From contig JAAZJL010000031.1 in the NCBI GenBank assembly GCA_012800355.1, positions 8,596-72,595 of the forward strand: a stretch of 64,000 nt of DNA, given 5' to 3'. The DNA is from Erysipelotrichia bacterium. Lineage in GTDB: Bacteria; Bacillota_I; Bacilli_A; Erysipelotrichales; Erysipelotrichaceae. Below, piece by piece: positions 1 to 64,000 of this stretch (within the stretch, counting starts at the first letter, position 1; the number at the start of each line of letters is the position of its first letter). A model generated the notes under the pieces. That model did no database searches. It saw only the letters and a program-made list of their open reading frames with translations, and had not been told where the DNA came from. The position numbers were made by a program, and so were the translations under genes.

Positions 1-799
1 TCATGTTCATACAAGTGCTCCTGGTGATATTATTAACACTGCACATAGATTTGGTGATTTAGAAAAAGTAAAAGTTGAAAAATATAATAGTGAAAATATG
101 GAATGTTTTACTTATGGTGAAGATAAAAAAGCAAACGAATATAAAAAATATGCAATTATCTCAGTCTGTAATGGAGATGGTATTAAAAAATTGTTTGAGT
201 CACTTAATGTAGATTACATTATTCATGGTGGACAAACAATGAATCCAGCAACTGAAGATTTTGTTAATATTTTAAACAAATTAAATGCTGAAAATGTCTT
301 TATCTTACCAAATAACGCCAATATTTTCTTAGCAGCAAATCAAGCTAAGGATATTATTGATGATAAAAATGTTATTGTTTTAGAAACTAGAAGTATTCCT
401 CAAGGAATTAGTGCTTGTATTAACTTTAACTATGAATTAGATGTTGAAGAAAATATTAAAAACATGAATATAGGTATTTCTTCTATCAAAACCGGAAGTG
501 TTACTCAAGCAATTAAAGATACTACTTATAATTCTTTAATAATTAAAAAAGACAACTATATGGGAATAAATGAAAAAGAAGTTCTAGTTGCTACTGATGA
601 TTTATTGGAAGCTACATATGCTTTATTAGATAATATTATTGATGAAGATTGTGGATATATAACTATAATCTATGGTAGTCAGACAGATGAAGTTACAGCT
701 AAAAAGGTTTTAGAATATGCTGAAGAAAAATATGATCTTGAAGGTCAGTTAGTAAATGGAAAACAGGATTTATATCCGTTTATATTAGGAGTAGAATAA
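1..799 (+). CDS. YloV-type DAK2-domain protein, C-terminal part (gene begins left of the window)
   Basis: The frame of ORF 98..799 stays open back to base 2 (HVHTSAPGDIINTAHRFGDLEKVKVE...), so only the C-terminal part is present. Motifs IIHGGQTMNP, ILPNNANI and IPQGISA fit the YloV family. It lies directly upstream of recG, as yloV does in Bacillus. Confidence 0.7.
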   Translation, partial: HVHTSAPGDIINTAHRFGDLEKVKVEKYNSENMECFTYGEDKKANEYKKYAIISVCNGDGIKKLFESLNVDYIIHGGQTMNPATEDFVNILNKLNAENVFILPNNANIFLAANQAKDIIDDKNVIVLETRSIPQGISACINFNYELDVEENIKNMNIGISSIKTGSVTQAIKDTTYNSLIIKKDNYMGINEKEVLVATDDLLEATYALLDNIIDEDCGYITIIYGSQTDEVTAKKVLEYAEEKYDLEGQLVNGKQDLYPFILGVE

Positions 800-825
800 T
801 TGAAAGATTATTCTTTTTCTTAATT

Positions 826-2817
826 ATGACTATTAAAATAACACCAAGATTAAAAGAGAATTTAAATAAAATGGGTATTAGTGAATTGACTGATATCCTT
901 TCATATTATCCGTATCGCTATGAAGCAATTGAATACATTCCATTTAAAGATTGGCAGATAGGCGATAGAATAATAATTCCAGCAACAGTAATTGATAAAC
1001 CAAAAATCAATTATTATCGTAGAAATCAATCGGTTTTATATTTAAATGTTGCAAATGAAGATGATTATTTTAGAGTATCTATTTTTAATCGTCATTGGCT
1101 TATGAACCTTAAAGTTAATCAAAAAATTACCATAATAGGAACTTATGAAGGTAATAATAAAATACTAGCAAGCAATATTAATATGCAGCCTCTAGAAGAG
1201 CAAATAGGTATTAAACCTTATTATTCTTTAAATAAAGGAATTAGAGAAAAAACTTTTTTGAGATTAGTTGAACAAGTAATTGAAAAATACGCAAGTAAAA
1301 TAACTGATTTTATACCAAAGACAATAAAAAAAGAGAATAACTATTTATCAAAAATAGAAGCAATTAGACAAATTCATAAACCAGATAATAAGAAATCACT
1401 TTTAAATGCGATTAATACTTTAAAATACGAAGAGTTTTTAAAGTTTAATTTGATAATGGCAAAAAGGAAAAGTGATGCTTTTGTTGAAGATTCAAAATTT
1501 ATAAAAGAGTTTGATATGAATAAAATTAATGAGTTTGTTTTTAACTTACCTTTTAAGTTGACTGATGATCAAAACAATGCTTTATCTGAGATTTTATCAG
1601 ATTTAAAAGATAGAAAACAAATGGCTCGACTTTTACAAGGTGATGTAGGTTGTGGTAAGACAATTGTTGCTTTTATTGCGATGTATGCTACGGTATTAGC
1701 AGGAAAACAAGCTGCTATTATGGCACCTACAGAAATACTAGCCAAACAGCATTACAACAACATGCAGAAGTTTTTTGCTAATTATAATTTAGGTATTGGT
1801 ATTTTATATTCTTCTCAAAGTATTCAAGAAAGAAGAACTACTTTGGAAAAAATAGAGAAAAAGGAAATTTCACTAATAATAGGTACTCATTCATTATTTC
1901 AAGAAGGAGTTGAATTTAATGATTTAGGTTTAATCATAACAGATGAACAACATCGTTTTGGTGTTAAACAAAGGCAATTATTTTTATTAAAAGGAGAATA
2001 TGTGGATATGTTACTAATGTCAGCAACTCCGATTCCAAGAACTTTAGCTACAACTTTATATGGCGATTTAGATGTCACAACCATTAGCCAAACACCATAT
2101 TCAAATAAGAAAATTCATACAACACTAATAAGACAAAACTCATTTACTTCGAAAATTAAGGAAATTGAAGGTTTATTAGATCGAGGTAATCAGATGTATG
2201 TTGTTTGTCCTGCAATAGAAAAGGGAAGTGATACTGTAAGAAATGTTAATGACATTTATCTAAATCTAAAAAACTATTATCAAGGAAGATATAACGTAGG
2301 TTTATTACATGGGCAATTAGATAATGAACAAAAACAGATTGTTGAAAACCAATTTTCTAAAGGGGAAATTGATATTTTAGTATGTACTACCGTAATTGAA
2401 GTAGGTATAGATGTGAAAAATGCTAATGTAATGATAATTTATGATGCTAACAGATTTGGTCTTTCACAATTACATCAATTAAGAGGAAGGATAGGTAGAG
2501 GAAAAAAAGAGGGTTATTGTTATTTACTTACTTCATCTAAAGAAAAAGAAACAATAGATAAATTAAATATTATTGTAAATAATAGTGATGGCTTTGTAAT
2601 TTCACATTATGATTTAAAATTAAGAGGTCCAGGCGATATTTTAGGCTATCGACAAAGTGGTTTACCAGCTTTTGTTTTAGGAAATATTGTAAGAGATAGT
2701 GATATATTAAATAAATCATATCAAGATGCTAAAATGATAATAAAAGAATTAACAAATTACCCTACAATAGATGAATATTTAAAACAATCCGAGAATGAAG
2801 GTGTGCTTATCTCATAG
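826..2817 (+). CDS. recG: ATP-dependent DNA helicase RecG
   Basis: 663 aa with SF2 helicase motifs GDVGCGKT, TDEQHRFG, MSATPIPRT and QLRGRIGRG, plus an N-terminal wedge/OB region. Confidence 0.95.
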   Translation: MTIKITPRLKENLNKMGISELTDILSYYPYRYEAIEYIPFKDWQIGDRIIIPATVIDKPKINYYRRNQSVLYLNVANEDDYFRVSIFNRHWLMNLKVNQKITIIGTYEGNNKILASNINMQPLEEQIGIKPYYSLNKGIREKTFLRLVEQVIEKYASKITDFIPKTIKKENNYLSKIEAIRQIHKPDNKKSLLNAINTLKYEEFLKFNLIMAKRKSDAFVEDSKFIKEFDMNKINEFVFNLPFKLTDDQNNALSEILSDLKDRKQMARLLQGDVGCGKTIVAFIAMYATVLAGKQAAIMAPTEILAKQHYNNMQKFFANYNLGIGILYSSQSIQERRTTLEKIEKKEISLIIGTHSLFQEGVEFNDLGLIITDEQHRFGVKQRQLFLLKGEYVDMLLMSATPIPRTLATTLYGDLDVTTISQTPYSNKKIHTTLIRQNSFTSKIKEIEGLLDRGNQMYVVCPAIEKGSDTVRNVNDIYLNLKNYYQGRYNVGLLHGQLDNEQKQIVENQFSKGEIDILVCTTVIEVGIDVKNANVMIIYDANRFGLSQLHQLRGRIGRGKKEGYCYLLTSSKEKETIDKLNIIVNNSDGFVISHYDLKLRGPGDILGYRQSGLPAFVLGNIVRDSDILNKSYQDAKMIIKELTNYPTIDEYLKQSENEGVLIS

Positions 2818-2850
2818 GTATGATAGAATAATTAAAAGGAAGTTGAAAAC

Positions 2851-3537
2851 ATGAGTAAAATTTATGATTGGTTAGAAAAAAACTATAATATTACAATTAC
2901 AAATAAACAGGTTATGGAAGCTGCTTTTACTCATGCTTCATATTTAAATGAAAATAAAGATGTTGTTGGATGCGATTACGAAAGAATAGAGTTTTTGGGT
3001 GATTCTATCGTTGGAATGTGGGTTGCCAATAGACTATTTAATCATGAACCATCAATTGATGAAGGTAAAATGACAACTATGAGAGCTCAAATTGTTTGTG
3101 AAAAGTCATTAGCAGATTTTGCCAGAAAATTAGACATAGCTAAATATATCAAGTTAGGTATTGGTGAAGAAAAAAGTGGAGCAAGAAATAGAAATTCACT
3201 ATTAGCTGATATTTTTGAAGCATTTATTGGAGCTATATATTTAAATGGTGGCATGAAAGCTGTTAATAAAATTTTAAAAGATACAATTGATATTGTTAAT
3301 CATCCTGAATTATCTGAAATAATTGATTATAAATCTAGACTTCAAGAATATGTTCAATTAGATACTAGGGCGGTGTTGAAATATGAACTTTTATCAGAAA
3401 CTGGTCCATCAAATGACCCTTTATTTGAAATAGGAGTATATCTAGATGATGTTTTACTAGGTAAAGGAAAAGGAAAAACAAAGAAAAAAGCCGAACAATT
3501 AGCCGCAAAAGAAGCACTAGGAAAGTTGGTGAAATAA
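2851..3537 (+). CDS. rnc: Ribonuclease III
   Basis: 228 aa with the RNase III signature ERIEFLGDSIVG and a C-terminal dsRBD (KKKAEQLAAKEALGKL). SD AAAGGAAG lies upstream. Confidence 0.95.
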   Translation: MSKIYDWLEKNYNITITNKQVMEAAFTHASYLNENKDVVGCDYERIEFLGDSIVGMWVANRLFNHEPSIDEGKMTTMRAQIVCEKSLADFARKLDIAKYIKLGIGEEKSGARNRNSLLADIFEAFIGAIYLNGGMKAVNKILKDTIDIVNHPELSEIIDYKSRLQEYVQLDTRAVLKYELLSETGPSNDPLFEIGVYLDDVLLGKGKGKTKKKAEQLAAKEALGKLVK

Positions 3538-6500
3538 ATGGATATTGAATCTTTATTGGAAAAAATTGATTTAAGTCAAAAGGCCCTTAATTCTTTAAAG
3601 AGGGTTATTTTATGTCGTCCTCAATTAGATAAAACTAATAAATTAATAACTATAAAGATAATAAATAATCATTTTTTGGATACTGATGTAATAGAAGAAT
3701 TAATATTAAAACTATCAGATTATTTAAAACTTCCTGTAAAACTAACTTTTAAGATTACTGATCAAGAAATAAACTCTTCGGAAATAAGAAATTATATTAA
3801 ATACTATAATAAAAAAAATGATACAACATTAAATTTAATTCCTGTAATAGAAGATGACAAGATTTATATTAATCTTGATGATAAAAAAACATTTAATTCT
3901 TTAAAGAAATTTCTAAATAATTTAGGTATTAAAAAAGAAATATTAATTAAGAATCAGGAAACTATAGTGGAAACAGAAAAGATAATTACTTCAGATATAA
4001 ACAGTTCTTTTAAAACGACAAGTGGTAAATATAGAAGTAAATTTAATGGTAATAAAGATGATTACTTATATGTAGCGATGAATAAGATTACTGCCTCTAA
4101 TAATAAGATTTGTTGTAAAGGAAAAGTATTTTCTGTTGAATTAAGAAACTTGAAAAGTAAAAAGGGTAGCATGTTTACGATTGAAAAGTTTATTGTTACT
4201 GATTTTTATGATGCTGTAATAGTTAAAAGATTTGTTTCTGATTCCATGAATGAAAATATAAAAATGCCTGTAGAAGAAGGAATGTGTGTAGCGATATATG
4301 GTGAAGTTAAATATGATATGTACGAAAAATGTAATGTTTTTGAGTTAGATTTTATTGAGAAAATGAATCATGATCCTTTTGTAAGATTTGATGATTATCC
4401 TGGTTTAAAACATGTGGAATTACACGCTCATACAAACAGAAGTGAATATGATGGTGTTTCTGAAACTGAAGAAATTGTTACTCAAGCCTTCAATTTTGGC
4501 CAAAAAGCAATAGCCATTACTGATAATAGTGTTGTTCAAGCTTATCCATTAGCTCAACAAACCCATAAAAAAATAGAAAAAGATAATCAAAATAATGATT
4601 TTAAAATAATTTATGGTATTGATGTAAAAGTTGTCCCTGATAAATTAAATATCGTATACAATCCAACTGACGAACTATTAACTGATAAAGAGTATTGTGT
4701 ATTGGACTTAGAAACTACTGGTTTATCTACCAAATATGACCATATTATTGAGTTTGGTGGAGTTATCGTTAGCAAAAACACAATAACTAATGAGAGTTTA
4801 CAACTATTTGTTAAACCACCAATTGAACTTCCAGCCTTTATAGTTAATAAAACTAATATAACCAACGAAATGTTAAAAGGCGCTTTACCTATTGAAAAAG
4901 CAATAGATAAAATTGTTGATTTTATTGGAGATAGAGTAATAGTTGCCCATAATGCTGATTTCGATTTTAATTTTATAAATGACACATTAATAAAACTAGG
5001 AAGAAAACCTTTAAAGAATATTTGCTTAGATACTTTAAATTTAGCCAGAGAGACGGTAAAAGATCGAAAATATTATCGTTTAGGAGTAATTGCAAACTAT
5101 TTTGATGTTGAATACGATGAAACAATTGCTCATCGAGCTGATTATGATGCTGAAGTATTAGCTAATGTTTTGGTTAGAATGCTTCCAATTATTCCAGATT
5201 TTGAAAATATGACTTTCAAACGTCTACAAGATGAGCAAGAGAAAGATATTTTTAAAAAAGCCCGTCCTTATAGTGTGACATTATTAGCCAAAAATATGGC
5301 TGGAATTAAGGATATCTATGAATTAGTAACCTTATCTCATACTGATTATTTGACTTATTATGCTAAAGAAAATGCCAAAAAGATAGATGCTGATGTATCA
5401 GCTGAACCAAGAATAACAAAATCTGAAATTGAAAAAAGAAGAAAGAATATTTTAATTGGAAGTTGTGATCAATATTCTGAACTTTTTGAAATTGCCTGCA
5501 ATAGGAGTCTAGCTGATTTAGAACAATGCATGAAATTTTATGATTATATTGAATTACATCCATTAGAAAACTATGAATATTTAATAGAAATTGGTTCTTC
5601 TTTTGATATGGAAAGAATTAAAATGGTAGTAAAAGATATTATAAAAATTGCTGATAAGTTAAATAAACCTATTATTGCTAGTAGTAATCCTTATTACACC
5701 CATCCTTATCAAAAGATTGCTAGAGATATTTATATTATGGGTAAAAGAATAGGTGGATTAAGACATCCTATGTACCCAATGAACCGAGAAAAAAGGAAAT
5801 TATTTAACTCTCCTAACCAACATCTAATGACAACTAAAGAATTATTAGAAAAATTTGCTTGGACAAATAGGGAAGTTGAATTTGTTATAACCAATACTAA
5901 TATGATTGCTGATATGATTAATAAAGAATACCCAATTCCAAGCAAATTAGTTACACCAACTATTGAAGGTTGCGAAATCGTATTAAAAGAAGAAATATAT
6001 AAAAATGCTAATAATATCTATGGTGATATTTTACCGGAAATTGTTTCAGAGAGAATTGAAAAAGAATTAAACAATGTAATTAATAATGGATATGCAGTTC
6101 AGTATTATATCGCTCATCTTTTAGTTAAACAATCTGAAGAAGATGGTTACCCTGTAGGAAGTAGAGGCTCTGTTGGCAGTAGTTTTATTGCCACTATGGC
6201 CAATATTACGGAAGTAAATCCTTTAGTTCCACATTATGTTTGTCCAAAATGTAAATATTCTCATTTTTATACAAATAACGAATATGCTAATGGTTTTGAC
6301 TTGCCAGAAAAAGAATGTCCAAATTGTTCTACTTTATTAAATAGAAATGGTCATAATATTCCTTTTGAAACCTTCTTAGGTTTTGATTGTGACAAAGTAC
6401 CTGATATTGACTTAAATTTCTCGGCAGAGTATCAAGGTATAGCAATGCAAAAGATTAAGGACATTTTTGGAAGTAGTCATACTTATCGTGCTGGTACAAT

Positions 6501-7848
6501 TGGTACAGTTGCTCAAAAAACCGCTTATGGTTATGTCAAAGCATATTGTGAGGAAATGGAGATTCCATATTTTTCGAATGCTTTTAGTGAGGTTTTATCT
6601 AAAATGTGTGAAGGAGTAAAACGAACAACTGGACAACATCCTGGTGGAATTGTTGTTATACCAAAAGAAAAAAATGTACATGATTTTACTCCAATTCAAT
6701 ATCCAGCCAACAATCCGTTTAGTGAATGGCAAACAACCCATTTTGCCTTTGCTGATTTACATGATAATATTTTAAAACTTGATATTTTAGCTCATGTAGA
6801 CCCAACTTCCATTAGGTTGCTATCAATGTTTTCAGGTGTTCATTACAATGATGTTCCAATGAGTGATCCTAAAACATATCAACTATTTTATTCAACTGAT
6901 TCATTAAATATCTCTGATTCAGATAACATGTATCATGAATTAAATGGAGCAGCTGGCTTACCAGAATTTGGCACTCGTAACAATAGAAGAATTTTAGATA
7001 AAACTAAACCATCAACATTTAATGAATTAGTTGCTATTGAAGGAGTTACCCATGGAACTGATGTCTGGGCTAATAATGCTGAAGTATTAATAGAAGAGGG
7101 AGTTTGTACTTTAAATGATGTTATTTCATGTCGTGATGACATCATGACTTATTTAATAACTAAAGGCTTAAAAAAGATTACTGCTTTTGAAATAATGGAA
7201 TCAGTTAGAAGAGGAAGAGGTTTAAAAGATCAATGGATTAAAACGATGAAAGAACATGATGTTCCAGATTGGTATATTAATTCATGTTTATTAATTAAAT
7301 ACATGTTTCCTAAAGCTCACGCGGTTGCTTATGCTATGAATGCAGTTAGAGTCGGCTGGTATAAGGTTCATAAACCAGCAGCTTATTATGCTGTATATTT
7401 TTCATGTAGATGTGATGCATATGATATCGAAACAATGTTACAAGGAAAAGTTGCAATTTATAATCGATTAAAAGAAATTGAAGATAGAATAGCAGTAGGT
7501 GAAAAAGTTAGTAAAAGAGAAGAAGACTTAGTAATAGTTTTGGAAATTGCTTTAGAAATGTATTTAAGAGGTTATCATTTCAATAATATTTGTATTGATA
7601 AATCTGAAGCGATTAATTTTATAATAGATCCTGATGATGAATTTGGAATAATTCCATCTTTTGATAGTATTGATGGATTAGGCGCTGCTGTGGCCTACTC
7701 AATTGTTGAACAAAGAGCAATTCAGGATTTCATTTCAAAAGAAGATTTGTTAAAGAGAACATCAATAAATAATACTCAAATGGCCTTTTTAGAAAGAATG
7801 GGAGTATTAGATCATTTAGAAGAAGAAAATCAATTATCTTTATTTTAA
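3538..7848 (+). CDS. polC: DNA polymerase III PolC-type (Gram-positive replicase)
   Basis: 1436 aa with PHP motif VELHAHTNRSEYDG, proofreading exonuclease motifs CVLDLETTGL and HRADYDA, zinc module CPKC...CPNC and a pol III alpha core. The ATG abuts the rnc stop (TAAATG). Confidence 0.97.
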   Translation: MDIESLLEKIDLSQKALNSLKRVILCRPQLDKTNKLITIKIINNHFLDTDVIEELILKLSDYLKLPVKLTFKITDQEINSSEIRNYIKYYNKKNDTTLNLIPVIEDDKIYINLDDKKTFNSLKKFLNNLGIKKEILIKNQETIVETEKIITSDINSSFKTTSGKYRSKFNGNKDDYLYVAMNKITASNNKICCKGKVFSVELRNLKSKKGSMFTIEKFIVTDFYDAVIVKRFVSDSMNENIKMPVEEGMCVAIYGEVKYDMYEKCNVFELDFIEKMNHDPFVRFDDYPGLKHVELHAHTNRSEYDGVSETEEIVTQAFNFGQKAIAITDNSVVQAYPLAQQTHKKIEKDNQNNDFKIIYGIDVKVVPDKLNIVYNPTDELLTDKEYCVLDLETTGLSTKYDHIIEFGGVIVSKNTITNESLQLFVKPPIELPAFIVNKTNITNEMLKGALPIEKAIDKIVDFIGDRVIVAHNADFDFNFINDTLIKLGRKPLKNICLDTLNLARETVKDRKYYRLGVIANYFDVEYDETIAHRADYDAEVLANVLVRMLPIIPDFENMTFKRLQDEQEKDIFKKARPYSVTLLAKNMAGIKDIYELVTLSHTDYLTYYAKENAKKIDADVSAEPRITKSEIEKRRKNILIGSCDQYSELFEIACNRSLADLEQCMKFYDYIELHPLENYEYLIEIGSSFDMERIKMVVKDIIKIADKLNKPIIASSNPYYTHPYQKIARDIYIMGKRIGGLRHPMYPMNREKRKLFNSPNQHLMTTKELLEKFAWTNREVEFVITNTNMIADMINKEYPIPSKLVTPTIEGCEIVLKEEIYKNANNIYGDILPEIVSERIEKELNNVINNGYAVQYYIAHLLVKQSEEDGYPVGSRGSVGSSFIATMANITEVNPLVPHYVCPKCKYSHFYTNNEYANGFDLPEKECPNCSTLLNRNGHNIPFETFLGFDCDKVPDIDLNFSAEYQGIAMQKIKDIFGSSHTYRAGTIGTVAQKTAYGYVKAYCEEMEIPYFSNAFSEVLSKMCEGVKRTTGQHPGGIVVIPKEKNVHDFTPIQYPANNPFSEWQTTHFAFADLHDNILKLDILAHVDPTSIRLLSMFSGVHYNDVPMSDPKTYQLFYSTDSLNISDSDNMYHELNGAAGLPEFGTRNNRRILDKTKPSTFNELVAIEGVTHGTDVWANNAEVLIEEGVCTLNDVISCRDDIMTYLITKGLKKITAFEIMESVRRGRGLKDQWIKTMKEHDVPDWYINSCLLIKYMFPKAHAVAYAMNAVRVGWYKVHKPAAYYAVYFSCRCDAYDIETMLQGKVAIYNRLKEIEDRIAVGEKVSKREEDLVIVLEIALEMYLRGYHFNNICIDKSEAINFIIDPDDEFGIIPSFDSIDGLGAAVAYSIVEQRAIQDFISKEDLLKRTSINNTQMAFLERMGVLDHLEEENQLSLF

Positions 7849-7863
7849 AAAGGAGAAAATAGA

Positions 7864-8610
7864 ATGACTTATATTTGGGCTCATAGAGGGGCAAGTGCTT
7901 ATGCTCCAGAAAATACAATAGAGGCATTTAAATTAGCCATTGAGCAAAAAGCTGAAGGAATTGAATTAGATGTTCAGCTAACTAAAGACGGAGTAGTTGT
8001 TGTAATTCATGATGAAACTATTGATCGCGTAAGTAACAACAAAGGATTTGTTAAAGACTTTTGTTATCAAGAACTAAGGAATTTCAATTTTAATAATAAA
8101 AATAAAGAATATTCTTTTTGTCAAATCCCAACATTAGAAGAAGTTTTAAAGCTTGTAAAACCGACAAATTTACTTTTAAATATTGAATTAAAAAACTCAG
8201 TATTTGATTATGATGGAATGGAAGAAAAGGTGCTAGAATTAGTAAATAAATATGAAATGAATGATAGAATAATTTATTCATCATTCAATCATTATTCTAT
8301 TGTTAAGATGTTAAAATTAGATCCTGATGCGATATGTGCTTTCTTACATAGTGATAAAATTATTGGTATGTCTAGTTATGCTAAAAGTTATAATGTAAAA
8401 TATTTACACCCAGCTTATTATGTATTATTAGATCAAAATTATTTAAATGAAGCAAAAGAAAATGGTTTATTAATAAATGCGTGGACAATAAATGATCCAA
8501 TATACATTTATGCAGCTTTAAAAATAAATATAAATGCTATTATTACAAACTATCCAGATAAAGCACTTTTAATCAGGGAAGATTTTTTGAAGGAAAAAGA
8601 AATAATATAA
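7864..8610 (+). CDS. Glycerophosphodiester phosphodiesterase (GDPD family, cytoplasmic type)
   Basis: 248 aa with GDPD motifs WAHRGAS..APENT and ELDVQLTKDGVVVVIHD. No signal peptide. SD AAGGAG. Confidence 0.85.
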   Translation: MTYIWAHRGASAYAPENTIEAFKLAIEQKAEGIELDVQLTKDGVVVVIHDETIDRVSNNKGFVKDFCYQELRNFNFNNKNKEYSFCQIPTLEEVLKLVKPTNLLLNIELKNSVFDYDGMEEKVLELVNKYEMNDRIIYSSFNHYSIVKMLKLDPDAICAFLHSDKIIGMSSYAKSYNVKYLHPAYYVLLDQNYLNEAKENGLLINAWTINDPIYIYAALKININAIITNYPDKALLIREDFLKEKEII

Positions 8611-8617
8611 AAAACAC

Positions 8618-8646
8618 TTGATATATTTATTTAAATAGAGTATTAT
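8618..8646 (+). promoter_or_regulatory. SigA-type promoter for rimP-nusA-ylxR-infB-rbfA
   Basis: TTGATA (8618-8623), an exactly 17-nt spacer, then TATTAT (8641-8646). It sits 8 nt after the GDPD stop codon and 55 nt before the rimP ATG. Confidence 0.6.
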
Positions 8647-8657
8647 GAATATGCAGT

Positions 8658-8690
8658 AAGGAGCGAGAAATCGCTCCTTATATATTGCTT
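8658..8690 (+). terminator. Leader hairpin or weak intrinsic terminator between the promoter and rimP (candidate attenuator; could also terminate polC-GDPD transcripts)
   Basis: AAGGAGCGA-GAAA-TCGCTCCTT is a 9-bp GC-rich stem with a tetraloop (8658-8679), followed by an interrupted U-tract ATATATTGCTTT. It lies downstream of the predicted -10 box, so it would be in the 5' leader. Confidence 0.5.
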
Positions 8691-8700
8691 TGGAGGAAAA

Positions 8701-9165
8701 ATGCTAAGTATTCAAAAAATTGAAAGTTTAATTAAACCAATATTAGAAGCCAATGGTATTGGAAAATTCAAAGTTTCTCGAAAATCAGGTAAAACACCGA
8801 TCTTAGAAATTTGTATAAAGAAGATTGATGGTGAAGTTGACTTGGATATTTGTGAAATTGTTTCCAATCAGATTTCTGATGCATTAGATAGGCATGATGA
8901 ATCCAATCAACCTTATGTGTTGGATGTATGTTCCTTTGGTGCTGAGGAAGTTTTAGAGAATGAAAATGAAATTTTGCAACATATCAATGATTATGTCCAT
9001 ATAGAATTAAAAAATCCACAAAAAGGATTAGATTCAATTGATGGGACACTAACTAGTTTTGAAAATAATATTTTAAGTATTACTTATTATGTAAAAGGTA
9101 TTAAAAAACAAGCTACTATTAATTATGAAAATGTTAAATTTATAAGATTAGCTGTAAAAATATAA
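8701..9165 (+). CDS. rimP: Ribosome maturation factor RimP
   Basis: 154 aa. It has the conserved position immediately upstream of nusA and the family's length and pattern. SD GGAGG. Confidence 0.85.
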   Translation: MLSIQKIESLIKPILEANGIGKFKVSRKSGKTPILEICIKKIDGEVDLDICEIVSNQISDALDRHDESNQPYVLDVCSFGAEEVLENENEILQHINDYVHIELKNPQKGLDSIDGTLTSFENNILSITYYVKGIKKQATINYENVKFIRLAVKI

Positions 9166-9177
9166 GAGGGGAAAGTT

Positions 9178-10890
9178 ATGGATTTAAAGAAGATTGTAAG
9201 TGCAATTGGTGCCATTGAAGAAAACAGCAATATTTCAAGTGAAGTGATTATTGATGCACTTAGTGAAGGACTAAAAACTGCTTATTATAGATTTATTGAT
9301 GTTAAAAAAGATTCAAATTTGCCTAAACCAAAATTAAGAGTTGAAGTTTCAAAAAAAGGTGAAATAAAACTATATCATATTAAAACTGTAGTAGAAGAAG
9401 TCAATGATGATGAATTAGAATTACAATTAAATGAAATAGTTGATCTTTATCCAGAAGCAAAAATTGGTGATGAAATTGAAAAAGAAGTTAACATTAAAAG
9501 CTTTGGACGAAAAGAAATTTCTAATCTGAAGAATGTTTTTACTCAAAAAATAAAAGAAGCTCACAAAAGAAACTTACTTGATAAATACAAAGACAAAGTT
9601 GATGATATTGTCAATGCTGTAGTTGAATCTGTTGAAGACAAGTTTGTCTTAGTTAAAATTGATGAATCTGATTTAGCATTATTAGCTCAAAGAGAACAAA
9701 TTCCTTATGAGAAGTATTATGATGGACAAAGACTTAAAGTTATCATCAAAGAAGTAAGCGATAAAACAAAAGGTGCACCAATTACTGTCTCTAGGGCTTC
9801 AAAAAATTTAGTTAAAAGATTATTTGAACAAACTGTTTCTGAAATATATGATGGTACAGTAGAAATAAAAGCAATTGCTAGAGTGGCAAATAGTAGAACC
9901 AAGATGGCAGTATATTCAAAAGATCCTAATGTTGATGCTATTGGTGCATGCATTGGTAATAGAGGCTCAAGAGTATCAGCAGTTATCTCAGAAATTAGAC
10001 AGCAAGATAACCTACTTACTCAAGAAAGCATTGATATCATTGAATGGTCTGATGATTATATTGAATATGTTAAAAATGTTATGAAGCCTGCAAATATTAT
10101 AGGTGTAATTCCTAAAGATGACATTATTCAAATTGTTGTTGAAGATGATCAATTATCATTAGCAATCGGAAAAAAAGGTATTAATGCTCAATTAGCTTCT
10201 GAATTATTAGCTAAAAAAGTTGATATCAAAACAGCAAGCGCTTTAGAAGAAGCTGGAATTGATTGGCAAACAGAAATGGCACAATATATTGCTAAAGAAC
10301 AAGAAAAACGCTTAAGAGAAGCTGAAAGAAAAGCTGCTGAACTTGCTAAAGCAGAGGCTGAAAGAAAAGCGAAAGAATTAGAACAATACTTGCAACAAAA
10401 AGCTTTAGAAACGGAAGAACAAACTAAATTAGATGATGAAAAATCTGAAAGTGTTGTTGATTCACATGATGAAGTAACAGAAAAGGATGAAATTAAAGAA
10501 AAAGAAGTTAAAGAAGCAGTAAAAGAACCAGAAAAAGAGAAAATTGAAGATGTTGTAAAAGAAACTGAGGAAGAAATTGAACTTCGTAAAGCTAAAATTG
10601 CTGCTAAAGCTGCTAAATATGTTTCAAAATTTGAAAGTTTAGCTGATGCAAGTAAAGAAGAAGATGATGATGAAAAAACAACTTCAAAAAGAAAAAGAAA
10701 AGAAACAAAAGAAGAAATTGAAGCTAGAGAAATCAGAGAAAAGATTGAAGAACTCAAAAAACAAGAATACGAAATCAAACCTGAATACACTGAGGAAGAG
10801 CTTGAAGAGTTTGAAAATCCAGATGAAGATTACTGGTATTATGATGACATAGACTTTGATGAATTCGATAAGTTTTATGATGAGGAATAA
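9178..10890 (+). CDS. nusA: Transcription termination/antitermination factor NusA with a long E/K-rich C-terminal extension
   Basis: 570 aa with an NTD, an S1 domain (DGQRLKVIIKEV) and KH1/KH2 domains (GACIGNRGSRV, LAIGKKGINAQLAS), followed by a roughly 220-aa low-complexity acidic/lysine tail. SD AGAGGGGA. Confidence 0.95.
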   Translation: MDLKKIVSAIGAIEENSNISSEVIIDALSEGLKTAYYRFIDVKKDSNLPKPKLRVEVSKKGEIKLYHIKTVVEEVNDDELELQLNEIVDLYPEAKIGDEIEKEVNIKSFGRKEISNLKNVFTQKIKEAHKRNLLDKYKDKVDDIVNAVVESVEDKFVLVKIDESDLALLAQREQIPYEKYYDGQRLKVIIKEVSDKTKGAPITVSRASKNLVKRLFEQTVSEIYDGTVEIKAIARVANSRTKMAVYSKDPNVDAIGACIGNRGSRVSAVISEIRQQDNLLTQESIDIIEWSDDYIEYVKNVMKPANIIGVIPKDDIIQIVVEDDQLSLAIGKKGINAQLASELLAKKVDIKTASALEEAGIDWQTEMAQYIAKEQEKRLREAERKAAELAKAEAERKAKELEQYLQQKALETEEQTKLDDEKSESVVDSHDEVTEKDEIKEKEVKEAVKEPEKEKIEDVVKETEEEIELRKAKIAAKAAKYVSKFESLADASKEEDDDEKTTSKRKRKETKEEIEAREIREKIEELKKQEYEIKPEYTEEELEEFENPDEDYWYYDDIDFDEFDKFYDEE

Positions 10891-10892
10891 AT

Positions 10893-11150
10893 TTGAAAAA
10901 AAGAAAAATTCCAATGAGAAAATGTATTATTACAAATGAACGTTTTCCAAAAAAAGAATTAATTAGAGTTGTAAGAACTCCAGAAAATGAAGTTGTTGTT
11001 GATTTAAGTGGAAAAATGAATGGCCGAGGTGCCTATTTAAAAAAAGATAAAGAAGTATTTGACTTAGCAAGAAGTAAAAATCTTCTTGCTAAGCAACTTG
11101 AATGTGAAGTAAAAGAAACTGTTTATGATGAATTAGATTCATTGTTATAA
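10893..11150 (+). CDS. ylxR: YlxR/RnpM family RNA-binding protein (DUF448)
   Basis: 85 aa with IPMRKCIITNERFPKKELIRVV...GRGAYL. The TTG start is taken from the ORF track and agrees with the Bacillus YlxR N-terminus. Conserved position between nusA and infB. Confidence 0.85.
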   Translation: MKKRKIPMRKCIITNERFPKKELIRVVRTPENEVVVDLSGKMNGRGAYLKKDKEVFDLARSKNLLAKQLECEVKETVYDELDSLL

Positions 11151-11173
11151 ATTAAATGAAAGGTGGTGCAGTT

Positions 11174-13000
11174 ATGACAAATAAAAAACCAAATAAAAGA
11201 AAAAGAAATAACAGCAATAAAAAGTACAATGGCAATTATACTAAAAAGAATCAAGTCGCAAAGGATTGTACTTATCAGGAAGGCATCACAGTTAAAGAAT
11301 TAGCTGAGAAGATTAATAAATCACCAGCTGATATTATTAAATTCTTATTTATGTTAGGTAAAATGTATACCGTTAATACATCTTTAGATGATGAAACAAT
11401 TGAATTAATTGCTTTAGAGTATGATATTAGTATAACTAAAGAAGAAATTGAAGATTCAGATTCTTTGGAAGACGATATTATTGATAAACCAGAAGAATTG
11501 GTGTCTAGAGCTCCAATCGTTACCATTATGGGACATGTTGACCATGGTAAAACGACCTTACTTGACTTTATAAGAAAAACAAATGTTACTGCTGGCGAAT
11601 TTGGTGGTATTACTCAACATATTGGTGCTTATCAAACAAATGTAAATGGTCAAAAGGTAACATTCTTAGATACTCCAGGACATGAGGCTTTTACAGCTAT
11701 GCGTTCTAGAGGAGCAAAAATGACTGATATTGTCGTTGTTATTGTAGCTGCTGATGATGGTGTTATGCCTCAAACAAAAGAAGCAATTGACCACGCAAGG
11801 GCTGCAGATGTACCTATTATTATTGCTATCAACAAAATTGATAAACATAATGCTAATGTTGATAAAGTCTATAATGAATTAGCTGACTATGGTTTGATAC
11901 CTGAAGAATGGGGCGGAGACACTATGTTTACAAAAATTAGTGCTAAATCTGGCGAAGGTGTTCAAACATTATTAGAAATGATTTTATTATTATCAGAAGT
12001 TTTAGAACTTAAAGCAAATCCTAAAAAATTGGCTACAGGTACTGTCGTGGAAGCAAAATTAGATAAAGGAAGAGGACCAGTTGCTACTTTGTTAGTACAA
12101 AATGGCACTCTTGATTCAAGTGACTGTTTAGTAGTTGGAACAGCATTCTGTAAAATTAGAAAAATGACTGATGATAAAGGTAAAGAGATTAAAACTGCAA
12201 AACCTTCAACACCAGTTGAAATAATTGGTTTATCAGATGTTCCTGAAGCAGGTGATCACTTTAAAGTTTTCGCTGATGAAAAACGTGCAAGAACTGTTGC
12301 AGATAGAAGAACCCAAACAAAAATTGAACTGGAAAGAAGAGCAATCGGTTTATCTCTTGATGATATAGCTACTAAAATTAAAGATGGTGATCTTAAACAA
12401 TTAGATATTATCATTAAAGCTGATGTTGCAGGTAGTGCTGAAGCAGTACAAAGTTCTATGGAAAAACTTTCTAATGAAGAAGTAAAGATTCGTGTATTAA
12501 GAGCTGCAGCAGGGGGAATAACTGAATCTGATGTTATGTTAGCAACTACATCAAATGCAATTATTTATGGTTTTAATGTTAGACCAAATGCGATAGTCAA
12601 AAGAATGGCAGAAGATAACAACATTTCTATCAGACTGCATAATATAATTTATAAAGCCTTAGAAGAATTAGAATCCATAATGAAAGGTATGTTAGCTCCT
12701 GTTTATGAAGAAGTTGTCTTAGGACAAGCTACAGTAAGACAGTTATTTAAAGTAAGTAGAATTGGCACGATTGCTGGTTGTATGGTTGATGATGGTATCA
12801 TAAAGAATAATTGTGGTGTTAGATTAATTAGAAATGGTGTTGTTATATACACTGGTAAATTAGGTTCACTACAACGCTTTAAAGATAATGTCAAAGAAGT
12901 TAAAGAAGGTTATGAGTGTGGTTTAACAATTGAAAGATATAATGACATTAAAGTTGACGATATAATTGAAGCTTTTGAAGATCAAGAAGTAACGGAGTAA
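11174..13000 (+). CDS. infB: Translation initiation factor IF-2
   Basis: G-domain motifs [14 protein letters not shown] and NKID. The start is placed at ATG 11174 behind SD AAGGTGG, rather than at the ORF-track start 11156. Confidence 0.95.
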
Positions 13001-13003
13001 AAT

Positions 13004-13354
13004 ATGTCACTTAAAAAAGAACGTTTACAATCTGAAATATTAAGACATCTAACCTTAATAATAAGGGATGATGTTAAAGATTCAAGCGTAGGTTATGTTA
13101 CTGTTACTGATGTAATTTTAAATAATGATAGTTCAATCGCTAAAGTATATGTTACTTTTTTGGATAAATATAACAAAGATGAATATCGTTTAGCAGCATT
13201 AAATAAAGCTAAAGGATTAATTAGAAGTAAATTATCAAAGAAATTAACTATTAGAAAATGTCCTGAAATTATCTTTGTTTTAGATACATCACTTCAAAAA
13301 GCTAATCGTATTGATGAAATTATAAGCCAACTAAATAAGGAAGAAGAGAAATAA
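13004..13354 (+). CDS. rbfA: Ribosome-binding factor A
   Basis: 116 aa with the RbfA pattern (KERLQSEILRHL, VTVTDV...AKVYV), directly after infB. Confidence 0.9.
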   Translation: MSLKKERLQSEILRHLTLIIRDDVKDSSVGYVTVTDVILNNDSSIAKVYVTFLDKYNKDEYRLAALNKAKGLIRSKLSKKLTIRKCPEIIFVLDTSLQKANRIDEIISQLNKEEEK

Positions 13355-13374
13355 AGTTCTCTTCTTTTTATTTA
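13341..13374 (+). terminator. Rho-independent terminator ending the nusA-infB-rbfA unit
   Basis: AAGAAGAGAA-ATAAAG-TTCTCTTCTT is a 10-bp stem followed by TTTTATTT. It overlaps the rbfA stop codon. Confidence 0.8.
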
Positions 13375-13399
13375 TGGATATATTCTAATATGGTATAAT
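13375..13399 (+). promoter_or_regulatory. Candidate promoter for psuK-psuG
   Basis: TAATAT (13386-13391) and an extended -10 TGgTATAAT (13391-13399) lie just after the rbfA terminator. The -35 is poor, and the second box leaves a very short leader. Confidence 0.35.
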
Positions 13400-13416
13400 A
13401 TTTATGGAGTTTAGAT

Positions 13417-14358
13417 ATGAAAAAAGAATATGTTTTAGGTATTGGTGCAGCAAATATTGACATAAATGGTCGTAGTAATCAGCCAATTATTTTACATGAT
13501 TCTAATCCTGGATTTATGTCAATTTCTGCTGGTGGAGTAACTAGAAATGTTTTAGAAAACTTGGCAAGAATTGGTTATCCTTGTAAAATTATTACCGCTA
13601 TTGGTGATGATAATAATGGTAAGTTTATAAAAAAATACTCTACTGAAGCTGGAATTGATTTTTCATATGCGTTAACTGTTAAAAATAAAAATTCATCTTC
13701 ATATTTATGTATTTTAAATGAAAGCGGAGATATGTATATTTCTTTAAGTGACATGCATATAATAAATAATATTACTGTTGATTACCTAAAAAAAGTTGAG
13801 GAAGTTATTTTAAATGCCAAGATTATTACAATTGATCCTTGTCTTTCAGAAGAAGTACTTGACTTTATATGTAAAAAACATTCCAAGGATAAAGAAATAT
13901 TTTGTGATCCAGTCAGTAGCGCTTATGCTAAAAGAATTAAGAAATATTTACCTTATATCCATACAATTAAACCAAATGAACTGGAATTAGCAGTATTGAC
14001 AGATTATCCTACCCATACAAAACAAGAAAAAATTAAAGCATGTAAGATACTAATTGAAAAAGGTGTCAAAAGAGTTTTTGTTTCACTTGGAAAAGAAGGC
14101 TGTTTGTATTATGATAATTTAGGTAATTGTCTTACAAAGTCATTTAACGAAGTAGAAATGATTAATGCTTCAGGTGCAGGAGATTCCTTTATGGCCGGTG
14201 TAATATATAGTTATGTTAATGATTTTGACATAGAAAAAACATTAGATTTTGCTTTAGCTGCAGGAATTGTTGCGATAAGTACGACACACACTATTAACCC
14301 AGAAATGGGTTTAAATAAAATTGAAGAAATTATTTTAAAAGAAAGAGGTAAAAAATGA
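13417..14358 (+). CDS. psuK: Pseudouridine kinase (PfkB family sugar kinase)
   Basis: 313 aa PfkB fold (GGVTRNV, NASGAGDSF). A 4-nt ATGA overlap with the downstream pseudouridine-5'-phosphate glycosidase supports the specific call. Confidence 0.75.
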   Translation: MKKEYVLGIGAANIDINGRSNQPIILHDSNPGFMSISAGGVTRNVLENLARIGYPCKIITAIGDDNNGKFIKKYSTEAGIDFSYALTVKNKNSSSYLCILNESGDMYISLSDMHIINNITVDYLKKVEEVILNAKIITIDPCLSEEVLDFICKKHSKDKEIFCDPVSSAYAKRIKKYLPYIHTIKPNELELAVLTDYPTHTKQEKIKACKILIEKGVKRVFVSLGKEGCLYYDNLGNCLTKSFNEVEMINASGAGDSFMAGVIYSYVNDFDIEKTLDFALAAGIVAISTTHTINPEMGLNKIEEIILKERGKK

Positions 14359-15278
14359 GTTTTAAAAAATACTTGAGTATTACAGATGAAATAGCAGAAG
14401 CTATTAAAAAAGGTAAACCCGTTGTTGCTTTAGAATCAACAATTCTTTCACATGGTATGCCTTATCCTGAAAATGTTGAATTTGCTAACAATGTCGAAAA
14501 AATAGTGAGAGAAAATGGAGCAATTCCAGCTACAACTGCCATCATTAACGGAAAGTTAAAAGTTGGTCTAAATAAAGAAGAATTACTGTTGATGTGTAAA
14601 GCAGATAATATTGGTAAAGTTTCTCGTAGAGATGTAGCTACTTATTTAGCTACAAAACAAAATGGAGCAACTACTGTTGCAACAACAATGTTAATAGCTG
14701 AAATGGCGAAAATTCGTGTTTTTGCTACTGGTGGTATTGGTGGTGTTCATCGAGGAGCTCAACAAACAATGGATATTTCGGCTGATTTACAAGAATTAGC
14801 ACATACTAATGTCGCAGTAATAGGTGCTGGATGTAAATCTATTTTGGATATTGGATTAACTTTAGAATATTTAGAGACTATGGGCGTGCCAGTTTTAGGC
14901 TATAAAACTGATGATTTCCCTGCTTTCTATACAACAAAATCAGGTTTTGGTGTGGATTATAATTTACCAGATGCAAAAACAACCGCAAAAATAATGAAAA
15001 CTAAATGGGATTTGGGACTAAAAGGTGGCATTCTAATTGCTAATCCAATTCCTGAACAATATTCTTTAGATTTTGATGAAATGGAAATGGTAATTAATCA
15101 AGCGTTAAAATTAGCTGATGAAAAAGGTATAAAAGGTAAAGAAACAACACCATTTTTACTTGCAAATATTAAAGAAATTACTAAAGGCCAATCTTTTGCT
15201 AGCAACTTACAATTAGCTTATAATAATGCGAAAGTAGCAAGTGAAATTGCGGTTGAATTTGCAAAAATTTCAAAATAA
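14355..15278 (+). CDS. psuG: Pseudouridine-5'-phosphate glycosidase (IndA/YeiN family)
   Basis: 307 aa with KPVVALESTILSHGMPYPEN and ATGGIGGVHRG, typical of PsuG. Confidence 0.9.
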   Translation: MSFKKYLSITDEIAEAIKKGKPVVALESTILSHGMPYPENVEFANNVEKIVRENGAIPATTAIINGKLKVGLNKEELLLMCKADNIGKVSRRDVATYLATKQNGATTVATTMLIAEMAKIRVFATGGIGGVHRGAQQTMDISADLQELAHTNVAVIGAGCKSILDIGLTLEYLETMGVPVLGYKTDDFPAFYTTKSGFGVDYNLPDAKTTAKIMKTKWDLGLKGGILIANPIPEQYSLDFDEMEMVINQALKLADEKGIKGKETTPFLLANIKEITKGQSFASNLQLAYNNAKVASEIAVEFAKISK

Positions 15279-15281
15279 ATA

Positions 15282-15307
15282 ACAGTTCGTAAGGACTGTT
15301 TTTATTT
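15282..15307 (+). terminator. Rho-independent terminator after psuG
   Basis: ACAGTTC-GTAA-GGACTGT is a 7-bp stem with one G-U pair and a GNRA-type loop, followed by TTTTTATTT. Confidence 0.7.
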
Positions 15308-15433
15308 ACATTAATAAATATTAATGATATATTTTAGTTATACAATTAATAAAAAACAAATAAAAATATTATAGTATCTATTGATTACTATTTATTATTA
15401 GTGTTTTTTATTAATTTAAAGTAGATTAAGAAA

Positions 15434-16645
15434 ATGAAAAAAATTATCAAATTAATACTTATTGTTTCTTTTATATTTGCAACATTAATAGGTTGTGATA
15501 AAAAAGAAGTAAGTCTTGATCCAATTTCTGAAACACAGCTAGATGAGTATTTAGCAGGAAGAGACCCTTTCATAGAAGAAAACGACATTGAGGGCTATTA
15601 CAATTTAATTTCAAGAATTTGTGATAAAAAAACTGATGAAATAGTAGTTACATTTGAAGGTAGTTCTCTATTGATAGAGTACACTGCAAAATATCAGGTG
15701 AAATTATATGCTGTCGATCATGGTTGGAAAATAGAAAGTTTCGACATTTTAGAGAGTAATCAAAAAGCTAAAGAAATTACTCCTAGTATGTTGAAAAATC
15801 TGATTGAAGGTGTTGATAAAAATGTAACAGAAGGAATGAAAGGTTCATACTCAGTTGTATCGCAAGTAGTTGAAGATGGTGTAATTAAGTTTACATTAAG
15901 GTTTAACTCAAATGATGGAACCTATAGTGCTGAATATGAAGGTGAAGCTATTATAGAAGATGGTGAGCTTAAATTACAAAAAGTAGTAATCAATACAATA
16001 TCTGATGATTCAAAAAATGGAGAAGGAGAAACATTATTAAGCAATAATTATGATCCAAATAAAAAAGCTGCAGATTATGGTTATAAAGCTCCAGCTAAAC
16101 CACAAATTGATAGTGAAACGGTTAAAAATTTGGTTGAAGAGAATAAACCTGGTTTTAATGTAACAAAAGTTAAATATAAATCACAGACTGGTCCTATTCT
16201 TTTATATGAAATAACTCTTGAAAAACGTCACAAATATGTTAAAGATGTTGAAGAATGGCAATTTGGAGTATCTTTTATAGCTATGAAATATAATATTGTA
16301 GGTTCAGAAAAAATCAGTGCTACTACAAATTCAAATTTTGAAGGTGTTTATGTAAATAAAGCTAATGGAAGTTATATTATAATGCATGAAAATTGGAAAA
16401 TTGAATTACATGAATTCTATATTGCTGGTGGACAGTTAAAAGAAATTGTTTTAAATGAGTATCACAGTATTTCTAGCAGTAAAATGACTTGGAAAAACAG
16501 AAAGAAAATTTTTAAAAATGTTTGGACAGATGGAGCAGAACCTGAAAGTTTTGCTGTAAATATCTTATCAATAAATGAATTACAATTGAATGCAAATATA
16601 CTATCATCTAAATCAGGAGATGTTTTTGTAAAAGTTGAAGATTAA
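15434..16645 (+). CDS. Lipoprotein of unknown function
   Basis: 403 aa with signal peptide MKKIIKLILIVSFIFATLIGC and lipobox L-I-G-C. I recognise no domain in the mature part. Confidence 0.8.
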   Translation: MKKIIKLILIVSFIFATLIGCDKKEVSLDPISETQLDEYLAGRDPFIEENDIEGYYNLISRICDKKTDEIVVTFEGSSLLIEYTAKYQVKLYAVDHGWKIESFDILESNQKAKEITPSMLKNLIEGVDKNVTEGMKGSYSVVSQVVEDGVIKFTLRFNSNDGTYSAEYEGEAIIEDGELKLQKVVINTISDDSKNGEGETLLSNNYDPNKKAADYGYKAPAKPQIDSETVKNLVEENKPGFNVTKVKYKSQTGPILLYEITLEKRHKYVKDVEEWQFGVSFIAMKYNIVGSEKISATTNSNFEGVYVNKANGSYIIMHENWKIELHEFYIAGGQLKEIVLNEYHSISSSKMTWKNRKKIFKNVWTDGAEPESFAVNILSINELQLNANILSSKSGDVFVKVED

Positions 16646-16650
16646 TGAAT

Positions 16651-16684
16651 AAAAAGAATCTATTTATTTGATAGATTCTTTTTC
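16651..16684. terminator. Bidirectional terminator between the convergent lipoprotein and ttcA-like genes
   Basis: AAAAAGAATCTAT-TTATTTG-ATAGATTCTTTTT is a 9-bp stem flanked by an A-run and a T-run. It overlaps the last codons of the minus-strand gene. Confidence 0.8.
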
Positions 16685-17410
16685 TTTTGGTTTAAATATT
16701 TGTACTTTATTATAGTTTCTTAACATTAATTGAAAATTTTCTCGACATTTGTATGTTTTATATAGATTTTCTAGTATTTTTTTAATATTTTCGCGTTCTG
16801 TGTTACCATCGTTACTGCATTTTGAATCTACAATTGGAATTTGTAAATCCCTGATAGTTTTTGAGATATCATTTTCATAAGCATAGATAAGAGGTCTAAT
16901 TAGATTAATATCCATTCTTGATAAATACATATTTGGCAAAAATGTAGCTAATCTACCACCATGAATCATATTCATAAATAATGTTTCTACAGCGTCATCA
17001 GAATGATGTCCAAAAGCTAATTTATTACAACCATATTTTTTAGCAGCTTCAATAATTGCTCCTTTTCTAAGTTTTGAGCATAATGAACATTCAAATTTTC
17101 CTTCTTTTGTTAAATGAAGTTCCAAAATTTCTTTTATTTGAGTAGGATATATGATAATTTCTAAATTAAATTGTTTAAAATAATCAATTAATTCATCAAT
17201 GCTATTATCTCCAAATCCTAAATCACAATAAATAGGAATTAATTGATATTTCTTTTGTGAAAATCTTTGGTATAAATATAAACAGTACAAAAGAATAGAT
17301 GAGTCTTTACCACCTGAAACACCTACACAGATTTTATCTCCATCATTTATTAAATCATAATCATTATCAGCTTTTCTAAGACAGCCCAAAACTTTTTTAA
17401 TATTACTCAT
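16664..17410 (-). CDS. ttcA: TtcA-like PP-loop ATPase (tRNA 2-thiocytidine / thiolation family)
   Basis: PP-loop VGVSGGKDSS, the CSLCSKLRKG motif typical of TtcA, and HHSDDAVETLFMN. The start is placed at ATG 17410 (MSNIKKV) behind GGTGA. Confidence 0.75.
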   Translation of the reverse strand: MSNIKKVLGCLRKADNDYDLINDGDKICVGVSGGKDSSILLYCLYLYQRFSQKKYQLIPIYCDLGFGDNSIDELIDYFKQFNLEIIIYPTQIKEILELHLTKEGKFECSLCSKLRKGAIIEAAKKYGCNKLAFGHHSDDAVETLFMNMIHGGRLATFLPNMYLSRMDINLIRPLIYAYENDISKTIRDLQIPIVDSKCSNDGNTERENIKKILENLYKTYKCRENFQLMLRNYNKVQIFKPKEKESIK

Positions 17411-17475
17411 GATTTCACCATAAACATTATATCTCATTTTTTAGTAAAATATGCTATTATTTAGGGGGAATTTTT

Positions 17476-18324
17476 ATGAATGGAATTATTTTAGTCAATA
17501 AACCAATAGGTATTACATCACATGATTTAGTTGTAAAAGTAAGAAAGGCATTAAATCAAAAAAGAATAGGGCATACTGGAACTTTAGATCCAATTGCTGA
17601 TGGTTTAATGATTTTAACCATTGGTAAAACTACAAAAATACTTCCTTATATTGCTGATGTTTATAAAGAATATGTTTGTGAAATGAAGTTTGGGCAAAGA
17701 ACTGATACTTTGGATATTACTGGAACTGTTTTAGAGGAAAAAGAAGTAAAATTTATTTCAAAAGAAGAGTTAATTAAGATTTTAAATTCTTTTTTAGGAA
17801 AATCTTTGCAAAAACCACCAATGTATTCCGCTAAAAAAATTGATGGTCAGCCATTATATAAATTAGCTAGAAAAAATATTGAAATAGAACGTGAAAGTTG
17901 TGAAATTGAAATTAAGGAAATAGAATTATTAGGTTATTTTAATAATACGCTAAAATTTAGAGTTGTATGTTCAACAGGCACTTATGTTAGAGTATTAGTA
18001 CAAGATATAGCAAATAAAATTGGAAATTTTGCAGTAATGACTAAACTAACAAGAACTAAAATTGATAAATTTAAGCTAGAAAATGCCTTTACATTGCAAC
18101 AAATAAAAGAGGGGAATTTTACTTTAATTTCTTCCTATGAAGTTTTATCAAGTTATAGGTATATTGAATTACAAGATTTAACAAAAATATATCAAGGTAA
18201 AAAAATGAATTTTGATTTTTGTAATGATGAAATAGTTATGATTACTAAAAATAATGAAGTAATAGCGGCATATCAAAGAAATGATGAAGATGGTTTATAC
18301 TATTGTAAAAGAGGTTTATGGTGA
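17476..18324 (+). CDS. truB: tRNA pseudouridine(55) synthase TruB
   Basis: 282 aa with the catalytic motif GHTGTLDP and a C-terminal PUA-like region. TGA stop. Confidence 0.95.
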   Translation: MNGIILVNKPIGITSHDLVVKVRKALNQKRIGHTGTLDPIADGLMILTIGKTTKILPYIADVYKEYVCEMKFGQRTDTLDITGTVLEEKEVKFISKEELIKILNSFLGKSLQKPPMYSAKKIDGQPLYKLARKNIEIERESCEIEIKEIELLGYFNNTLKFRVVCSTGTYVRVLVQDIANKIGNFAVMTKLTRTKIDKFKLENAFTLQQIKEGNFTLISSYEVLSSYRYIELQDLTKIYQGKKMNFDFCNDEIVMITKNNEVIAAYQRNDEDGLYYCKRGLW

Positions 18325-18992
18325 TGAAAAAAGTAGCATGTATTGGCAATTTCGATGGTGTCCATCAAGGACACCAATTATTAATTGAAAGAGTAGTGGA
18401 ATTAGCTAATAATAAGTTTATTCCTACTGTTATTACTTTTAATCCTGATCCTGAAATCATTTTTTCAAATAAAGAAAAAAAGTTTTTAACAACTTTAAAA
18501 CAAAAAAAAGATTATATGTATATGTTTGGAATAAAAGAGATTATTATTATACCTTTTACTAAAGAAGTTAGTTATATAAGTAAGGAAAAGTTTCTAGAAG
18601 AAGTTTTAAATAGATTAGATTTGGATACCTTAGTTTGTGGTAGAGACTTTACTTTCGGTCATAAAGGTGAGGGAAATTCAGATTATTTAACAAAATCAAA
18701 GAAAAAGAATTTTAAAGTTGAAATTATGGAGCATATATTATTTAAAGATGAAAAAATTAGTTCAACATTAATTAGTAATCTAATTAGTGAAGGAAATTTA
18801 GATTTAGCAAAAAAGTTATTAAATCATGATTATTACATTGAAGCATCTATACTAAACAATGAAATTAGTACAGAAAATATAATTCCTAAAAAAGGTGAAT
18901 ATAATGTTCTAATCAATTCTAAAAAGTATTTGTTAAAAGATAAAATTATCAAATATCCTGATAAAAAGAAAGTAAAGATTGTATTTATATAA
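18318..18992 (+). CDS. ribF: FAD synthetase (FMN adenylyltransferase) with a truncated, degenerate riboflavin-kinase domain
   Basis: 224 aa with GNFDGVHQGHQ and an N-terminal nucleotidyltransferase domain. Only about 55 residues follow it, and they lack the G-rich/PTAN kinase motif. An alternative start at ATG 18324 has better SD spacing. Confidence 0.8.
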   Translation: MVMKKVACIGNFDGVHQGHQLLIERVVELANNKFIPTVITFNPDPEIIFSNKEKKFLTTLKQKKDYMYMFGIKEIIIIPFTKEVSYISKEKFLEEVLNRLDLDTLVCGRDFTFGHKGEGNSDYLTKSKKKNFKVEIMEHILFKDEKISSTLISNLISEGNLDLAKKLLNHDYYIEASILNNEISTENIIPKKGEYNVLINSKKYLLKDKIIKYPDKKKVKIVFI

Positions 18993-19042
18993 AGTTTAAT
19001 TATCTAGATAAATGTGGTAATATATTGTGTGAGGTGAATTTT

Positions 19043-19369
19043 ATGGCTGATTATATCGTAGCAAAGAATCGTGAGCAAAATATTGGTATTATTGGTTTAT
19101 CTACAGCTGTTTTTGAATCAATAGCGGCGTTTTCATTAGAAGATATTAGTGGGATAAAAGTTGTCCCATCTACTAGATTTAAAAAGAATGTAACCTGTAA
19201 AGTCGAAGAAGGAAAAATTAATATTAATTTGAATGTTACAGTAAAAACAGGAAATAATATCAATGAAATTTGTAGAAAAGTACAAAAACATATCGTTAAT
19301 GTTATTGATAACATGACGGATTTTAATGATATTGTCGTTAATCTAGATGTAAGAGGTTTTTATATTTAG
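19043..19369 (+). CDS. Asp23/Gls24-family (alkaline shock-like) protein
   Basis: About 108 aa from ATG 19043 behind SD GAGGTGA. It has the family pattern and the same position before nusB as yqhY in Bacillus. Confidence 0.75.
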   Translation: MADYIVAKNREQNIGIIGLSTAVFESIAAFSLEDISGIKVVPSTRFKKNVTCKVEEGKININLNVTVKTGNNINEICRKVQKHIVNVIDNMTDFNDIVVNLDVRGFYI

Positions 19370-19375
19370 TTTTTT

Positions 19376-19753
19376 ATGACTAGACGCGAGCAAAGAATTC
19401 GTATTATGAACTGCATATATCAACATCTTTTAACTAAAAAAAAGATTGATGATATATTGGAAGATAATATCGATATAAATGATAAGGAATCAATTGAGTT
19501 TATAGTAACTAATACGATAGGAGTTATTGGTGAATTAGAGGCATTAGTAAAACAAATTGAACCATTATTAATTGACTATAGATTCAAAAGGTTAGGTTAT
19601 ATAGAACAAGCACTTTTATTATTATCTACCTATCAATTAAATTTAAAACAAATTGATAAACCTATTATAATTAATGAAGCTATTGAAATAGCAAAGATAT
19701 ATTGTGATGATGAGGCCCCAAGATTCATCAATGGAATATTGGATAGAATATGA
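19376..19753 (+). CDS. nusB: Transcription antitermination factor NusB
   Basis: 125 aa. The N-terminus MTRREQRIRIMNCIYQ matches the NusB pattern (M.RR.AR..A.Q.L), and the C-terminus is RFINGILDRI. Confidence 0.9.
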   Translation: MTRREQRIRIMNCIYQHLLTKKKIDDILEDNIDINDKESIEFIVTNTIGVIGELEALVKQIEPLLIDYRFKRLGYIEQALLLLSTYQLNLKQIDKPIIINEAIEIAKIYCDDEAPRFINGILDRI

Positions 19754-21069
19754 TGATTAATAATATTTGGACCATTAGTCAACTAGTTAGTTATATTAAA
19801 AATGAACTAACAAACAATATGACATTAAAAAATATCAGTATCCAAGGAGAGATTGGAAATTTTACTAATCATTACTCAGGGCACTGGTATTTTACTTTAA
19901 AAGATAAAGAGGCTCTTATTAATTGTGCTATGTTTAAAGGATATAATCAGCATTGCTTATTTATTCCTAAAAATGGTGATAAATTGATTGTCAATGGAAG
20001 TGTTAATGTTTTTGAAAAGCAGGGACAATTACAACTAATTGTTACCAGTATGAAGGAAGATGGTGAGGGTAATTTTTATATTCAGTTTGAAAAAACCAAG
20101 AAAAAACTTGAACCATTGGGATATTTTGATAGTAAATATAAAAAGGCGATACCAGAATTTCCAAATGAAATCGCCATCATCACTGGAGCAAATACAGCGG
20201 CTTTACAAGACATTTTAACGACTATAGCTAATCGTTGGCCAATTGTAAAAACAACCGAAATACACGCTTTGGTGCAAGGACAGCAAGCGATTGACTCAAT
20301 AATTGCTGCTATTAAAAAAGCTGATCAAACAACAGCTGATGTAATTATATTGGCAAGGGGTGGCGGTTCTATTGATGATTTATGGTGTTTTAATGATGAA
20401 AATATTGCCAAAGCAATTTTTGAATGTAAAAAACCAATAATAACTGGAATTGGTCATGAAATAGATTTTACAATTGCAGATTTAGTTGCTGATTTTCGTG
20501 CTCCTACACCAACTGCTGCTGCATCTAAAGCAACCCCAAATTATAAAGAAGTGTTAAGTAGTGTCAAAAAACTTGAAAATATTATTGTTCAAACCATTGA
20601 TAATGAAATAAATAGACATTATCAACTATTAGATTATTATGATAATAAATTATTGAACTATAGAAATGTTGTAAGTTATTATCAAATTGAAACTAATAAT
20701 TTATTAAAATTAACAGCTTTTACTTTAAAAAAGAAAAGTGAATTATATACCCAAAATATTAAAAATCAAGGAAAAATACTAGCATTATCTACTAAATCTT
20801 TAATTAAACATAACGATGATTATTTAAAAAACAGCTCATATTTACTTAAAAAATCACTTGATGATATATTACAGAAAAAAAAGATTAGACTATCTAAAAG
20901 CATAGATTTACTTGATTCATATTCACCACTAAAGACCTTACAGAGAGGTTATGTAGTTACTAGTCAAAATAATGTAATTGTTAAATCAATTAAAGATATT
21001 GATTACTTAGAGAATTTAGAAACGAGATTTGTTGATGGAATTATTACATCAAAACCAGTAAAGGAGTAG
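19750..21069 (+). CDS. xseA: Exodeoxyribonuclease VII large subunit
   Basis: 439 aa with an N-terminal OB fold and the core motif ARGGGSIDDLWCFNDE. ATGA overlap with nusB. Confidence 0.93.
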   Translation: MMINNIWTISQLVSYIKNELTNNMTLKNISIQGEIGNFTNHYSGHWYFTLKDKEALINCAMFKGYNQHCLFIPKNGDKLIVNGSVNVFEKQGQLQLIVTSMKEDGEGNFYIQFEKTKKKLEPLGYFDSKYKKAIPEFPNEIAIITGANTAALQDILTTIANRWPIVKTTEIHALVQGQQAIDSIIAAIKKADQTTADVIILARGGGSIDDLWCFNDENIAKAIFECKKPIITGIGHEIDFTIADLVADFRAPTPTAAASKATPNYKEVLSSVKKLENIIVQTIDNEINRHYQLLDYYDNKLLNYRNVVSYYQIETNNLLKLTAFTLKKKSELYTQNIKNQGKILALSTKSLIKHNDDYLKNSSYLLKKSLDDILQKKKIRLSKSIDLLDSYSPLKTLQRGYVVTSQNNVIVKSIKDIDYLENLETRFVDGIITSKPVKE

Positions 21070-21072
21070 TTT

Positions 21073-21276
21073 ATGAAAGAAGAATTAACATTTGAACAAG
21101 CTTTTAAAAGATTAAATGAAATAACAGAAATTATCCAAAGAAACGAGTGTACTTTAGATGAAGGTTTTGCTTTATTTGAAGAAGGTTTAAAACTTTCAAA
21201 GTTTTGCAGTGAAAAACTATCTTTCTTTGAAGAAAAGTTTGAAGAACTAACAAAGGATAAGAACAATGAGGAATAA
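21073..21276 (+). CDS. xseB: Exodeoxyribonuclease VII small subunit
   Basis: 67 aa with the FEQAFKRLNEI...LDEGFALFEEG pattern. SD AAAGGAG. Confidence 0.9.
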   Translation: MKEELTFEQAFKRLNEITEIIQRNECTLDEGFALFEEGLKLSKFCSEKLSFFEEKFEELTKDKNNEE

Positions 21277-22102
21277 TTTTGAGAATTATTTAAAATCATT
21301 AATTTCTGAAAATTACATTGTCGAAGAAGCAATGAACTATTCACTGTTAGCTAAAAGCAAAAGATTAAGACCACTTTTATTATTAACAGTTTTAAAAGAT
21401 CTGGATATTAATTATACGGATGGTTTTGCTTGTGCAAGTGCTATTGAGATGATTCATACTTATTCCTTAATTCATGATGATTTACCTGCTTTTGATAATG
21501 ATGATTACCGAAGAGGAAAATTAACTAATCATAAAATGTACAATGAACAAATTGCTATATTAGCTGGTGATGCTCTATTGACATTTGCTTTTGAAACAGT
21601 GATAAATAGCGATTATAATAATGATGTTAAAGTTAAATTAATTAATTATATTTCTAACTATGCTGGTAAAGAAGGAATGATAAAAGGTCAGCAATTTGAT
21701 ATTGATTACGAAAATAAAACAGTTGATATTGAACAATTAACAAATATGCAGATATTAAAAACAGGCAAGTTAATTGCGTTACCTTTAATTTGTGGTTTAA
21801 TTATTGCAAATAAAGAAAAATATATTGATGTTTTCATTAATGTTGGATTAAAATTGGGATTAGCTTTTCAAATTCAAGACGATATTTTGGATGTAACTGC
21901 CAATTTTGAAACCTTAGGAAAAAAAACTAAATCAGATGAATATAATAAAAAGAGCACATTTGTTACATTATTAGGTTTAGAAAAAGCCAAAGAAACTTTT
22001 AAAACTATTTATAGCGAAATATACGATATTTTTGATAGTTTAGATATTGATTTTAAAGAAACTAGAGAATTAATTGCCTCAATGGAAAATAGAAACTGGT
22101 AA
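21266..22102 (+). CDS. ispA: (2E,6E)-farnesyl diphosphate synthase
   Basis: Aspartate-rich motifs HDDLPAFDNDDYRRG and QIQDDILD. Confidence 0.9.
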   Translation: MRNNFENYLKSLISENYIVEEAMNYSLLAKSKRLRPLLLLTVLKDLDINYTDGFACASAIEMIHTYSLIHDDLPAFDNDDYRRGKLTNHKMYNEQIAILAGDALLTFAFETVINSDYNNDVKVKLINYISNYAGKEGMIKGQQFDIDYENKTVDIEQLTNMQILKTGKLIALPLICGLIIANKEKYIDVFINVGLKLGLAFQIQDDILDVTANFETLGKKTKSDEYNKKSTFVTLLGLEKAKETFKTIYSEIYDIFDSLDIDFKETRELIASMENRNW

Positions 22103-22105
22103 TTT

Positions 22106-22834
22106 ATGAGATTAGATTTATATCTTGTTGAAAAAAAATATTTCACTACTAGAAGTAAGGCAGCTTTAGCTATTAAAGAAAAAAACGTCAAAGTTAATGG
22201 GAATTTAATAACTAAAGCTGGTTTTATAGTGTCTGAAGATGATGTAATTGAAATAAAACAGAATATAAATAATTTTATCAGTAGAGGTGGATATAAATTA
22301 TTACATGCCTTACAATACTTTAATATTGATCTGACAGATAAAATTGTGTTAGATATAGGAGCTTCAACAGGAGGCTTTACTGATTGTTGTTTACAGAATA
22401 ATGCCAAAAAAGTGTATGCTTATGATGTAGGTCATTCTCAACTAGATAAGTCTTTATTAAATGATAGCAGAGTAGTGGAAAAAGAAAGAATTAACTGTCG
22501 TTATTTAACAAAAAACGATTTCAAAGATACTATTGATTTTATTTGTATGGATGTTTCTTTTATCAGTTGTACAAAGATGTTTGAAGCTATTTCCAATGTT
22601 TTAGATTACAGTAAAGAAATAGTAGTTTTATTTAAACCACAATTTGAAGTTGGTAGTGATTATCTAAATAGACAAGGTATTGTAATAAATGATAAAATAA
22701 TAGAAGTTAGATTGAGTGAAACAATAGAGTATGCAAAAACATTTAACTTAAAATTTATTGATAAAATTATCTCTCCTATAAAAGGAAAAGATGGCAATAA
22801 AGAGTACTTATTATATTTCAAAAAGATTAATTAA
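22106..22834 (+). CDS. tlyA: TlyA-family rRNA 2'-O-methyltransferase (S4 domain + FtsJ-like MTase)
   Basis: 242 aa with an S4 N-terminus (RLDLYLVEK..SRSKA), GGYKL and the SAM motif LDIGASTGGFTD. Confidence 0.88.
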   Translation: MRLDLYLVEKKYFTTRSKAALAIKEKNVKVNGNLITKAGFIVSEDDVIEIKQNINNFISRGGYKLLHALQYFNIDLTDKIVLDIGASTGGFTDCCLQNNAKKVYAYDVGHSQLDKSLLNDSRVVEKERINCRYLTKNDFKDTIDFICMDVSFISCTKMFEAISNVLDYSKEIVVLFKPQFEVGSDYLNRQGIVINDKIIEVRLSETIEYAKTFNLKFIDKIISPIKGKDGNKEYLLYFKKIN

Positions 22835-22844
22835 AGGAGAAATT

Positions 22845-24494
22845 ATGTTATATAATTTATACATTAAAGACTTTATATTAATAGACGAATTAAACATTGA
22901 TTTCATGGATGATTTCAGTGTTTTTACCGGTGAAACAGGAGCGGGTAAAAGTATCTTTATTGATTGTATTGGTTGTTTAATTGGTGATCAATTAAATGTT
23001 TCAATGATTAGAAAAGATTGTGACAAAACAATTATTGAAGGAAGTTTTGAAATTGATAATAATTTAAAAACTAAACTTAAGGAAGCAGGTTATGATGATG
23101 AATCATTTATTGTCACAAGAGAGATAGGGCTAGATGGTAGAAGTATAACAAGGCTAAATCAAAGAAACACTACTTTATCCTTTGTAAAAGAGTGTTTAGA
23201 AGATTATGTTGATATTCACTGTCAGCATGATAATCAATATTTATTAAATGATAAATATCACCTAAATTTATTAGATCAGTATTGTCAATTTGATGATAAT
23301 CTCAATAATTTAGCTATTCTTTATAAAGAATACAATAATTTAGAAAAAGAATACGAGAAGTTAATTTCAACTACTTTTAATCAAGCACAACTGGAAATAA
23401 TTGAATATCAACTAAAAGAAATCGATAATTTAAATATTGATAATGTTGAAGAGGATATAGAAATTCAAAGTAAGCTAAAAGCAATTTCAGAATTTGAAAA
23501 GCAACAAAAAAATATTGAAGAGATAAAAGAATTATTTACTGAGGATGGAATATTAGATAAACTGTATTACTTTACAAAGTTATCTCATAATTTATCAAAT
23601 TTTGAAGATATTCAAACTAATATAGAAAATATTATTAATAGTTATTATTCAATAACAGATGATTATGAAACAATTTTAAGTAAACTTGACCTTAATACTA
23701 TATCAGCAGAAGAAATAGATTTCTTAAATAGCCGTTTATTTGATTTGCAGAGAATTAAACGAAAATATAATTCTTCTTTAAAAGAATTGTTAGAAATAAA
23801 AGAAGATTTAAGCAATCAATTAGAAGCATATAATAATAAAGAGTTTATTCTTTCCAAATTGTTAAAAGAAAAAGATGAAGCTTATAAAAAATATTATGAA
23901 TATGCTACAGAAATAAGTAAAATCAGAAAAAACAATGCTTTAAAATTACAAAAGGAAATTTTAAACGAATTAAAAGATTTATCTTTGGAAAATGCAAGAT
24001 TTGAAGTTTTATTTGAAGAAAATAAACCAACTTCTAAAGGTATTGATTTAGTTAAGTTTATGATATCTATGAATACTGGGATGCCACTTCAACCATTAAA
24101 TAAAGTTGCCTCAGGTGGTGAATTATCAAGATTAATGTTGGGATTAAAAGTAATTTTCGCTAAACTTCAAGGTACGAAATTGATTATATTTGATGAAATT
24201 GATGCTGGAGTAAGTGGTTATGTGGCTTTGAATATCGGTGTGAAAATGGCAAAATTAGCTAAAGATATTCAAGTGTTTAGTGTTACCCATTTACCAAGTG
24301 TGGCAGCATGTGGTAAATATCACTATTTAATCAGCAAGACACAAACTGAAAGAAGCACTAGTTCAACAGTAGAACAAATTAGTAAAGAGAAACGTATTGA
24401 ACAATTATCAATCTTATCAAGTTCAACTATTTCTAAAACTAGTTTAAGCGCTGCTGAAGAACTACTAGAAAAGGCCCAAAGACTATGCAGGTAG
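22845..24494 (+). CDS. recN: DNA repair protein RecN
   Basis: Walker A GETGAGKS, signature SGGELSR and Walker B IFDEIDAG. The start is moved to ATG 22845 behind SD AAAGGAG, because the ORF-track start 22791 overlaps tlyA. Confidence 0.93.
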   Translation: MLYNLYIKDFILIDELNIDFMDDFSVFTGETGAGKSIFIDCIGCLIGDQLNVSMIRKDCDKTIIEGSFEIDNNLKTKLKEAGYDDESFIVTREIGLDGRSITRLNQRNTTLSFVKECLEDYVDIHCQHDNQYLLNDKYHLNLLDQYCQFDDNLNNLAILYKEYNNLEKEYEKLISTTFNQAQLEIIEYQLKEIDNLNIDNVEEDIEIQSKLKAISEFEKQQKNIEEIKELFTEDGILDKLYYFTKLSHNLSNFEDIQTNIENIINSYYSITDDYETILSKLDLNTISAEEIDFLNSRLFDLQRIKRKYNSSLKELLEIKEDLSNQLEAYNNKEFILSKLLKEKDEAYKKYYEYATEISKIRKNNALKLQKEILNELKDLSLENARFEVLFEENKPTSKGIDLVKFMISMNTGMPLQPLNKVASGGELSRLMLGLKVIFAKLQGTKLIIFDEIDAGVSGYVALNIGVKMAKLAKDIQVFSVTHLPSVAACGKYHYLISKTQTERSTSSTVEQISKEKRIEQLSILSSSTISKTSLSAAEELLEKAQRLCR

Positions 24495-25393
24495 ATCACG
24501 CAATAGAAAATTACCTTTATCATATCCAGGTAATTGAACAAAAGCCTCTTTCAACAGTAAAATCATATAAAAACGATTTAAAGAAATATCAAAAATATCT
24601 TAAAGAGTTAAATATTATCAATATTGAAGAGGTAGATAGTTTAATATTATTGGATTTTATTACTTCACAAAATCATTTAGCGAAAAGTTCTCAAGCTCAC
24701 TTACTTACATCAATTAAAAATTTATATAATTACTTATTTATTAATCATAATATTAATAATGAAGTATGTAATCTTTCTATAAAAATGAGCAAAACTAACT
24801 TACCATCATTTCTATCGTTTGATGAAGTACAGTTAATCTTAAATAGTTTCGATGAAAATGAAGAAAAGGAATTATTTGAAAGATTAATGATTCAACTTAT
24901 TTTTGTAAGTGGAGCAAGAGTGTCTGAAGTCTGTGATTTAAATGTAAAACAAGTCAATATTACTCATAAATTATTGAGAATTATTGGTAAGGGAAATAAA
25001 GAAAGGATTGTCTTAATTGACAACGATACAGCTAAAAGATTGGAGTTCTATTATAGTAATATCCGTGTGAAATGGTTGAAAGGAAAAGACAGTAATTATT
25101 TTTTTGTAAATAATGTGGGAAAAAAAGTAAATAGACAATATATTTATAAAATTGTCAAAAGAAAACAACAGGAATTAGGTATAAAAAAAGAAATTTCACC
25201 ACATACATTTAGACATTCATTTGCTACCCATTTATTAGATAGTGAAGTTGATTTAAGAAGTGTTCAAGAACTTTTGGGTCATTCTGATATTTCAACAACT
25301 CAAATATATACTCATATTCAAAACAAACAACTAAAACAAGCTTATATGAAATTAAAAAGAGCTAACAAGGAGATTAAAGATGAAAAAATATAA
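24485..25393 (+). CDS. xerD: Tyrosine recombinase XerD (XerC/XerD family)
   Basis: 302 aa with catalytic residues in [22 protein letters not shown] and [14 protein letters not shown]. The xerD rather than xerC call rests on Bacillus-like synteny (ripX near drm/deoB). Confidence 0.85.
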
Positions 25394-26561
25394 AAGAATT
25401 TTTGTGATTGTTATGGACTCATTGGGAGTAGGACAAGCAAATGATGCTCACTTATATGGAGATTCTGGAGCAGATACTTTTGGAAACATAGCTAAAAACT
25501 ATCAATTAAGCATTCCAAACTTGCAAAAATTAGGGATTAGTAATTTACACCCATTAAAAGGTGTTGGAAAAGTTGGAAATCCACTAGGTTATTACAATGT
25601 ATTACACGAATCAAGTGTCGGAAAAGATACTTTAACAGGACATTGGGAGTTAATGGGACTACATGTTGATACACCTTTTGTTGTTTTTACTGATACTGGA
25701 TTTCCAAAAGAATTATTAGATGAATTATCAGAAAAAACAGGTCATGGATGGATAGGAAACTATTCTGCAAGTGGAACTGAAATAATAAAAGAATTAGGAG
25801 AAGAGCATATAAAAACTGGAAAAATGATAGTTTATACTTCAGCTGATTCTGTTTTACAGATTGCTTGCCATGAAAATTATTTTGGTCTAAATGAATTATA
25901 TAGATGTTGTGAAATTGCCAGAGAAATAACTATGACACCACAATGGAGAGTAGGACGTATTATTGCAAGACCTTTTGTAGGTGAAACAGCTGAAACATTT
26001 AAGCGTACTGCTAATAGACACGATTATGCTATTTCTCCTTATGATGAAACAGTATTAGATTTCTTAAAAGAAGCTAATTATGATGTTATTTCTGTAGGTA
26101 AAATCAATGACATTTTCTCAGGATGTGGAATTACTGAAGCCTTAAAATCTAAAAGTAATGCTGAAGGAATGGAAATTACAATAGTTCAAACAGAAAAAGA
26201 CTTTACAGGTGTATGTTTTACAAATTTAGTAGATTTTGATGCATTATGGGGTCATAGAAGAAACGTTGAAGGATATGCTAAGGAAATTGAATTATTCGAT
26301 AGTTATTTAGGACAACTAATGGAAAAAATAAATGAAGATGATTTGATTATTTTAACAGCCGACCATGGTAATGATCCAACTTGGCATGGTACAGATCATA
26401 CTAGAGAATCAGTTCCAATGCTTGCTTATAGTAAATCATTTACTAATTCTGGAAGACTAGAAGATGGTAGAACATTTGCTAATGTAGGTGCTACAATTGC
26501 CGATAACTTTAATATAAAATCTACGGGTCATGGAACATCTTTCTTAGATAAATTGGTGTAA
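25380..26561 (+). CDS. deoB: Phosphopentomutase
   Basis: 393 aa with VMDSLGVGQ and [17 protein letters not shown]. Confidence 0.93.
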
Positions 26562-26563
26562 AA

Positions 26564-27208
26564 ATGAAAGAAAAGAATGTATTACAATTTTATGTTCTTT
26601 GTAATCGATTAAAACATCTTATTCGAAGTGGTTGGATTGCTTGGAATGTAAAAAAAGAGAGAGTAGAGTCAGTAGCAGAACATATATATTCAACTCAAAT
26701 GTTAGCAATAGCCATGTATTCTGAGTTTAATTATGATATAGATTTAGAAAAAGTCTTAAAAATGTTGGCAATTCATGAATTAGAAGAAACAATAATTGGT
26801 GATTTTACACCGTTTCAACTAGATCAAGAAAAGAAACAAGAAATGGGTCACAAAGCCATTTTAAAGGCGTTACAGCCACTTTCTGACAAACAGCATTGGA
26901 TTGACTTAATAATGGAATTTGATGCTAGAAAAACAAAAGAAGCAGTTTTTGCTTATCAATGTGATAAATTGGAATGTGATTTACAAGCTAAACTATATGA
27001 TGAGGAAAACTACGTTGACTTAAATAACCAGGAGAATAATAAAACTATAGAAGATGAAAATGTAAAAGAATTACTAGAAAAAGGGTATAGTTGGTCTCAA
27101 ATGTGGATTAAAAATGATCTCAACAAAATAAACTTTGATGAAAATTTTAGAAAAGTTAACGAGTATGCTTTTTATAATAAAATCAGTGATTTAGAAGAAG
27201 ATAAGTAA
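26564..27208 (+). CDS. HD-superfamily hydrolase, YfbR-like 5'-(deoxy)nucleotidase family
   Basis: 214 aa with ESVAEHIYSTQ and LAIHELEETIIGD. The family's H...HD...D pattern is present, but the dyad reads H-E. Confidence 0.7.
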   Translation: MKEKNVLQFYVLCNRLKHLIRSGWIAWNVKKERVESVAEHIYSTQMLAIAMYSEFNYDIDLEKVLKMLAIHELEETIIGDFTPFQLDQEKKQEMGHKAILKALQPLSDKQHWIDLIMEFDARKTKEAVFAYQCDKLECDLQAKLYDEENYVDLNNQENNKTIEDENVKELLEKGYSWSQMWIKNDLNKINFDENFRKVNEYAFYNKISDLEEDK

Positions 27209-27601
27209 AGTAAACATTTAATTGTTAGATATTTCACAAGTTTATTATCTACCGTAAAATATCATAAAAGAATTATTTAATTATATTTTCTTAACATAAA
27301 TTTTTATTAATTATCTTCAATTGAATTTATTAATAATAAAATATGAGATGTATAAAGTTTAACAGATATTTATAATTGATTAATAAAGTATTAATGATTT
27401 AAATATTAATCTTTAGATTTAAGTATTTCTTTGTAATTTAAAATTAAATGCAAAAAAGTTAATAATGGTGAATAAAATGATGTTTTTGCATTCTATAAAC
27501 TGTAAGTAAGGCATACGTTAATATTAATTAGCTCATATATGGTCAATATTTCATCTTATATAACTCATTTCAATTAAATTTATCATATTATTAACCTATA
27601 A

Positions 27602-27629
27602 AAATAACATAATATACATTATGCGAAGT
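27602..27629. other. dif: dif site (XerC/XerD chromosome-dimer resolution site)
   Basis: AAATAACATAA-TATACA-TTATGCGAAGT. Its reverse complement ACTTCGCATAA-TGTATA-TTATGTTATTT matches E. coli dif at 23/28 positions (central 6/6) and B. subtilis dif at 21/28. It lies at the gene-orientation switch, in a 442-bp non-coding convergent spacer. Confidence 0.8.
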
Positions 27630-27641
27630 TAAATCAATAAG

Positions 27642-27668
27642 AAAAAGTCATTATTTATGACTTTTTTT
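27642..27668. terminator. Bidirectional rho-independent terminator closing the nrnA-dnaE-TCS operon, 12 nt from dif
   Basis: AAAAAGTCAT-TATTT-ATGACTTTTT is a stem of up to 10 bp with an A-run on one side and T7 on the other. The stop codon of the minus-strand gene lies inside it. Confidence 0.8.
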
Positions 27669-27992
27669 CTTTGTTTTACTCTCTTCATATTTTATAAAAT
27701 TATAGAAATTTATTAGAATTACCATTAATTCCATTGTTATAAAGCTTATAATTAATCCTAAAATATTCAAAAATCCATTATTAAATATGAATAATGATAC
27801 TGCTACAACAATATATATTACTATTAAAAAATTATAATCTTCATGTCCTTTATAATTTGATTTACACTTCAAACAACTTATATTATTTTTTTCTTTTTTC
27901 TTTTCTAAATTTGATCCACAGTTTGGACATTTATTCATAAATTTTAATTCATAAAATTGTTTAAATTTATTTTTCTTTAACATTTTATTCAC
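27651..27992 (-). CDS. Zinc-ribbon membrane protein of unknown function
   Basis: 113 aa with CPNC...(13)...CLKC followed by two hydrophobic helices. It starts 12 nt after the histidine kinase stop. The start codon is uncertain (GTG 27992 or ATG 27983). Confidence 0.6.
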   Translation of the reverse strand: MNKMLKKNKFKQFYELKFMNKCPNCGSNLEKKKEKNNISCLKCKSNYKGHEDYNFLIVIYIVVAVSLFIFNNGFLNILGLIISFITMELMVILINFYNFIKYEESKTKKKSHK

Positions 27993-28004
27993 TTCTACTC
28001 TTTT

Positions 28005-29462
28005 TTATAATATTTCTACTTTATCTAAATCAATTGTTGGAATTTCAAAATAGAAAGTTGAACCTTTATCTATTTTAGAAATAACTCCATATTTACAGTT
28101 ATATGTTTCTAAAATTGCTCTACAGATGGCTAATCCTAGGCCAGAACCACTTTTAGATCTTTGATAATGTTTATCAATTTTATAATATCTATCCCATATA
28201 TAAGGTAGTGATTCCTCATCAATTCCAGTACCGTGATCTGTTACTTCTACGCGGATATAGTCTTTATTTTTTAAATAACCCTTTAATATTATTTTTTTAT
28301 CTTCACCATAATGTTTTAAAGCATTATTGACAAAATTGTTTAAAACTTCTTGAATTTTATTGGCATCTCCCATAGCAATCAATTCAGGTTCACAATTTAA
28401 TTCTATTGTGACACCTTCTAATGCTGCTAGAGGTTCAAATCTATAATAACAATTATATAATTGCTCAGTTAAATCAAATGACTCAGAATCAACTGAAATT
28501 GCTCCTGCTTGAAGTTTAGATAAATTCAGCATATCACTAACTAAAGTATTTAAGCTATCGGTTTCATTAATGATGATATCTAAATGTTCTTCTCTTTTTT
28601 CCTTGTTGTCACCAGAGATATCTTTAATCATTTCAGCATATGCTTTAATCATTGTCAGCGGTGTTTTTAAGTCATGAGAAACATTGGCCATCAGCTCATT
28701 TCTATACTCTTCCACTTTAGATATTTCTTTCGCTGCTAAATCAATAGTATCAGCTAACTCTTGAACTTCATTGATGCCAGTATCTTCAAATTCTAACTCA
28801 TAATTTCCATAAGTAAGTTTATTGGCTTCCTCTTTAATTCTAATGATGGGTTGAGAAATTATTTTTGAGAAAAGAAGCGATATTAAAAGAGACAATGATA
28901 AGACAATTAATGAAATTAATATAAATTGATTTTGAATTGTTTTTTTGATTATATTGATAGATTGTAAGGTAATATTGCTAATAACATAGTATTCTTGATC
29001 ATTTACTAAAATTTTCTTTCCATATACCATTATTTCTTGATCAGACAATTCAATAAAATCACCTTGTAGGTATATTTCATCCTTGTCAGTATTTTCTAAA
29101 ACTTCAATAAATCTTTCATTGACAACGGAATTATTATAAATTGCACAGCCTGAATTACCTAATGCATCAAAACCACTAACGGTAGTTGAATTGGTACTAT
29201 CAAAAACAATTACACAAGCATTATTATTCATCGTTAATGAATATAATAAATAATTTTTCTCCTTCATTTCTGCTTCGCTGAAGAATATATCAGAAACATT
29301 GTTGGTAAATGTTTTAATTTCTCTTTTAAGCGTTCCAATATAAAAAGGTTCAAGTAAAATTAACTGGAAAAATTGCAACAACAAAAGAATACTTAACGCA
29401 AAAAGCACGAAGTATGTCCATGATTTAAATCCTAAAGAGTTTATAAACTTATTCTTTTTCAA
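28005..29462 (-). CDS. Sensor histidine kinase (two TM segments, extracytoplasmic loop, HAMP, HisKA, HATPase)
   Basis: 485 aa with H-box SHDLKTPLT, N box NNALKH and G boxes DHGTGI and GSGLGLAI. It overlaps the response regulator gene by 14 nt. Confidence 0.9.
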   Translation of the reverse strand: MKKNKFINSLGFKSWTYFVLFALSILLLLQFFQLILLEPFYIGTLKREIKTFTNNVSDIFFSEAEMKEKNYLLYSLTMNNNACVIVFDSTNSTTVSGFDALGNSGCAIYNNSVVNERFIEVLENTDKDEIYLQGDFIELSDQEIMVYGKKILVNDQEYYVISNITLQSINIIKKTIQNQFILISLIVLSLSLLISLLFSKIISQPIIRIKEEANKLTYGNYELEFEDTGINEVQELADTIDLAAKEISKVEEYRNELMANVSHDLKTPLTMIKAYAEMIKDISGDNKEKREEHLDIIINETDSLNTLVSDMLNLSKLQAGAISVDSESFDLTEQLYNCYYRFEPLAALEGVTIELNCEPELIAMGDANKIQEVLNNFVNNALKHYGEDKKIILKGYLKNKDYIRVEVTDHGTGIDEESLPYIWDRYYKIDKHYQRSKSGSGLGLAICRAILETYNCKYGVISKIDKGSTFYFEIPTIDLDKVEIL

Positions 29463-30114
29463 ACTTATAACCTACTCCTCTTACTGTTACAATTTTACTA
29501 CCATATTTACCAAGATTTTTTCTTAACATTTTGATATGAGTATCAACAGTCCTATCCATGCTTATATAATCATAGCCCCAAATATTTTCTAATAATTTTT
29601 CCCTAGTTATAGCTTTATTTTCATTTTCAATTAAATAAACCAGTAAATCGAACTCTTTATTGGTTAAATGTACAACTTCACCATCAACTTTTACAACATG
29701 AGCTAATTTATCAATATAAATTCCTTCAATATTAATTGTATCCTTGACGATGTTAGTACTTCTTTCGATAACAACTTTAATTCGAGCCATTAGTTCTTTT
29801 GGTGAAAATGGTTTTGATACATAATCATCAATACCTAATTCAAAACCATATAATTTATCGTCTTCAGCAACTCTAGCAGACAACATTATTATCGGGACAT
29901 TGCTGTTTTCCTTTATATGTTTGCAAGTTGAAAAACCATCTAAATGAGGCATCATCACATCTAAAATAACGCAATCAACTTTATTTTCTTTTATAATTTT
30001 TATTGCTTCTAAACCATCAGAAGCTTCTAATACTTCATAACCATATGAGTTACCATATTCTTTGATTACTTCTCTAATCATTATTTCATCATCAACTATT
30101 AATAAAGTAGCCAT
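29449..30114 (-). CDS. OmpR/PhoB-family response regulator
   Basis: 221 aa with receiver motifs (LIVDDE, ILDVMMP, SKPF) and a winged helix (TVRGVGYKF). The SD lies inside the last codons of dnaE. Confidence 0.92.
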   Translation of the reverse strand: MATLLIVDDEIMIREVIKEYGNSYGYEVLEASDGLEAIKIIKENKVDCVILDVMMPHLDGFSTCKHIKENSNVPIIMLSARVAEDDKLYGFELGIDDYVSKPFSPKELMARIKVVIERSTNIVKDTINIEGIYIDKLAHVVKVDGEVVHLTNKEFDLLVYLIENENKAITREKLLENIWGYDYISMDRTVDTHIKMLRKNLGKYGSKIVTVRGVGYKFEKE

Positions 30115-30118
30115 ATAA

Positions 30119-33100
30119 TCATCCTTTCAACACTAATAATTCTTTTACTAATACTGTATCTCTTCCAGGGTTCTTTTTTCCTTTAACAAGTACTATTATA
30201 CCTTTTTTTATAAATTCTTTATATAACAAATACTTATCAGGCATGAATACCAAATCAATTGTTCCATATTCATCATAACATGTCGCAAAACACATCAGCT
30301 CATTAGTTCTGGTAGTTTGAGGTCGATATTTCATAATAGCAACTATTAAAGACATATCACCATTTCTATTTTTAGCAACTACTGATGGAATAGTATTTTT
30401 GTAATCTAATCGATATTTTTCAATTGGATGAGAATCTAAAAATAAACCAAAATAAGTTTGCTGGTCTTCTAATATATCTGCAACATTATCACTGTAGTTA
30501 TTAATAAATGGTGGAGAAACTAATGATAAGTCAACTATTTTTTCTCCATTTTCTTCATAAGTACAAAGTTTAACATAATTAATTATGTCTTCTATTGCTG
30601 TTAACATACTTTTACGAGTTAGATTGAATTCATCTAAACATCCACTTCTAATTAAAATTTCAATGTTTTTTTCATTGATATTGATTAAATACATTCTACT
30701 TACAAAATCGATAAAACTTTGATATTTTCCTTTATATTCTCTATCATTTATAATCGTTTTGCTGGTGAGATTAGAAATGTTTTTGATTTGGTTAAATGGA
30801 AAAACAATAGTATTATCTATAACTATAAATTTATCACAAGATTCATTAATATTAGGTGAAATAACTTTTATTTTTTTCATTTTACACTCAATTAAATAAT
30901 TGATATTTTCGTTTGAACCAAGTTTTGAGTTTAATAATGCACAATAAAATTGTAATGGAAATTTAACTTTTAAATAAGCCATAATATAAGCTAGAAATCC
31001 ATAACCAATTGCATGTGATTTATTAAAGCCGTAATTAGCAAATTTATATATATTGTTGTAAATTTCTTCAGCTATTTCTCTTGAATAATTATTGTTAATG
31101 CATCCATCTATAAACTCAGTTTTCAAACTTACTAGCTTATCACTACTCTTTTTACTTACTGCACTTCTTAATAAATCTGCTTTGGTCATAGAAAAACCAG
31201 CGAGTTTAACCGCAATTTGCATAATTTGTTCTTGATAAATCATTATTCCATAAGTATTTGACAAAATTGGTTTTAAATCCTGATGCAAATATTCAATATT
31301 TTCTGGATTGTTTTTATTAAATATATATTGATCAATAAATTCCATTGGTCCAGGTCGATATAAAGCAATTACAGTAGCAAGTTGTTCAAAATTAGCTGGT
31401 TTAACTTTTTGTAAAGTATTTCGCATTCCTTTTGATTCTAACTGGAAAATACCACTACTATCACCATAAGAAAGCATTTTATATACTCTAACATCATCTA
31501 AATCGATTTTATAAACATCTAAATCTTTATTAATTGAACTTAATATTTCTTCAACAATTGATAAATTTTTTAATCCTAAAAAATCAAACTTTATAAGTCC
31601 CATACTTTCTAAATGTTCCATTGTATAACCAGCGATATTAGTATCACTTGTCATAACTAAAGGAATAACATCAGTAAGTTTATTTTCGCTTATAAGTATT
31701 CCAGAAGCATGCGTAGAGATGTTTTTTGGTAAATCATATAAAGTACATCCTATACTATAAAGTTTTTGTAAATGATTTGATGAATTTATAGCTATTTTAA
31801 ATCTATTATTGTTTTCATATTGTTGTATTAAAGTTAATTTATCATTTTTAATTGTTTGCAAAACTATATCTAAACTACTTTGAGGAATCATTAAAACTTT
31901 TCCTAAATCTCTTAGTAATGCTCTTGTTGTTAGACTACCAAAAGTGATTATATTTGAAACATTCATAATACCATATTTATTTTTTACATACTCAATAGCT
32001 TTATTTCTTTTATTATCAGGAAAATCCATGTCAATATCTGGCATTGTTATTCTTTCTGGATTTAAAAATCTTTCAAATAATAAATCATATTTTATAGGAT
32101 CAATGTGAGTAATGCCTAAACAGTAACATACTAAGCTTCCTACAGCACTTCCTCTTCCAGGTCCTACTAAAATATCATTTCTTTTACAAAATAGTATTAT
32201 GTCATAAACTATTAAAAAGTAATCTTCAAAGTTCATAGAACAAATTACATCTAATTCTGATAAAAGACGATCTAAATACTTTTGTGTTATTTTCTTTTCT
32301 AATCTTTTTTGTAAACCAGCCAAACATAATTGTTTTAAATATTCTTGATTGTTTATAGAATAATCATTTTTAAAAGTAGGTAATTTTGTTTTTAAATTAT
32401 CTAATTCCAAATTAATATTATTTACAAATAAATTAATGTTATTTAATGATTCACTATCAAACAATATACCCATTGCTTCAGAAGATTTTAGACTTGCATC
32501 AGTGACTAATGATAAATTTGTATCATTAATGTTTGTTGCTTTTTCTATGGCTTGTAAAGCTTTGTAAGCATCATAATCTTGTTCATTTTTATATAAAGCA
32601 ATATCTATAGCAATTGTTTTGACATTATAATTTTTACAGATAGGTAAAACAATTTCATTAATTTTACTGTTAATTGCTTTGTTTTTGGCCAGCGAAGATA
32701 TATATACATTTTTATAGTTAGATATTCTATTAATTAATGAATTTAATGTTCCAATATCGTTTTCATTTAATAAATAAGAAAAATAACTATCACTTTTGAA
32801 TATAATATTGCTATTTTCACTTAATTTTAGAACATCATCAAAACTTAATACTTTATTGTAAGAAATAATGTCGATTAAATTTACATATCCATCATTATTT
32901 TTAGGATAAATTAGAACATTAAATTGTTTTTCTTCAATGGTAAAAGGTATTTCACAGCCAATTATTGGTTTAATATTAAATTTTTTACATTGTTTAAAGA
33001 ATTCTTTAGCTGAAAACAGATTTCCATTTTCACAAATACCAATAGACTTTAAACCATTTTCCACAGCAAAATCTATCAGATCACTAATTCTGATAGTACT

Positions 33101-33145
33101 TTGTAACAATGAATAACAACTTCGATTGTAAAGTAAAATTGCCAT
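30119..33145 (-). CDS. dnaE: DNA polymerase III alpha subunit DnaE (second, PolC-partner polymerase)
   Basis: 1008 aa with a pol III alpha palm/fingers (PDIDMDF, GLIKFDFLGLKNL, FNKSHA) and a C-terminal OB fold. The N-terminal PHP motifs are degenerate. Confidence 0.95.
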   Translation of the reverse strand: MAILLYNRSCYSLLQSTIRISDLIDFAVENGLKSIGICENGNLFSAKEFFKQCKKFNIKPIIGCEIPFTIEEKQFNVLIYPKNNDGYVNLIDIISYNKVLSFDDVLKLSENSNIIFKSDSYFSYLLNENDIGTLNSLINRISNYKNVYISSLAKNKAINSKINEIVLPICKNYNVKTIAIDIALYKNEQDYDAYKALQAIEKATNINDTNLSLVTDASLKSSEAMGILFDSESLNNINLFVNNINLELDNLKTKLPTFKNDYSINNQEYLKQLCLAGLQKRLEKKITQKYLDRLLSELDVICSMNFEDYFLIVYDIILFCKRNDILVGPGRGSAVGSLVCYCLGITHIDPIKYDLLFERFLNPERITMPDIDMDFPDNKRNKAIEYVKNKYGIMNVSNIITFGSLTTRALLRDLGKVLMIPQSSLDIVLQTIKNDKLTLIQQYENNNRFKIAINSSNHLQKLYSIGCTLYDLPKNISTHASGILISENKLTDVIPLVMTSDTNIAGYTMEHLESMGLIKFDFLGLKNLSIVEEILSSINKDLDVYKIDLDDVRVYKMLSYGDSSGIFQLESKGMRNTLQKVKPANFEQLATVIALYRPGPMEFIDQYIFNKNNPENIEYLHQDLKPILSNTYGIMIYQEQIMQIAVKLAGFSMTKADLLRSAVSKKSSDKLVSLKTEFIDGCINNNYSREIAEEIYNNIYKFANYGFNKSHAIGYGFLAYIMAYLKVKFPLQFYCALLNSKLGSNENINYLIECKMKKIKVISPNINESCDKFIVIDNTIVFPFNQIKNISNLTSKTIINDREYKGKYQSFIDFVSRMYLININEKNIEILIRSGCLDEFNLTRKSMLTAIEDIINYVKLCTYEENGEKIVDLSLVSPPFINNYSDNVADILEDQQTYFGLFLDSHPIEKYRLDYKNTIPSVVAKNRNGDMSLIVAIMKYRPQTTRTNELMCFATCYDEYGTIDLVFMPDKYLLYKEFIKKGIIVLVKGKKNPGRDTVLVKELLVLKG

Positions 33146-33146
33146 T

Positions 33147-34088
33147 TTATTCCTTTGCTTTTATTAATAAATCAATTACCTCATCTATTTGTTCAATAGA
33201 TATTTTTGGAATTCCACAAGCAAGCTTGTGTCCACCACCACCAAATTTTTTAGCTATTTCAACTATAGGTACTTTATGGCTTCTTAAGGAAACAGAAAAT
33301 CCTTCTCTTTCATCTTCATAAAAGAAGAAAGCATATTTATCTATACCCTTTATACTATCTAAAACATATATAAAATCCTTAGCTTCGTGGGTAGATAGGC
33401 CTAACTTTTCTTTTATTTCTTTTGTCAAAACAATATATGCTACATCTTCTTTAAAAATAGCATTTATAGCTAAATAATGCTTTGCTTCAAATTTTTGTTT
33501 AGATATATCGTTTATATATCTATTTATTTCAACTAAATTAATTCCGACTTCTATCAAAATAGATAAAACTTTAAAAGTAGTAGAATTTACACTATTTATA
33601 GTGAAATTGCGTGTATCAGTATTCATTCCAGCATATAAATAGGAAGCAGCTTTCCTATTTATTTTCCATTTGTTTTTGATTGCTAAAAGAGCTACTAATT
33701 CTGAAGTACTAGATGCAGTTTCATCAACAAATACATAATCAGTATTTTTCTCACTTTCTAAATGGTGATCAATTTTAAGTGATTTTAATCCCTGTATGTA
33801 TGATTGATCGTCTGCTCTATCATGTGTAGATGTATCTAAAATTATCGTTAAACTATTTTTAATAATATCTAAAGATGGGTTATCCATTTCTTCTAAAAAT
33901 TCTGGATTATCCATATTTTCTAAACCATAAGTAAAAATACTTTTATCTGGATAATTTTCCAGCAATAAATGTTTCAATCCTAGTTGTGAACCACAAGCAT
34001 CGTAATCAGGACGAATATGTCGATACAATACAATTGAATTATATTTTTCAATAATTTCTTTTAAATTAATAAAATCCATTTCTACCAT
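33147..34088 (-). CDS. nrnA: DHH/DHHA1 phosphoesterase, NrnA-type nanoRNase / pAp phosphatase
   Basis: RHIRPDYDACGS, DHH (KIDHHLE) and GGGGH motifs. The ORF track starts at a TTG (34124), but homolog length favours ATG 34088 or 34079. It sits upstream of dnaE, as ytqI does in Bacillus. Confidence 0.85.
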   Translation of the reverse strand: MVEMDFINLKEIIEKYNSIVLYRHIRPDYDACGSQLGLKHLLLENYPDKSIFTYGLENMDNPEFLEEMDNPSLDIIKNSLTIILDTSTHDRADDQSYIQGLKSLKIDHHLESEKNTDYVFVDETASSTSELVALLAIKNKWKINRKAASYLYAGMNTDTRNFTINSVNSTTFKVLSILIEVGINLVEINRYINDISKQKFEAKHYLAINAIFKEDVAYIVLTKEIKEKLGLSTHEAKDFIYVLDSIKGIDKYAFFFYEDEREGFSVSLRSHKVPIVEIAKKFGGGGHKLACGIPKISIEQIDEVIDLLIKAKE

Positions 34089-34183
34089 TTCTATCTTTTT
34101 TAGATATAATTCCTTTCTATTCAACGTTTAATTTTTTATTATATTAATTATAAGATAAAACTCAAATAATATAAACTTTAAAT

Positions 34184-34205
34184 AAAAACCCTATTGATTA
34201 AGGGT
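34184..34205 (-). terminator. Weak candidate terminator after ackA
   Basis: On the minus strand, ACCCT-taatcaat-AGGGT is followed by TTTTTATTT. The stem is only 5-6 bp. Confidence 0.4.
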
Positions 34206-34219
34206 CTCTATTTTATTAA

Positions 34220-35410
34220 TTAAAGGTTAAGTAATCTTTTTGTATCTCTAGCAATCATTACTTCTTCATCTGTTGGTATTACCCAAACATCAATTTTTGA
34301 ATCATCAGCTGAAATCTTACATCTTTTACCTTTGGTAGTAGCATTTAGTTTTTCATCAAGTTTAACTCCTAAACTTTCCTTTAATAATTCACATATTTCA
34401 CTTCTTACTTTATCGTCATTTTCTCCTAATCCAGCAGTAAATACTAAAGCATCAAGACTGCCTAATTGAACAAAATAAGAACCAATATAATCAATAACTC
34501 TTAAAGCATACATTTTTCTAGCTAAAATAGCTCTTGGATTTCCTTCATCAACTGCTTTTTGAATATCTCTAGCATCACTTGAAACACCTGAAATACCTAA
34601 AAAACCTGATTTTTTATTACAAACTTCAATTATTTCTTCAGCAGATAAACCAGTTTTCTCCATTAAATATGGAATGATTGAAGGGTCAATATCACCACTT
34701 CTGCCACCCATCATAATTCCAGCTAAAGGTGTAAACCCCATTGAAGTATTGACACATTTTCCTTTTTTAATTGCACATAGTGAAGCGCCATTTCCTAAAT
34801 GTAATGAAATAATATTATGATTTTCATTGCCAACAATTTCAGCATAAGTTTGGGCAATATATTTATGAGAAGTTCCATGAAAACCATATCTTCTAACATG
34901 GTATTTTTCATAATATTCCAGTGGTAATGCATATAGGAAAGTTGCTTTATCCATTGTCAAATGGAAAGATGTATCATAAACAGCAACGTGTCTAACATTT
35001 GGTAAAGCTTTTGAGAAGGCTTCAATGCCAGTATAGTTAGCTGGCATATGTAATGGTCCTAAATCTTTCATATCTAAAATATCTTGTAAAACTTCACTTG
35101 TTACAATTGCACTATCGCCATATTTTTCACCACCATGTAAAACTCTATGACCACAAGCATCAATTTCATCTAATTTTTCAACAATTTTGTGTTCTACTAA
35201 AGCTTTTAATAATAATTCTACAGCTTGTTGATGATCTTTGATTGGTAAATAGGTACTAACTTTTTCTCCATTAACTCTGATAGTAAAAATACCCTCTTCT
35301 AATCCAATTCTTTCAACTACACCATCAGTTAAAACTTTTTCTTCTGGTAATTGGAAAAGTTTAAACTTTAATGATGAACTACCGGCATTAACCGCAAAAA
35401 TCTTACTCAT
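34220..35410 (-). CDS. ackA: Acetate kinase
   Basis: 396 aa with N-terminus IFAVNAGSSSLKF, HRVLHGG and GFHGTSH. Confidence 0.95.
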   Translation of the reverse strand: MSKIFAVNAGSSSLKFKLFQLPEEKVLTDGVVERIGLEEGIFTIRVNGEKVSTYLPIKDHQQAVELLLKALVEHKIVEKLDEIDACGHRVLHGGEKYGDSAIVTSEVLQDILDMKDLGPLHMPANYTGIEAFSKALPNVRHVAVYDTSFHLTMDKATFLYALPLEYYEKYHVRRYGFHGTSHKYIAQTYAEIVGNENHNIISLHLGNGASLCAIKKGKCVNTSMGFTPLAGIMMGGRSGDIDPSIIPYLMEKTGLSAEEIIEVCNKKSGFLGISGVSSDARDIQKAVDEGNPRAILARKMYALRVIDYIGSYFVQLGSLDALVFTAGLGENDDKVRSEICELLKESLGVKLDEKLNATTKGKRCKISADDSKIDVWVIPTDEEVMIARDTKRLLNL

Positions 35411-35412
35411 AA

Positions 35413-35730
35413 TTATTGATCCTCCATATTAATTAGTTTATTTACAATATCATCTACTTGACTATTTTCAAGTGATTTTAATTCTTCAAATAACTGCATT
35501 CTTTTTTTATAAGACAAACATAAACCCAATTTATCTTCATATTTTAATATTAGATTAACACTTTTTTTTAAAGCATCGTGAACAGCATTACGAGAAATAC
35601 CTAATAAATCTGCTATTTCTGTTATTGATAAATCATCAAAATAATAATACTGTAAAACTTCGTTTTGTCTAGAAGTTAATAGACTTTGATAAAATGGCAT
35701 AAGTTCATTAATATACTCAAACTTTTCCAT
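35413..35730 (-). CDS. ylxM: YlxM (UPF0122) putative SRP-associated helix-turn-helix protein
   Basis: 105 aa with FYQSLLTSRQ..YYYFDDLSITEIA..SRNAVHDALKK, matching Bacillus YlxM. Its ATG overlaps the ftsY stop (TAATG). Confidence 0.85.
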   Translation of the reverse strand: MEKFEYINELMPFYQSLLTSRQNEVLQYYYFDDLSITEIADLLGISRNAVHDALKKSVNLILKYEDKLGLCLSYKKRMQLFEELKSLENSQVDDIVNKLINMEDQ

Positions 35731-36668
35731 TAAAATTCTCCTTTAATTAAGGTGTTGACATAATTTTCAATATCAAATTCTGCTATAGCATCCATGCTTT
35801 CACCATAAGTTATAAACTTTACGGGTAAATTATATTTATCATTAATACTTAATACAATTCCACCTTTACTAGTACCATCCATTTTAGTTAAAACAACAGC
35901 GTTTACTTTACTTGATTCAATAAATACCTCTGCTTGTGATAGACCATTTTGTCCAGTTGTAGCATCTATTGTAAGCCAAATATCCAAATCATCAGTTTTT
36001 AATGTTCTTTTAGCAACTTTCACCATCTTTTCTAACTCTTTCATTAGATTAGTTTTATTTTGCAGTCTTCCTGCTGTATCAGCAATAATTATATCTACGG
36101 GATTTTCCAGATAATATTTGCATCCATCTACAATAACTGCTGCTGGATCTACACGTTCACCTCCTGTAATACAATGTATTCCAAGTTTTTCAGCCCATTT
36201 TTTAAGTTGTTCTACAGCTCCAGCTCTAAAAGTATCTGCTGCTATAAGTCCAACTTTTAGTCCTTGATTTAAATAAAATTTACTTATCTTACTGATTGAA
36301 GTTGTTTTGCCTGATCCATTTACTCCAACCATCATGATAAACTTGTTTTGATGTTGATTAATATCTAAGATGTTTTTATCTTTATAATTATCAATCATAA
36401 TCTCAATTAATAAATCAATTACATCATTAGCTTTTCTGATAAATCTTTCATTGACTAATATTTTAAGTTGATCAATCATTTTTTCTGATGCTTCTACTCC
36501 AACATCAGCCTCTATTAAAAGAACCAATAATTCTTCATATATATCATCATGATAATCGGTATAACCACCTAATAATTCAGTGATTTTAACTGCTAAAGAT
36601 TTATTTGTTTTATAACTATCTAAATATTTGGAAATATCAGATTTTTTCTTTTTCTTAAACAGGCTCAT
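35730..36668 (-). CDS. ftsY: Signal recognition particle receptor FtsY
   Basis: 312 aa NG domain with GVNGSGKTT, DTAGR and TKMDG. Confidence 0.95.
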   Translation of the reverse strand: MSLFKKKKKSDISKYLDSYKTNKSLAVKITELLGGYTDYHDDIYEELLVLLIEADVGVEASEKMIDQLKILVNERFIRKANDVIDLLIEIMIDNYKDKNILDINQHQNKFIMMVGVNGSGKTTSISKISKFYLNQGLKVGLIAADTFRAGAVEQLKKWAEKLGIHCITGGERVDPAAVIVDGCKYYLENPVDIIIADTAGRLQNKTNLMKELEKMVKVAKRTLKTDDLDIWLTIDATTGQNGLSQAEVFIESSKVNAVVLTKMDGTSKGGIVLSINDKYNLPVKFITYGESMDAIAEFDIENYVNTLIKGEF

Positions 36669-39591
36669 TTTTCACCTCTTCTGCATATGACAATGCTTCT
36701 TTTAACTTAACTCTTATGACATTTGAAACACCCTGCTTTTGCATAGTAATTCCATATAAAACATCACATTCAGTCATTGTTCCAGGTCTATGGGTAATAA
36801 CGATAAACTGAGTTTGATTGGTAAATTTATGAATGTAACGAGCAAATCTGTCAACATTACCTTGGTCTAAACTAGCTTCAACTTCATCAAAAATACACAA
36901 TGGCACTGGCCTAGCTTTTAATATAGCAAATAGCACACATATAGCAATTAATGATTTTTCTCCACCAGAGAAAAGTCTAATATTCTGTACGCTTTTTCCA
37001 GGTGGTTGAACATCAATATCAATACCAGTATTTAAAATATCATTTGGATCTTCTAAAATAAGTTTTGCTCTTCCACCACCAAATAAAACTGTAAAGACTT
37101 CATTTAATGAACCATTGATTCGATCAAACATATCCTTAAATTGAACAGTCATAACTTCATCCATTTCGTTTATAGCATTTAGCAGTTTATTTTTGCTGGA
37201 AGTTAAATCATCTAACTGCTTATTCATGAAGGTATATCTTTCATTAACTTCTTCAAAATCTTTTGGAGCATCTAAATTAATGTTTCCTAATTCAGAAATT
37301 TCTCTTCTCAAGACTAAAACTTCATCTTTAGCACTTTCAATATTAACATCATATTTTTGAGCTGAAGCATATTCATAGGTTAACTGATAATCTCTAGCTA
37401 ATCTTTCAAAATGATTATCTCTACTCACTAATAATTTAGCTTTTTCAACATTTAAATCATTAGCATGTTTTGAAACATCCAAAAGTTCATTTCTAACTTG
37501 TCTTAATTGAGAATATTTTCTTTGCAATTCTCCATTTGCTGAAAGTCTTCTTTCACGTTTTATTTGAATAGTGTTAGAAATATCATCTTTTTTTGCATAA
37601 GCATCATTTAAAGAAGTTACTAATTCATCTTGGTAAGTTGTTTCATCGATATCTGAATCTGGTTTAATACGATCATATTCTTCTTTTAATTTTTCATACT
37701 TTTCTCTTTTTATGTCAACAACTTCCTTTAAAGAAGCTAAAGAAACTTTTTGTGAAATTATTTTTTGTTGAGCTTCTTCTTTTAACTTGTTAAACTTCAT
37801 CAAATCAGAATTGTATTTTTCGATATTAAATTTGCTTTCTGCTTCTTTTGTTATAATTTCAGTTAACTGATTTTGATATGTTAAAGGTGATTCAACTTTT
37901 TTATTGTAACCACCACTCATTGTACCACCACGATAAACAATATCTCCATCAACAGTAATTATTTTGTATTGATAATTAAGTCTCTTAGCTAAAGATGTGG
38001 CAGTTTTTAAATCTTCTGTAACTAAAACATTTCCTAATAATGATAAAATAACAACATCATAAATTTCATCACAATCGACAAAATCACTTGCCAAGCCAAC
38101 AAAACCTTTTGTATTTTCTGCCACAAATAAATGTTCCTTATTAACATAACGTGGTCTTAAAACAGAAAGCGGTAAAAAAGTTGCAGAACCTGCTTTATTT
38201 TTCTTTAAAAAATCAATAGCATTTCTTGCTGATTTTTCATCTTTGGTAATTATGTGATATAGAGATGATGCTAAAGCTACTGAAATCATCTGTTGATAAC
38301 CATCATCAGCCACAAAACAATTACTAACAACATCATAAATTCCTTCTAAAACATTTTTGTTATTAATAACTAATTTTACTCCAACTTCTTTTTCAAATGG
38401 TGTTTTAATTAAATTTTCTAGAACACTTTTTCTATTACTTAAGTAATTAAAAGTATTATTTTCCTGATTTAGATTATTTCTAGTTTCTGATAAATTGTTT
38501 TCTAAATTAATAATTTCCTGTTCTAGTAAATCAATTGCTGCTTCAATTGTGCTAGCTCTTTTAATTCTATCTTTTAATTCAACATTTGCATCATTTAAAG
38601 CTTTCAAAGTTTCTTCAACTTTAGCTTTAGTTGTACCCGTTTCACGAATATATCTTCTTTTCTCATCAACTTCAAACTTACGTTTTTCTAGAAGTTGGAT
38701 ATCGTTTAAACTATTAAGTAAGTCCGTTTGAAGTTTATGAACATCTAAATCAATAGTATTTATTTCATCTTTTAAATCATTACTAGCATTTTCTAATATT
38801 TGAATTGTTGCTCTGGTACTTGTTTCCTGATAGTTTAAGTCAAATAGTTGCTGTTCAATGGTCTCTAAGTCATTGATTTGATTTTCTATTTCATGGACAA
38901 TAACGGCAACTTCTATCTTAGTTAATTGTTCTTTTTTTAAAATATATTCTTCAGCTTTTAAAGCTTGACGTTTTAAAGGTAAAACTTGTTTTTCAAGTTC
39001 TTGTAAAATGTCATTTAAACGATCAATATTATCTTGGGTTTTTGCTAATTTATTTAAAGATTCAATCTTTCTTTTTTTGTATTTGGCAACTCCTGCTGCT
39101 TCTTCAAAAAGCGCTCTTCTTTCTACTGGTTTAGCTTCAGCAAAAGATTGAACTGTACCTTGAGAAATCATACTTAAAGAATCCTTACCTAGCCCAGTAT
39201 CTAAAACTAAATCAATAATATCCCTTAATCTACAGGTAGTATTATTAATTAAATATTCACTTTCATTAGTGTTTTTATATAATCTTCTAGTTATTTCAAT
39301 TTCAGTAAAGTCACTATTTAATTGTTTTTTACTATTATCAAATACTAAAGAAACTTCAGCCATAGATACTGCTCTTTTCCCTTCGGCACCAGCAAAAACT
39401 ACATCACTCATACTAGAACCACGCATATTTTTTGCTGATTGTTCCCCTAATACCCACTTAATAGCATCAATAATGTTACTTTTACCACAACCATTAGGTC
39501 CAACAATACCAGTATATTCACTATCAAATTCAATAACAGTTCTATTTCCAAAAGATTTGAATCCTTGTAAAATAATACGCTTTAAAAACAT
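36655..39591 (-). CDS. smc: Chromosome partition protein Smc (short, 978 aa)
   Basis: Walker A GPNGCGKSN, a central hinge, signature LFSGGEKSL and Walker B CIFDEVEASLD. The coiled-coil arms are shorter than in Bacillus Smc. Confidence 0.95.
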   Translation of the reverse strand: MFLKRIILQGFKSFGNRTVIEFDSEYTGIVGPNGCGKSNIIDAIKWVLGEQSAKNMRGSSMSDVVFAGAEGKRAVSMAEVSLVFDNSKKQLNSDFTEIEITRRLYKNTNESEYLINNTTCRLRDIIDLVLDTGLGKDSLSMISQGTVQSFAEAKPVERRALFEEAAGVAKYKKRKIESLNKLAKTQDNIDRLNDILQELEKQVLPLKRQALKAEEYILKKEQLTKIEVAVIVHEIENQINDLETIEQQLFDLNYQETSTRATIQILENASNDLKDEINTIDLDVHKLQTDLLNSLNDIQLLEKRKFEVDEKRRYIRETGTTKAKVEETLKALNDANVELKDRIKRASTIEAAIDLLEQEIINLENNLSETRNNLNQENNTFNYLSNRKSVLENLIKTPFEKEVGVKLVINNKNVLEGIYDVVSNCFVADDGYQQMISVALASSLYHIITKDEKSARNAIDFLKKNKAGSATFLPLSVLRPRYVNKEHLFVAENTKGFVGLASDFVDCDEIYDVVILSLLGNVLVTEDLKTATSLAKRLNYQYKIITVDGDIVYRGGTMSGGYNKKVESPLTYQNQLTEIITKEAESKFNIEKYNSDLMKFNKLKEEAQQKIISQKVSLASLKEVVDIKREKYEKLKEEYDRIKPDSDIDETTYQDELVTSLNDAYAKKDDISNTIQIKRERRLSANGELQRKYSQLRQVRNELLDVSKHANDLNVEKAKLLVSRDNHFERLARDYQLTYEYASAQKYDVNIESAKDEVLVLRREISELGNINLDAPKDFEEVNERYTFMNKQLDDLTSSKNKLLNAINEMDEVMTVQFKDMFDRINGSLNEVFTVLFGGGRAKLILEDPNDILNTGIDIDVQPPGKSVQNIRLFSGGEKSLIAICVLFAILKARPVPLCIFDEVEASLDQGNVDRFARYIHKFTNQTQFIVITHRPGTMTECDVLYGITMQKQGVSNVIRVKLKEALSYAEEVKNEPV

Positions 39592-39613
39592 AAAAACCTC
39601 GTTTCACTCATCT

Positions 39614-39642
39614 ATTATACTAAATTTTACCTAACAAATAAA
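39614..39642 (-). promoter_or_regulatory. Candidate smc promoter
   Basis: On the minus strand: TTTATT, a 17-nt spacer, then TATAAT (plus-strand 39614-39619), followed by SD GAAACGAGG and ATG 39591. The -35 is weak. Confidence 0.35.
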
Positions 39643-39681
39643 CCAATATCTTATCATAGTAATTAAAATGTCGTATTTATT

Positions 39682-40470
39682 TTATAATGTTTTTATTCGA
39701 TAGTAATATTTATCAATTAAATCTAAGTTATGTTTAGCAGCATCTACTTTATCTAACCATTTATATTTTGCTTTAGCCTCTTCAGTCATCATTTTTACAT
39801 GACCATTATAGTAAATTTCTGGCATTACTCCATCTTGTAGACATAACTGTTCCATTTGAACAAATAATGATGACATTAAGAAGTTCATTAAAATTCCACT
39901 AGCTGGTCCTGTTTTTAAAGGCAAACCTTCGAGTTGACAAATTGCATCACCAATTGGACAACAGTTATCTAACACCACATCAACAACATCTTTTAGCTTT
40001 TTAGCACTTTTATGTCTAGTAATCATGGTGTCTGCATATTCAGTTGAAGTAATTCCAATTAAAGGAATTTTCTTTTCTTTAGCTCTTAAAGCTGCTTCAA
40101 CAGTCACAATATTATTACCACTATTTGAAATTAATATTAAGCAGTCTTTTTCTGGATTTATTCTCCAGTAATCAACAATAGTTTCACCAATTCCATAACA
40201 ATTTTCAATTCTTCCAATAGCTGAAAGTTGAGTTGCACCAGTTAGCGATGGTTCACATATTGCCATGAAATTGGCTGGTGATGCAGCACGATAGAACTGT
40301 TCTTGAGCTATCAACATAGAGTGCCAACAGCCAAAAGCATATATAATTCCTCCTTTTTTAGTAGTTTCAGCACAAATTTCAGCTGCTTTTATCATATTTT
40401 CTTGTTGAGTGTCTACAATTTTTAATAATATTTCATTAATACCATAATAATAATCTTTCCAAGCTTCCAT
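39682..40470 (-). CDS. SIS-domain protein (UPF0309-like sugar-phosphate binding/isomerase fold)
   Basis: 262 aa with the pattern GGIIYAFGCWHS...ILISNSGNN typical of UPF0309 SIS proteins. SD GAAGGAG. Confidence 0.7.
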   Translation of the reverse strand: MEAWKDYYYGINEILLKIVDTQQENMIKAAEICAETTKKGGIIYAFGCWHSMLIAQEQFYRAASPANFMAICEPSLTGATQLSAIGRIENCYGIGETIVDYWRINPEKDCLILISNSGNNIVTVEAALRAKEKKIPLIGITSTEYADTMITRHKSAKKLKDVVDVVLDNCCPIGDAICQLEGLPLKTGPASGILMNFLMSSLFVQMEQLCLQDGVMPEIYYNGHVKMMTEEAKAKYKWLDKVDAAKHNLDLIDKYYYRIKTL

Positions 40471-40612
40471 TTTTTATCTTCTCCTTCAATTATATTTTTC
40501 TTTAAATTAATTATAACATTGATTAATAATTACATTTTAATAATCGATGTATTCTTGCATTTAAAATAATAAATCAATTATGATATAATTACCGATGTAT
40601 GGAGGAAGACTT

Positions 40613-42376
40613 ATGTACGAACAAAGATTTGATAAATTCTTTGAAAAGGAACACGAAATTAATTATAAACCTGAAACGATGTATCAGATGTTAAAAAACT
40701 TTGCTTCAAAACATTTAAATAACATCGCATATGAATTTCAAGGGAAAAAAACTAAATATTCAGATTTATTAAATAGAATTGAAATTATTGCCAAAGCCTT
40801 AACAGCTATTGGTATTAGAGAAAATGATGCTGTAACAATTTGTATGCCTAATTGTCCCCAAGCGATTGATACTTTTTATGCAATTAATCGCATAGGTGCT
40901 GTGGCAAATATGATTCATCCACTTAGTGCTCAATCTGAGATTACTTTTTACCTAAACATTTCTAAATCAAAAGCTATACTAACTTTAGATCAATTTTATG
41001 AAAAAGTTGTTGATGCAAGAAGAGATTGTGAGCATCAAGTAATTATCTTAGTAGCTCATATTTCTGATGAATTGCCATTTCACCTAAAATACCTATATAA
41101 AATTAAAGCAGAAAATAAATATGCTCATTTACCAAATCGCTCTTATTCACTTGTTTGGAAACAATTTAAATTAATGGGTGAAAATTATCCATTACCACTA
41201 CCAAAAAATGAATTTAAAATTGATAAATGTTCAGTAATTTTATATTCAGGTGGAACCACAGGAACTACCAAAGGAATAATGTTATCAGATTTAAACTTTA
41301 ATGCTCTTTCAAAACAAGCCGTTAAAGCTATGGATGTAGAAATAAATCCTGATGATTCTGTTTTAGCAGCCATGCCATTATTTCACGGTTTTGGCTTAGG
41401 AATTGGTATTCATACCTGTATAACAAACGGAGTTTACTGTAGTTTAATACCATCATTTACCATAAAATCTTATGGCAAAACATTGTTATCTAAAAAACCT
41501 AACTTTATTGCTGGAGTTCCTACTCTTTTTGAAGCAATGCTAAGAACTCCAGGTATGGAAAAAGCTAATTTATCTTTCTTAAAAGGTATGTATTCAGGCG
41601 GAGATAGTTTATCGATTGAATTAAAAGGAAAAGTTGATAAATTCTTAAAGGATCATAAAAGCACAATTCAAATTTGTGAAGGATATGGTACAACAGAGTG
41701 TGTTACTGCATCATGTTTAACACCAAAAAATAGATATAAAGAAGGTTCAATTGGTTTACCATTTTCTGATACAGAATTTGTAATTTGTCCAGTAGGCGAA
41801 ACAAACCATTTAGACCCAAATCAAGAGGGTGAAATATGTATTTCTGGACCAACTGTTATGCTTGGTTATCTAGATGATGAAAAAGAAACAGCTGAAGTAT
41901 TAAAAATACATGAAAATGGTAAATTATATTTACATACTGGAGATTTAGGATATATAGATGAAGAAGGTTTTGTTTATTTTAAACAGAGAATTAAAAGAAT
42001 GATTATAACTTCTGGTTATAATGTCTACCCTTCTCAAATTGAAAATGTCATTGATGGACATCCAAAAGTCCAATATAGTTGTGTAATAGGGGTAAAAGAT
42101 CCATATAAAATTCAAAAAGTTAAAGCTTTTTGTGTCCTAAAACCTGGTATTATCCCAGATGATTCTATAAAAAATGAAATTAAGGAATACTGCAATAAAC
42201 ATATTGCTAAATATGCTTGTCCTAAAGAAATAGAATTTAGAGATGAATTACCAAAAACTTTAGTAGGAAAAGTTGCTTATCGTATTTTAGAGCAAGAGGA
42301 AGAAGAAAAAATAGCTGAATATGAAGCAACAAAAGCTGAAGTAAAATCATCAAATATGAAAATAAATAAAAAATAG
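40613..42376 (+). CDS. AMP-forming acyl-CoA ligase (long-chain fatty acid-CoA ligase-like)
   Basis: AMP-binding motifs YSGGTTGTTKG, GYGTTE and GDLGYIDEEGFVYFKQRIKRMI. The start is placed at ATG 40613 behind SD GGAGGA. It is the only + strand gene right of dif. Confidence 0.85.
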   Translation: MYEQRFDKFFEKEHEINYKPETMYQMLKNFASKHLNNIAYEFQGKKTKYSDLLNRIEIIAKALTAIGIRENDAVTICMPNCPQAIDTFYAINRIGAVANMIHPLSAQSEITFYLNISKSKAILTLDQFYEKVVDARRDCEHQVIILVAHISDELPFHLKYLYKIKAENKYAHLPNRSYSLVWKQFKLMGENYPLPLPKNEFKIDKCSVILYSGGTTGTTKGIMLSDLNFNALSKQAVKAMDVEINPDDSVLAAMPLFHGFGLGIGIHTCITNGVYCSLIPSFTIKSYGKTLLSKKPNFIAGVPTLFEAMLRTPGMEKANLSFLKGMYSGGDSLSIELKGKVDKFLKDHKSTIQICEGYGTTECVTASCLTPKNRYKEGSIGLPFSDTEFVICPVGETNHLDPNQEGEICISGPTVMLGYLDDEKETAEVLKIHENGKLYLHTGDLGYIDEEGFVYFKQRIKRMIITSGYNVYPSQIENVIDGHPKVQYSCVIGVKDPYKIQKVKAFCVLKPGIIPDDSIKNEIKEYCNKHIAKYACPKEIEFRDELPKTLVGKVAYRILEQEEEEKIAEYEATKAEVKSSNMKINKK

Positions 42377-42407
42377 AAAGATAATGCATAATTATCTTTC
42401 TTTTTTA
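42375..42407 (+). terminator. Rho-independent terminator after the acyl-CoA ligase gene
   Basis: AGAAAGATAAT-GCATA-ATTATCTTTCT is an 11-bp stem followed by TTTTTTAT. Confidence 0.85.
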
Positions 42408-42584
42408 TAACAAACAAATTTAAATTAATAATGTTTTTGACTTAAATTAAGGTTATTTTAGTGTTATTTACCAATAAAAGGTATAAAAATATCATCAATT
42501 TGTAAAATACTTTTAAACACATTTAAAATACTAGTTTATAAATATTAATTATTTGTCTATAATATTAAACAGTTTTTTTCTAAT

Positions 42585-43604
42585 CTATATTTCCCACTTC
42601 ATAACAGTTTTAAAATCATTAGTTAAGTCTCTTTCAAAAGCAGTATGAATATCTTTAAGCTCTCTTACAACAATTTCATCTGAAATAATAGTGTTCAAAT
42701 ATTTTTCTACATCTTTATTTTCTTTTACAAATTTTATTGATTCAAAAAAATCATTGTAACCACTTCTACTATTGCCAATTATTTTTAATCCTTTTTCAAG
42801 TATCATCCTAGTATTAATAGCAACATTTCTTTCTGATACTCCCATAAGCAAAATGCTTCCTTCGGGATTGATGTGATCAATAATTTGATTAATAGCATCT
42901 TCAGCGTTATAAGAACCAACACATTCAAAAGCATGATCAACATAAAAATCATTAGGAATTTGATCTATTTCATAAATTTCGTCAACAAATTGAAAATATC
43001 CAAGTTTATGAGGGTTTTTTCCAAATACAATAATCTTTTTATTAGGAAACTTATATTTTAGTATTAATGAAGTTATAAAACCTAAATTTCCATCGCCCCA
43101 AACTCCAAATACTTCCCTGTTTGAATGACTATAAAGTTCAAAATGTTCTATGGCATTAATTGAAACACTTAAAAGTTCTAGAAATGCTGCTACCCTATCT
43201 GAAAATCCATCATATTCAATAACTCTATTTCTATCTATTAAAACGATATTTCTCATAAATCCATCATATCCACTAGATTTAAATTTTGAACTTCTCAAGT
43301 AATTTTCCTTTATTACTTTGTTTTCTTCAATGGGAGTATTTGGTATCATGACAACTTTTGTCCCTTTTTCTATGATATTTTTCGGATCAAAAACAACCTC
43401 TCCAACCGCTTCGTGTATAAGAGCCATTGGAAGTTTTTCTTTCATAGCTTTTGTATCTCTTTTTCCATTATAGTATCTTTGATCAGAAGCACAAATAGAT
43501 AAATATGTTGGCCTAACAATTATACTATCTTCACCTAATTGTTCATCAATTTGATCCATTCTTATTTGTTTGGGTGAATATAATCTGTAAGTATGACTAA
43601 TCAT
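42585..43604 (-). CDS. tarJ: Ribitol-5-phosphate 2-dehydrogenase (TarJ-type MDR alcohol dehydrogenase)
   Basis: 339 aa. IVRPTYLSICASDQRYYNGKRD...KLPMALIHEAVGEVVFD closely follows S. aureus TarJ as I recall it. Start/stop overlap with tarI. Confidence 0.8.
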   Translation of the reverse strand: MISHTYRLYSPKQIRMDQIDEQLGEDSIIVRPTYLSICASDQRYYNGKRDTKAMKEKLPMALIHEAVGEVVFDPKNIIEKGTKVVMIPNTPIEENKVIKENYLRSSKFKSSGYDGFMRNIVLIDRNRVIEYDGFSDRVAAFLELLSVSINAIEHFELYSHSNREVFGVWGDGNLGFITSLILKYKFPNKKIIVFGKNPHKLGYFQFVDEIYEIDQIPNDFYVDHAFECVGSYNAEDAINQIIDHINPEGSILLMGVSERNVAINTRMILEKGLKIIGNSRSGYNDFFESIKFVKENKDVEKYLNTIISDEIVVRELKDIHTAFERDLTNDFKTVMKWEI

Positions 43605-44314
43605 TATTTATTACCTCGCAGCATTATCATAGAATTAGCAAGTTTTAAATCATAAAGATTTGTTATTTTTATATTTGTTGGATCTCCTTTAATAATCTTT
43701 ACTTTTTCTCCTTTAATAGAAAAAATCTTACAAGCATCAGTTAATATATCTTTTTCTTCTTTTGTTAAAGACTTATATATTTCAATCAATTTAATCATTT
43801 TAAATGTTTGTGGTGTTTGTCCTTGATACATGTATTTTCTTTCTGGTATATCAGTAATAAATTCACCATTTTTACTCTCAACAATTGTATCAGTTGCTGG
43901 AACAACAGTATCAACCGCATCATATTCATTCATTCCAAAAATATTATCATCAATTATTCTTGTTGTCACAAATGGTCTAACTGCATCATGGGTAACAATA
44001 ATATCATCTTCATATAATCCATATTTTTTTTCAATATATTGACAACCATTCATAATAGTTTCATTTCTCGTTGAGCCACCTTCTACAATATCTATTTCTT
44101 TTCCAGGTAAATATTTTTCAATGATATCTTTTGTATGACTAATCCAGTCCTTAGGTACACATACAATAATTTTATCAATATTTTTATTAATAACGAATTG
44201 TTCAATTGTGTGTATCATTATAGGTTTAGTACCCAGCATAAGAAATTGTTTAGGCATTTCAGTGTTGCCCATTCTTTTTCCTTGTCCACCCGCAAGTATT
44301 TCCGCATAAATCAT
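43604..44314 (-). CDS. tarI: Ribitol-5-phosphate cytidylyltransferase (TarI, IspD-like)
   Basis: 236 aa with AEILAGGQGKRMG...PKQFL and the IspD/TarI fold. Translational coupling with tarJ supports TarI. SD AGGAG. Confidence 0.8.
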   Translation of the reverse strand: MIYAEILAGGQGKRMGNTEMPKQFLMLGTKPIMIHTIEQFVINKNIDKIIVCVPKDWISHTKDIIEKYLPGKEIDIVEGGSTRNETIMNGCQYIEKKYGLYEDDIIVTHDAVRPFVTTRIIDDNIFGMNEYDAVDTVVPATDTIVESKNGEFITDIPERKYMYQGQTPQTFKMIKLIEIYKSLTKEEKDILTDACKIFSIKGEKVKIIKGDPTNIKITNLYDLKLANSMIMLRGNK

Positions 44315-44551
44315 ATTTTTAATCTCCTAACTCTTAAATAATTATATCAAAACAAAAACACAATTCAAATATATATAATGTTATAAATCAATTCAATTAA
44401 TTATAATTACAATTTAATTACTTTACAATTATATGCATAAAACCACTCTAAAACTTAAATAAAGCTCAATTAGGATGTTTTTTCTGAATATACGAATAAA
44501 ACTATGATTTATTTTAAAATCCTTTCTAAATGCATTAAAACAGTTAAATAA

Positions 44552-44588
44552 TAAAAAATCAGACATATTATCATAAAACATGTCTGAT
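44552..44588 (-). terminator. Rho-independent terminator after the PTS EIIB gene
   Basis: On the minus strand, ATCAGACAT-(13 nt)-ATGTCTGAT is followed by TTTTTTATT. Confidence 0.75.
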
Positions 44589-44634
44589 AAAGTACAACTT
44601 TTATAGGTTATCTTATTTATTTAACATTTTATAA

Positions 44635-45123
44635 CTATTTATCATTTTTTAAAATTTCTTGGCAATCATAACATGGGTTGGTAGGAACAGTTTGAATTTC
44701 AATCTTTATACCTTTGTTGATTAACTCTTGCATAATTTCTTTTTCATTTTCATCAGCAGAAATGCTTTGATAGAATTTTTTTCTTTTTCCACTCATTCCC
44801 ATACCACCAATATTGAATTTATCAATATCAATTCCAGCATCTATTAAAGTCTTAATAGTTGATGGTGATTTAGCGATGATCATTGTTGGTTTATCTAAAC
44901 CTTTTTTTAATGTTTCAACAGCACCTTCTACAGATTTAATTTCAACAGTTTTTTCTTTCGGAATTAATAATTGAAACATCTTTTGCATAAATGGATCTTT
45001 ACTAGAAAAATCATCAATACACATGATATTTCTTACATTTGTATAGACATTTAACCAAGCATTTACAACTTGTCCATGTATTAAACGGTCATCAACTCTA
45101 ACGAATATAATATTTTCTTGCAT
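44635..45123 (-). CDS. PTS mannose/fructose/sorbose-family EIIB component (stand-alone)
   Basis: 162 aa. The N-terminal VRVDDRLIHGQV carries the phosphorylatable His of EIIB-Man. No EIIA, EIIC or EIID gene is in the window. Confidence 0.85.
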   Translation of the reverse strand: MQENIIFVRVDDRLIHGQVVNAWLNVYTNVRNIMCIDDFSSKDPFMQKMFQLLIPKEKTVEIKSVEGAVETLKKGLDKPTMIIAKSPSTIKTLIDAGIDIDKFNIGGMGMSGKRKKFYQSISADENEKEIMQELINKGIKIEIQTVPTNPCYDCQEILKNDK

Positions 45124-45157
45124 ATCTTTCCTCCCATTTTCTAAGAACTATGGATTA

Positions 45158-45166
45158 ATTATAACA
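45158..45166 (-). promoter_or_regulatory. Extended -10 promoter for the EIIB gene
   Basis: On the minus strand, TGtTATAAT lies about 35 nt upstream of ATG 45123, followed by SD GGGAGGAAAG. It overlaps one arm of a 9-bp inverted repeat (45161-45169 / 45182-45190). Confidence 0.5.
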
Positions 45167-45313
45167 TTTTTTATTAGAAATAAATGTTATTTTATATTTA
45201 TCAATTATAACTTTTAATATTAAGATAAAATATATAGCTATTATACTTCTAACTACAATATTCTTATAGATACTTTTTTATATTTTTTATCAAAGTAAAT
45301 ATATTAGAGAATT

Positions 45314-46891
45314 TTATAATAGTGGTTCAAAAATTTTAAATATATAGGCTATTATTTTTGTTAAAAGTTTTTGTTTTAGCACTTCTTCATTTGTTATTTC
45401 TAAACTTTCATTAATTGAAGCTAACATGTCGTTTTTTACATCTAATACTGCATCATTACCATATAAATAAACAGCATTTTCAAAGTGATGGTATAAACTT
45501 CGATAATCTAAATTTATAGTTCCAACAATTGCTTTTTTATCATCAGAAACCATCATTTTTCCATGAACAAAACCTTTAGTATATTCATATATTTTTACTC
45601 CAGCTTCTATCATAGTTTTATAGTATGATTTGGCTATTTTATTTATGTATTTTTTATCTGGTATTCCTGGTAGTAAAATTCTTACATCTATACCCTTTTT
45701 AGCAGCAAATTTAATTGAATTTAAAAACTCGTCGTCTAAGATAAAATAAGGACTCATAATATAAACGTATTTTTTTGCTTGATTTAAAACATCCAAATAA
45801 ACATTTTTGCCTACTAAGTATTTGTCCATAGGTATATCACCATATGGAATTACATACCCTTTTTGTTCATATTTTAATCCATTAGAGCAGTTTATATATT
45901 CTATTTCTTTTTCATTTATGGCTATTACTGACATTTTAAGAAACATTACAGTAAATGATTTAACAGCTTCACCTTTAATCATTACAGCTGTATCTTTCCA
46001 ATATCCAAAAACTTCTTTTTCGTTAATATATTCATCAGCTAAATTAATTCCACCTGTAAATGCCACTTTTCCATCAATAACTGTCATTTTTCTGTGATCT
46101 CTAAAATTAAAATATGTTGAAATAAATGGATAAAGTGGAGCAAATTTAACACATTTTATGCCAATTTTATTTAATCTTTTATGATAGTTAGCAGGTAGTT
46201 TTGTAAAATCACAGGTTCCATCATATATTACCCTAACATCAACTCCAACACTAACCTTTTCAATTAAAATCTCTAAAATCTGATTCCACATCTTTCCTCT
46301 GTCAATAATGAAATATTCTAAAAATATAAATTTTTCTGCTTTTTTTAATTCTTCAATATAAACAGGAAACATTTCTTCCCCAGAAGGAAAATATTTAACT
46401 TCACAATTAGAATATATACCTCTATTACCAGCTTTTTTTAAGTAATTATGTAAATGATAAAGTTCAATATCATCTTTTTTTATCTTTTTAAGTAGTTTTT
46501 CATCAGTCTCAATATATTGTGAAAAATCAAGATTCTTATTAATAAAATATTTTTTATATCGATTATTAAATATATCAAGTTTAACAAATAAATATGCAAC
46601 ACTACCCAAAATTGGTACCAATAGAATAATAACAGCCCAAGTTATTTTATATGATTCATAATCTTCATCGTCATTTAACATATAAAGCAATATTATAAAA
46701 TCAAAAATTACTATAATGCTAATAATTGGAATGATATAATCTAGAAGTTTTAGATAAATTACTATGATAAAAATTATTTCTAAAAGCAATATTAAAAAGA
46801 CAAAACCAGTTGAACCAAACAAAAAAGATAGCTTGGACATTCTATTTTTTTCAGATAAAAATACTGCTTCGATATCTTTTTTATTTTTCAT
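45314..46891 (-). CDS. cls: Cardiolipin synthase (PLD superfamily, two HKD motifs)
   Basis: 525 aa with N-terminal TM helices and HKD motifs HRKMTVIDGKVAFTGGINL and HGKMMVSDDKKAIVGTINL. Its ATG is 1 nt after the rseP stop. Confidence 0.9.
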   Translation of the reverse strand: MKNKKDIEAVFLSEKNRMSKLSFLFGSTGFVFLILLLEIIFIIVIYLKLLDYIIPIISIIVIFDFIILLYMLNDDEDYESYKITWAVIILLVPILGSVAYLFVKLDIFNNRYKKYFINKNLDFSQYIETDEKLLKKIKKDDIELYHLHNYLKKAGNRGIYSNCEVKYFPSGEEMFPVYIEELKKAEKFIFLEYFIIDRGKMWNQILEILIEKVSVGVDVRVIYDGTCDFTKLPANYHKRLNKIGIKCVKFAPLYPFISTYFNFRDHRKMTVIDGKVAFTGGINLADEYINEKEVFGYWKDTAVMIKGEAVKSFTVMFLKMSVIAINEKEIEYINCSNGLKYEQKGYVIPYGDIPMDKYLVGKNVYLDVLNQAKKYVYIMSPYFILDDEFLNSIKFAAKKGIDVRILLPGIPDKKYINKIAKSYYKTMIEAGVKIYEYTKGFVHGKMMVSDDKKAIVGTINLDYRSLYHHFENAVYLYGNDAVLDVKNDMLASINESLEITNEEVLKQKLLTKIIAYIFKIFEPLL

Positions 46892-46892
46892 A

Positions 46893-47984
46893 TTATCTAA
46901 ATAATTTCCCTATATCTGAAATAGTTATTAAAATAAATAAAGCTAAAACTAAAAACATAGAAATAGTTAAAACAATTGATTCTATTTTCTCATCTCTTTT
47001 ACCTATAATCACTTCAATAATTGTCATTAAAATTCTTCCACCATCAAATATTGGAATTGGAATCAGATTCATTACACACAGAGATATAGAAATAGATGCT
47101 ACCAGCGAGAAATAAGACATTAAACTGTATGATAATGCTTCCTCTGTTATAGAATACATTCCAACAATACCAGAAACATTTTCTAAACCAATATTACCAG
47201 TGAAAATCGATATAACTGACTTAAAAGTCAAAATCGCACTTTCGAAAGTATGTTTTATACCTTCAACTATAGCTTCAGGACCTTTTAATTTTTGAAATTC
47301 GGTTTCTCCTGAAAAAACAATACCAATTAAATAAGATTTACTTTTCTCATCATAAACAGGCTCAACTAAAATATCAATTGTTTCATTACCTCTTAAAACT
47401 GTTAATGTATAAGCTCCCTTATGTAAAGAATTATTTACCGCCACATCATATGTTGTTTTAATTTCTACTTTTTCATTATTTGCATAAGTAATAGCAATTA
47501 TTTCATCTTCAACCATTAAACCAGCACTTTGAGCTGGAGAATTTTCAATTACTTGTTCAATAATTGCTTTTGGATAAATAGCTTTAACTCCAACAGCAGA
47601 AAATATTGAAATAAAAATAACCATTGCTAATAGAAAGTTAAAAATTGGTCCAGATAAGAGAATAACAATTCTTTTTAAAGCTGAAACACCATAAAACGTC
47701 CTTTCTTCCTCAATTGTAAATGCTTCAGATTTAGTTGTTTCCTCATCCGAATTTTCATTTTCTTCATCTAATTTATTTTCATCCACCATTGCAGTGTAAC
47801 CACCAAAAGGAATTGCTCGTAATGTGTATAAAGTTTCTTTTCCTTGGTGTGAAAGCAATTTTGGGCCAAACCCCACTGCAAATTCTTTAACATAAACATT
47901 AAAAACCTTGGCTGCTAACATATGACCAAGTTCATGGAAAGTAATCAATACTCCAATCATCAATATAAATAAAATAAATGTCAT
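46893..47984 (-). CDS. rseP: RIP metalloprotease RseP/RasP (site-2 protease, M50)
   Basis: 363 aa with HELGHMLAA (HExxH), a PDZ domain and multiple TM helices. ATGA overlap with dxr. Confidence 0.9.
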   Translation of the reverse strand: MTFILFILMIGVLITFHELGHMLAAKVFNVYVKEFAVGFGPKLLSHQGKETLYTLRAIPFGGYTAMVDENKLDEENENSDEETTKSEAFTIEEERTFYGVSALKRIVILLSGPIFNFLLAMVIFISIFSAVGVKAIYPKAIIEQVIENSPAQSAGLMVEDEIIAITYANNEKVEIKTTYDVAVNNSLHKGAYTLTVLRGNETIDILVEPVYDEKSKSYLIGIVFSGETEFQKLKGPEAIVEGIKHTFESAILTFKSVISIFTGNIGLENVSGIVGMYSITEEALSYSLMSYFSLVASISISLCVMNLIPIPIFDGGRILMTIIEVIIGKRDEKIESIVLTISMFLVLALFILITISDIGKLFR

Positions 47985-49138
47985 AATTTACTTAATACTT
48001 CCTTTACTTTTTTTACTGCCCAATCATTAGACTCAATAATTTGATCCAAAGTTGGATTTTCTATATAAATTTCTTTTCCTAATCTAACAACTTCAAAATT
48101 AATTTTTTCAATATCTAAAAAAGAAATTTTATCTTCTAAAAACAATTCAACTGCTTCTTCATTAGCACCGTTTAGTATTGCTGGCATATTACCATCTAAA
48201 TAACCCACCGCATAGGCTAAATCTAAAAGTGGAAATCTTTTAAAATCTGGATTTTTAAATGTAAGTGTTCCTAAATCTGTCAATGATAAAACATTAGAGT
48301 TGTTATTGATTCTTCTTGGGTAAGTAAGAGCATATTGAATTGGTAATCTCATATCAGTAACACCTAATTGAGCAATAACAGTATTATCGACATACTCAGT
48401 CATTGAATGAACAATACTTTCTGGATGCATAATAACTTCAATTTGTTCATATGGAATGTCAAATAGCACATGAGCTTCTATTACTTCAAAACCCTTATTC
48501 ATCATTGTAGCTGAATCAATAGTTATTTTACTGCCCATTTTCCATCTTGGGTGTTTCAAAGCCTCTTCTTTAGTAACATTTTTTAAATCTTCTCTATTTA
48601 AGTCTCGGAAAGCTCCACCTGAAGCGGTGATAATTAATTTTTTAAGATCTTTTCTAACATTACCTCTTAAAGTCTGAAAAATAGCGGAATGTTCAGAATC
48701 TACCGGAATTAATCTTACTTTATATAATTTTGCTTTGTCCATTACAATACTACCTGCAGCTACTAAAGATTCTTTATTAGAAATTGCAATATCACATTTA
48801 TGTTCAATAGCATTAAGTGTTGGAAGCAATCCGACAAATCCTTGCAAACAATTACAAACCATATCAATGTCTTGAAGCGATGTTAAAGATATTAAACCAT
48901 CATCTCCAAAAAAGAATTTTGTTTTTGGGTATTTATCTTTAATTCTTAAATAATCTTCATAATACTGAACACAGCCATATTCTAATGGATATTTATTTAA
49001 ATAATCCTCTAAAAAATTGACTCTAGTACCAACAGCCAAAGCTACAACTTCAAAAAGATCTTGATGTTGAATTAAAACATCGACTGTTTGAGATCCTACA
49101 GAGCCAGAAGCTCCTAATACAACAATACGTTTTTTCAT
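47981..49138 (-). CDS. dxr: 1-deoxy-D-xylulose 5-phosphate reductoisomerase
   Basis: 385 aa with GASGSVGSQT, DSEHSAIFQ and NKGFEVIEAH. Confidence 0.95.
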   Translation of the reverse strand: MKKRIVVLGASGSVGSQTVDVLIQHQDLFEVVALAVGTRVNFLEDYLNKYPLEYGCVQYYEDYLRIKDKYPKTKFFFGDDGLISLTSLQDIDMVCNCLQGFVGLLPTLNAIEHKCDIAISNKESLVAAGSIVMDKAKLYKVRLIPVDSEHSAIFQTLRGNVRKDLKKLIITASGGAFRDLNREDLKNVTKEEALKHPRWKMGSKITIDSATMMNKGFEVIEAHVLFDIPYEQIEVIMHPESIVHSMTEYVDNTVIAQLGVTDMRLPIQYALTYPRRINNNSNVLSLTDLGTLTFKNPDFKRFPLLDLAYAVGYLDGNMPAILNGANEEAVELFLEDKISFLDIEKINFEVVRLGKEIYIENPTLDQIIESNDWAVKKVKEVLSKL

Positions 49139-49905
49139 AATAAATTACTCATTAGGCAAAACATCACTAAACAGTTAAACGTTAATGAATCTACTCTATC
49201 TAATACTCCACCATGTCCTGGAAATAAATTACCAAAATCTTTAATGTTAAAGTGTCTTTTAATTGCACTAAAAGATAAATCTCCAATTTGCCCTAAAGCT
49301 GGCATAATTAGTGATCCTGAAATCAAAAAAGTTAAATTGATTTCTTTGATAAAGAAATAACCGAACAAAAATGAAATAATTGCACCAAATATATAACCGC
49401 CTAATGTTCCTTCTATTGTTTTATTTGGTGATATTCTTGGATTTAATTTATGCTTACCAAATGCTTTACCTACAAAAAAGGCAAAAGTATCAGTAATATA
49501 TGTTGCTAAACAAGTATAAATTAAGAGCATTTTATTAATTGAATACATCATATCAATTGAGGCAATAGTTAGTATGATAATATTAAAAACCAAGAAAATA
49601 AGACCAATATACTCAAAACTAACTTCTTGATATAACACTAATATTAAAAATAAAAATATTAATACAATGCAATTCAACTGAATAAAATATTCAAAATTAA
49701 AAGCAGTAATTAAACCTAAAATAAAAATAATATAGATACTATAAATTGTCCATTTTGGCCATTTATCAGAAAAGAGTCTTAATATTTCATAGCAACCCAC
49801 CACAACAAAAAAACTAGCTATTATTTTAAAGAAAATTCCTCCCAATAATAATGCTGGAACTAATACTATTAACAATCCTAAAGCAGTGATAATTCGTTGT
49901 TTCAT
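49135..49905 (-). CDS. cdsA: Phosphatidate cytidylyltransferase
   Basis: 256 aa polytopic protein with signature SAIKRHFNIKDFGNLFPGHGGVLDRVDS. Confidence 0.92.
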   Translation of the reverse strand: MKQRIITALGLLIVLVPALLLGGIFFKIIASFFVVVGCYEILRLFSDKWPKWTIYSIYIIFILGLITAFNFEYFIQLNCIVLIFLFLILVLYQEVSFEYIGLIFLVFNIIILTIASIDMMYSINKMLLIYTCLATYITDTFAFFVGKAFGKHKLNPRISPNKTIEGTLGGYIFGAIISFLFGYFFIKEINLTFLISGSLIMPALGQIGDLSFSAIKRHFNIKDFGNLFPGHGGVLDRVDSLTFNCLVMFCLMSNLL

Positions 49906-50588
49906 AGTAAACCTCCAAATCTTCTTTGTCTATTACTATATTCTTCTATTGCTTTTAAAAACATATCGCCATTAAAATCTGGCCAATAACAATCAGTAAA
50001 AATAAACTCAGTATAAGATATTTGCCACAACAAGAAATTAGAAATACGATAATCAAGACTTGTTCTAATCATTAAATCAACATCTGGATAATTTTTAGTA
50101 GAAATATTATTAGTTATATCTTGCTCGGTAATACTTGTAATACTTCCATTTTTAATGATTTCATTTACTGCTTGGACAATATCATTTCTTCCACCATAAT
50201 TTAATGCAAACACTAAAGTCAAACCATTGTTATTTTTTGTTTTTTCAATTGCTTTATGTATAACATTTATGGTTTTTATAGGTAAAGCTGACAAATCACC
50301 AATAGTTTCAATTCTAATATTCTTTTCCATCAATTCTTTAAGAAACTTATCAAAAAAAACTGCTGGTAAAGACATTAAATAATCAATTTCTTCTTTTGGT
50401 CTTTTCCAATTTTCAGTTGAAAAGGCATACAAAGTTAAAACTTTCACGCCTAGTTCATTAGCTTTAAGAGCAATATTTCTAACATTATCTGTCCCAACAA
50501 AGTGGCCATAAGATCTAGGTTTATTTTGTTTTTTAGCCCAGCGACCATTTCCGTCCATGATAATGGCTACATGTTGTGGAATGTTCAT
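49902..50588 (-). CDS. uppS: Isoprenyl (undecaprenyl) diphosphate synthase, cis-prenyltransferase
   Basis: 228 aa with IIMDGNGRWA, TLYAFSTENW and the RRFGG tail. Confidence 0.93.
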   Translation of the reverse strand: MNIPQHVAIIMDGNGRWAKKQNKPRSYGHFVGTDNVRNIALKANELGVKVLTLYAFSTENWKRPKEEIDYLMSLPAVFFDKFLKELMEKNIRIETIGDLSALPIKTINVIHKAIEKTKNNNGLTLVFALNYGGRNDIVQAVNEIIKNGSITSITEQDITNNISTKNYPDVDLMIRTSLDYRISNFLLWQISYTEFIFTDCYWPDFNGDMFLKAIEEYSNRQRRFGGLL

Positions 50589-50590
50589 AA

Positions 50591-51133
50591 CTAAACTGTC
50601 ATGATTTCCTTATTTTTAGCACTAGCAATTTCATCAATTTGCTTAATTGCATCATCTGTAGCTTTTTGAATATCTTCAACTAAACTTTTTGAATAATCTT
50701 CAGGAAGAGTCTTATCTTTTTTTACTAAGTCATTACCTTCTCTTCTAATATTTCTAATTGCTACTTTAGCATCTTCAGCCATCTTAAGAACTTGAGCTGT
50801 ATACTCTTTTCTTTTCTCTTCTGTTAATTGAGGAACATTAATTCTAATTTGAGTTCCTTCATTTTGAGGAGTTAAACCTAAATTAGCTGCAAATATTGCT
50901 TTTTCAATGTCTTTTACAATATGCATTTCATAAGGTTTTATTAATAATTGTTTTCCCTCAATAACTGAAATACCAGCTACCTGATTAATTGGTGTCTCCA
51001 TTCCATAATAATCAATCGTAACATGTGCAATTAAGCCAGGATTAGCACCTGAAGTTCTAATTTGAGTTAAACTGCTTTCAAAAACTTCAATAGAGCTATT
51101 CATTTTCTCTTTTACATAATCTACTTGCGACAT
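50591..51133 (-). CDS. frr: Ribosome recycling factor
   Basis: 180 aa. It has the family pattern and the conserved pyrH-frr position. Confidence 0.95.
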   Translation of the reverse strand: MSQVDYVKEKMNSSIEVFESSLTQIRTSGANPGLIAHVTIDYYGMETPINQVAGISVIEGKQLLIKPYEMHIVKDIEKAIFAANLGLTPQNEGTQIRINVPQLTEEKRKEYTAQVLKMAEDAKVAIRNIRREGNDLVKKDKTLPEDYSKSLVEDIQKATDDAIKQIDEIASAKNKEIMTV

Positions 51134-51144
51134 ATAACAACCTC

Positions 51145-51852
51145 CTAAATGTTTTTTATAATAGTTCCAATTTTTTCACCCGAAACTACTTTGGAAATAT
51201 TTTCAATTTCATTCATGTTAAATATTATTGTTTCGATATTATTATCTTTGCACATACTAGCTGCTGTCAAGTCCATAACATTTAATTCTTTTTCAATCAT
51301 TTCTTGATAAGTTAATTTTTCAAATTTTTTAGCTGTAGGATCTTTCCTAGGGTCAGCATTATACACTCCATCAACTCCATTTTTGGCCATTAATATAGCT
51401 TGACAACCTATTTCAGAAGCTCTTAATGCACTTGCTGTATCAGTTGAAAAGTATGGATTACCTGTTCCACCACCATATACAACAATTCCACCATTTTCTA
51501 AAACATCAATAGCTTTACGATAATCGATTATATCGCATATCCTAGTACATTCTATGGCACTTTGCATATAAGCATATAAACCATTTTCTTGACATGCACC
51601 ACAAATTGCTAAAGCATTAATCATCGTACCTAACATTCCCATTTTATCTGCTTCTACTCTAGGCAAACCAATTTCAGAAGCAAATTTTCCACGCATGATA
51701 TTACCACCACCAACGACAATTGCTACCTGTACGCCCATTTCTGTAACTTTCTTTAACTGTAAAGCTAATCTTTTTAGCATATCAGAAGAAAATGTTGCTT
51801 CCTTTTCGCTTAATGCTTCACCTGATAATTTTAATAAAACTCTTTTATACAT
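51145..51852 (-). CDS. pyrH: UMP kinase
   Basis: 235 aa with RVLLKLSGEAL and VGGGNIMRG. Confidence 0.95.
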   Translation of the reverse strand: MYKRVLLKLSGEALSEKEATFSSDMLKRLALQLKKVTEMGVQVAIVVGGGNIMRGKFASEIGLPRVEADKMGMLGTMINALAICGACQENGLYAYMQSAIECTRICDIIDYRKAIDVLENGGIVVYGGGTGNPYFSTDTASALRASEIGCQAILMAKNGVDGVYNADPRKDPTAKKFEKLTYQEMIEKELNVMDLTAASMCKDNNIETIIFNMNEIENISKVVSGEKIGTIIKNI

Positions 51853-51896
51853 ACAAGACTCCTTTTAATAATTTATCAAACAACTAATATTGTTGT

Positions 51897-54137
51897 CTAC
51901 TCTTCATCTGTTCTAACTAGGACATCTCTAGGTTTAGAACCCTTTGAACCTGAAATTATTCCTTCTTGTTCTAGAGCATCAATAAATTTTGCTGCTCTAG
52001 GAAATCCAAGTGAATATCTTCTTTGAAGTCCACTAGCAGAAACAGTCTTTTGAGTCATAACCCATGACTTGATATTACCATATAACGGATCATTATTACA
52101 TGAACTTACATTAGTATCAAAATCATCTCCTTTATCATCAATCATAAAAATATCTTCATATTGTGGAATATAACCACTATCAGATAAGTACGAGACAACT
52201 CTAGAAATTTCTTGATTAGAAACATAGACACCTTGAATTCTTTGTTGTGATGTTGAACCAGATTCCATAAATAACATATCACCGTTGTTTAATAATGATT
52301 CAGCACCAATAGTGTCTAATATAGTTCTTGAGTCATATGATGAAGCAACTTTAAAGGCAATTCTTGAAGGAATATTAGCTTTAATAACTCCAGTAATTAC
52401 ATCTGTTGAAGGTCTTTGAGTAGCTAAAATTAAATATATTCCTGCAGCTCTTGCTTTAGCTGCTAACCTTTGAATATAAATTTCAATTTCTTTTCTATGA
52501 GTTATCATTAAATCTGATAATTCATCAATGATACATACTATATTACACATTTTTTGAGTTGTTTTCTCATTGGCATTATAGTCTTTGATACTATTTACAT
52601 GAATTGAGGCAAACTTTTCATAACGTTCATCCATAAGTACACAAAGTTTCTTTAAAGCATCACTAGCCTTCTCATTTTCGGAAATAATTGGACAAGCTAA
52701 GTGAGGAATCTCTTTATATTTAGTAAATTCAACTTTTTTAGGATCTACTAATACCAATTTAACCTCACTTGGTCTAGAACTCATAAGTAGCATTAAAATA
52801 ATACTATTAATACATACTGATTTACCCATTCCAGTAGCTCCAGCAATTAATAAATGAGGAAATTTATCAATTGATGCATAAACATTGTTGCCTGTTATAT
52901 CTTTTCCTAAAGCAACAGTAAGTGGATTCTTTTTATATTCTGGTTTAATATTTTTTAATAACTCTGACAATCTAACTGCTGTTCTTTCTTCATTAGGTAT
53001 TTCAAATCCAACAGCAGACTTGCCTGGAATAGGAGCTACTATTCTAAGGTCTGTTACTGCTAAAGACATTTTGATATTTTCTTCAATAGAAGCATATTTT
53101 CTAATATTGAAATTTCCAATAGGTGAAACTTCAAATTGAGTTACTGAAGGACCAATATTAACTCCTTCAAGCTTACTTTCATAACCAAAACTTTCTAAGA
53201 CCTCTGCTAATTCTTCCCACTTAACTTTGGCATTTTCATTATTAGTAGAACTTTTCTTACTGATTGAATAAGTATCTAATTTATCAATACCAGGAAGCTT
53301 ATAATTTTTCTCATTATAAATAATCCTTTGTGATGGTGCAGATAAATCAAATGATAATACCTCAATTGGTTTACTATCAATAGTTTCAGGTTTAGAGACG
53401 ATTTCTTTAGCTACAGATACTATTTCCTGCTTTTCAAATTCTTTGTCTTTGCTTCTTAAATCGGTTGAAACAAACAAACTTTTTTCTTTTTCGAGTTGCT
53501 TTTTCCTTTCTTTTTCTTTTTGAGCTTCTTCTCTTCTTTTTGCTCTTTCTTCTTGTTTTTGTTTTTTATAATTAGAAAAATCAGCTTTTACTTGATCGAA
53601 GTCTTTATCATTGAAATCAAAATGAATGATTACTGATAAAAGTATCAAACCTGTTTCAACAATATAAATTCCCATATAACCTAAAAAAGATGAAAATAAA
53701 CTATAAAAGAAAGTGCCGATTAAACCACCATCATTAGTGATTACTCCATTGAAAATTTTCTTTGAGTTTTCAAAAAAATTATTAATTAATTCAAAGCCGA
53801 TAGATTTATCTTTTTGTATTGATAAAAATATTAGAACTGAAAGTAAAATAGCGACAGCAGAAACAATATATTTATAACCGAATGAAAATTTAAAAATGAT
53901 ACATAATCCAGCTATAATCATTGTTGCAAACGAAATAAACCAACATTTACCAAGGAAGTAGCGTGAACATTTAAATAAAAAATCTCCTAAGAAAGCTGTT
54001 TCTTCATAAAGCAAACCAATTAAACCAAGTGAAATTAGTATTACTCCATATGTAATACGTATTACTGTTAATTCTTCTTTTGAATACCTTCTTCCATTTT
54101 TAATAATCTTAGTATTGGTTTTTCTTTTTCTAGTCAT
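51897..54137 (-). CDS. ftsK: DNA translocase FtsK/SpoIIIE
   Basis: 746 aa with N-terminal TM helices, a K/E-rich linker, motor motifs GATGMGKS and IIDELSDLM, and a C-terminal gamma winged helix (SASGLQRRYSLGFPRAAKFIDALEQEGII). Confidence 0.95.
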   Translation of the reverse strand: MTRKRKTNTKIIKNGRRYSKEELTVIRITYGVILISLGLIGLLYEETAFLGDFLFKCSRYFLGKCWFISFATMIIAGLCIIFKFSFGYKYIVSAVAILLSVLIFLSIQKDKSIGFELINNFFENSKKIFNGVITNDGGLIGTFFYSLFSSFLGYMGIYIVETGLILLSVIIHFDFNDKDFDQVKADFSNYKKQKQEERAKRREEAQKEKERKKQLEKEKSLFVSTDLRSKDKEFEKQEIVSVAKEIVSKPETIDSKPIEVLSFDLSAPSQRIIYNEKNYKLPGIDKLDTYSISKKSSTNNENAKVKWEELAEVLESFGYESKLEGVNIGPSVTQFEVSPIGNFNIRKYASIEENIKMSLAVTDLRIVAPIPGKSAVGFEIPNEERTAVRLSELLKNIKPEYKKNPLTVALGKDITGNNVYASIDKFPHLLIAGATGMGKSVCINSIILMLLMSSRPSEVKLVLVDPKKVEFTKYKEIPHLACPIISENEKASDALKKLCVLMDERYEKFASIHVNSIKDYNANEKTTQKMCNIVCIIDELSDLMITHRKEIEIYIQRLAAKARAAGIYLILATQRPSTDVITGVIKANIPSRIAFKVASSYDSRTILDTIGAESLLNNGDMLFMESGSTSQQRIQGVYVSNQEISRVVSYLSDSGYIPQYEDIFMIDDKGDDFDTNVSSCNNDPLYGNIKSWVMTQKTVSASGLQRRYSLGFPRAAKFIDALEQEGIISGSKGSKPRDVLVRTDEE

Positions 54138-54145
54138 TAAATCTC

Positions 54146-55807
54146 CTACACATTTATTTCTATGATAGCTGGTATAATCATTGGACGTTTACCAGTTTCT
54201 CTTGCCACATATCTTTCTATTCTACTTCTTAGTTCAACTTTTGCTTCTAAATTTTCATAAGTACCATTTTCAACTTTTTCAGTTATAACATCTACAACAA
54301 TTTTACCAATGTTTTTTATTAAATATTCACTGTCTTTGACATAGAACACACCTCTTGATTGAACATCAGGTCCACCAATTATATCCTTTGTCTTATAATT
54401 AATTGCTACCCCAACAATGATAACTCCATCAGTTGATAAAGTTGTACGATCTTTAAACACATGTGAAGTGATACTTTTATTATCTTGAGTATCAATCAAA
54501 ATTTCACCAATTTTTTCAACATATTCAGAAGTTGATTTTAATCTACCATCTGAAAAAGTAGCTATTTGACCATTATCCAAGATAATAATTTTATCAGGAG
54601 TATATCCATTTGACAAAGCTAAATTAGCTGCCGAAATGAAATTACGATAGTCACCCATGACAGGTAGAACATATTTTGGTTTTAACAATGACAGAATCAT
54701 TTTTATATCTTCACTTGATGGATGCAATGATAAAACCTGTTTTGGATCTAGTTTAAAGATATTGACATTATCTTTATATAATTCATTCTCCATTAAGTTA
54801 GCTTGTTTTTCAGTTCCAGGAACCATTGGTGAAGCAATAATTACAGTATCAGTTGTTCTAAGTTCAATTTTACTTTCTTCACCTATTGCTATTTTGTTCA
54901 TAACATTAAATACATTTGCTCCATCACCAGAAACAATAATAATACAATCATCAATTTCATTATTAAACTGTTTTTCATTTATTTGCATTTTTTCTGGAAT
55001 ATTATAGTATTCATTTAAGGCAAACAAAGCTATAAGATTTCTCATTTTTTTGTCAAAAAAGAAGACTTTCTTTTTATATTCAGCAGCAACAGCAATTATT
55101 TCTCTTAATCTAAAAAAGTTTTGCTCATAAAGAGTAAAAAACACTCTTCCAGAAGCATCTTCAATAATTGGACGAATAATATTTGAGATACGATGCCTTG
55201 GTGAAGTAAAACCTTCTTTATCTGCATATGAAGATTCAATTAAACAGCACAAAACACCTTCTTTTCCAATATCAGCAATTGCTGCGATGTCACATTCATA
55301 AGCATTATCACGCATATCAAAATCAACAACAAATTGTTCTGCAACAACGATATGTCCTTGATCAGTTTTAAATGAGACGCCAATAGCATCAGGAGTTGAA
55401 TGAGTTAATCCAAAAGTTGTTAACTCCACATCATCAATTACTGTTTTACCATATCTTGGTAATATCTTAACTTTTAAATGAGATTTTCTCATTTTCTTAA
55501 GCTCTTCTTTGATTAAGATTGTACATAAATTTGGAGCATAGACATCTGCTTCAATTTCTTTAAGCAAATAAGGAAGTCCGTCCATCATATCATCATGAAA
55601 GTGAGTGATAATAATACCACTTAATCTATCTTTATTTTCTATAACATAACTAAAATCATTTACAATGTATTCTACTCCAAATTGATTCTCCTCGGGTCTT
55701 TTGATACCGCAGTTTACAACAAAGAGTTTTTTACCAATTTCAATACAATACATATTTTTGCCATATTCATCTAGTCCGCCTAAAGCAAATATCTTTATAT
55801 TATTCAT
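54146..55807 (-). CDS. rnj: RNase J-family protein with degenerate metal-binding motifs (RNase J2-like)
   Basis: About 553 aa from ATG 55807 behind SD AAGGAGG, overlapping the last miaB codons. It is collinear with Bacillus RNase J1, but HxHxDH reads HFHDDM, TGDFK reads AEQFV and PxHGEY reads PVMGDY. Confidence 0.88.
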   Translation of the reverse strand: MNNIKIFALGGLDEYGKNMYCIEIGKKLFVVNCGIKRPEENQFGVEYIVNDFSYVIENKDRLSGIIITHFHDDMMDGLPYLLKEIEADVYAPNLCTILIKEELKKMRKSHLKVKILPRYGKTVIDDVELTTFGLTHSTPDAIGVSFKTDQGHIVVAEQFVVDFDMRDNAYECDIAAIADIGKEGVLCCLIESSYADKEGFTSPRHRISNIIRPIIEDASGRVFFTLYEQNFFRLREIIAVAAEYKKKVFFFDKKMRNLIALFALNEYYNIPEKMQINEKQFNNEIDDCIIIVSGDGANVFNVMNKIAIGEESKIELRTTDTVIIASPMVPGTEKQANLMENELYKDNVNIFKLDPKQVLSLHPSSEDIKMILSLLKPKYVLPVMGDYRNFISAANLALSNGYTPDKIIILDNGQIATFSDGRLKSTSEYVEKIGEILIDTQDNKSITSHVFKDRTTLSTDGVIIVGVAINYKTKDIIGGPDVQSRGVFYVKDSEYLIKNIGKIVVDVITEKVENGTYENLEAKVELRSRIERYVARETGKRPMIIPAIIEINV

Positions 55808-57254
55808 ATTCCTCCTTTTCAAAATGAACTTGTATACCATTCAGTGAGTTTTTCATACCCTGAGTAATTTTCACATAAATTATATCACCTATTTCAGCTT
55901 TATCATAACTAAAATTAACCAACTTCTGTTGAGGAGTATACCCAGACATAATATTTGGATTTGTTTTAGAATACCCATCAACTAAAACTTCAACAATTTT
56001 TCCTTCCCATTTTTTATTATTAAGTTTTGAATAATATCCTAGTCTTTCATTTAATCTTTGAAGACGTTTCTTTTTCTCTTCAATTGAAATAGAATCTTCC
56101 ATTCTAGCAGCAGGAGTTGCTTCTCTAGCTGAAAAAACAAAAGAATAAGCATTATCATATTTACAATATTCAACCATTTCTAGTGTATCTAAAAACTGCT
56201 CTTCAGTTTCATTTGGAAAACCTACAATAATATCAGTAGAAATGGCTACATCTTTTATTTTTGTCTTTATTTTATCAAATAATTCTTTATATTCTTTAGC
56301 GGTATATCTTCTATTCATCAACTTCAAGATATCATCATTACCAGATTGCAAAGGCAAATGAATAAAAGGCATTATATTCTTTCTACTAGCAACAATATCA
56401 ATCATTTTATCATCAAAATCCCAAGGATGTGATGTTGTAAATCTTATTCGTTTAAAGCCTGTATCACTTACTTTTTCTAATAAGTCACCAAAAGTATAAC
56501 CTTCAGATAAATCTTTGCCATAAGCATTCACATTTTGTCCTAGCAAAGTTATTTCTTTATACCCTTTATCTTTTAAACTATTAACCTCATTTAGGATATC
56601 TTCAAGTTTTCTTGAGCGTTGTTGACCACGAGTATAAGGAACAATACAATAAGTGCAAAACTTATCGCAGCCATCCATAATATTAACAAAAGCTTTATGC
56701 TTAAATTGTCTAACTGATGGTAAATCTTCATAAATACTACCTAAAGTAGAAAAAACTTCAACCTTTCTTTTTTTAGTATTTATAACATTTTCTAACAAAT
56801 TTGGTAAAGCAGTGATATTATGAGTGCCAAAAATTAGTTCTACAACTGGGTATTTTTCTATAATCATTTTTACCATCTGTTCTTGTTGAGGAATACATCC
56901 ACATAAACCAATAACCATATTTGGATTTAAACGTTTAAAAGATTTCAAATAACCAATTGTCCCTAATATCCTTTTTTCAGCATTTTCTCTAATCGCGCAA
57001 GTATTTAATATTATAATATCAGCATCTTTTAACTCACCAGTAAAAGTGTATCCCATATTCTCTAAGATACCACTAATGACTTCTCCATCTCTAACATTTG
57101 CTTGACAACCATAAGTAGCAACATGATATTTAAAACCAACACCTAATTGTTTTTGACTTTCGCTCAATGAAACTGAATTATATACAATTGGCACTTGGTA
57201 TGCTTTATTTCTAAAACGTGCCTCTTTGGCACTTGGTAATTTATATTCGTTCAT
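55800..57254 (-). CDS. miaB: tRNA-i6A37 methylthiotransferase MiaB (radical SAM)
   Basis: UPF0004 cysteines (YGCQANVRD, NTCAIRE, GLCGC), radical SAM CDKFCTYCIVPYTRG and a TRAM domain. The start is set at ATG 57254 (MNEYKLP), because the ORF-track TTG 57278 lies inside the upstream terminator. Confidence 0.92.
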   Translation of the reverse strand: MNEYKLPSAKEARFRNKAYQVPIVYNSVSLSESQKQLGVGFKYHVATYGCQANVRDGEVISGILENMGYTFTGELKDADIIILNTCAIRENAEKRILGTIGYLKSFKRLNPNMVIGLCGCIPQQEQMVKMIIEKYPVVELIFGTHNITALPNLLENVINTKKRKVEVFSTLGSIYEDLPSVRQFKHKAFVNIMDGCDKFCTYCIVPYTRGQQRSRKLEDILNEVNSLKDKGYKEITLLGQNVNAYGKDLSEGYTFGDLLEKVSDTGFKRIRFTTSHPWDFDDKMIDIVASRKNIMPFIHLPLQSGNDDILKLMNRRYTAKEYKELFDKIKTKIKDVAISTDIIVGFPNETEEQFLDTLEMVEYCKYDNAYSFVFSAREATPAARMEDSISIEEKKKRLQRLNERLGYYSKLNNKKWEGKIVEVLVDGYSKTNPNIMSGYTPQQKLVNFSYDKAEIGDIIYVKITQGMKNSLNGIQVHFEKEEYE

Positions 57255-57266
57255 AATTATATTCTC

Positions 57267-57296
57267 ACAAAAAACCAAGCAGGTTTTGCTTGGTTA
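57267..57296 (-). terminator. Rho-independent terminator after the ferredoxin gene, about 20 nt upstream of miaB
   Basis: On the minus strand, TAA then AACCAAGCA-AAACC-TGCTTGGTT followed by TTTTG. The 9-bp stem starts within the ferredoxin stop codon. Confidence 0.8.
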
Positions 57297-57476
57297 TTCT
57301 TGACTAATAGCTTGTACTGGGCAGTCTGCTACGCATGCTCCACAATCAATACATACGTCTTCATTGCATTCAGCTTGTCCATTTTCGTCTAACTCTAATG
57401 CTTCAACTGGGCAACTTGCTAAACAAGCACCACAACCAATACATAAGTCTTTATTAACAGTAACTGGCATATTCAT
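57294..57476 (-). CDS. 2x[4Fe-4S] clostridial-type ferredoxin
   Basis: About 60 aa with two CxxCxxCxxxCP motifs (CIGCGACLASCP, CIDCGACVADCP). SD AAGGAGA. Confidence 0.9.
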   Translation of the reverse strand: MNMPVTVNKDLCIGCGACLASCPVEALELDENGQAECNEDVCIDCGACVADCPVQAISQE

Positions 57477-57498
57477 CAAGTCTCCTTTTCCTTTTTGT

Positions 57499-57526
57499 AT
57501 TATAACATATTTATGATAATTTACAA
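57499..57526 (-). promoter_or_regulatory. SigA-type promoter of the ferredoxin mini-cistron
   Basis: On the minus strand: TTGTAA, a 16-nt spacer containing the TG extension, then TATAAT (TGtTATAAT). It lies about 22 nt upstream of the ATG. Confidence 0.6.
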
Positions 57527-57541
57527 CATTTATGACTTTAT

Positions 57542-58027
57542 TTACGATATATGATTTAAGGCAATACTTTCTATTAATTTAAGAAGTTCATAACTCTGAA
57601 GATTACGTGTTACTATGCGATAAATATTATCTGATGAAAAAATATGTAATAATAATACATATGTTGTTGGACCAGCATCATATAATTGATAAATAATTTC
57701 ATATCCGTAAAAACTACTATAAATATTGCCAAATTCTTTATAATTTTCTTTTTCAAACCATTCATACTTAAATGTATGAAATTCATCGATTGATAAAGTA
57801 GATTTTTCTACTGTTATTGAAGTTATATTTTGATAAAAATTGTAATTTTCAACTTTATTTCTATATGTATAACCATATTCTAATTCTTCTGTTTCCTTAA
57901 CGATAAAAGGAATGGTTATTTTTATTTCTTCAAAATAAATATCTTGTTTTTTTGGAATTACATTAAGTATAATAATTCCCAAAATTATAATAATTAAAAC
58001 TAGTATAGGTATTGCTTTCTTTTTCAT
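57542..58027 (-). CDS. Membrane-anchored hypothetical protein
   Basis: About 161 aa from ATG 58027 behind SD GAGGTG, with one N-terminal TM helix (AIPILVLIIIILGIIILNVI). I recognise no motif. Confidence 0.6.
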   Translation of the reverse strand: MKKKAIPILVLIIIILGIIILNVIPKKQDIYFEEIKITIPFIVKETEELEYGYTYRNKVENYNFYQNITSITVEKSTLSIDEFHTFKYEWFEKENYKEFGNIYSSFYGYEIIYQLYDAGPTTYVLLLHIFSSDNIYRIVTRNLQSYELLKLIESIALNHIS

Positions 58028-58080
58028 TTTATAACACCTCAATTATTATTTTAAATTAAATTTGATCAGAATATCTATAA

Positions 58081-58110
58081 AAAAAGTCATTTATTTAAAA
58101 ATGACTTTTT
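58081..58110 (-). terminator. Rho-independent terminator after ymdB
   Basis: AAAAAGTCATTT-ATTTAA-AAATGACTTTTT starts at the ymdB stop codon. On the minus strand it is followed by a T-run. Confidence 0.8.
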
Positions 58111-58883
58111 TATGGTCTGATTTGAATTCTTTCAATCTTAATTGCTTTTAACTCACTTAAATCAATATCTACAACTACAGCTGATAATATTGCTTCCTCA
58201 GTTGAAATAGTATATCTTGTTTTAATCTCATCTAGCATTGATGTTAGTACCTCATCAGTATCTCTTCCTAATACTGAATTATATGGACCAGTCATTCCAA
58301 CATCACAAATAAAGGCACATCTATCAAATATAGCTTCATCTGCTGTTTGAATATGAGTATGTGTTCCTACAATCATCTGAACTTCTTTTTTAAAATATTG
58401 CATAAAGGCATATTTTTCACTTGTAGCTTCAGCATGTATATCGACAATTTTAATATCACAGGGATTATCTTTTAATAGTTTTTCTAAAGCTTCAAAAGGA
58501 GTTTTAGTGGTATTTGTCATAAAAATACTCCCACACACATTAAATATGCCAATTTTTTTATTTTTAAATTCAATTAAATGAACTGCTTTACCAAAATTTT
58601 CTGGTTCTAAATTAGCTGGTCTAATTAACTTACCAGCATCATCAATAAAAGTGAATATATTATCTTTACTAAATGTATGGTTACCCATTGTAATGCAATC
58701 TACTCCAAGGTTAATAAAGAAATCATAAATCTTTTTAGTGATTCCCTTACCATGGGCAGAATTTTCTCCATTAACAATCAGTAAATCATAATTATATTTT
58801 TCTTGTAAAAAGGGAAGATGATTGCTTAAAGCTTTTCTTCCCTGTTTTCCAACAATATCTCCAACAAATAATACTCTTAACAT
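58110..58883 (-). CDS. ymdB: YmdB-family metallophosphoesterase (2',3'-cyclic-nucleotide 2'-phosphodiesterase)
   Basis: 257 aa with FVGDIVG, VNGENSAHGKG and GNHTF. Its start overlaps the rny stop (TAATG), as in the Bacillus rny-ymdB pair. Confidence 0.9.
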   Translation of the reverse strand: MLRVLFVGDIVGKQGRKALSNHLPFLQEKYNYDLLIVNGENSAHGKGITKKIYDFFINLGVDCITMGNHTFSKDNIFTFIDDAGKLIRPANLEPENFGKAVHLIEFKNKKIGIFNVCGSIFMTNTTKTPFEALEKLLKDNPCDIKIVDIHAEATSEKYAFMQYFKKEVQMIVGTHTHIQTADEAIFDRCAFICDVGMTGPYNSVLGRDTDEVLTSMLDEIKTRYTISTEEAILSAVVVDIDLSELKAIKIERIQIRP

Positions 58884-60436
58884 TATTTTGCAGTCTCGCT
58901 TGCTCTAGTTTCTCTAATTACAGTTACTTTGATTTGACCAGGATAAGTTAATTCATTTTCAATTCTGTTTTTTATTTCTCTAGCAACTCTATAGCAGCTA
59001 GTATCATCAATACGATCTGGTTGAACCATAACTCTAATTTCTCTACCTGCTTGAATTGCATAAGATTTTTCAATTCCTTCAAAACTATTAGCAATCTTTT
59101 CTAATTCTTCTAATCTATTTACATAGTTTTCTAATGATTCATATCTTGCACCTGGTCTAGCAGCTGATAATGTATCAGCAGCTGCAACTAAGTTAGAAAT
59201 AATAGAAGTAGGTTCTTCATCTCCGTGATGTGAGGCAATAGCATTCAGTACAATTTCATTTTCACCATATTTTTTACATACTTTCATACCTAGTTCAACA
59301 TGGCTTCCCTCTTGTTCAAAGTCAATTGCTTTACCTATATCATGTAATAAGCCAGCACGTTTTGCTAGTGACTGTTTACAGCCAAGTTCAGCAGCCATCA
59401 TACCAGCTAAATGGGCAACTTCAATAGAGTGTTGTAAAACATTTTGACCATAAGAATAACGATATCTTAATCGACCAATTAATTTTATCATTTCCCTATC
59501 AATTTTACCTAAACCCAGTTGAAATACTGCTTCTTCTCCTGCTTTTTGGATGACATCATTAATTTCTGCGGTTTTCTTTTGAACTACTTCTTCAATTCTT
59601 CCTGGTTGGATTCTACCATCTTTTATTAAGTGTTCCATTGTTAAACGAGCAATTTCTCTTCTTATTGGATCAAAACAAGAGATAGTAATTGTTTCTGGAG
59701 TATCATCAATTATTAAATCAACTCCAGTAGCTTGTTCAATAGCACGAATATTTCTTCCTTCTCTACCTATAATTCTGCCCTTCATTTCTTCTGAAGGTAA
59801 GCCTACAACTGCTACAGTTCTATCAATTGTTTCTTCTTGTGAATATCTTTGAATAGCCTGCCCTATGATGTTTTTAGCAACATCACTGGCAACAGCTTTT
59901 GCTTCTTCTTCTTGTTCTTTGATATATAATGCCATTTCATTGGCAGTTTGATTTTTTACAACTTCAAATAATTCTTCTTTAGCTTCTGAAGCTGTCAAAT
60001 TAGCGACTTTTTCCAGTACACTAGTTTGGATGTCAATCTTATTTTGTAATTCTGCTTGCATCTTGTCTAAATCAGCAGATCTTTTATTTAAATCGTTTAA
60101 TTTATCATCAACCTGTTTTTCTTTGGTATGTAATTTTTCCTCACGAAAGTTGAGATTGTCATCTCTCCTTGCGAGTCTGTTTTCTAAATCAGTAATTTCT
60201 TGACGCTGTTTTTTCAATTCTTTTTCAGCATTAAGTTTTAATTCATAAGCAGCACTTTTACCGTCCAATACTGCTTGTCTTTTAACAGCATCAGCTTCAA
60301 TATTTGCTTCTTTTATAACTAATTCAGCTTTTTGTTGATTTTTGTTTAAACCGATTTTAGACATAACATTCATAAATATTATGCCTATTAATAAACCTGC
60401 ACTAATTCCCAAGATGAAGGCTGTTGTCGTATTCAT
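58883..60436 (-). CDS. rny: Ribonuclease Y
   Basis: 517 aa with an N-terminal TM helix, a coiled coil, a KH domain ([13 protein letters not shown]) and an HD domain (LLHDIGKA). SD GGAGGG. Confidence 0.95.
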
Positions 60437-60615
60437 ATATTAAACCCTCCATCTAATTTTAAATTAACATTACTATTTTACCACATTTTTCACACAATTC
60501 CATACATAATATAGTTTTGTTACTTAAAATATTAAAAATTAATTCGTTTTTTGAAAAAACAAATACACAAATTCAAATATATCTATTATAAAAAACTTTT
60601 AAATATATTATATAT

Positions 60616-62742
60616 TTAACCTAAAAATCTCTTCTTTAAGCGCTGTAATAAACCTTCATTTTCTTTTTTAGCATCATAAGATTGTAATTCTTCCATTGAG
60701 AAGTACTCTCTTAAAACATCTTGAGAATGCTTTTTAGAATCATAATTTTTATTTATATAAGAACCATCACTTTGCATAATCCAACCAATTGATTCATCAT
60801 TTTTTTCAACCGAAAGAATATGATTAACTCGCACTTTTAAATCTGGTTGTTTTATTTGAATAAATGCTTCTACACGTCGTTGTGTATTACGATTTAAAAA
60901 ATCGCCAGAACCAATAAATATACGTGCTCTACCACCGTCACCAAATTTAAAAATACGACTATGTTCTAAATGACGACCAACAATTGATTTTACTGTAATA
61001 TTATCAGTATATTCTTTTACATTTGGTAATAAACAGCAAATTCCACGAATAAGTAAAAAGACTTTAACTCCTTGTTGAGATGCTTCAATTAATTTTTCCA
61101 TAATTAAAACATCATTCATTGAATTTAACTTAATTTCTATATTTCCATTGCCATTTAATTTATGATATTCAATTTCATTATCAATTTCCTTTATTACTTC
61201 ACTTCTAAATGACAGTGGCGCAATCCATAAAGTATCATTACCTTCAACTATTTCATTAACAGAAAGGGCATCAAAAAGTAGATTAGCATCTTCGCCAACC
61301 ATACTATCTGAAGTAATATAAGCTAAATCCGTATATTGCTCTTGAGTATTTTCGTTAAAATTACCTGTTCCTACATAAGTAAAATACCTAATTCTATTTT
61401 TTTCACGCATAGTAATCAAACATACTTTTGAATGTACTTTATAATCTGATAAACCATAATGAATAGTACAACCAGCATCTTCCAGTATTTTAGAGTAATC
61501 AATATTAGATTGTTCATCAAAACGAGCTCTTAATTCCATAACAGCTACAACTTGTTTCCCTTTTTCTGCTGCATAAGCAAGAGCACTCGCAATTCGAGAT
61601 GGACTTGAAAGACAATAAAGGGTTATTTTTATTGATACGACATTAGGATTATTAGCTGCTTCATAAAGTAATTGAATGAATGGTTGTGAACTTTGATATG
61701 GATAATGCAACAGTAAGTCATTGTTTTTTAAGTAATCTAGTCCACTTTGATTAGCGAAATCAATAGAGTTTACAGGTGATACGGCTGGGTAAATATCATT
61801 TGGATGTTTATCTTTAAATGCTCGTTTTAAACCAAATCCAAATTCTAAATCCAATGGATAATTATTAACGACAACAACATCTTGTTTCAAGTTTAAAACT
61901 TTTTTAAGATAATCATTAAAATCGCCAGAAACTGAATGAGACAATTGAACACGAACAATTCCAAGTCGTTTTCTCTTTATTAATACTTTTTCCATAATAT
62001 TAAGAAAATCTTCATGTTCGTCCATCATTTCAGTTGCTATATCGATATCAGCATTTCGTGTAACTCTTAAAGTAATAGCTTCTTTTACTGTATATTTTTT
62101 AAATATACTTGATAAATTGTGAGTAATTAAATCACTTGTAATTACGACACGTTCTCTTTCATTAATAGAATAATTAATAAATTTTGGTAAGTTTTCAGTA
62201 TGTACAATTCCATAACGAATTCTATTATTCTTATCTTCTAATTGAGCCATAACATAGGATTGTTTGTTTTTCAAAAAAGGAAATGGATGATGTGGATCAA
62301 CAATTTGAGCAGATAATAATGGTTTAATCTCTTTGTTGAAATAATCCCTTGTTAAAAGTTCATCAACTTTTTCTAAGTTATCCATCTGTAAAATACTTAT
62401 ACCAATTTGTGGTAATTTACCTAGAACTTTTCTAATTGCTTTTTCAACTTCTTTATCATGACTATTTAACCATTTCCAAACTTCATTAATTTGTTCTTGA
62501 GCTGTTTGTCCTGTTTTATCATCGATTTTATCGGGAATAACAATCATCTGATCAGATAACGATCCAATACGCACCATAAAAAATTCATCAAGATTACTTC
62601 CATAGATAGATACGAACCCTAAGCGTTCTAAAAGCGGTGTTGCTTCATCAAGTGCTTGATATAAAACTCTTTTATTAAACTCTAACCAGGAAATTTCTCG
62701 ATTTATAAACAAATTTGGTGTCACACTTTTTTTATGTTCCAT
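60616..62742 (-). CDS. ppk: Polyphosphate kinase 1
   Basis: 708 aa with the PPK1 N-terminus FINREISWLEFNKRVL and the expected length. It overlaps the ppx stop by 11 nt. Confidence 0.9.
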   Translation of the reverse strand: MEHKKSVTPNLFINREISWLEFNKRVLYQALDEATPLLERLGFVSIYGSNLDEFFMVRIGSLSDQMIVIPDKIDDKTGQTAQEQINEVWKWLNSHDKEVEKAIRKVLGKLPQIGISILQMDNLEKVDELLTRDYFNKEIKPLLSAQIVDPHHPFPFLKNKQSYVMAQLEDKNNRIRYGIVHTENLPKFINYSINERERVVITSDLITHNLSSIFKKYTVKEAITLRVTRNADIDIATEMMDEHEDFLNIMEKVLIKRKRLGIVRVQLSHSVSGDFNDYLKKVLNLKQDVVVVNNYPLDLEFGFGLKRAFKDKHPNDIYPAVSPVNSIDFANQSGLDYLKNNDLLLHYPYQSSQPFIQLLYEAANNPNVVSIKITLYCLSSPSRIASALAYAAEKGKQVVAVMELRARFDEQSNIDYSKILEDAGCTIHYGLSDYKVHSKVCLITMREKNRIRYFTYVGTGNFNENTQEQYTDLAYITSDSMVGEDANLLFDALSVNEIVEGNDTLWIAPLSFRSEVIKEIDNEIEYHKLNGNGNIEIKLNSMNDVLIMEKLIEASQQGVKVFLLIRGICCLLPNVKEYTDNITVKSIVGRHLEHSRIFKFGDGGRARIFIGSGDFLNRNTQRRVEAFIQIKQPDLKVRVNHILSVEKNDESIGWIMQSDGSYINKNYDSKKHSQDVLREYFSMEELQSYDAKKENEGLLQRLKKRFLG

Positions 62743-63640
62743 ATATTATCTCCTTTTTGTTTATGATGTAATTAATTAAGTAACCTTCCCTTGCTCCTGC
62801 ATAAGAAACAATTATTTCCTCAGACCGATAATATTTCATTATTGAATACAAAATTAATGTACCCGGTACAATTGTATGAATTCGATCTGGAATTACTTTC
62901 AATATAGTGTCTTGAATTTCATTTGGATTTTTCATTATATTCACAATTTCTTTTAACTGCGAAAAAGTAATCGTATCTTGAGTACTATCATTAAATATTA
63001 TATTTTTTAATTTTAATAATGCTCTTATACTTCCACCAACACCTATAATTGTTTGAATTTTCTTTGGGTGACTATCATTTAATGTTAAAAGCACTTTAGC
63101 ATTTCGACATATACTCTTTATTTCAGATTTATTTGGTAAAAAACCACTAACATAGTTACGATAAAAATTTAAAGAACCCATAGGAAGTGAAGTTGAACTT
63201 TCTATTTTATTATTCTTAAAAGGAACAAGTTCACAGGAACCACCACCAATATCAACGACAAGTCCACTATCTCTTTGGACAACTGAATGGGCGCCAATAT
63301 AACCTAATTCTCCTTCTTCATTTCCTGAAACTAAATGAATATCAAATCCAAGAGTTTCTTTTACTCTTTGAATAATTTCATGACTATTTTTTATATTTCT
63401 TAAAGAAGCTGTTGCAAACGGATAAACTCTTGTAATATTTAATCTTTTTAATATTAAATCAAACCTTTTTAAAACATCTAAAAGTTTTATAATGCCACTT
63501 TCTGCCAAAACTCCATTTTCTACATGACTAATCAGTCCTGCCATTTCTTTTGAACTAAAAGCTTGTTCAAAAAAATCTTCTTTTATAATATAAACATTCA
63601 TTCTAATTGTGTTAGAACCTATATCAATAATTGCTAGCAT
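62732..63640 (-). CDS. ppx: Exopolyphosphatase (Ppx/GppA family, short form)
   Basis: Actin-like ATPase motifs IIDIGSNTIRMNVY and VDIGGGSCEL. The start is moved to ATG 63640 behind SD AAGAGGAG. Confidence 0.85.
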   Translation of the reverse strand: MLAIIDIGSNTIRMNVYIIKEDFFEQAFSSKEMAGLISHVENGVLAESGIIKLLDVLKRFDLILKRLNITRVYPFATASLRNIKNSHEIIQRVKETLGFDIHLVSGNEEGELGYIGAHSVVQRDSGLVVDIGGGSCELVPFKNNKIESSTSLPMGSLNFYRNYVSGFLPNKSEIKSICRNAKVLLTLNDSHPKKIQTIIGVGGSIRALLKLKNIIFNDSTQDTITFSQLKEIVNIMKNPNEIQDTILKVIPDRIHTIVPGTLILYSIMKYYRSEEIIVSYAGAREGYLINYIINKKEIIYGT

Positions 63641-63696
63641 AAAGTCTCCTCTTAAAATAATTATATCATGACTAATATTATACAACATTGAATATT

Positions 63697-63725
63697 AAAA
63701 GAGAGAATAATACTTCTCTCTTTTT
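63697..63725 (-). terminator. Rho-independent terminator after recA (hairpin is symmetric, with A/T runs on both sides)
   Basis: AGAGAGAA-TAATAC-TTCTCTCT is an 8-bp stem flanked by AAAA and TTTTT. Confidence 0.75.
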
Positions 63726-63750
63726 ACATATATATTACTTAAGTAAAGTT

Positions 63751-64000
63751 TTACTCTTTTCCAGATCGTAAAATTTCGTGTAATTTTTCATGGATTTCAT
63801 CATATATTTCTGGATTATTATCTAAAAAGAGTCTGACATTTTCTTTTCCCTGTCCAATTTTCTCTCCATTATATGAAAACCAAGATCCTGATTTACCTAT
63901 CAAATCATATTCTACACCTAAATCAATAACTTCAGATATACGAGATAATCCTTCGCCATATCTAATTTCTACTTGTGCTGATTTAAATGGAGGAGCAACT
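63751..64000 (-). CDS. recA: Recombinase RecA, C-terminal fragment (gene continues right of the window)
   Basis: My own minus-strand translation gives ...[65 protein letters not shown]...SGKE*, the conserved RecA C-terminal core. It is absent from the ORF track because no start codon is in the window. Confidence 0.9.

Follow-up and report, generated by a model that had tools for sequence, protein, structure and literature searches.

The 28-bp sequence at positions 27602-27629 of the window (the whole 64-kb stretch of DNA analysed here) is in all probability the dif site on the chromosome of an uncultured member of the Erysipelotrichia (Bacillota, ~28% GC), located at its replication terminus; we put the probability of this reading at about 0.92. 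A preliminary description of the window had already read the sequence as a XerC/XerD dif, and this reading is supported by weight matrix, skew and conservation, with recombination activity as a prediction from sequence. The strongest test, one not among the checks suggested earlier, lies in its conservation, since the putative dif forms a 28-bp island that is perfectly conserved in three related species and whose flanks diverge immediately.

The plus strand of 27602-27629 reads AAATAACATAATATACATTATGCGAAGT and its reverse complement ACTTCGCATAA-TGTATA-TTATGTTATTT, exactly as had been quoted in the preliminary description. The minus strand thus has the 11-6-11 layout of dif, two imperfectly inverted 11-bp arms on either side of a 6-bp centre. 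Its left arm ACTTCGCATAA (27619-27629), which shares 8 of 11 bases with the left arms of both E. coli and B. subtilis dif, would by analogy with these sites be the XerC/CodV-type binding arm. The right arm TTATGTTATTT (27602-27612) agrees with the XerD arm of E. coli at 9 of 11 positions, faces the xer gene and is the likely XerD/RipX-type binding arm. Strand exchange would occur, as in the known systems, at the centre TGTATA (27613-27618), identical to that of E. coli dif (6/6). Compared as inverted repeats, the arms have 7 of 11 bases in common; their inner parts, CATAAT and ATTATG, are of low complexity and form the inner inverted repeat CATAAT-N4-ATTATG. Folding of the 28-bp site itself revealed no significant hairpin.

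Scripted comparison with experimentally verified dif sites reproduced the earlier counts of 23/28 identities to E. coli dif (left arm 8, centre 6/6, XerD arm 9/11) and 21/28 to B. subtilis dif, including the outer ACTTC. Both reference sequences used in the preliminary description are those printed by Kono et al. 2011 (PMC3025954). The nearest entry in the accessible part of the supplementary list of that study is the predicted dif of Lactobacillus casei, ACTTCGCATAATATATATTATGTAAACT (24/28, counted by hand). A weight matrix was built from 16 distinct published Firmicutes dif sites taken from the same supplement, excluding those Clostridium botulinum predictions that lie 140-175 degrees off the skew switch. 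The site scored 22.97 bits against this matrix, the next best 28-mer on either strand of the window 7.46 bits, and the maximum in 100 Markov-1 simulations of the window averaged 9.8 bits with a largest value of 18.0. The matrix scan proposed earlier thus returned the site as the unique best match within the 64-kb window. Its score is below the range of the 16 matrix-building sites (27.9-40.5 bits) owing to the ATTT, in place of AACT, at the end of the outer XerD arm. In a genome of a few Mb, about one match of ~23 bits could arise by chance, so that the score alone is no proof of whole-genome uniqueness. The site is present in a single copy in the 64-kb window and in each related locus of 6-21 kb. 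No other match to the 28-mer at ≤3 mismatches was found in the window, and 100 dinucleotide-preserving shuffles yielded no such match. The loose dif pattern TAACATAATNNNNATTATGNNAAGT matched at least 120 metagenome contigs of 26-65% GC, and the commonest 28-mer among the matches listed, ACTTCGCATAATGTATATTATGTTAAAT, is identical to the site at 26 of 28 positions. Being only two positions off this sequence, the site represents a very canonical form of dif.

The surroundings of the site carry the signature of a replication terminus, namely a skew switch, a flip of gene orientation and the longest convergent gap at the same place. In the window (~28% GC), GC skew is ~+0.2 over 1-27 kb and ~-0.2 over 28-64 kb. 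Calculated base by base, the cumulative G-C curve has its maximum 91 bp to the left of the site (27511) and the cumulative A-T curve 17 bp to the right (27646); the extremum of cumulative GC skew, suggested earlier as a check, hence falls next to the site within the 64-kb window. With one exception on each side, plus-strand genes extend to 27208 and minus-strand genes begin at 27651, in agreement with the claim that the site lies where gene orientation flips. The gap between them (27209-27650, 442 bp, 17% GC) is indeed the sole long convergent gap, the other two measuring 18 and 208 bp. Within the 64-kb window, the site therefore occupies the terminal location expected of dif.

The site is surrounded by housekeeping genes. 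Those to the left are recG, polC, nusA, infB, recN, the Xer-type recombinase gene, deoB and a gene for an HD-domain hydrolase; those to the right include dnaE, smc, ftsK and the genes of a two-component system. The terminus region is unusually rich in genes of replication, repair and segregation (recG, polC, recN, xerD-like, dnaE, smc, ftsY-like and ftsK), all of which are co-oriented with replication. The ftsY-like gene was named by its size, its position and its counterpart with SRP54 domains in the related locus L145. A 403-aa ORF on the plus strand (15434-16645), the position of which is conserved in contigs L001 and L002, gave no Pfam match and adjoins a PP-loop ATPase gene (16664-17437), the left arm's sole gene on the minus strand.

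Immediately to the right of the site, an A-U-rich hairpin with a 12-bp stem flanked by A and T runs was revealed by folding at 27640-27668 (minus strand), overlapping the stop codon and 3' end of the ORF at 27651-27992. Its folding energy is -10.4 kcal/mol on the minus strand (z -3.2) and -14.7 kcal/mol on the plus strand (z -5.9). A consensus terminator scan did not call this hairpin, since its stem contains only two G-C pairs. The minus-strand hairpin folds in all four species compared (the window and its relatives L012, L013 and L014), and the plus-strand fold in three of them, failing in L012, which has C-A mismatches in place of G-U pairs. The preliminary description had spoken of a bidirectional terminator 12 nt to the right that shields dif. 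This is borne out only in part, as the hairpin is conserved on the minus strand in all four species and folds on the plus strand in three; the distance is corrected to 10-11 nt, as the stem starts at 27640. The most plausible reading of the hairpin is that of an intrinsic-terminator-like structure ending the minus-strand operon, bidirectional only sometimes, and it may or may not shield dif. The ORF at 27651-27992 (minus strand) encodes a 113-aa CxxC zinc-ribbon/membrane protein (TIGR04104, 25 bits, below cut-off); it closes the right replichore as its last gene, adjoins dif in four species and has orthologues of 110-112 aa in L012, L013 and L014.

A scan of species-representative genomes placed the window in uncultured Erysipelotrichia and yielded three species with synteny and contigs of sufficient length, L012 (453-kb contig JBMNIN010000003.1), L013 and L014, whose Xer proteins are 81-83% identical to that of the window. 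The 28-mer is identical at 28/28 positions in all three, and the alignment breaks at the first base outside it on both sides; the site is thus conserved at the orthologous position while its flanks diverge, and eight further lineages carry variants of it. GC skew flips at the site in the window and in L012, L013 and L014. On the XerC-arm side of dif, these genomes keep the same hairpin and the zinc-ribbon ORF of 110-113 aa. The XerD-arm side differs: the window has a 393-bp spacer and L012 a stretch of 183 bp of unrelated DNA; in L013 (12739-13353) and L014 (11377-12000), a SUFU-family (PF05076) gene ends a few bases from the site. Contigs from same-strain biogas-fermenter metagenomes that carry the same recombinase (L001-L010) are uninformative on conservation, being identical to the window across the spacer.

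More distant Xer orthologues, 41-61% identical, were obtained by homologue search in eight loci (L140, L143, L144, L141, L145, L142, L146 and L016). In every one of them the top matrix match is a variant of the site with 1-5 base changes, on the same strand relative to xer and at a switch of gene orientation. Skew flips at the variant dif in seven of the eight, L141 (54% GC) being essentially without skew. The variants read ACTTCGCATAA-TATATA-TTATGTTATTT in L144, ACTTCGCATAA-TATATA-TTATGTTAGAT in L143, ACTTCGCATAA-TCTATA-TTATGTTATTA in L140, TCTTCGCATAA-TGTATA-TTATGTTACTT in L141 (12913-12940), ACTTCGTATAA-TGTATA-TTATGTTATTT in L145, ACTTCGCATAA-TGTATA-TTATGTAATTT in L142 (Breznakia sp. PF5-3, GCA_029504715.1), ACTTCGCATAA-TGTGTA-TTATGTAATAT in L146 and ACTTCGCATAA-TGTATG-TTATACGATTT in L016 (6185-6212). 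Changes are found mostly in the central region, where TATATA, TCTATA, TGTGTA and TGTATG occur besides TGTATA, and in the outer XerD arm; hardly any affect the left arm or the inner bases of either arm.

Several of these loci have features of their own. The right arm TTATACGATTT of L016 (Erysipelotrichaceae MAG RUG12927) shares 8/11 bases with the left arm, a higher symmetry than the other lineages show. L141 agrees with the window in gene order (recN-xer-deoB ... two-component system-dnaE) and nearly so in its dif sequence, yet its GC content is 54% compared with 26-37% in the other lineages, a large compositional shift inside one syntenic group. In L140 gene orientation flips ahead of dif, already at 9465/9520, and the minus-strand genes for NusG_II-domain and FAD-binding proteins that lie between xer and dif (region 9520-12764) may, together with small ORFs, represent an insertion or inversion next to dif. 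The genes to the right of dif in L140 include one for a Phage_P4_cII-domain protein.

The variable AT-rich spacer between the last plus-strand gene and dif (27209-27601, 393 bp, 16.5% GC) showed no significant similarity in relatives. Its repeats proved to be merely AT-rich noise, and a decayed SUFU-family gene of the kind present in L013 and L014 was rejected after a negative tblastn search. A structured RNA near the site was rejected as well, as no Rfam match at E≤1 was obtained in 26900-28100. In four independent metagenome assemblies of the same strain (L002, L005, L006 and L007), contig ends map to ~27267-27348 of the window, inside the spacer. These breaks are probably a coverage or assembly effect of DNA with 16.5% GC; they may also reflect strain-level variation next to dif.

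The gene at 24485-25393 (plus strand) encodes a tyrosine recombinase of 302 aa with the domains PF00589 and PF02899. It scored 265.5 bits with the XerD model TIGR02225 (cut-off 329.6), 248.4 bits with the XerC model TIGR02224 (cut-off 335), 263.4 bits with the subfamily model NF001399 (cut-off 279) and 112 bits with the XerS model (cut-off 267), and its best match among solved structures is E. coli XerD (1a0p, E 1.3e-39). As XerD is the best model and yet the score is below the equivalog cut-off, we call the gene XerD-like. The preliminary description had reported xerD 2.2 kb from the site: the distance is correct (the gene ends 2208 bp to the left), whereas the name goes too far for a protein below both the XerD and the XerC equivalog cut-offs. 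No second tyrosine recombinase, of XerC type or other, is encoded in the 64-kb window, and the homologue search for Xer listed orthologues alone, without a paralogue.

An FtsK/SpoIIIE-family translocase with alpha, motor and gamma domains is encoded at 51897-54137 (minus strand), as judged by profile matches (PF01580, 176 bits; PF17854, 74 bits; FtsK_gamma PF09397, 72.2 bits). The gamma domain occupies residues 682-741 of 746, and the gene starts 24.3 kb right of the site, which bears out the earlier claim of an ftsK with gamma domain 24 kb away. The L. lactis KOPS motif GAAGAAG occurs 30 times in the window pointing towards the site and twice pointing away, counted over both arms. This polarity is confounded with the coding strand (Glu codons), since nearly all genes are co-oriented with replication. 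The E. coli KOPS GGGNAGGG is absent from the window, and the B. subtilis SRS occurs once.

The mechanism in which the predicted dif would take part can be outlined by analogy with the established E. coli XerCD/dif and B. subtilis CodV-RipX/dif systems (review PMC5357621). Homologous recombination that joins sister chromosomes into a dimer would bring two dif copies to the closing septum, where FtsK would pump DNA towards dif, guided by strand-polar motifs. The XerD-type recombinase would bind the arm TTATGTTATTT and a partner recombinase the arm ACTTCGCATAA. The gamma domain of FtsK would activate the first pair of strand exchanges at the borders of the 6-bp TGTATA core, and the partner recombinase would then resolve the Holliday junction into two monomers. 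The pairing of arms and proteins, the order of exchange, the dependence on FtsK and the existence of the partner recombinase are all suggested by the same analogy.

The predicted dif lies downstream of the XerD-like gene in 12 of 12 Erysipelotrichales lineages (the window, L012, L013, L014, L016 and L140-L146), at distances of 10 bp to 5.2 kb and in constant relative orientation, the XerD arm being nearest to the gene. From the xer stop codon to dif the distance is 10 bp in L016, 21 bp in L145, ~0.9 kb in L142 and L146, 2.0-2.5 kb in the window, L012-L014 and L141, ~3.15 kb in L143 and L144, and 5.2 kb in L140. As a rough control, with available sequence averaging 4.8 kb within 5 kb of the site, an Xer-like gene was present on 8 of 120 unrelated dif-bearing metagenome contigs among the matches listed; six of these eight, likewise among the matches listed, have low GC and the same arrangement. 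Linkage of recombinase and dif is a possible hallmark of single-recombinase systems (review PMC5357621), and it is found here over 2.2 kb in the window and over distances from 10 bp up to 5.2 kb in the 11 related loci. It is conceivable, although we consider it unlikely, that the Erysipelotrichales possess a conserved xer-dif module with a divergent XerD-like gene, in which a single Xer of classical size acts on a classical dif. If true, such an arrangement would be intermediate between the XerCD and the XerS/XerH arrangements. In a weaker version, the linkage could be selected for co-inheritance or for terminus-timed expression even with a XerC partner.

Among the explanations that compete with a conventional XerC/XerD dif, binding of both arms by a homotetramer of the single linked Xer, comparable to XerS/difSL, XerH/difH and archaeal XerA, draws on this constant arrangement in 12 of 12 lineages, on its low frequency in the control contigs (just 8/120 among the matches listed), on recombinase scores below both the XerD and the XerC equivalog cut-offs and on the window encoding no second recombinase. 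We nevertheless regard this explanation as improbable. The site is a canonical 28-bp dif with a 6-bp core, and its outer arms differ clearly (ACTTCG and AAATAA); this asymmetry persists from lineage to lineage, which would be expected if the arms are bound by two different proteins. With 302 aa the recombinase is XerD-sized; it best matches XerD models and the XerD structure, and with 112 bits falls short of the XerS cut-off of 267. Neither the atypical site nor the large recombinase of XerS/difSL and XerH/difH is found here. Moreover, XerC and XerD have been described as ancient proteins with a wide distribution in Firmicutes (PMC8136486), a protein annotated as XerC exists in E. rhusiopathiae (PMC4968806), and the linkage could be plain conserved gene order at the terminus.

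The two other alternatives are far less probable still. That a functionless, near-palindromic AT-rich sequence arose by chance might be suspected in so AT-rich a spacer (17% GC), given the low complexity of the inner arms and the lack of a significant hairpin in the site, but the shuffles (0/100 at ≤3 mismatches) and a matrix score above all 100 simulations argue against it, and the conservation data refute it: perfect conservation of 28 bp, unalignable flanks and persistence down to 41% Xer identity are incompatible with neutral sequence. The diverged flanks and the protein identity of 81-83% speak against recent transfer of one DNA segment, which could have rescued the chance explanation. 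A dif look-alike, either the operator of a dimeric transcription factor or the attachment site of a mobile element's integrase, has an equally negligible chance of being correct. The repeat CATAAT-N4-ATTATG would suit a dimeric DNA-binding protein, and the DNA on the left side, either a spacer or a SUFU-family gene, varies between species; against this, conservation spans the asymmetric outer bases of the dif arms and ends exactly at 28 bp. Promoter-like sites are at background (12 found, 12.0 expected), and an operator between two convergent gene ends would have no gene to control. An integrated element at dif was rejected, the 393-bp spacer containing no second degenerate dif-like junction and the 7.5-bit runner-up lying elsewhere in the window, and so was a phage or other element carrying the site, as the exact 28-mer occurs on no viral contig.

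Taken as a chromosomal dif, the site resembles that of the B. subtilis CodV-RipX system and the Firmicutes sites of Kono et al. in its 28-bp 11-6-11 layout, the outer ACTTC, the inner ATAA/TTATG and its location at the skew switch. It differs from B. subtilis dif in the end of the outer XerD arm (ATTT here, AACT there) and in the centre, which is TGTATA as in E. coli instead of TATATA. The order of the recombinase gene followed by phosphopentomutase (deoB/drm) presumably mirrors the ripX-drm order of B. subtilis. The tight linkage of xer to dif sets the present locus apart from B. subtilis, where to our knowledge the xer gene is not tightly linked to dif. With the E. coli dif/XerC-XerD/FtsK system the locus shares 23/28 positions including the full centre, the match to the XerD structure and the gamma domain of FtsK; it differs in the outer XerC arm (ACTT here, GGTG in E. 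coli) and in the zero count of GGGNAGGG in the window. The C-terminal RQ-QQ of XerD is an FtsK-contact motif (PMC5357621), of which only the first two positions fall inside the 1a0p alignment, where LRQLH of E. coli is aligned to LKQAY here. The XerS/difSL systems of streptococci and lactococci and the XerH/difH systems of Helicobacter and Campylobacter likewise have the recombinase gene beside or near dif at the terminus. They differ from the canonical 28-bp dif and 302-aa XerD-like protein described here, difSL being 31 bp long with an 11-bp centre and XerS and XerH ~355 aa in size (PMC5357621).

The site is thus a dif of a well-known kind in a lineage where we found none described; no entry for Erysipelotrichia was found in the accessible part of the dif list of Kono et al. 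2011 (PMC3025954). It adds nothing to the understanding of Xer/dif itself. It marks the terminus and the predicted dimer-resolution site of an uncultured Erysipelotrichia lineage of biogas reactors, and is useful when metagenome-assembled genomes are to be oriented or closed, when replichores are analysed and when elements that integrate at dif are sought. The order-wide linkage of xer and dif, its single slightly unusual feature, provides a modest lead to the question whether one recombinase or two act in this clade.
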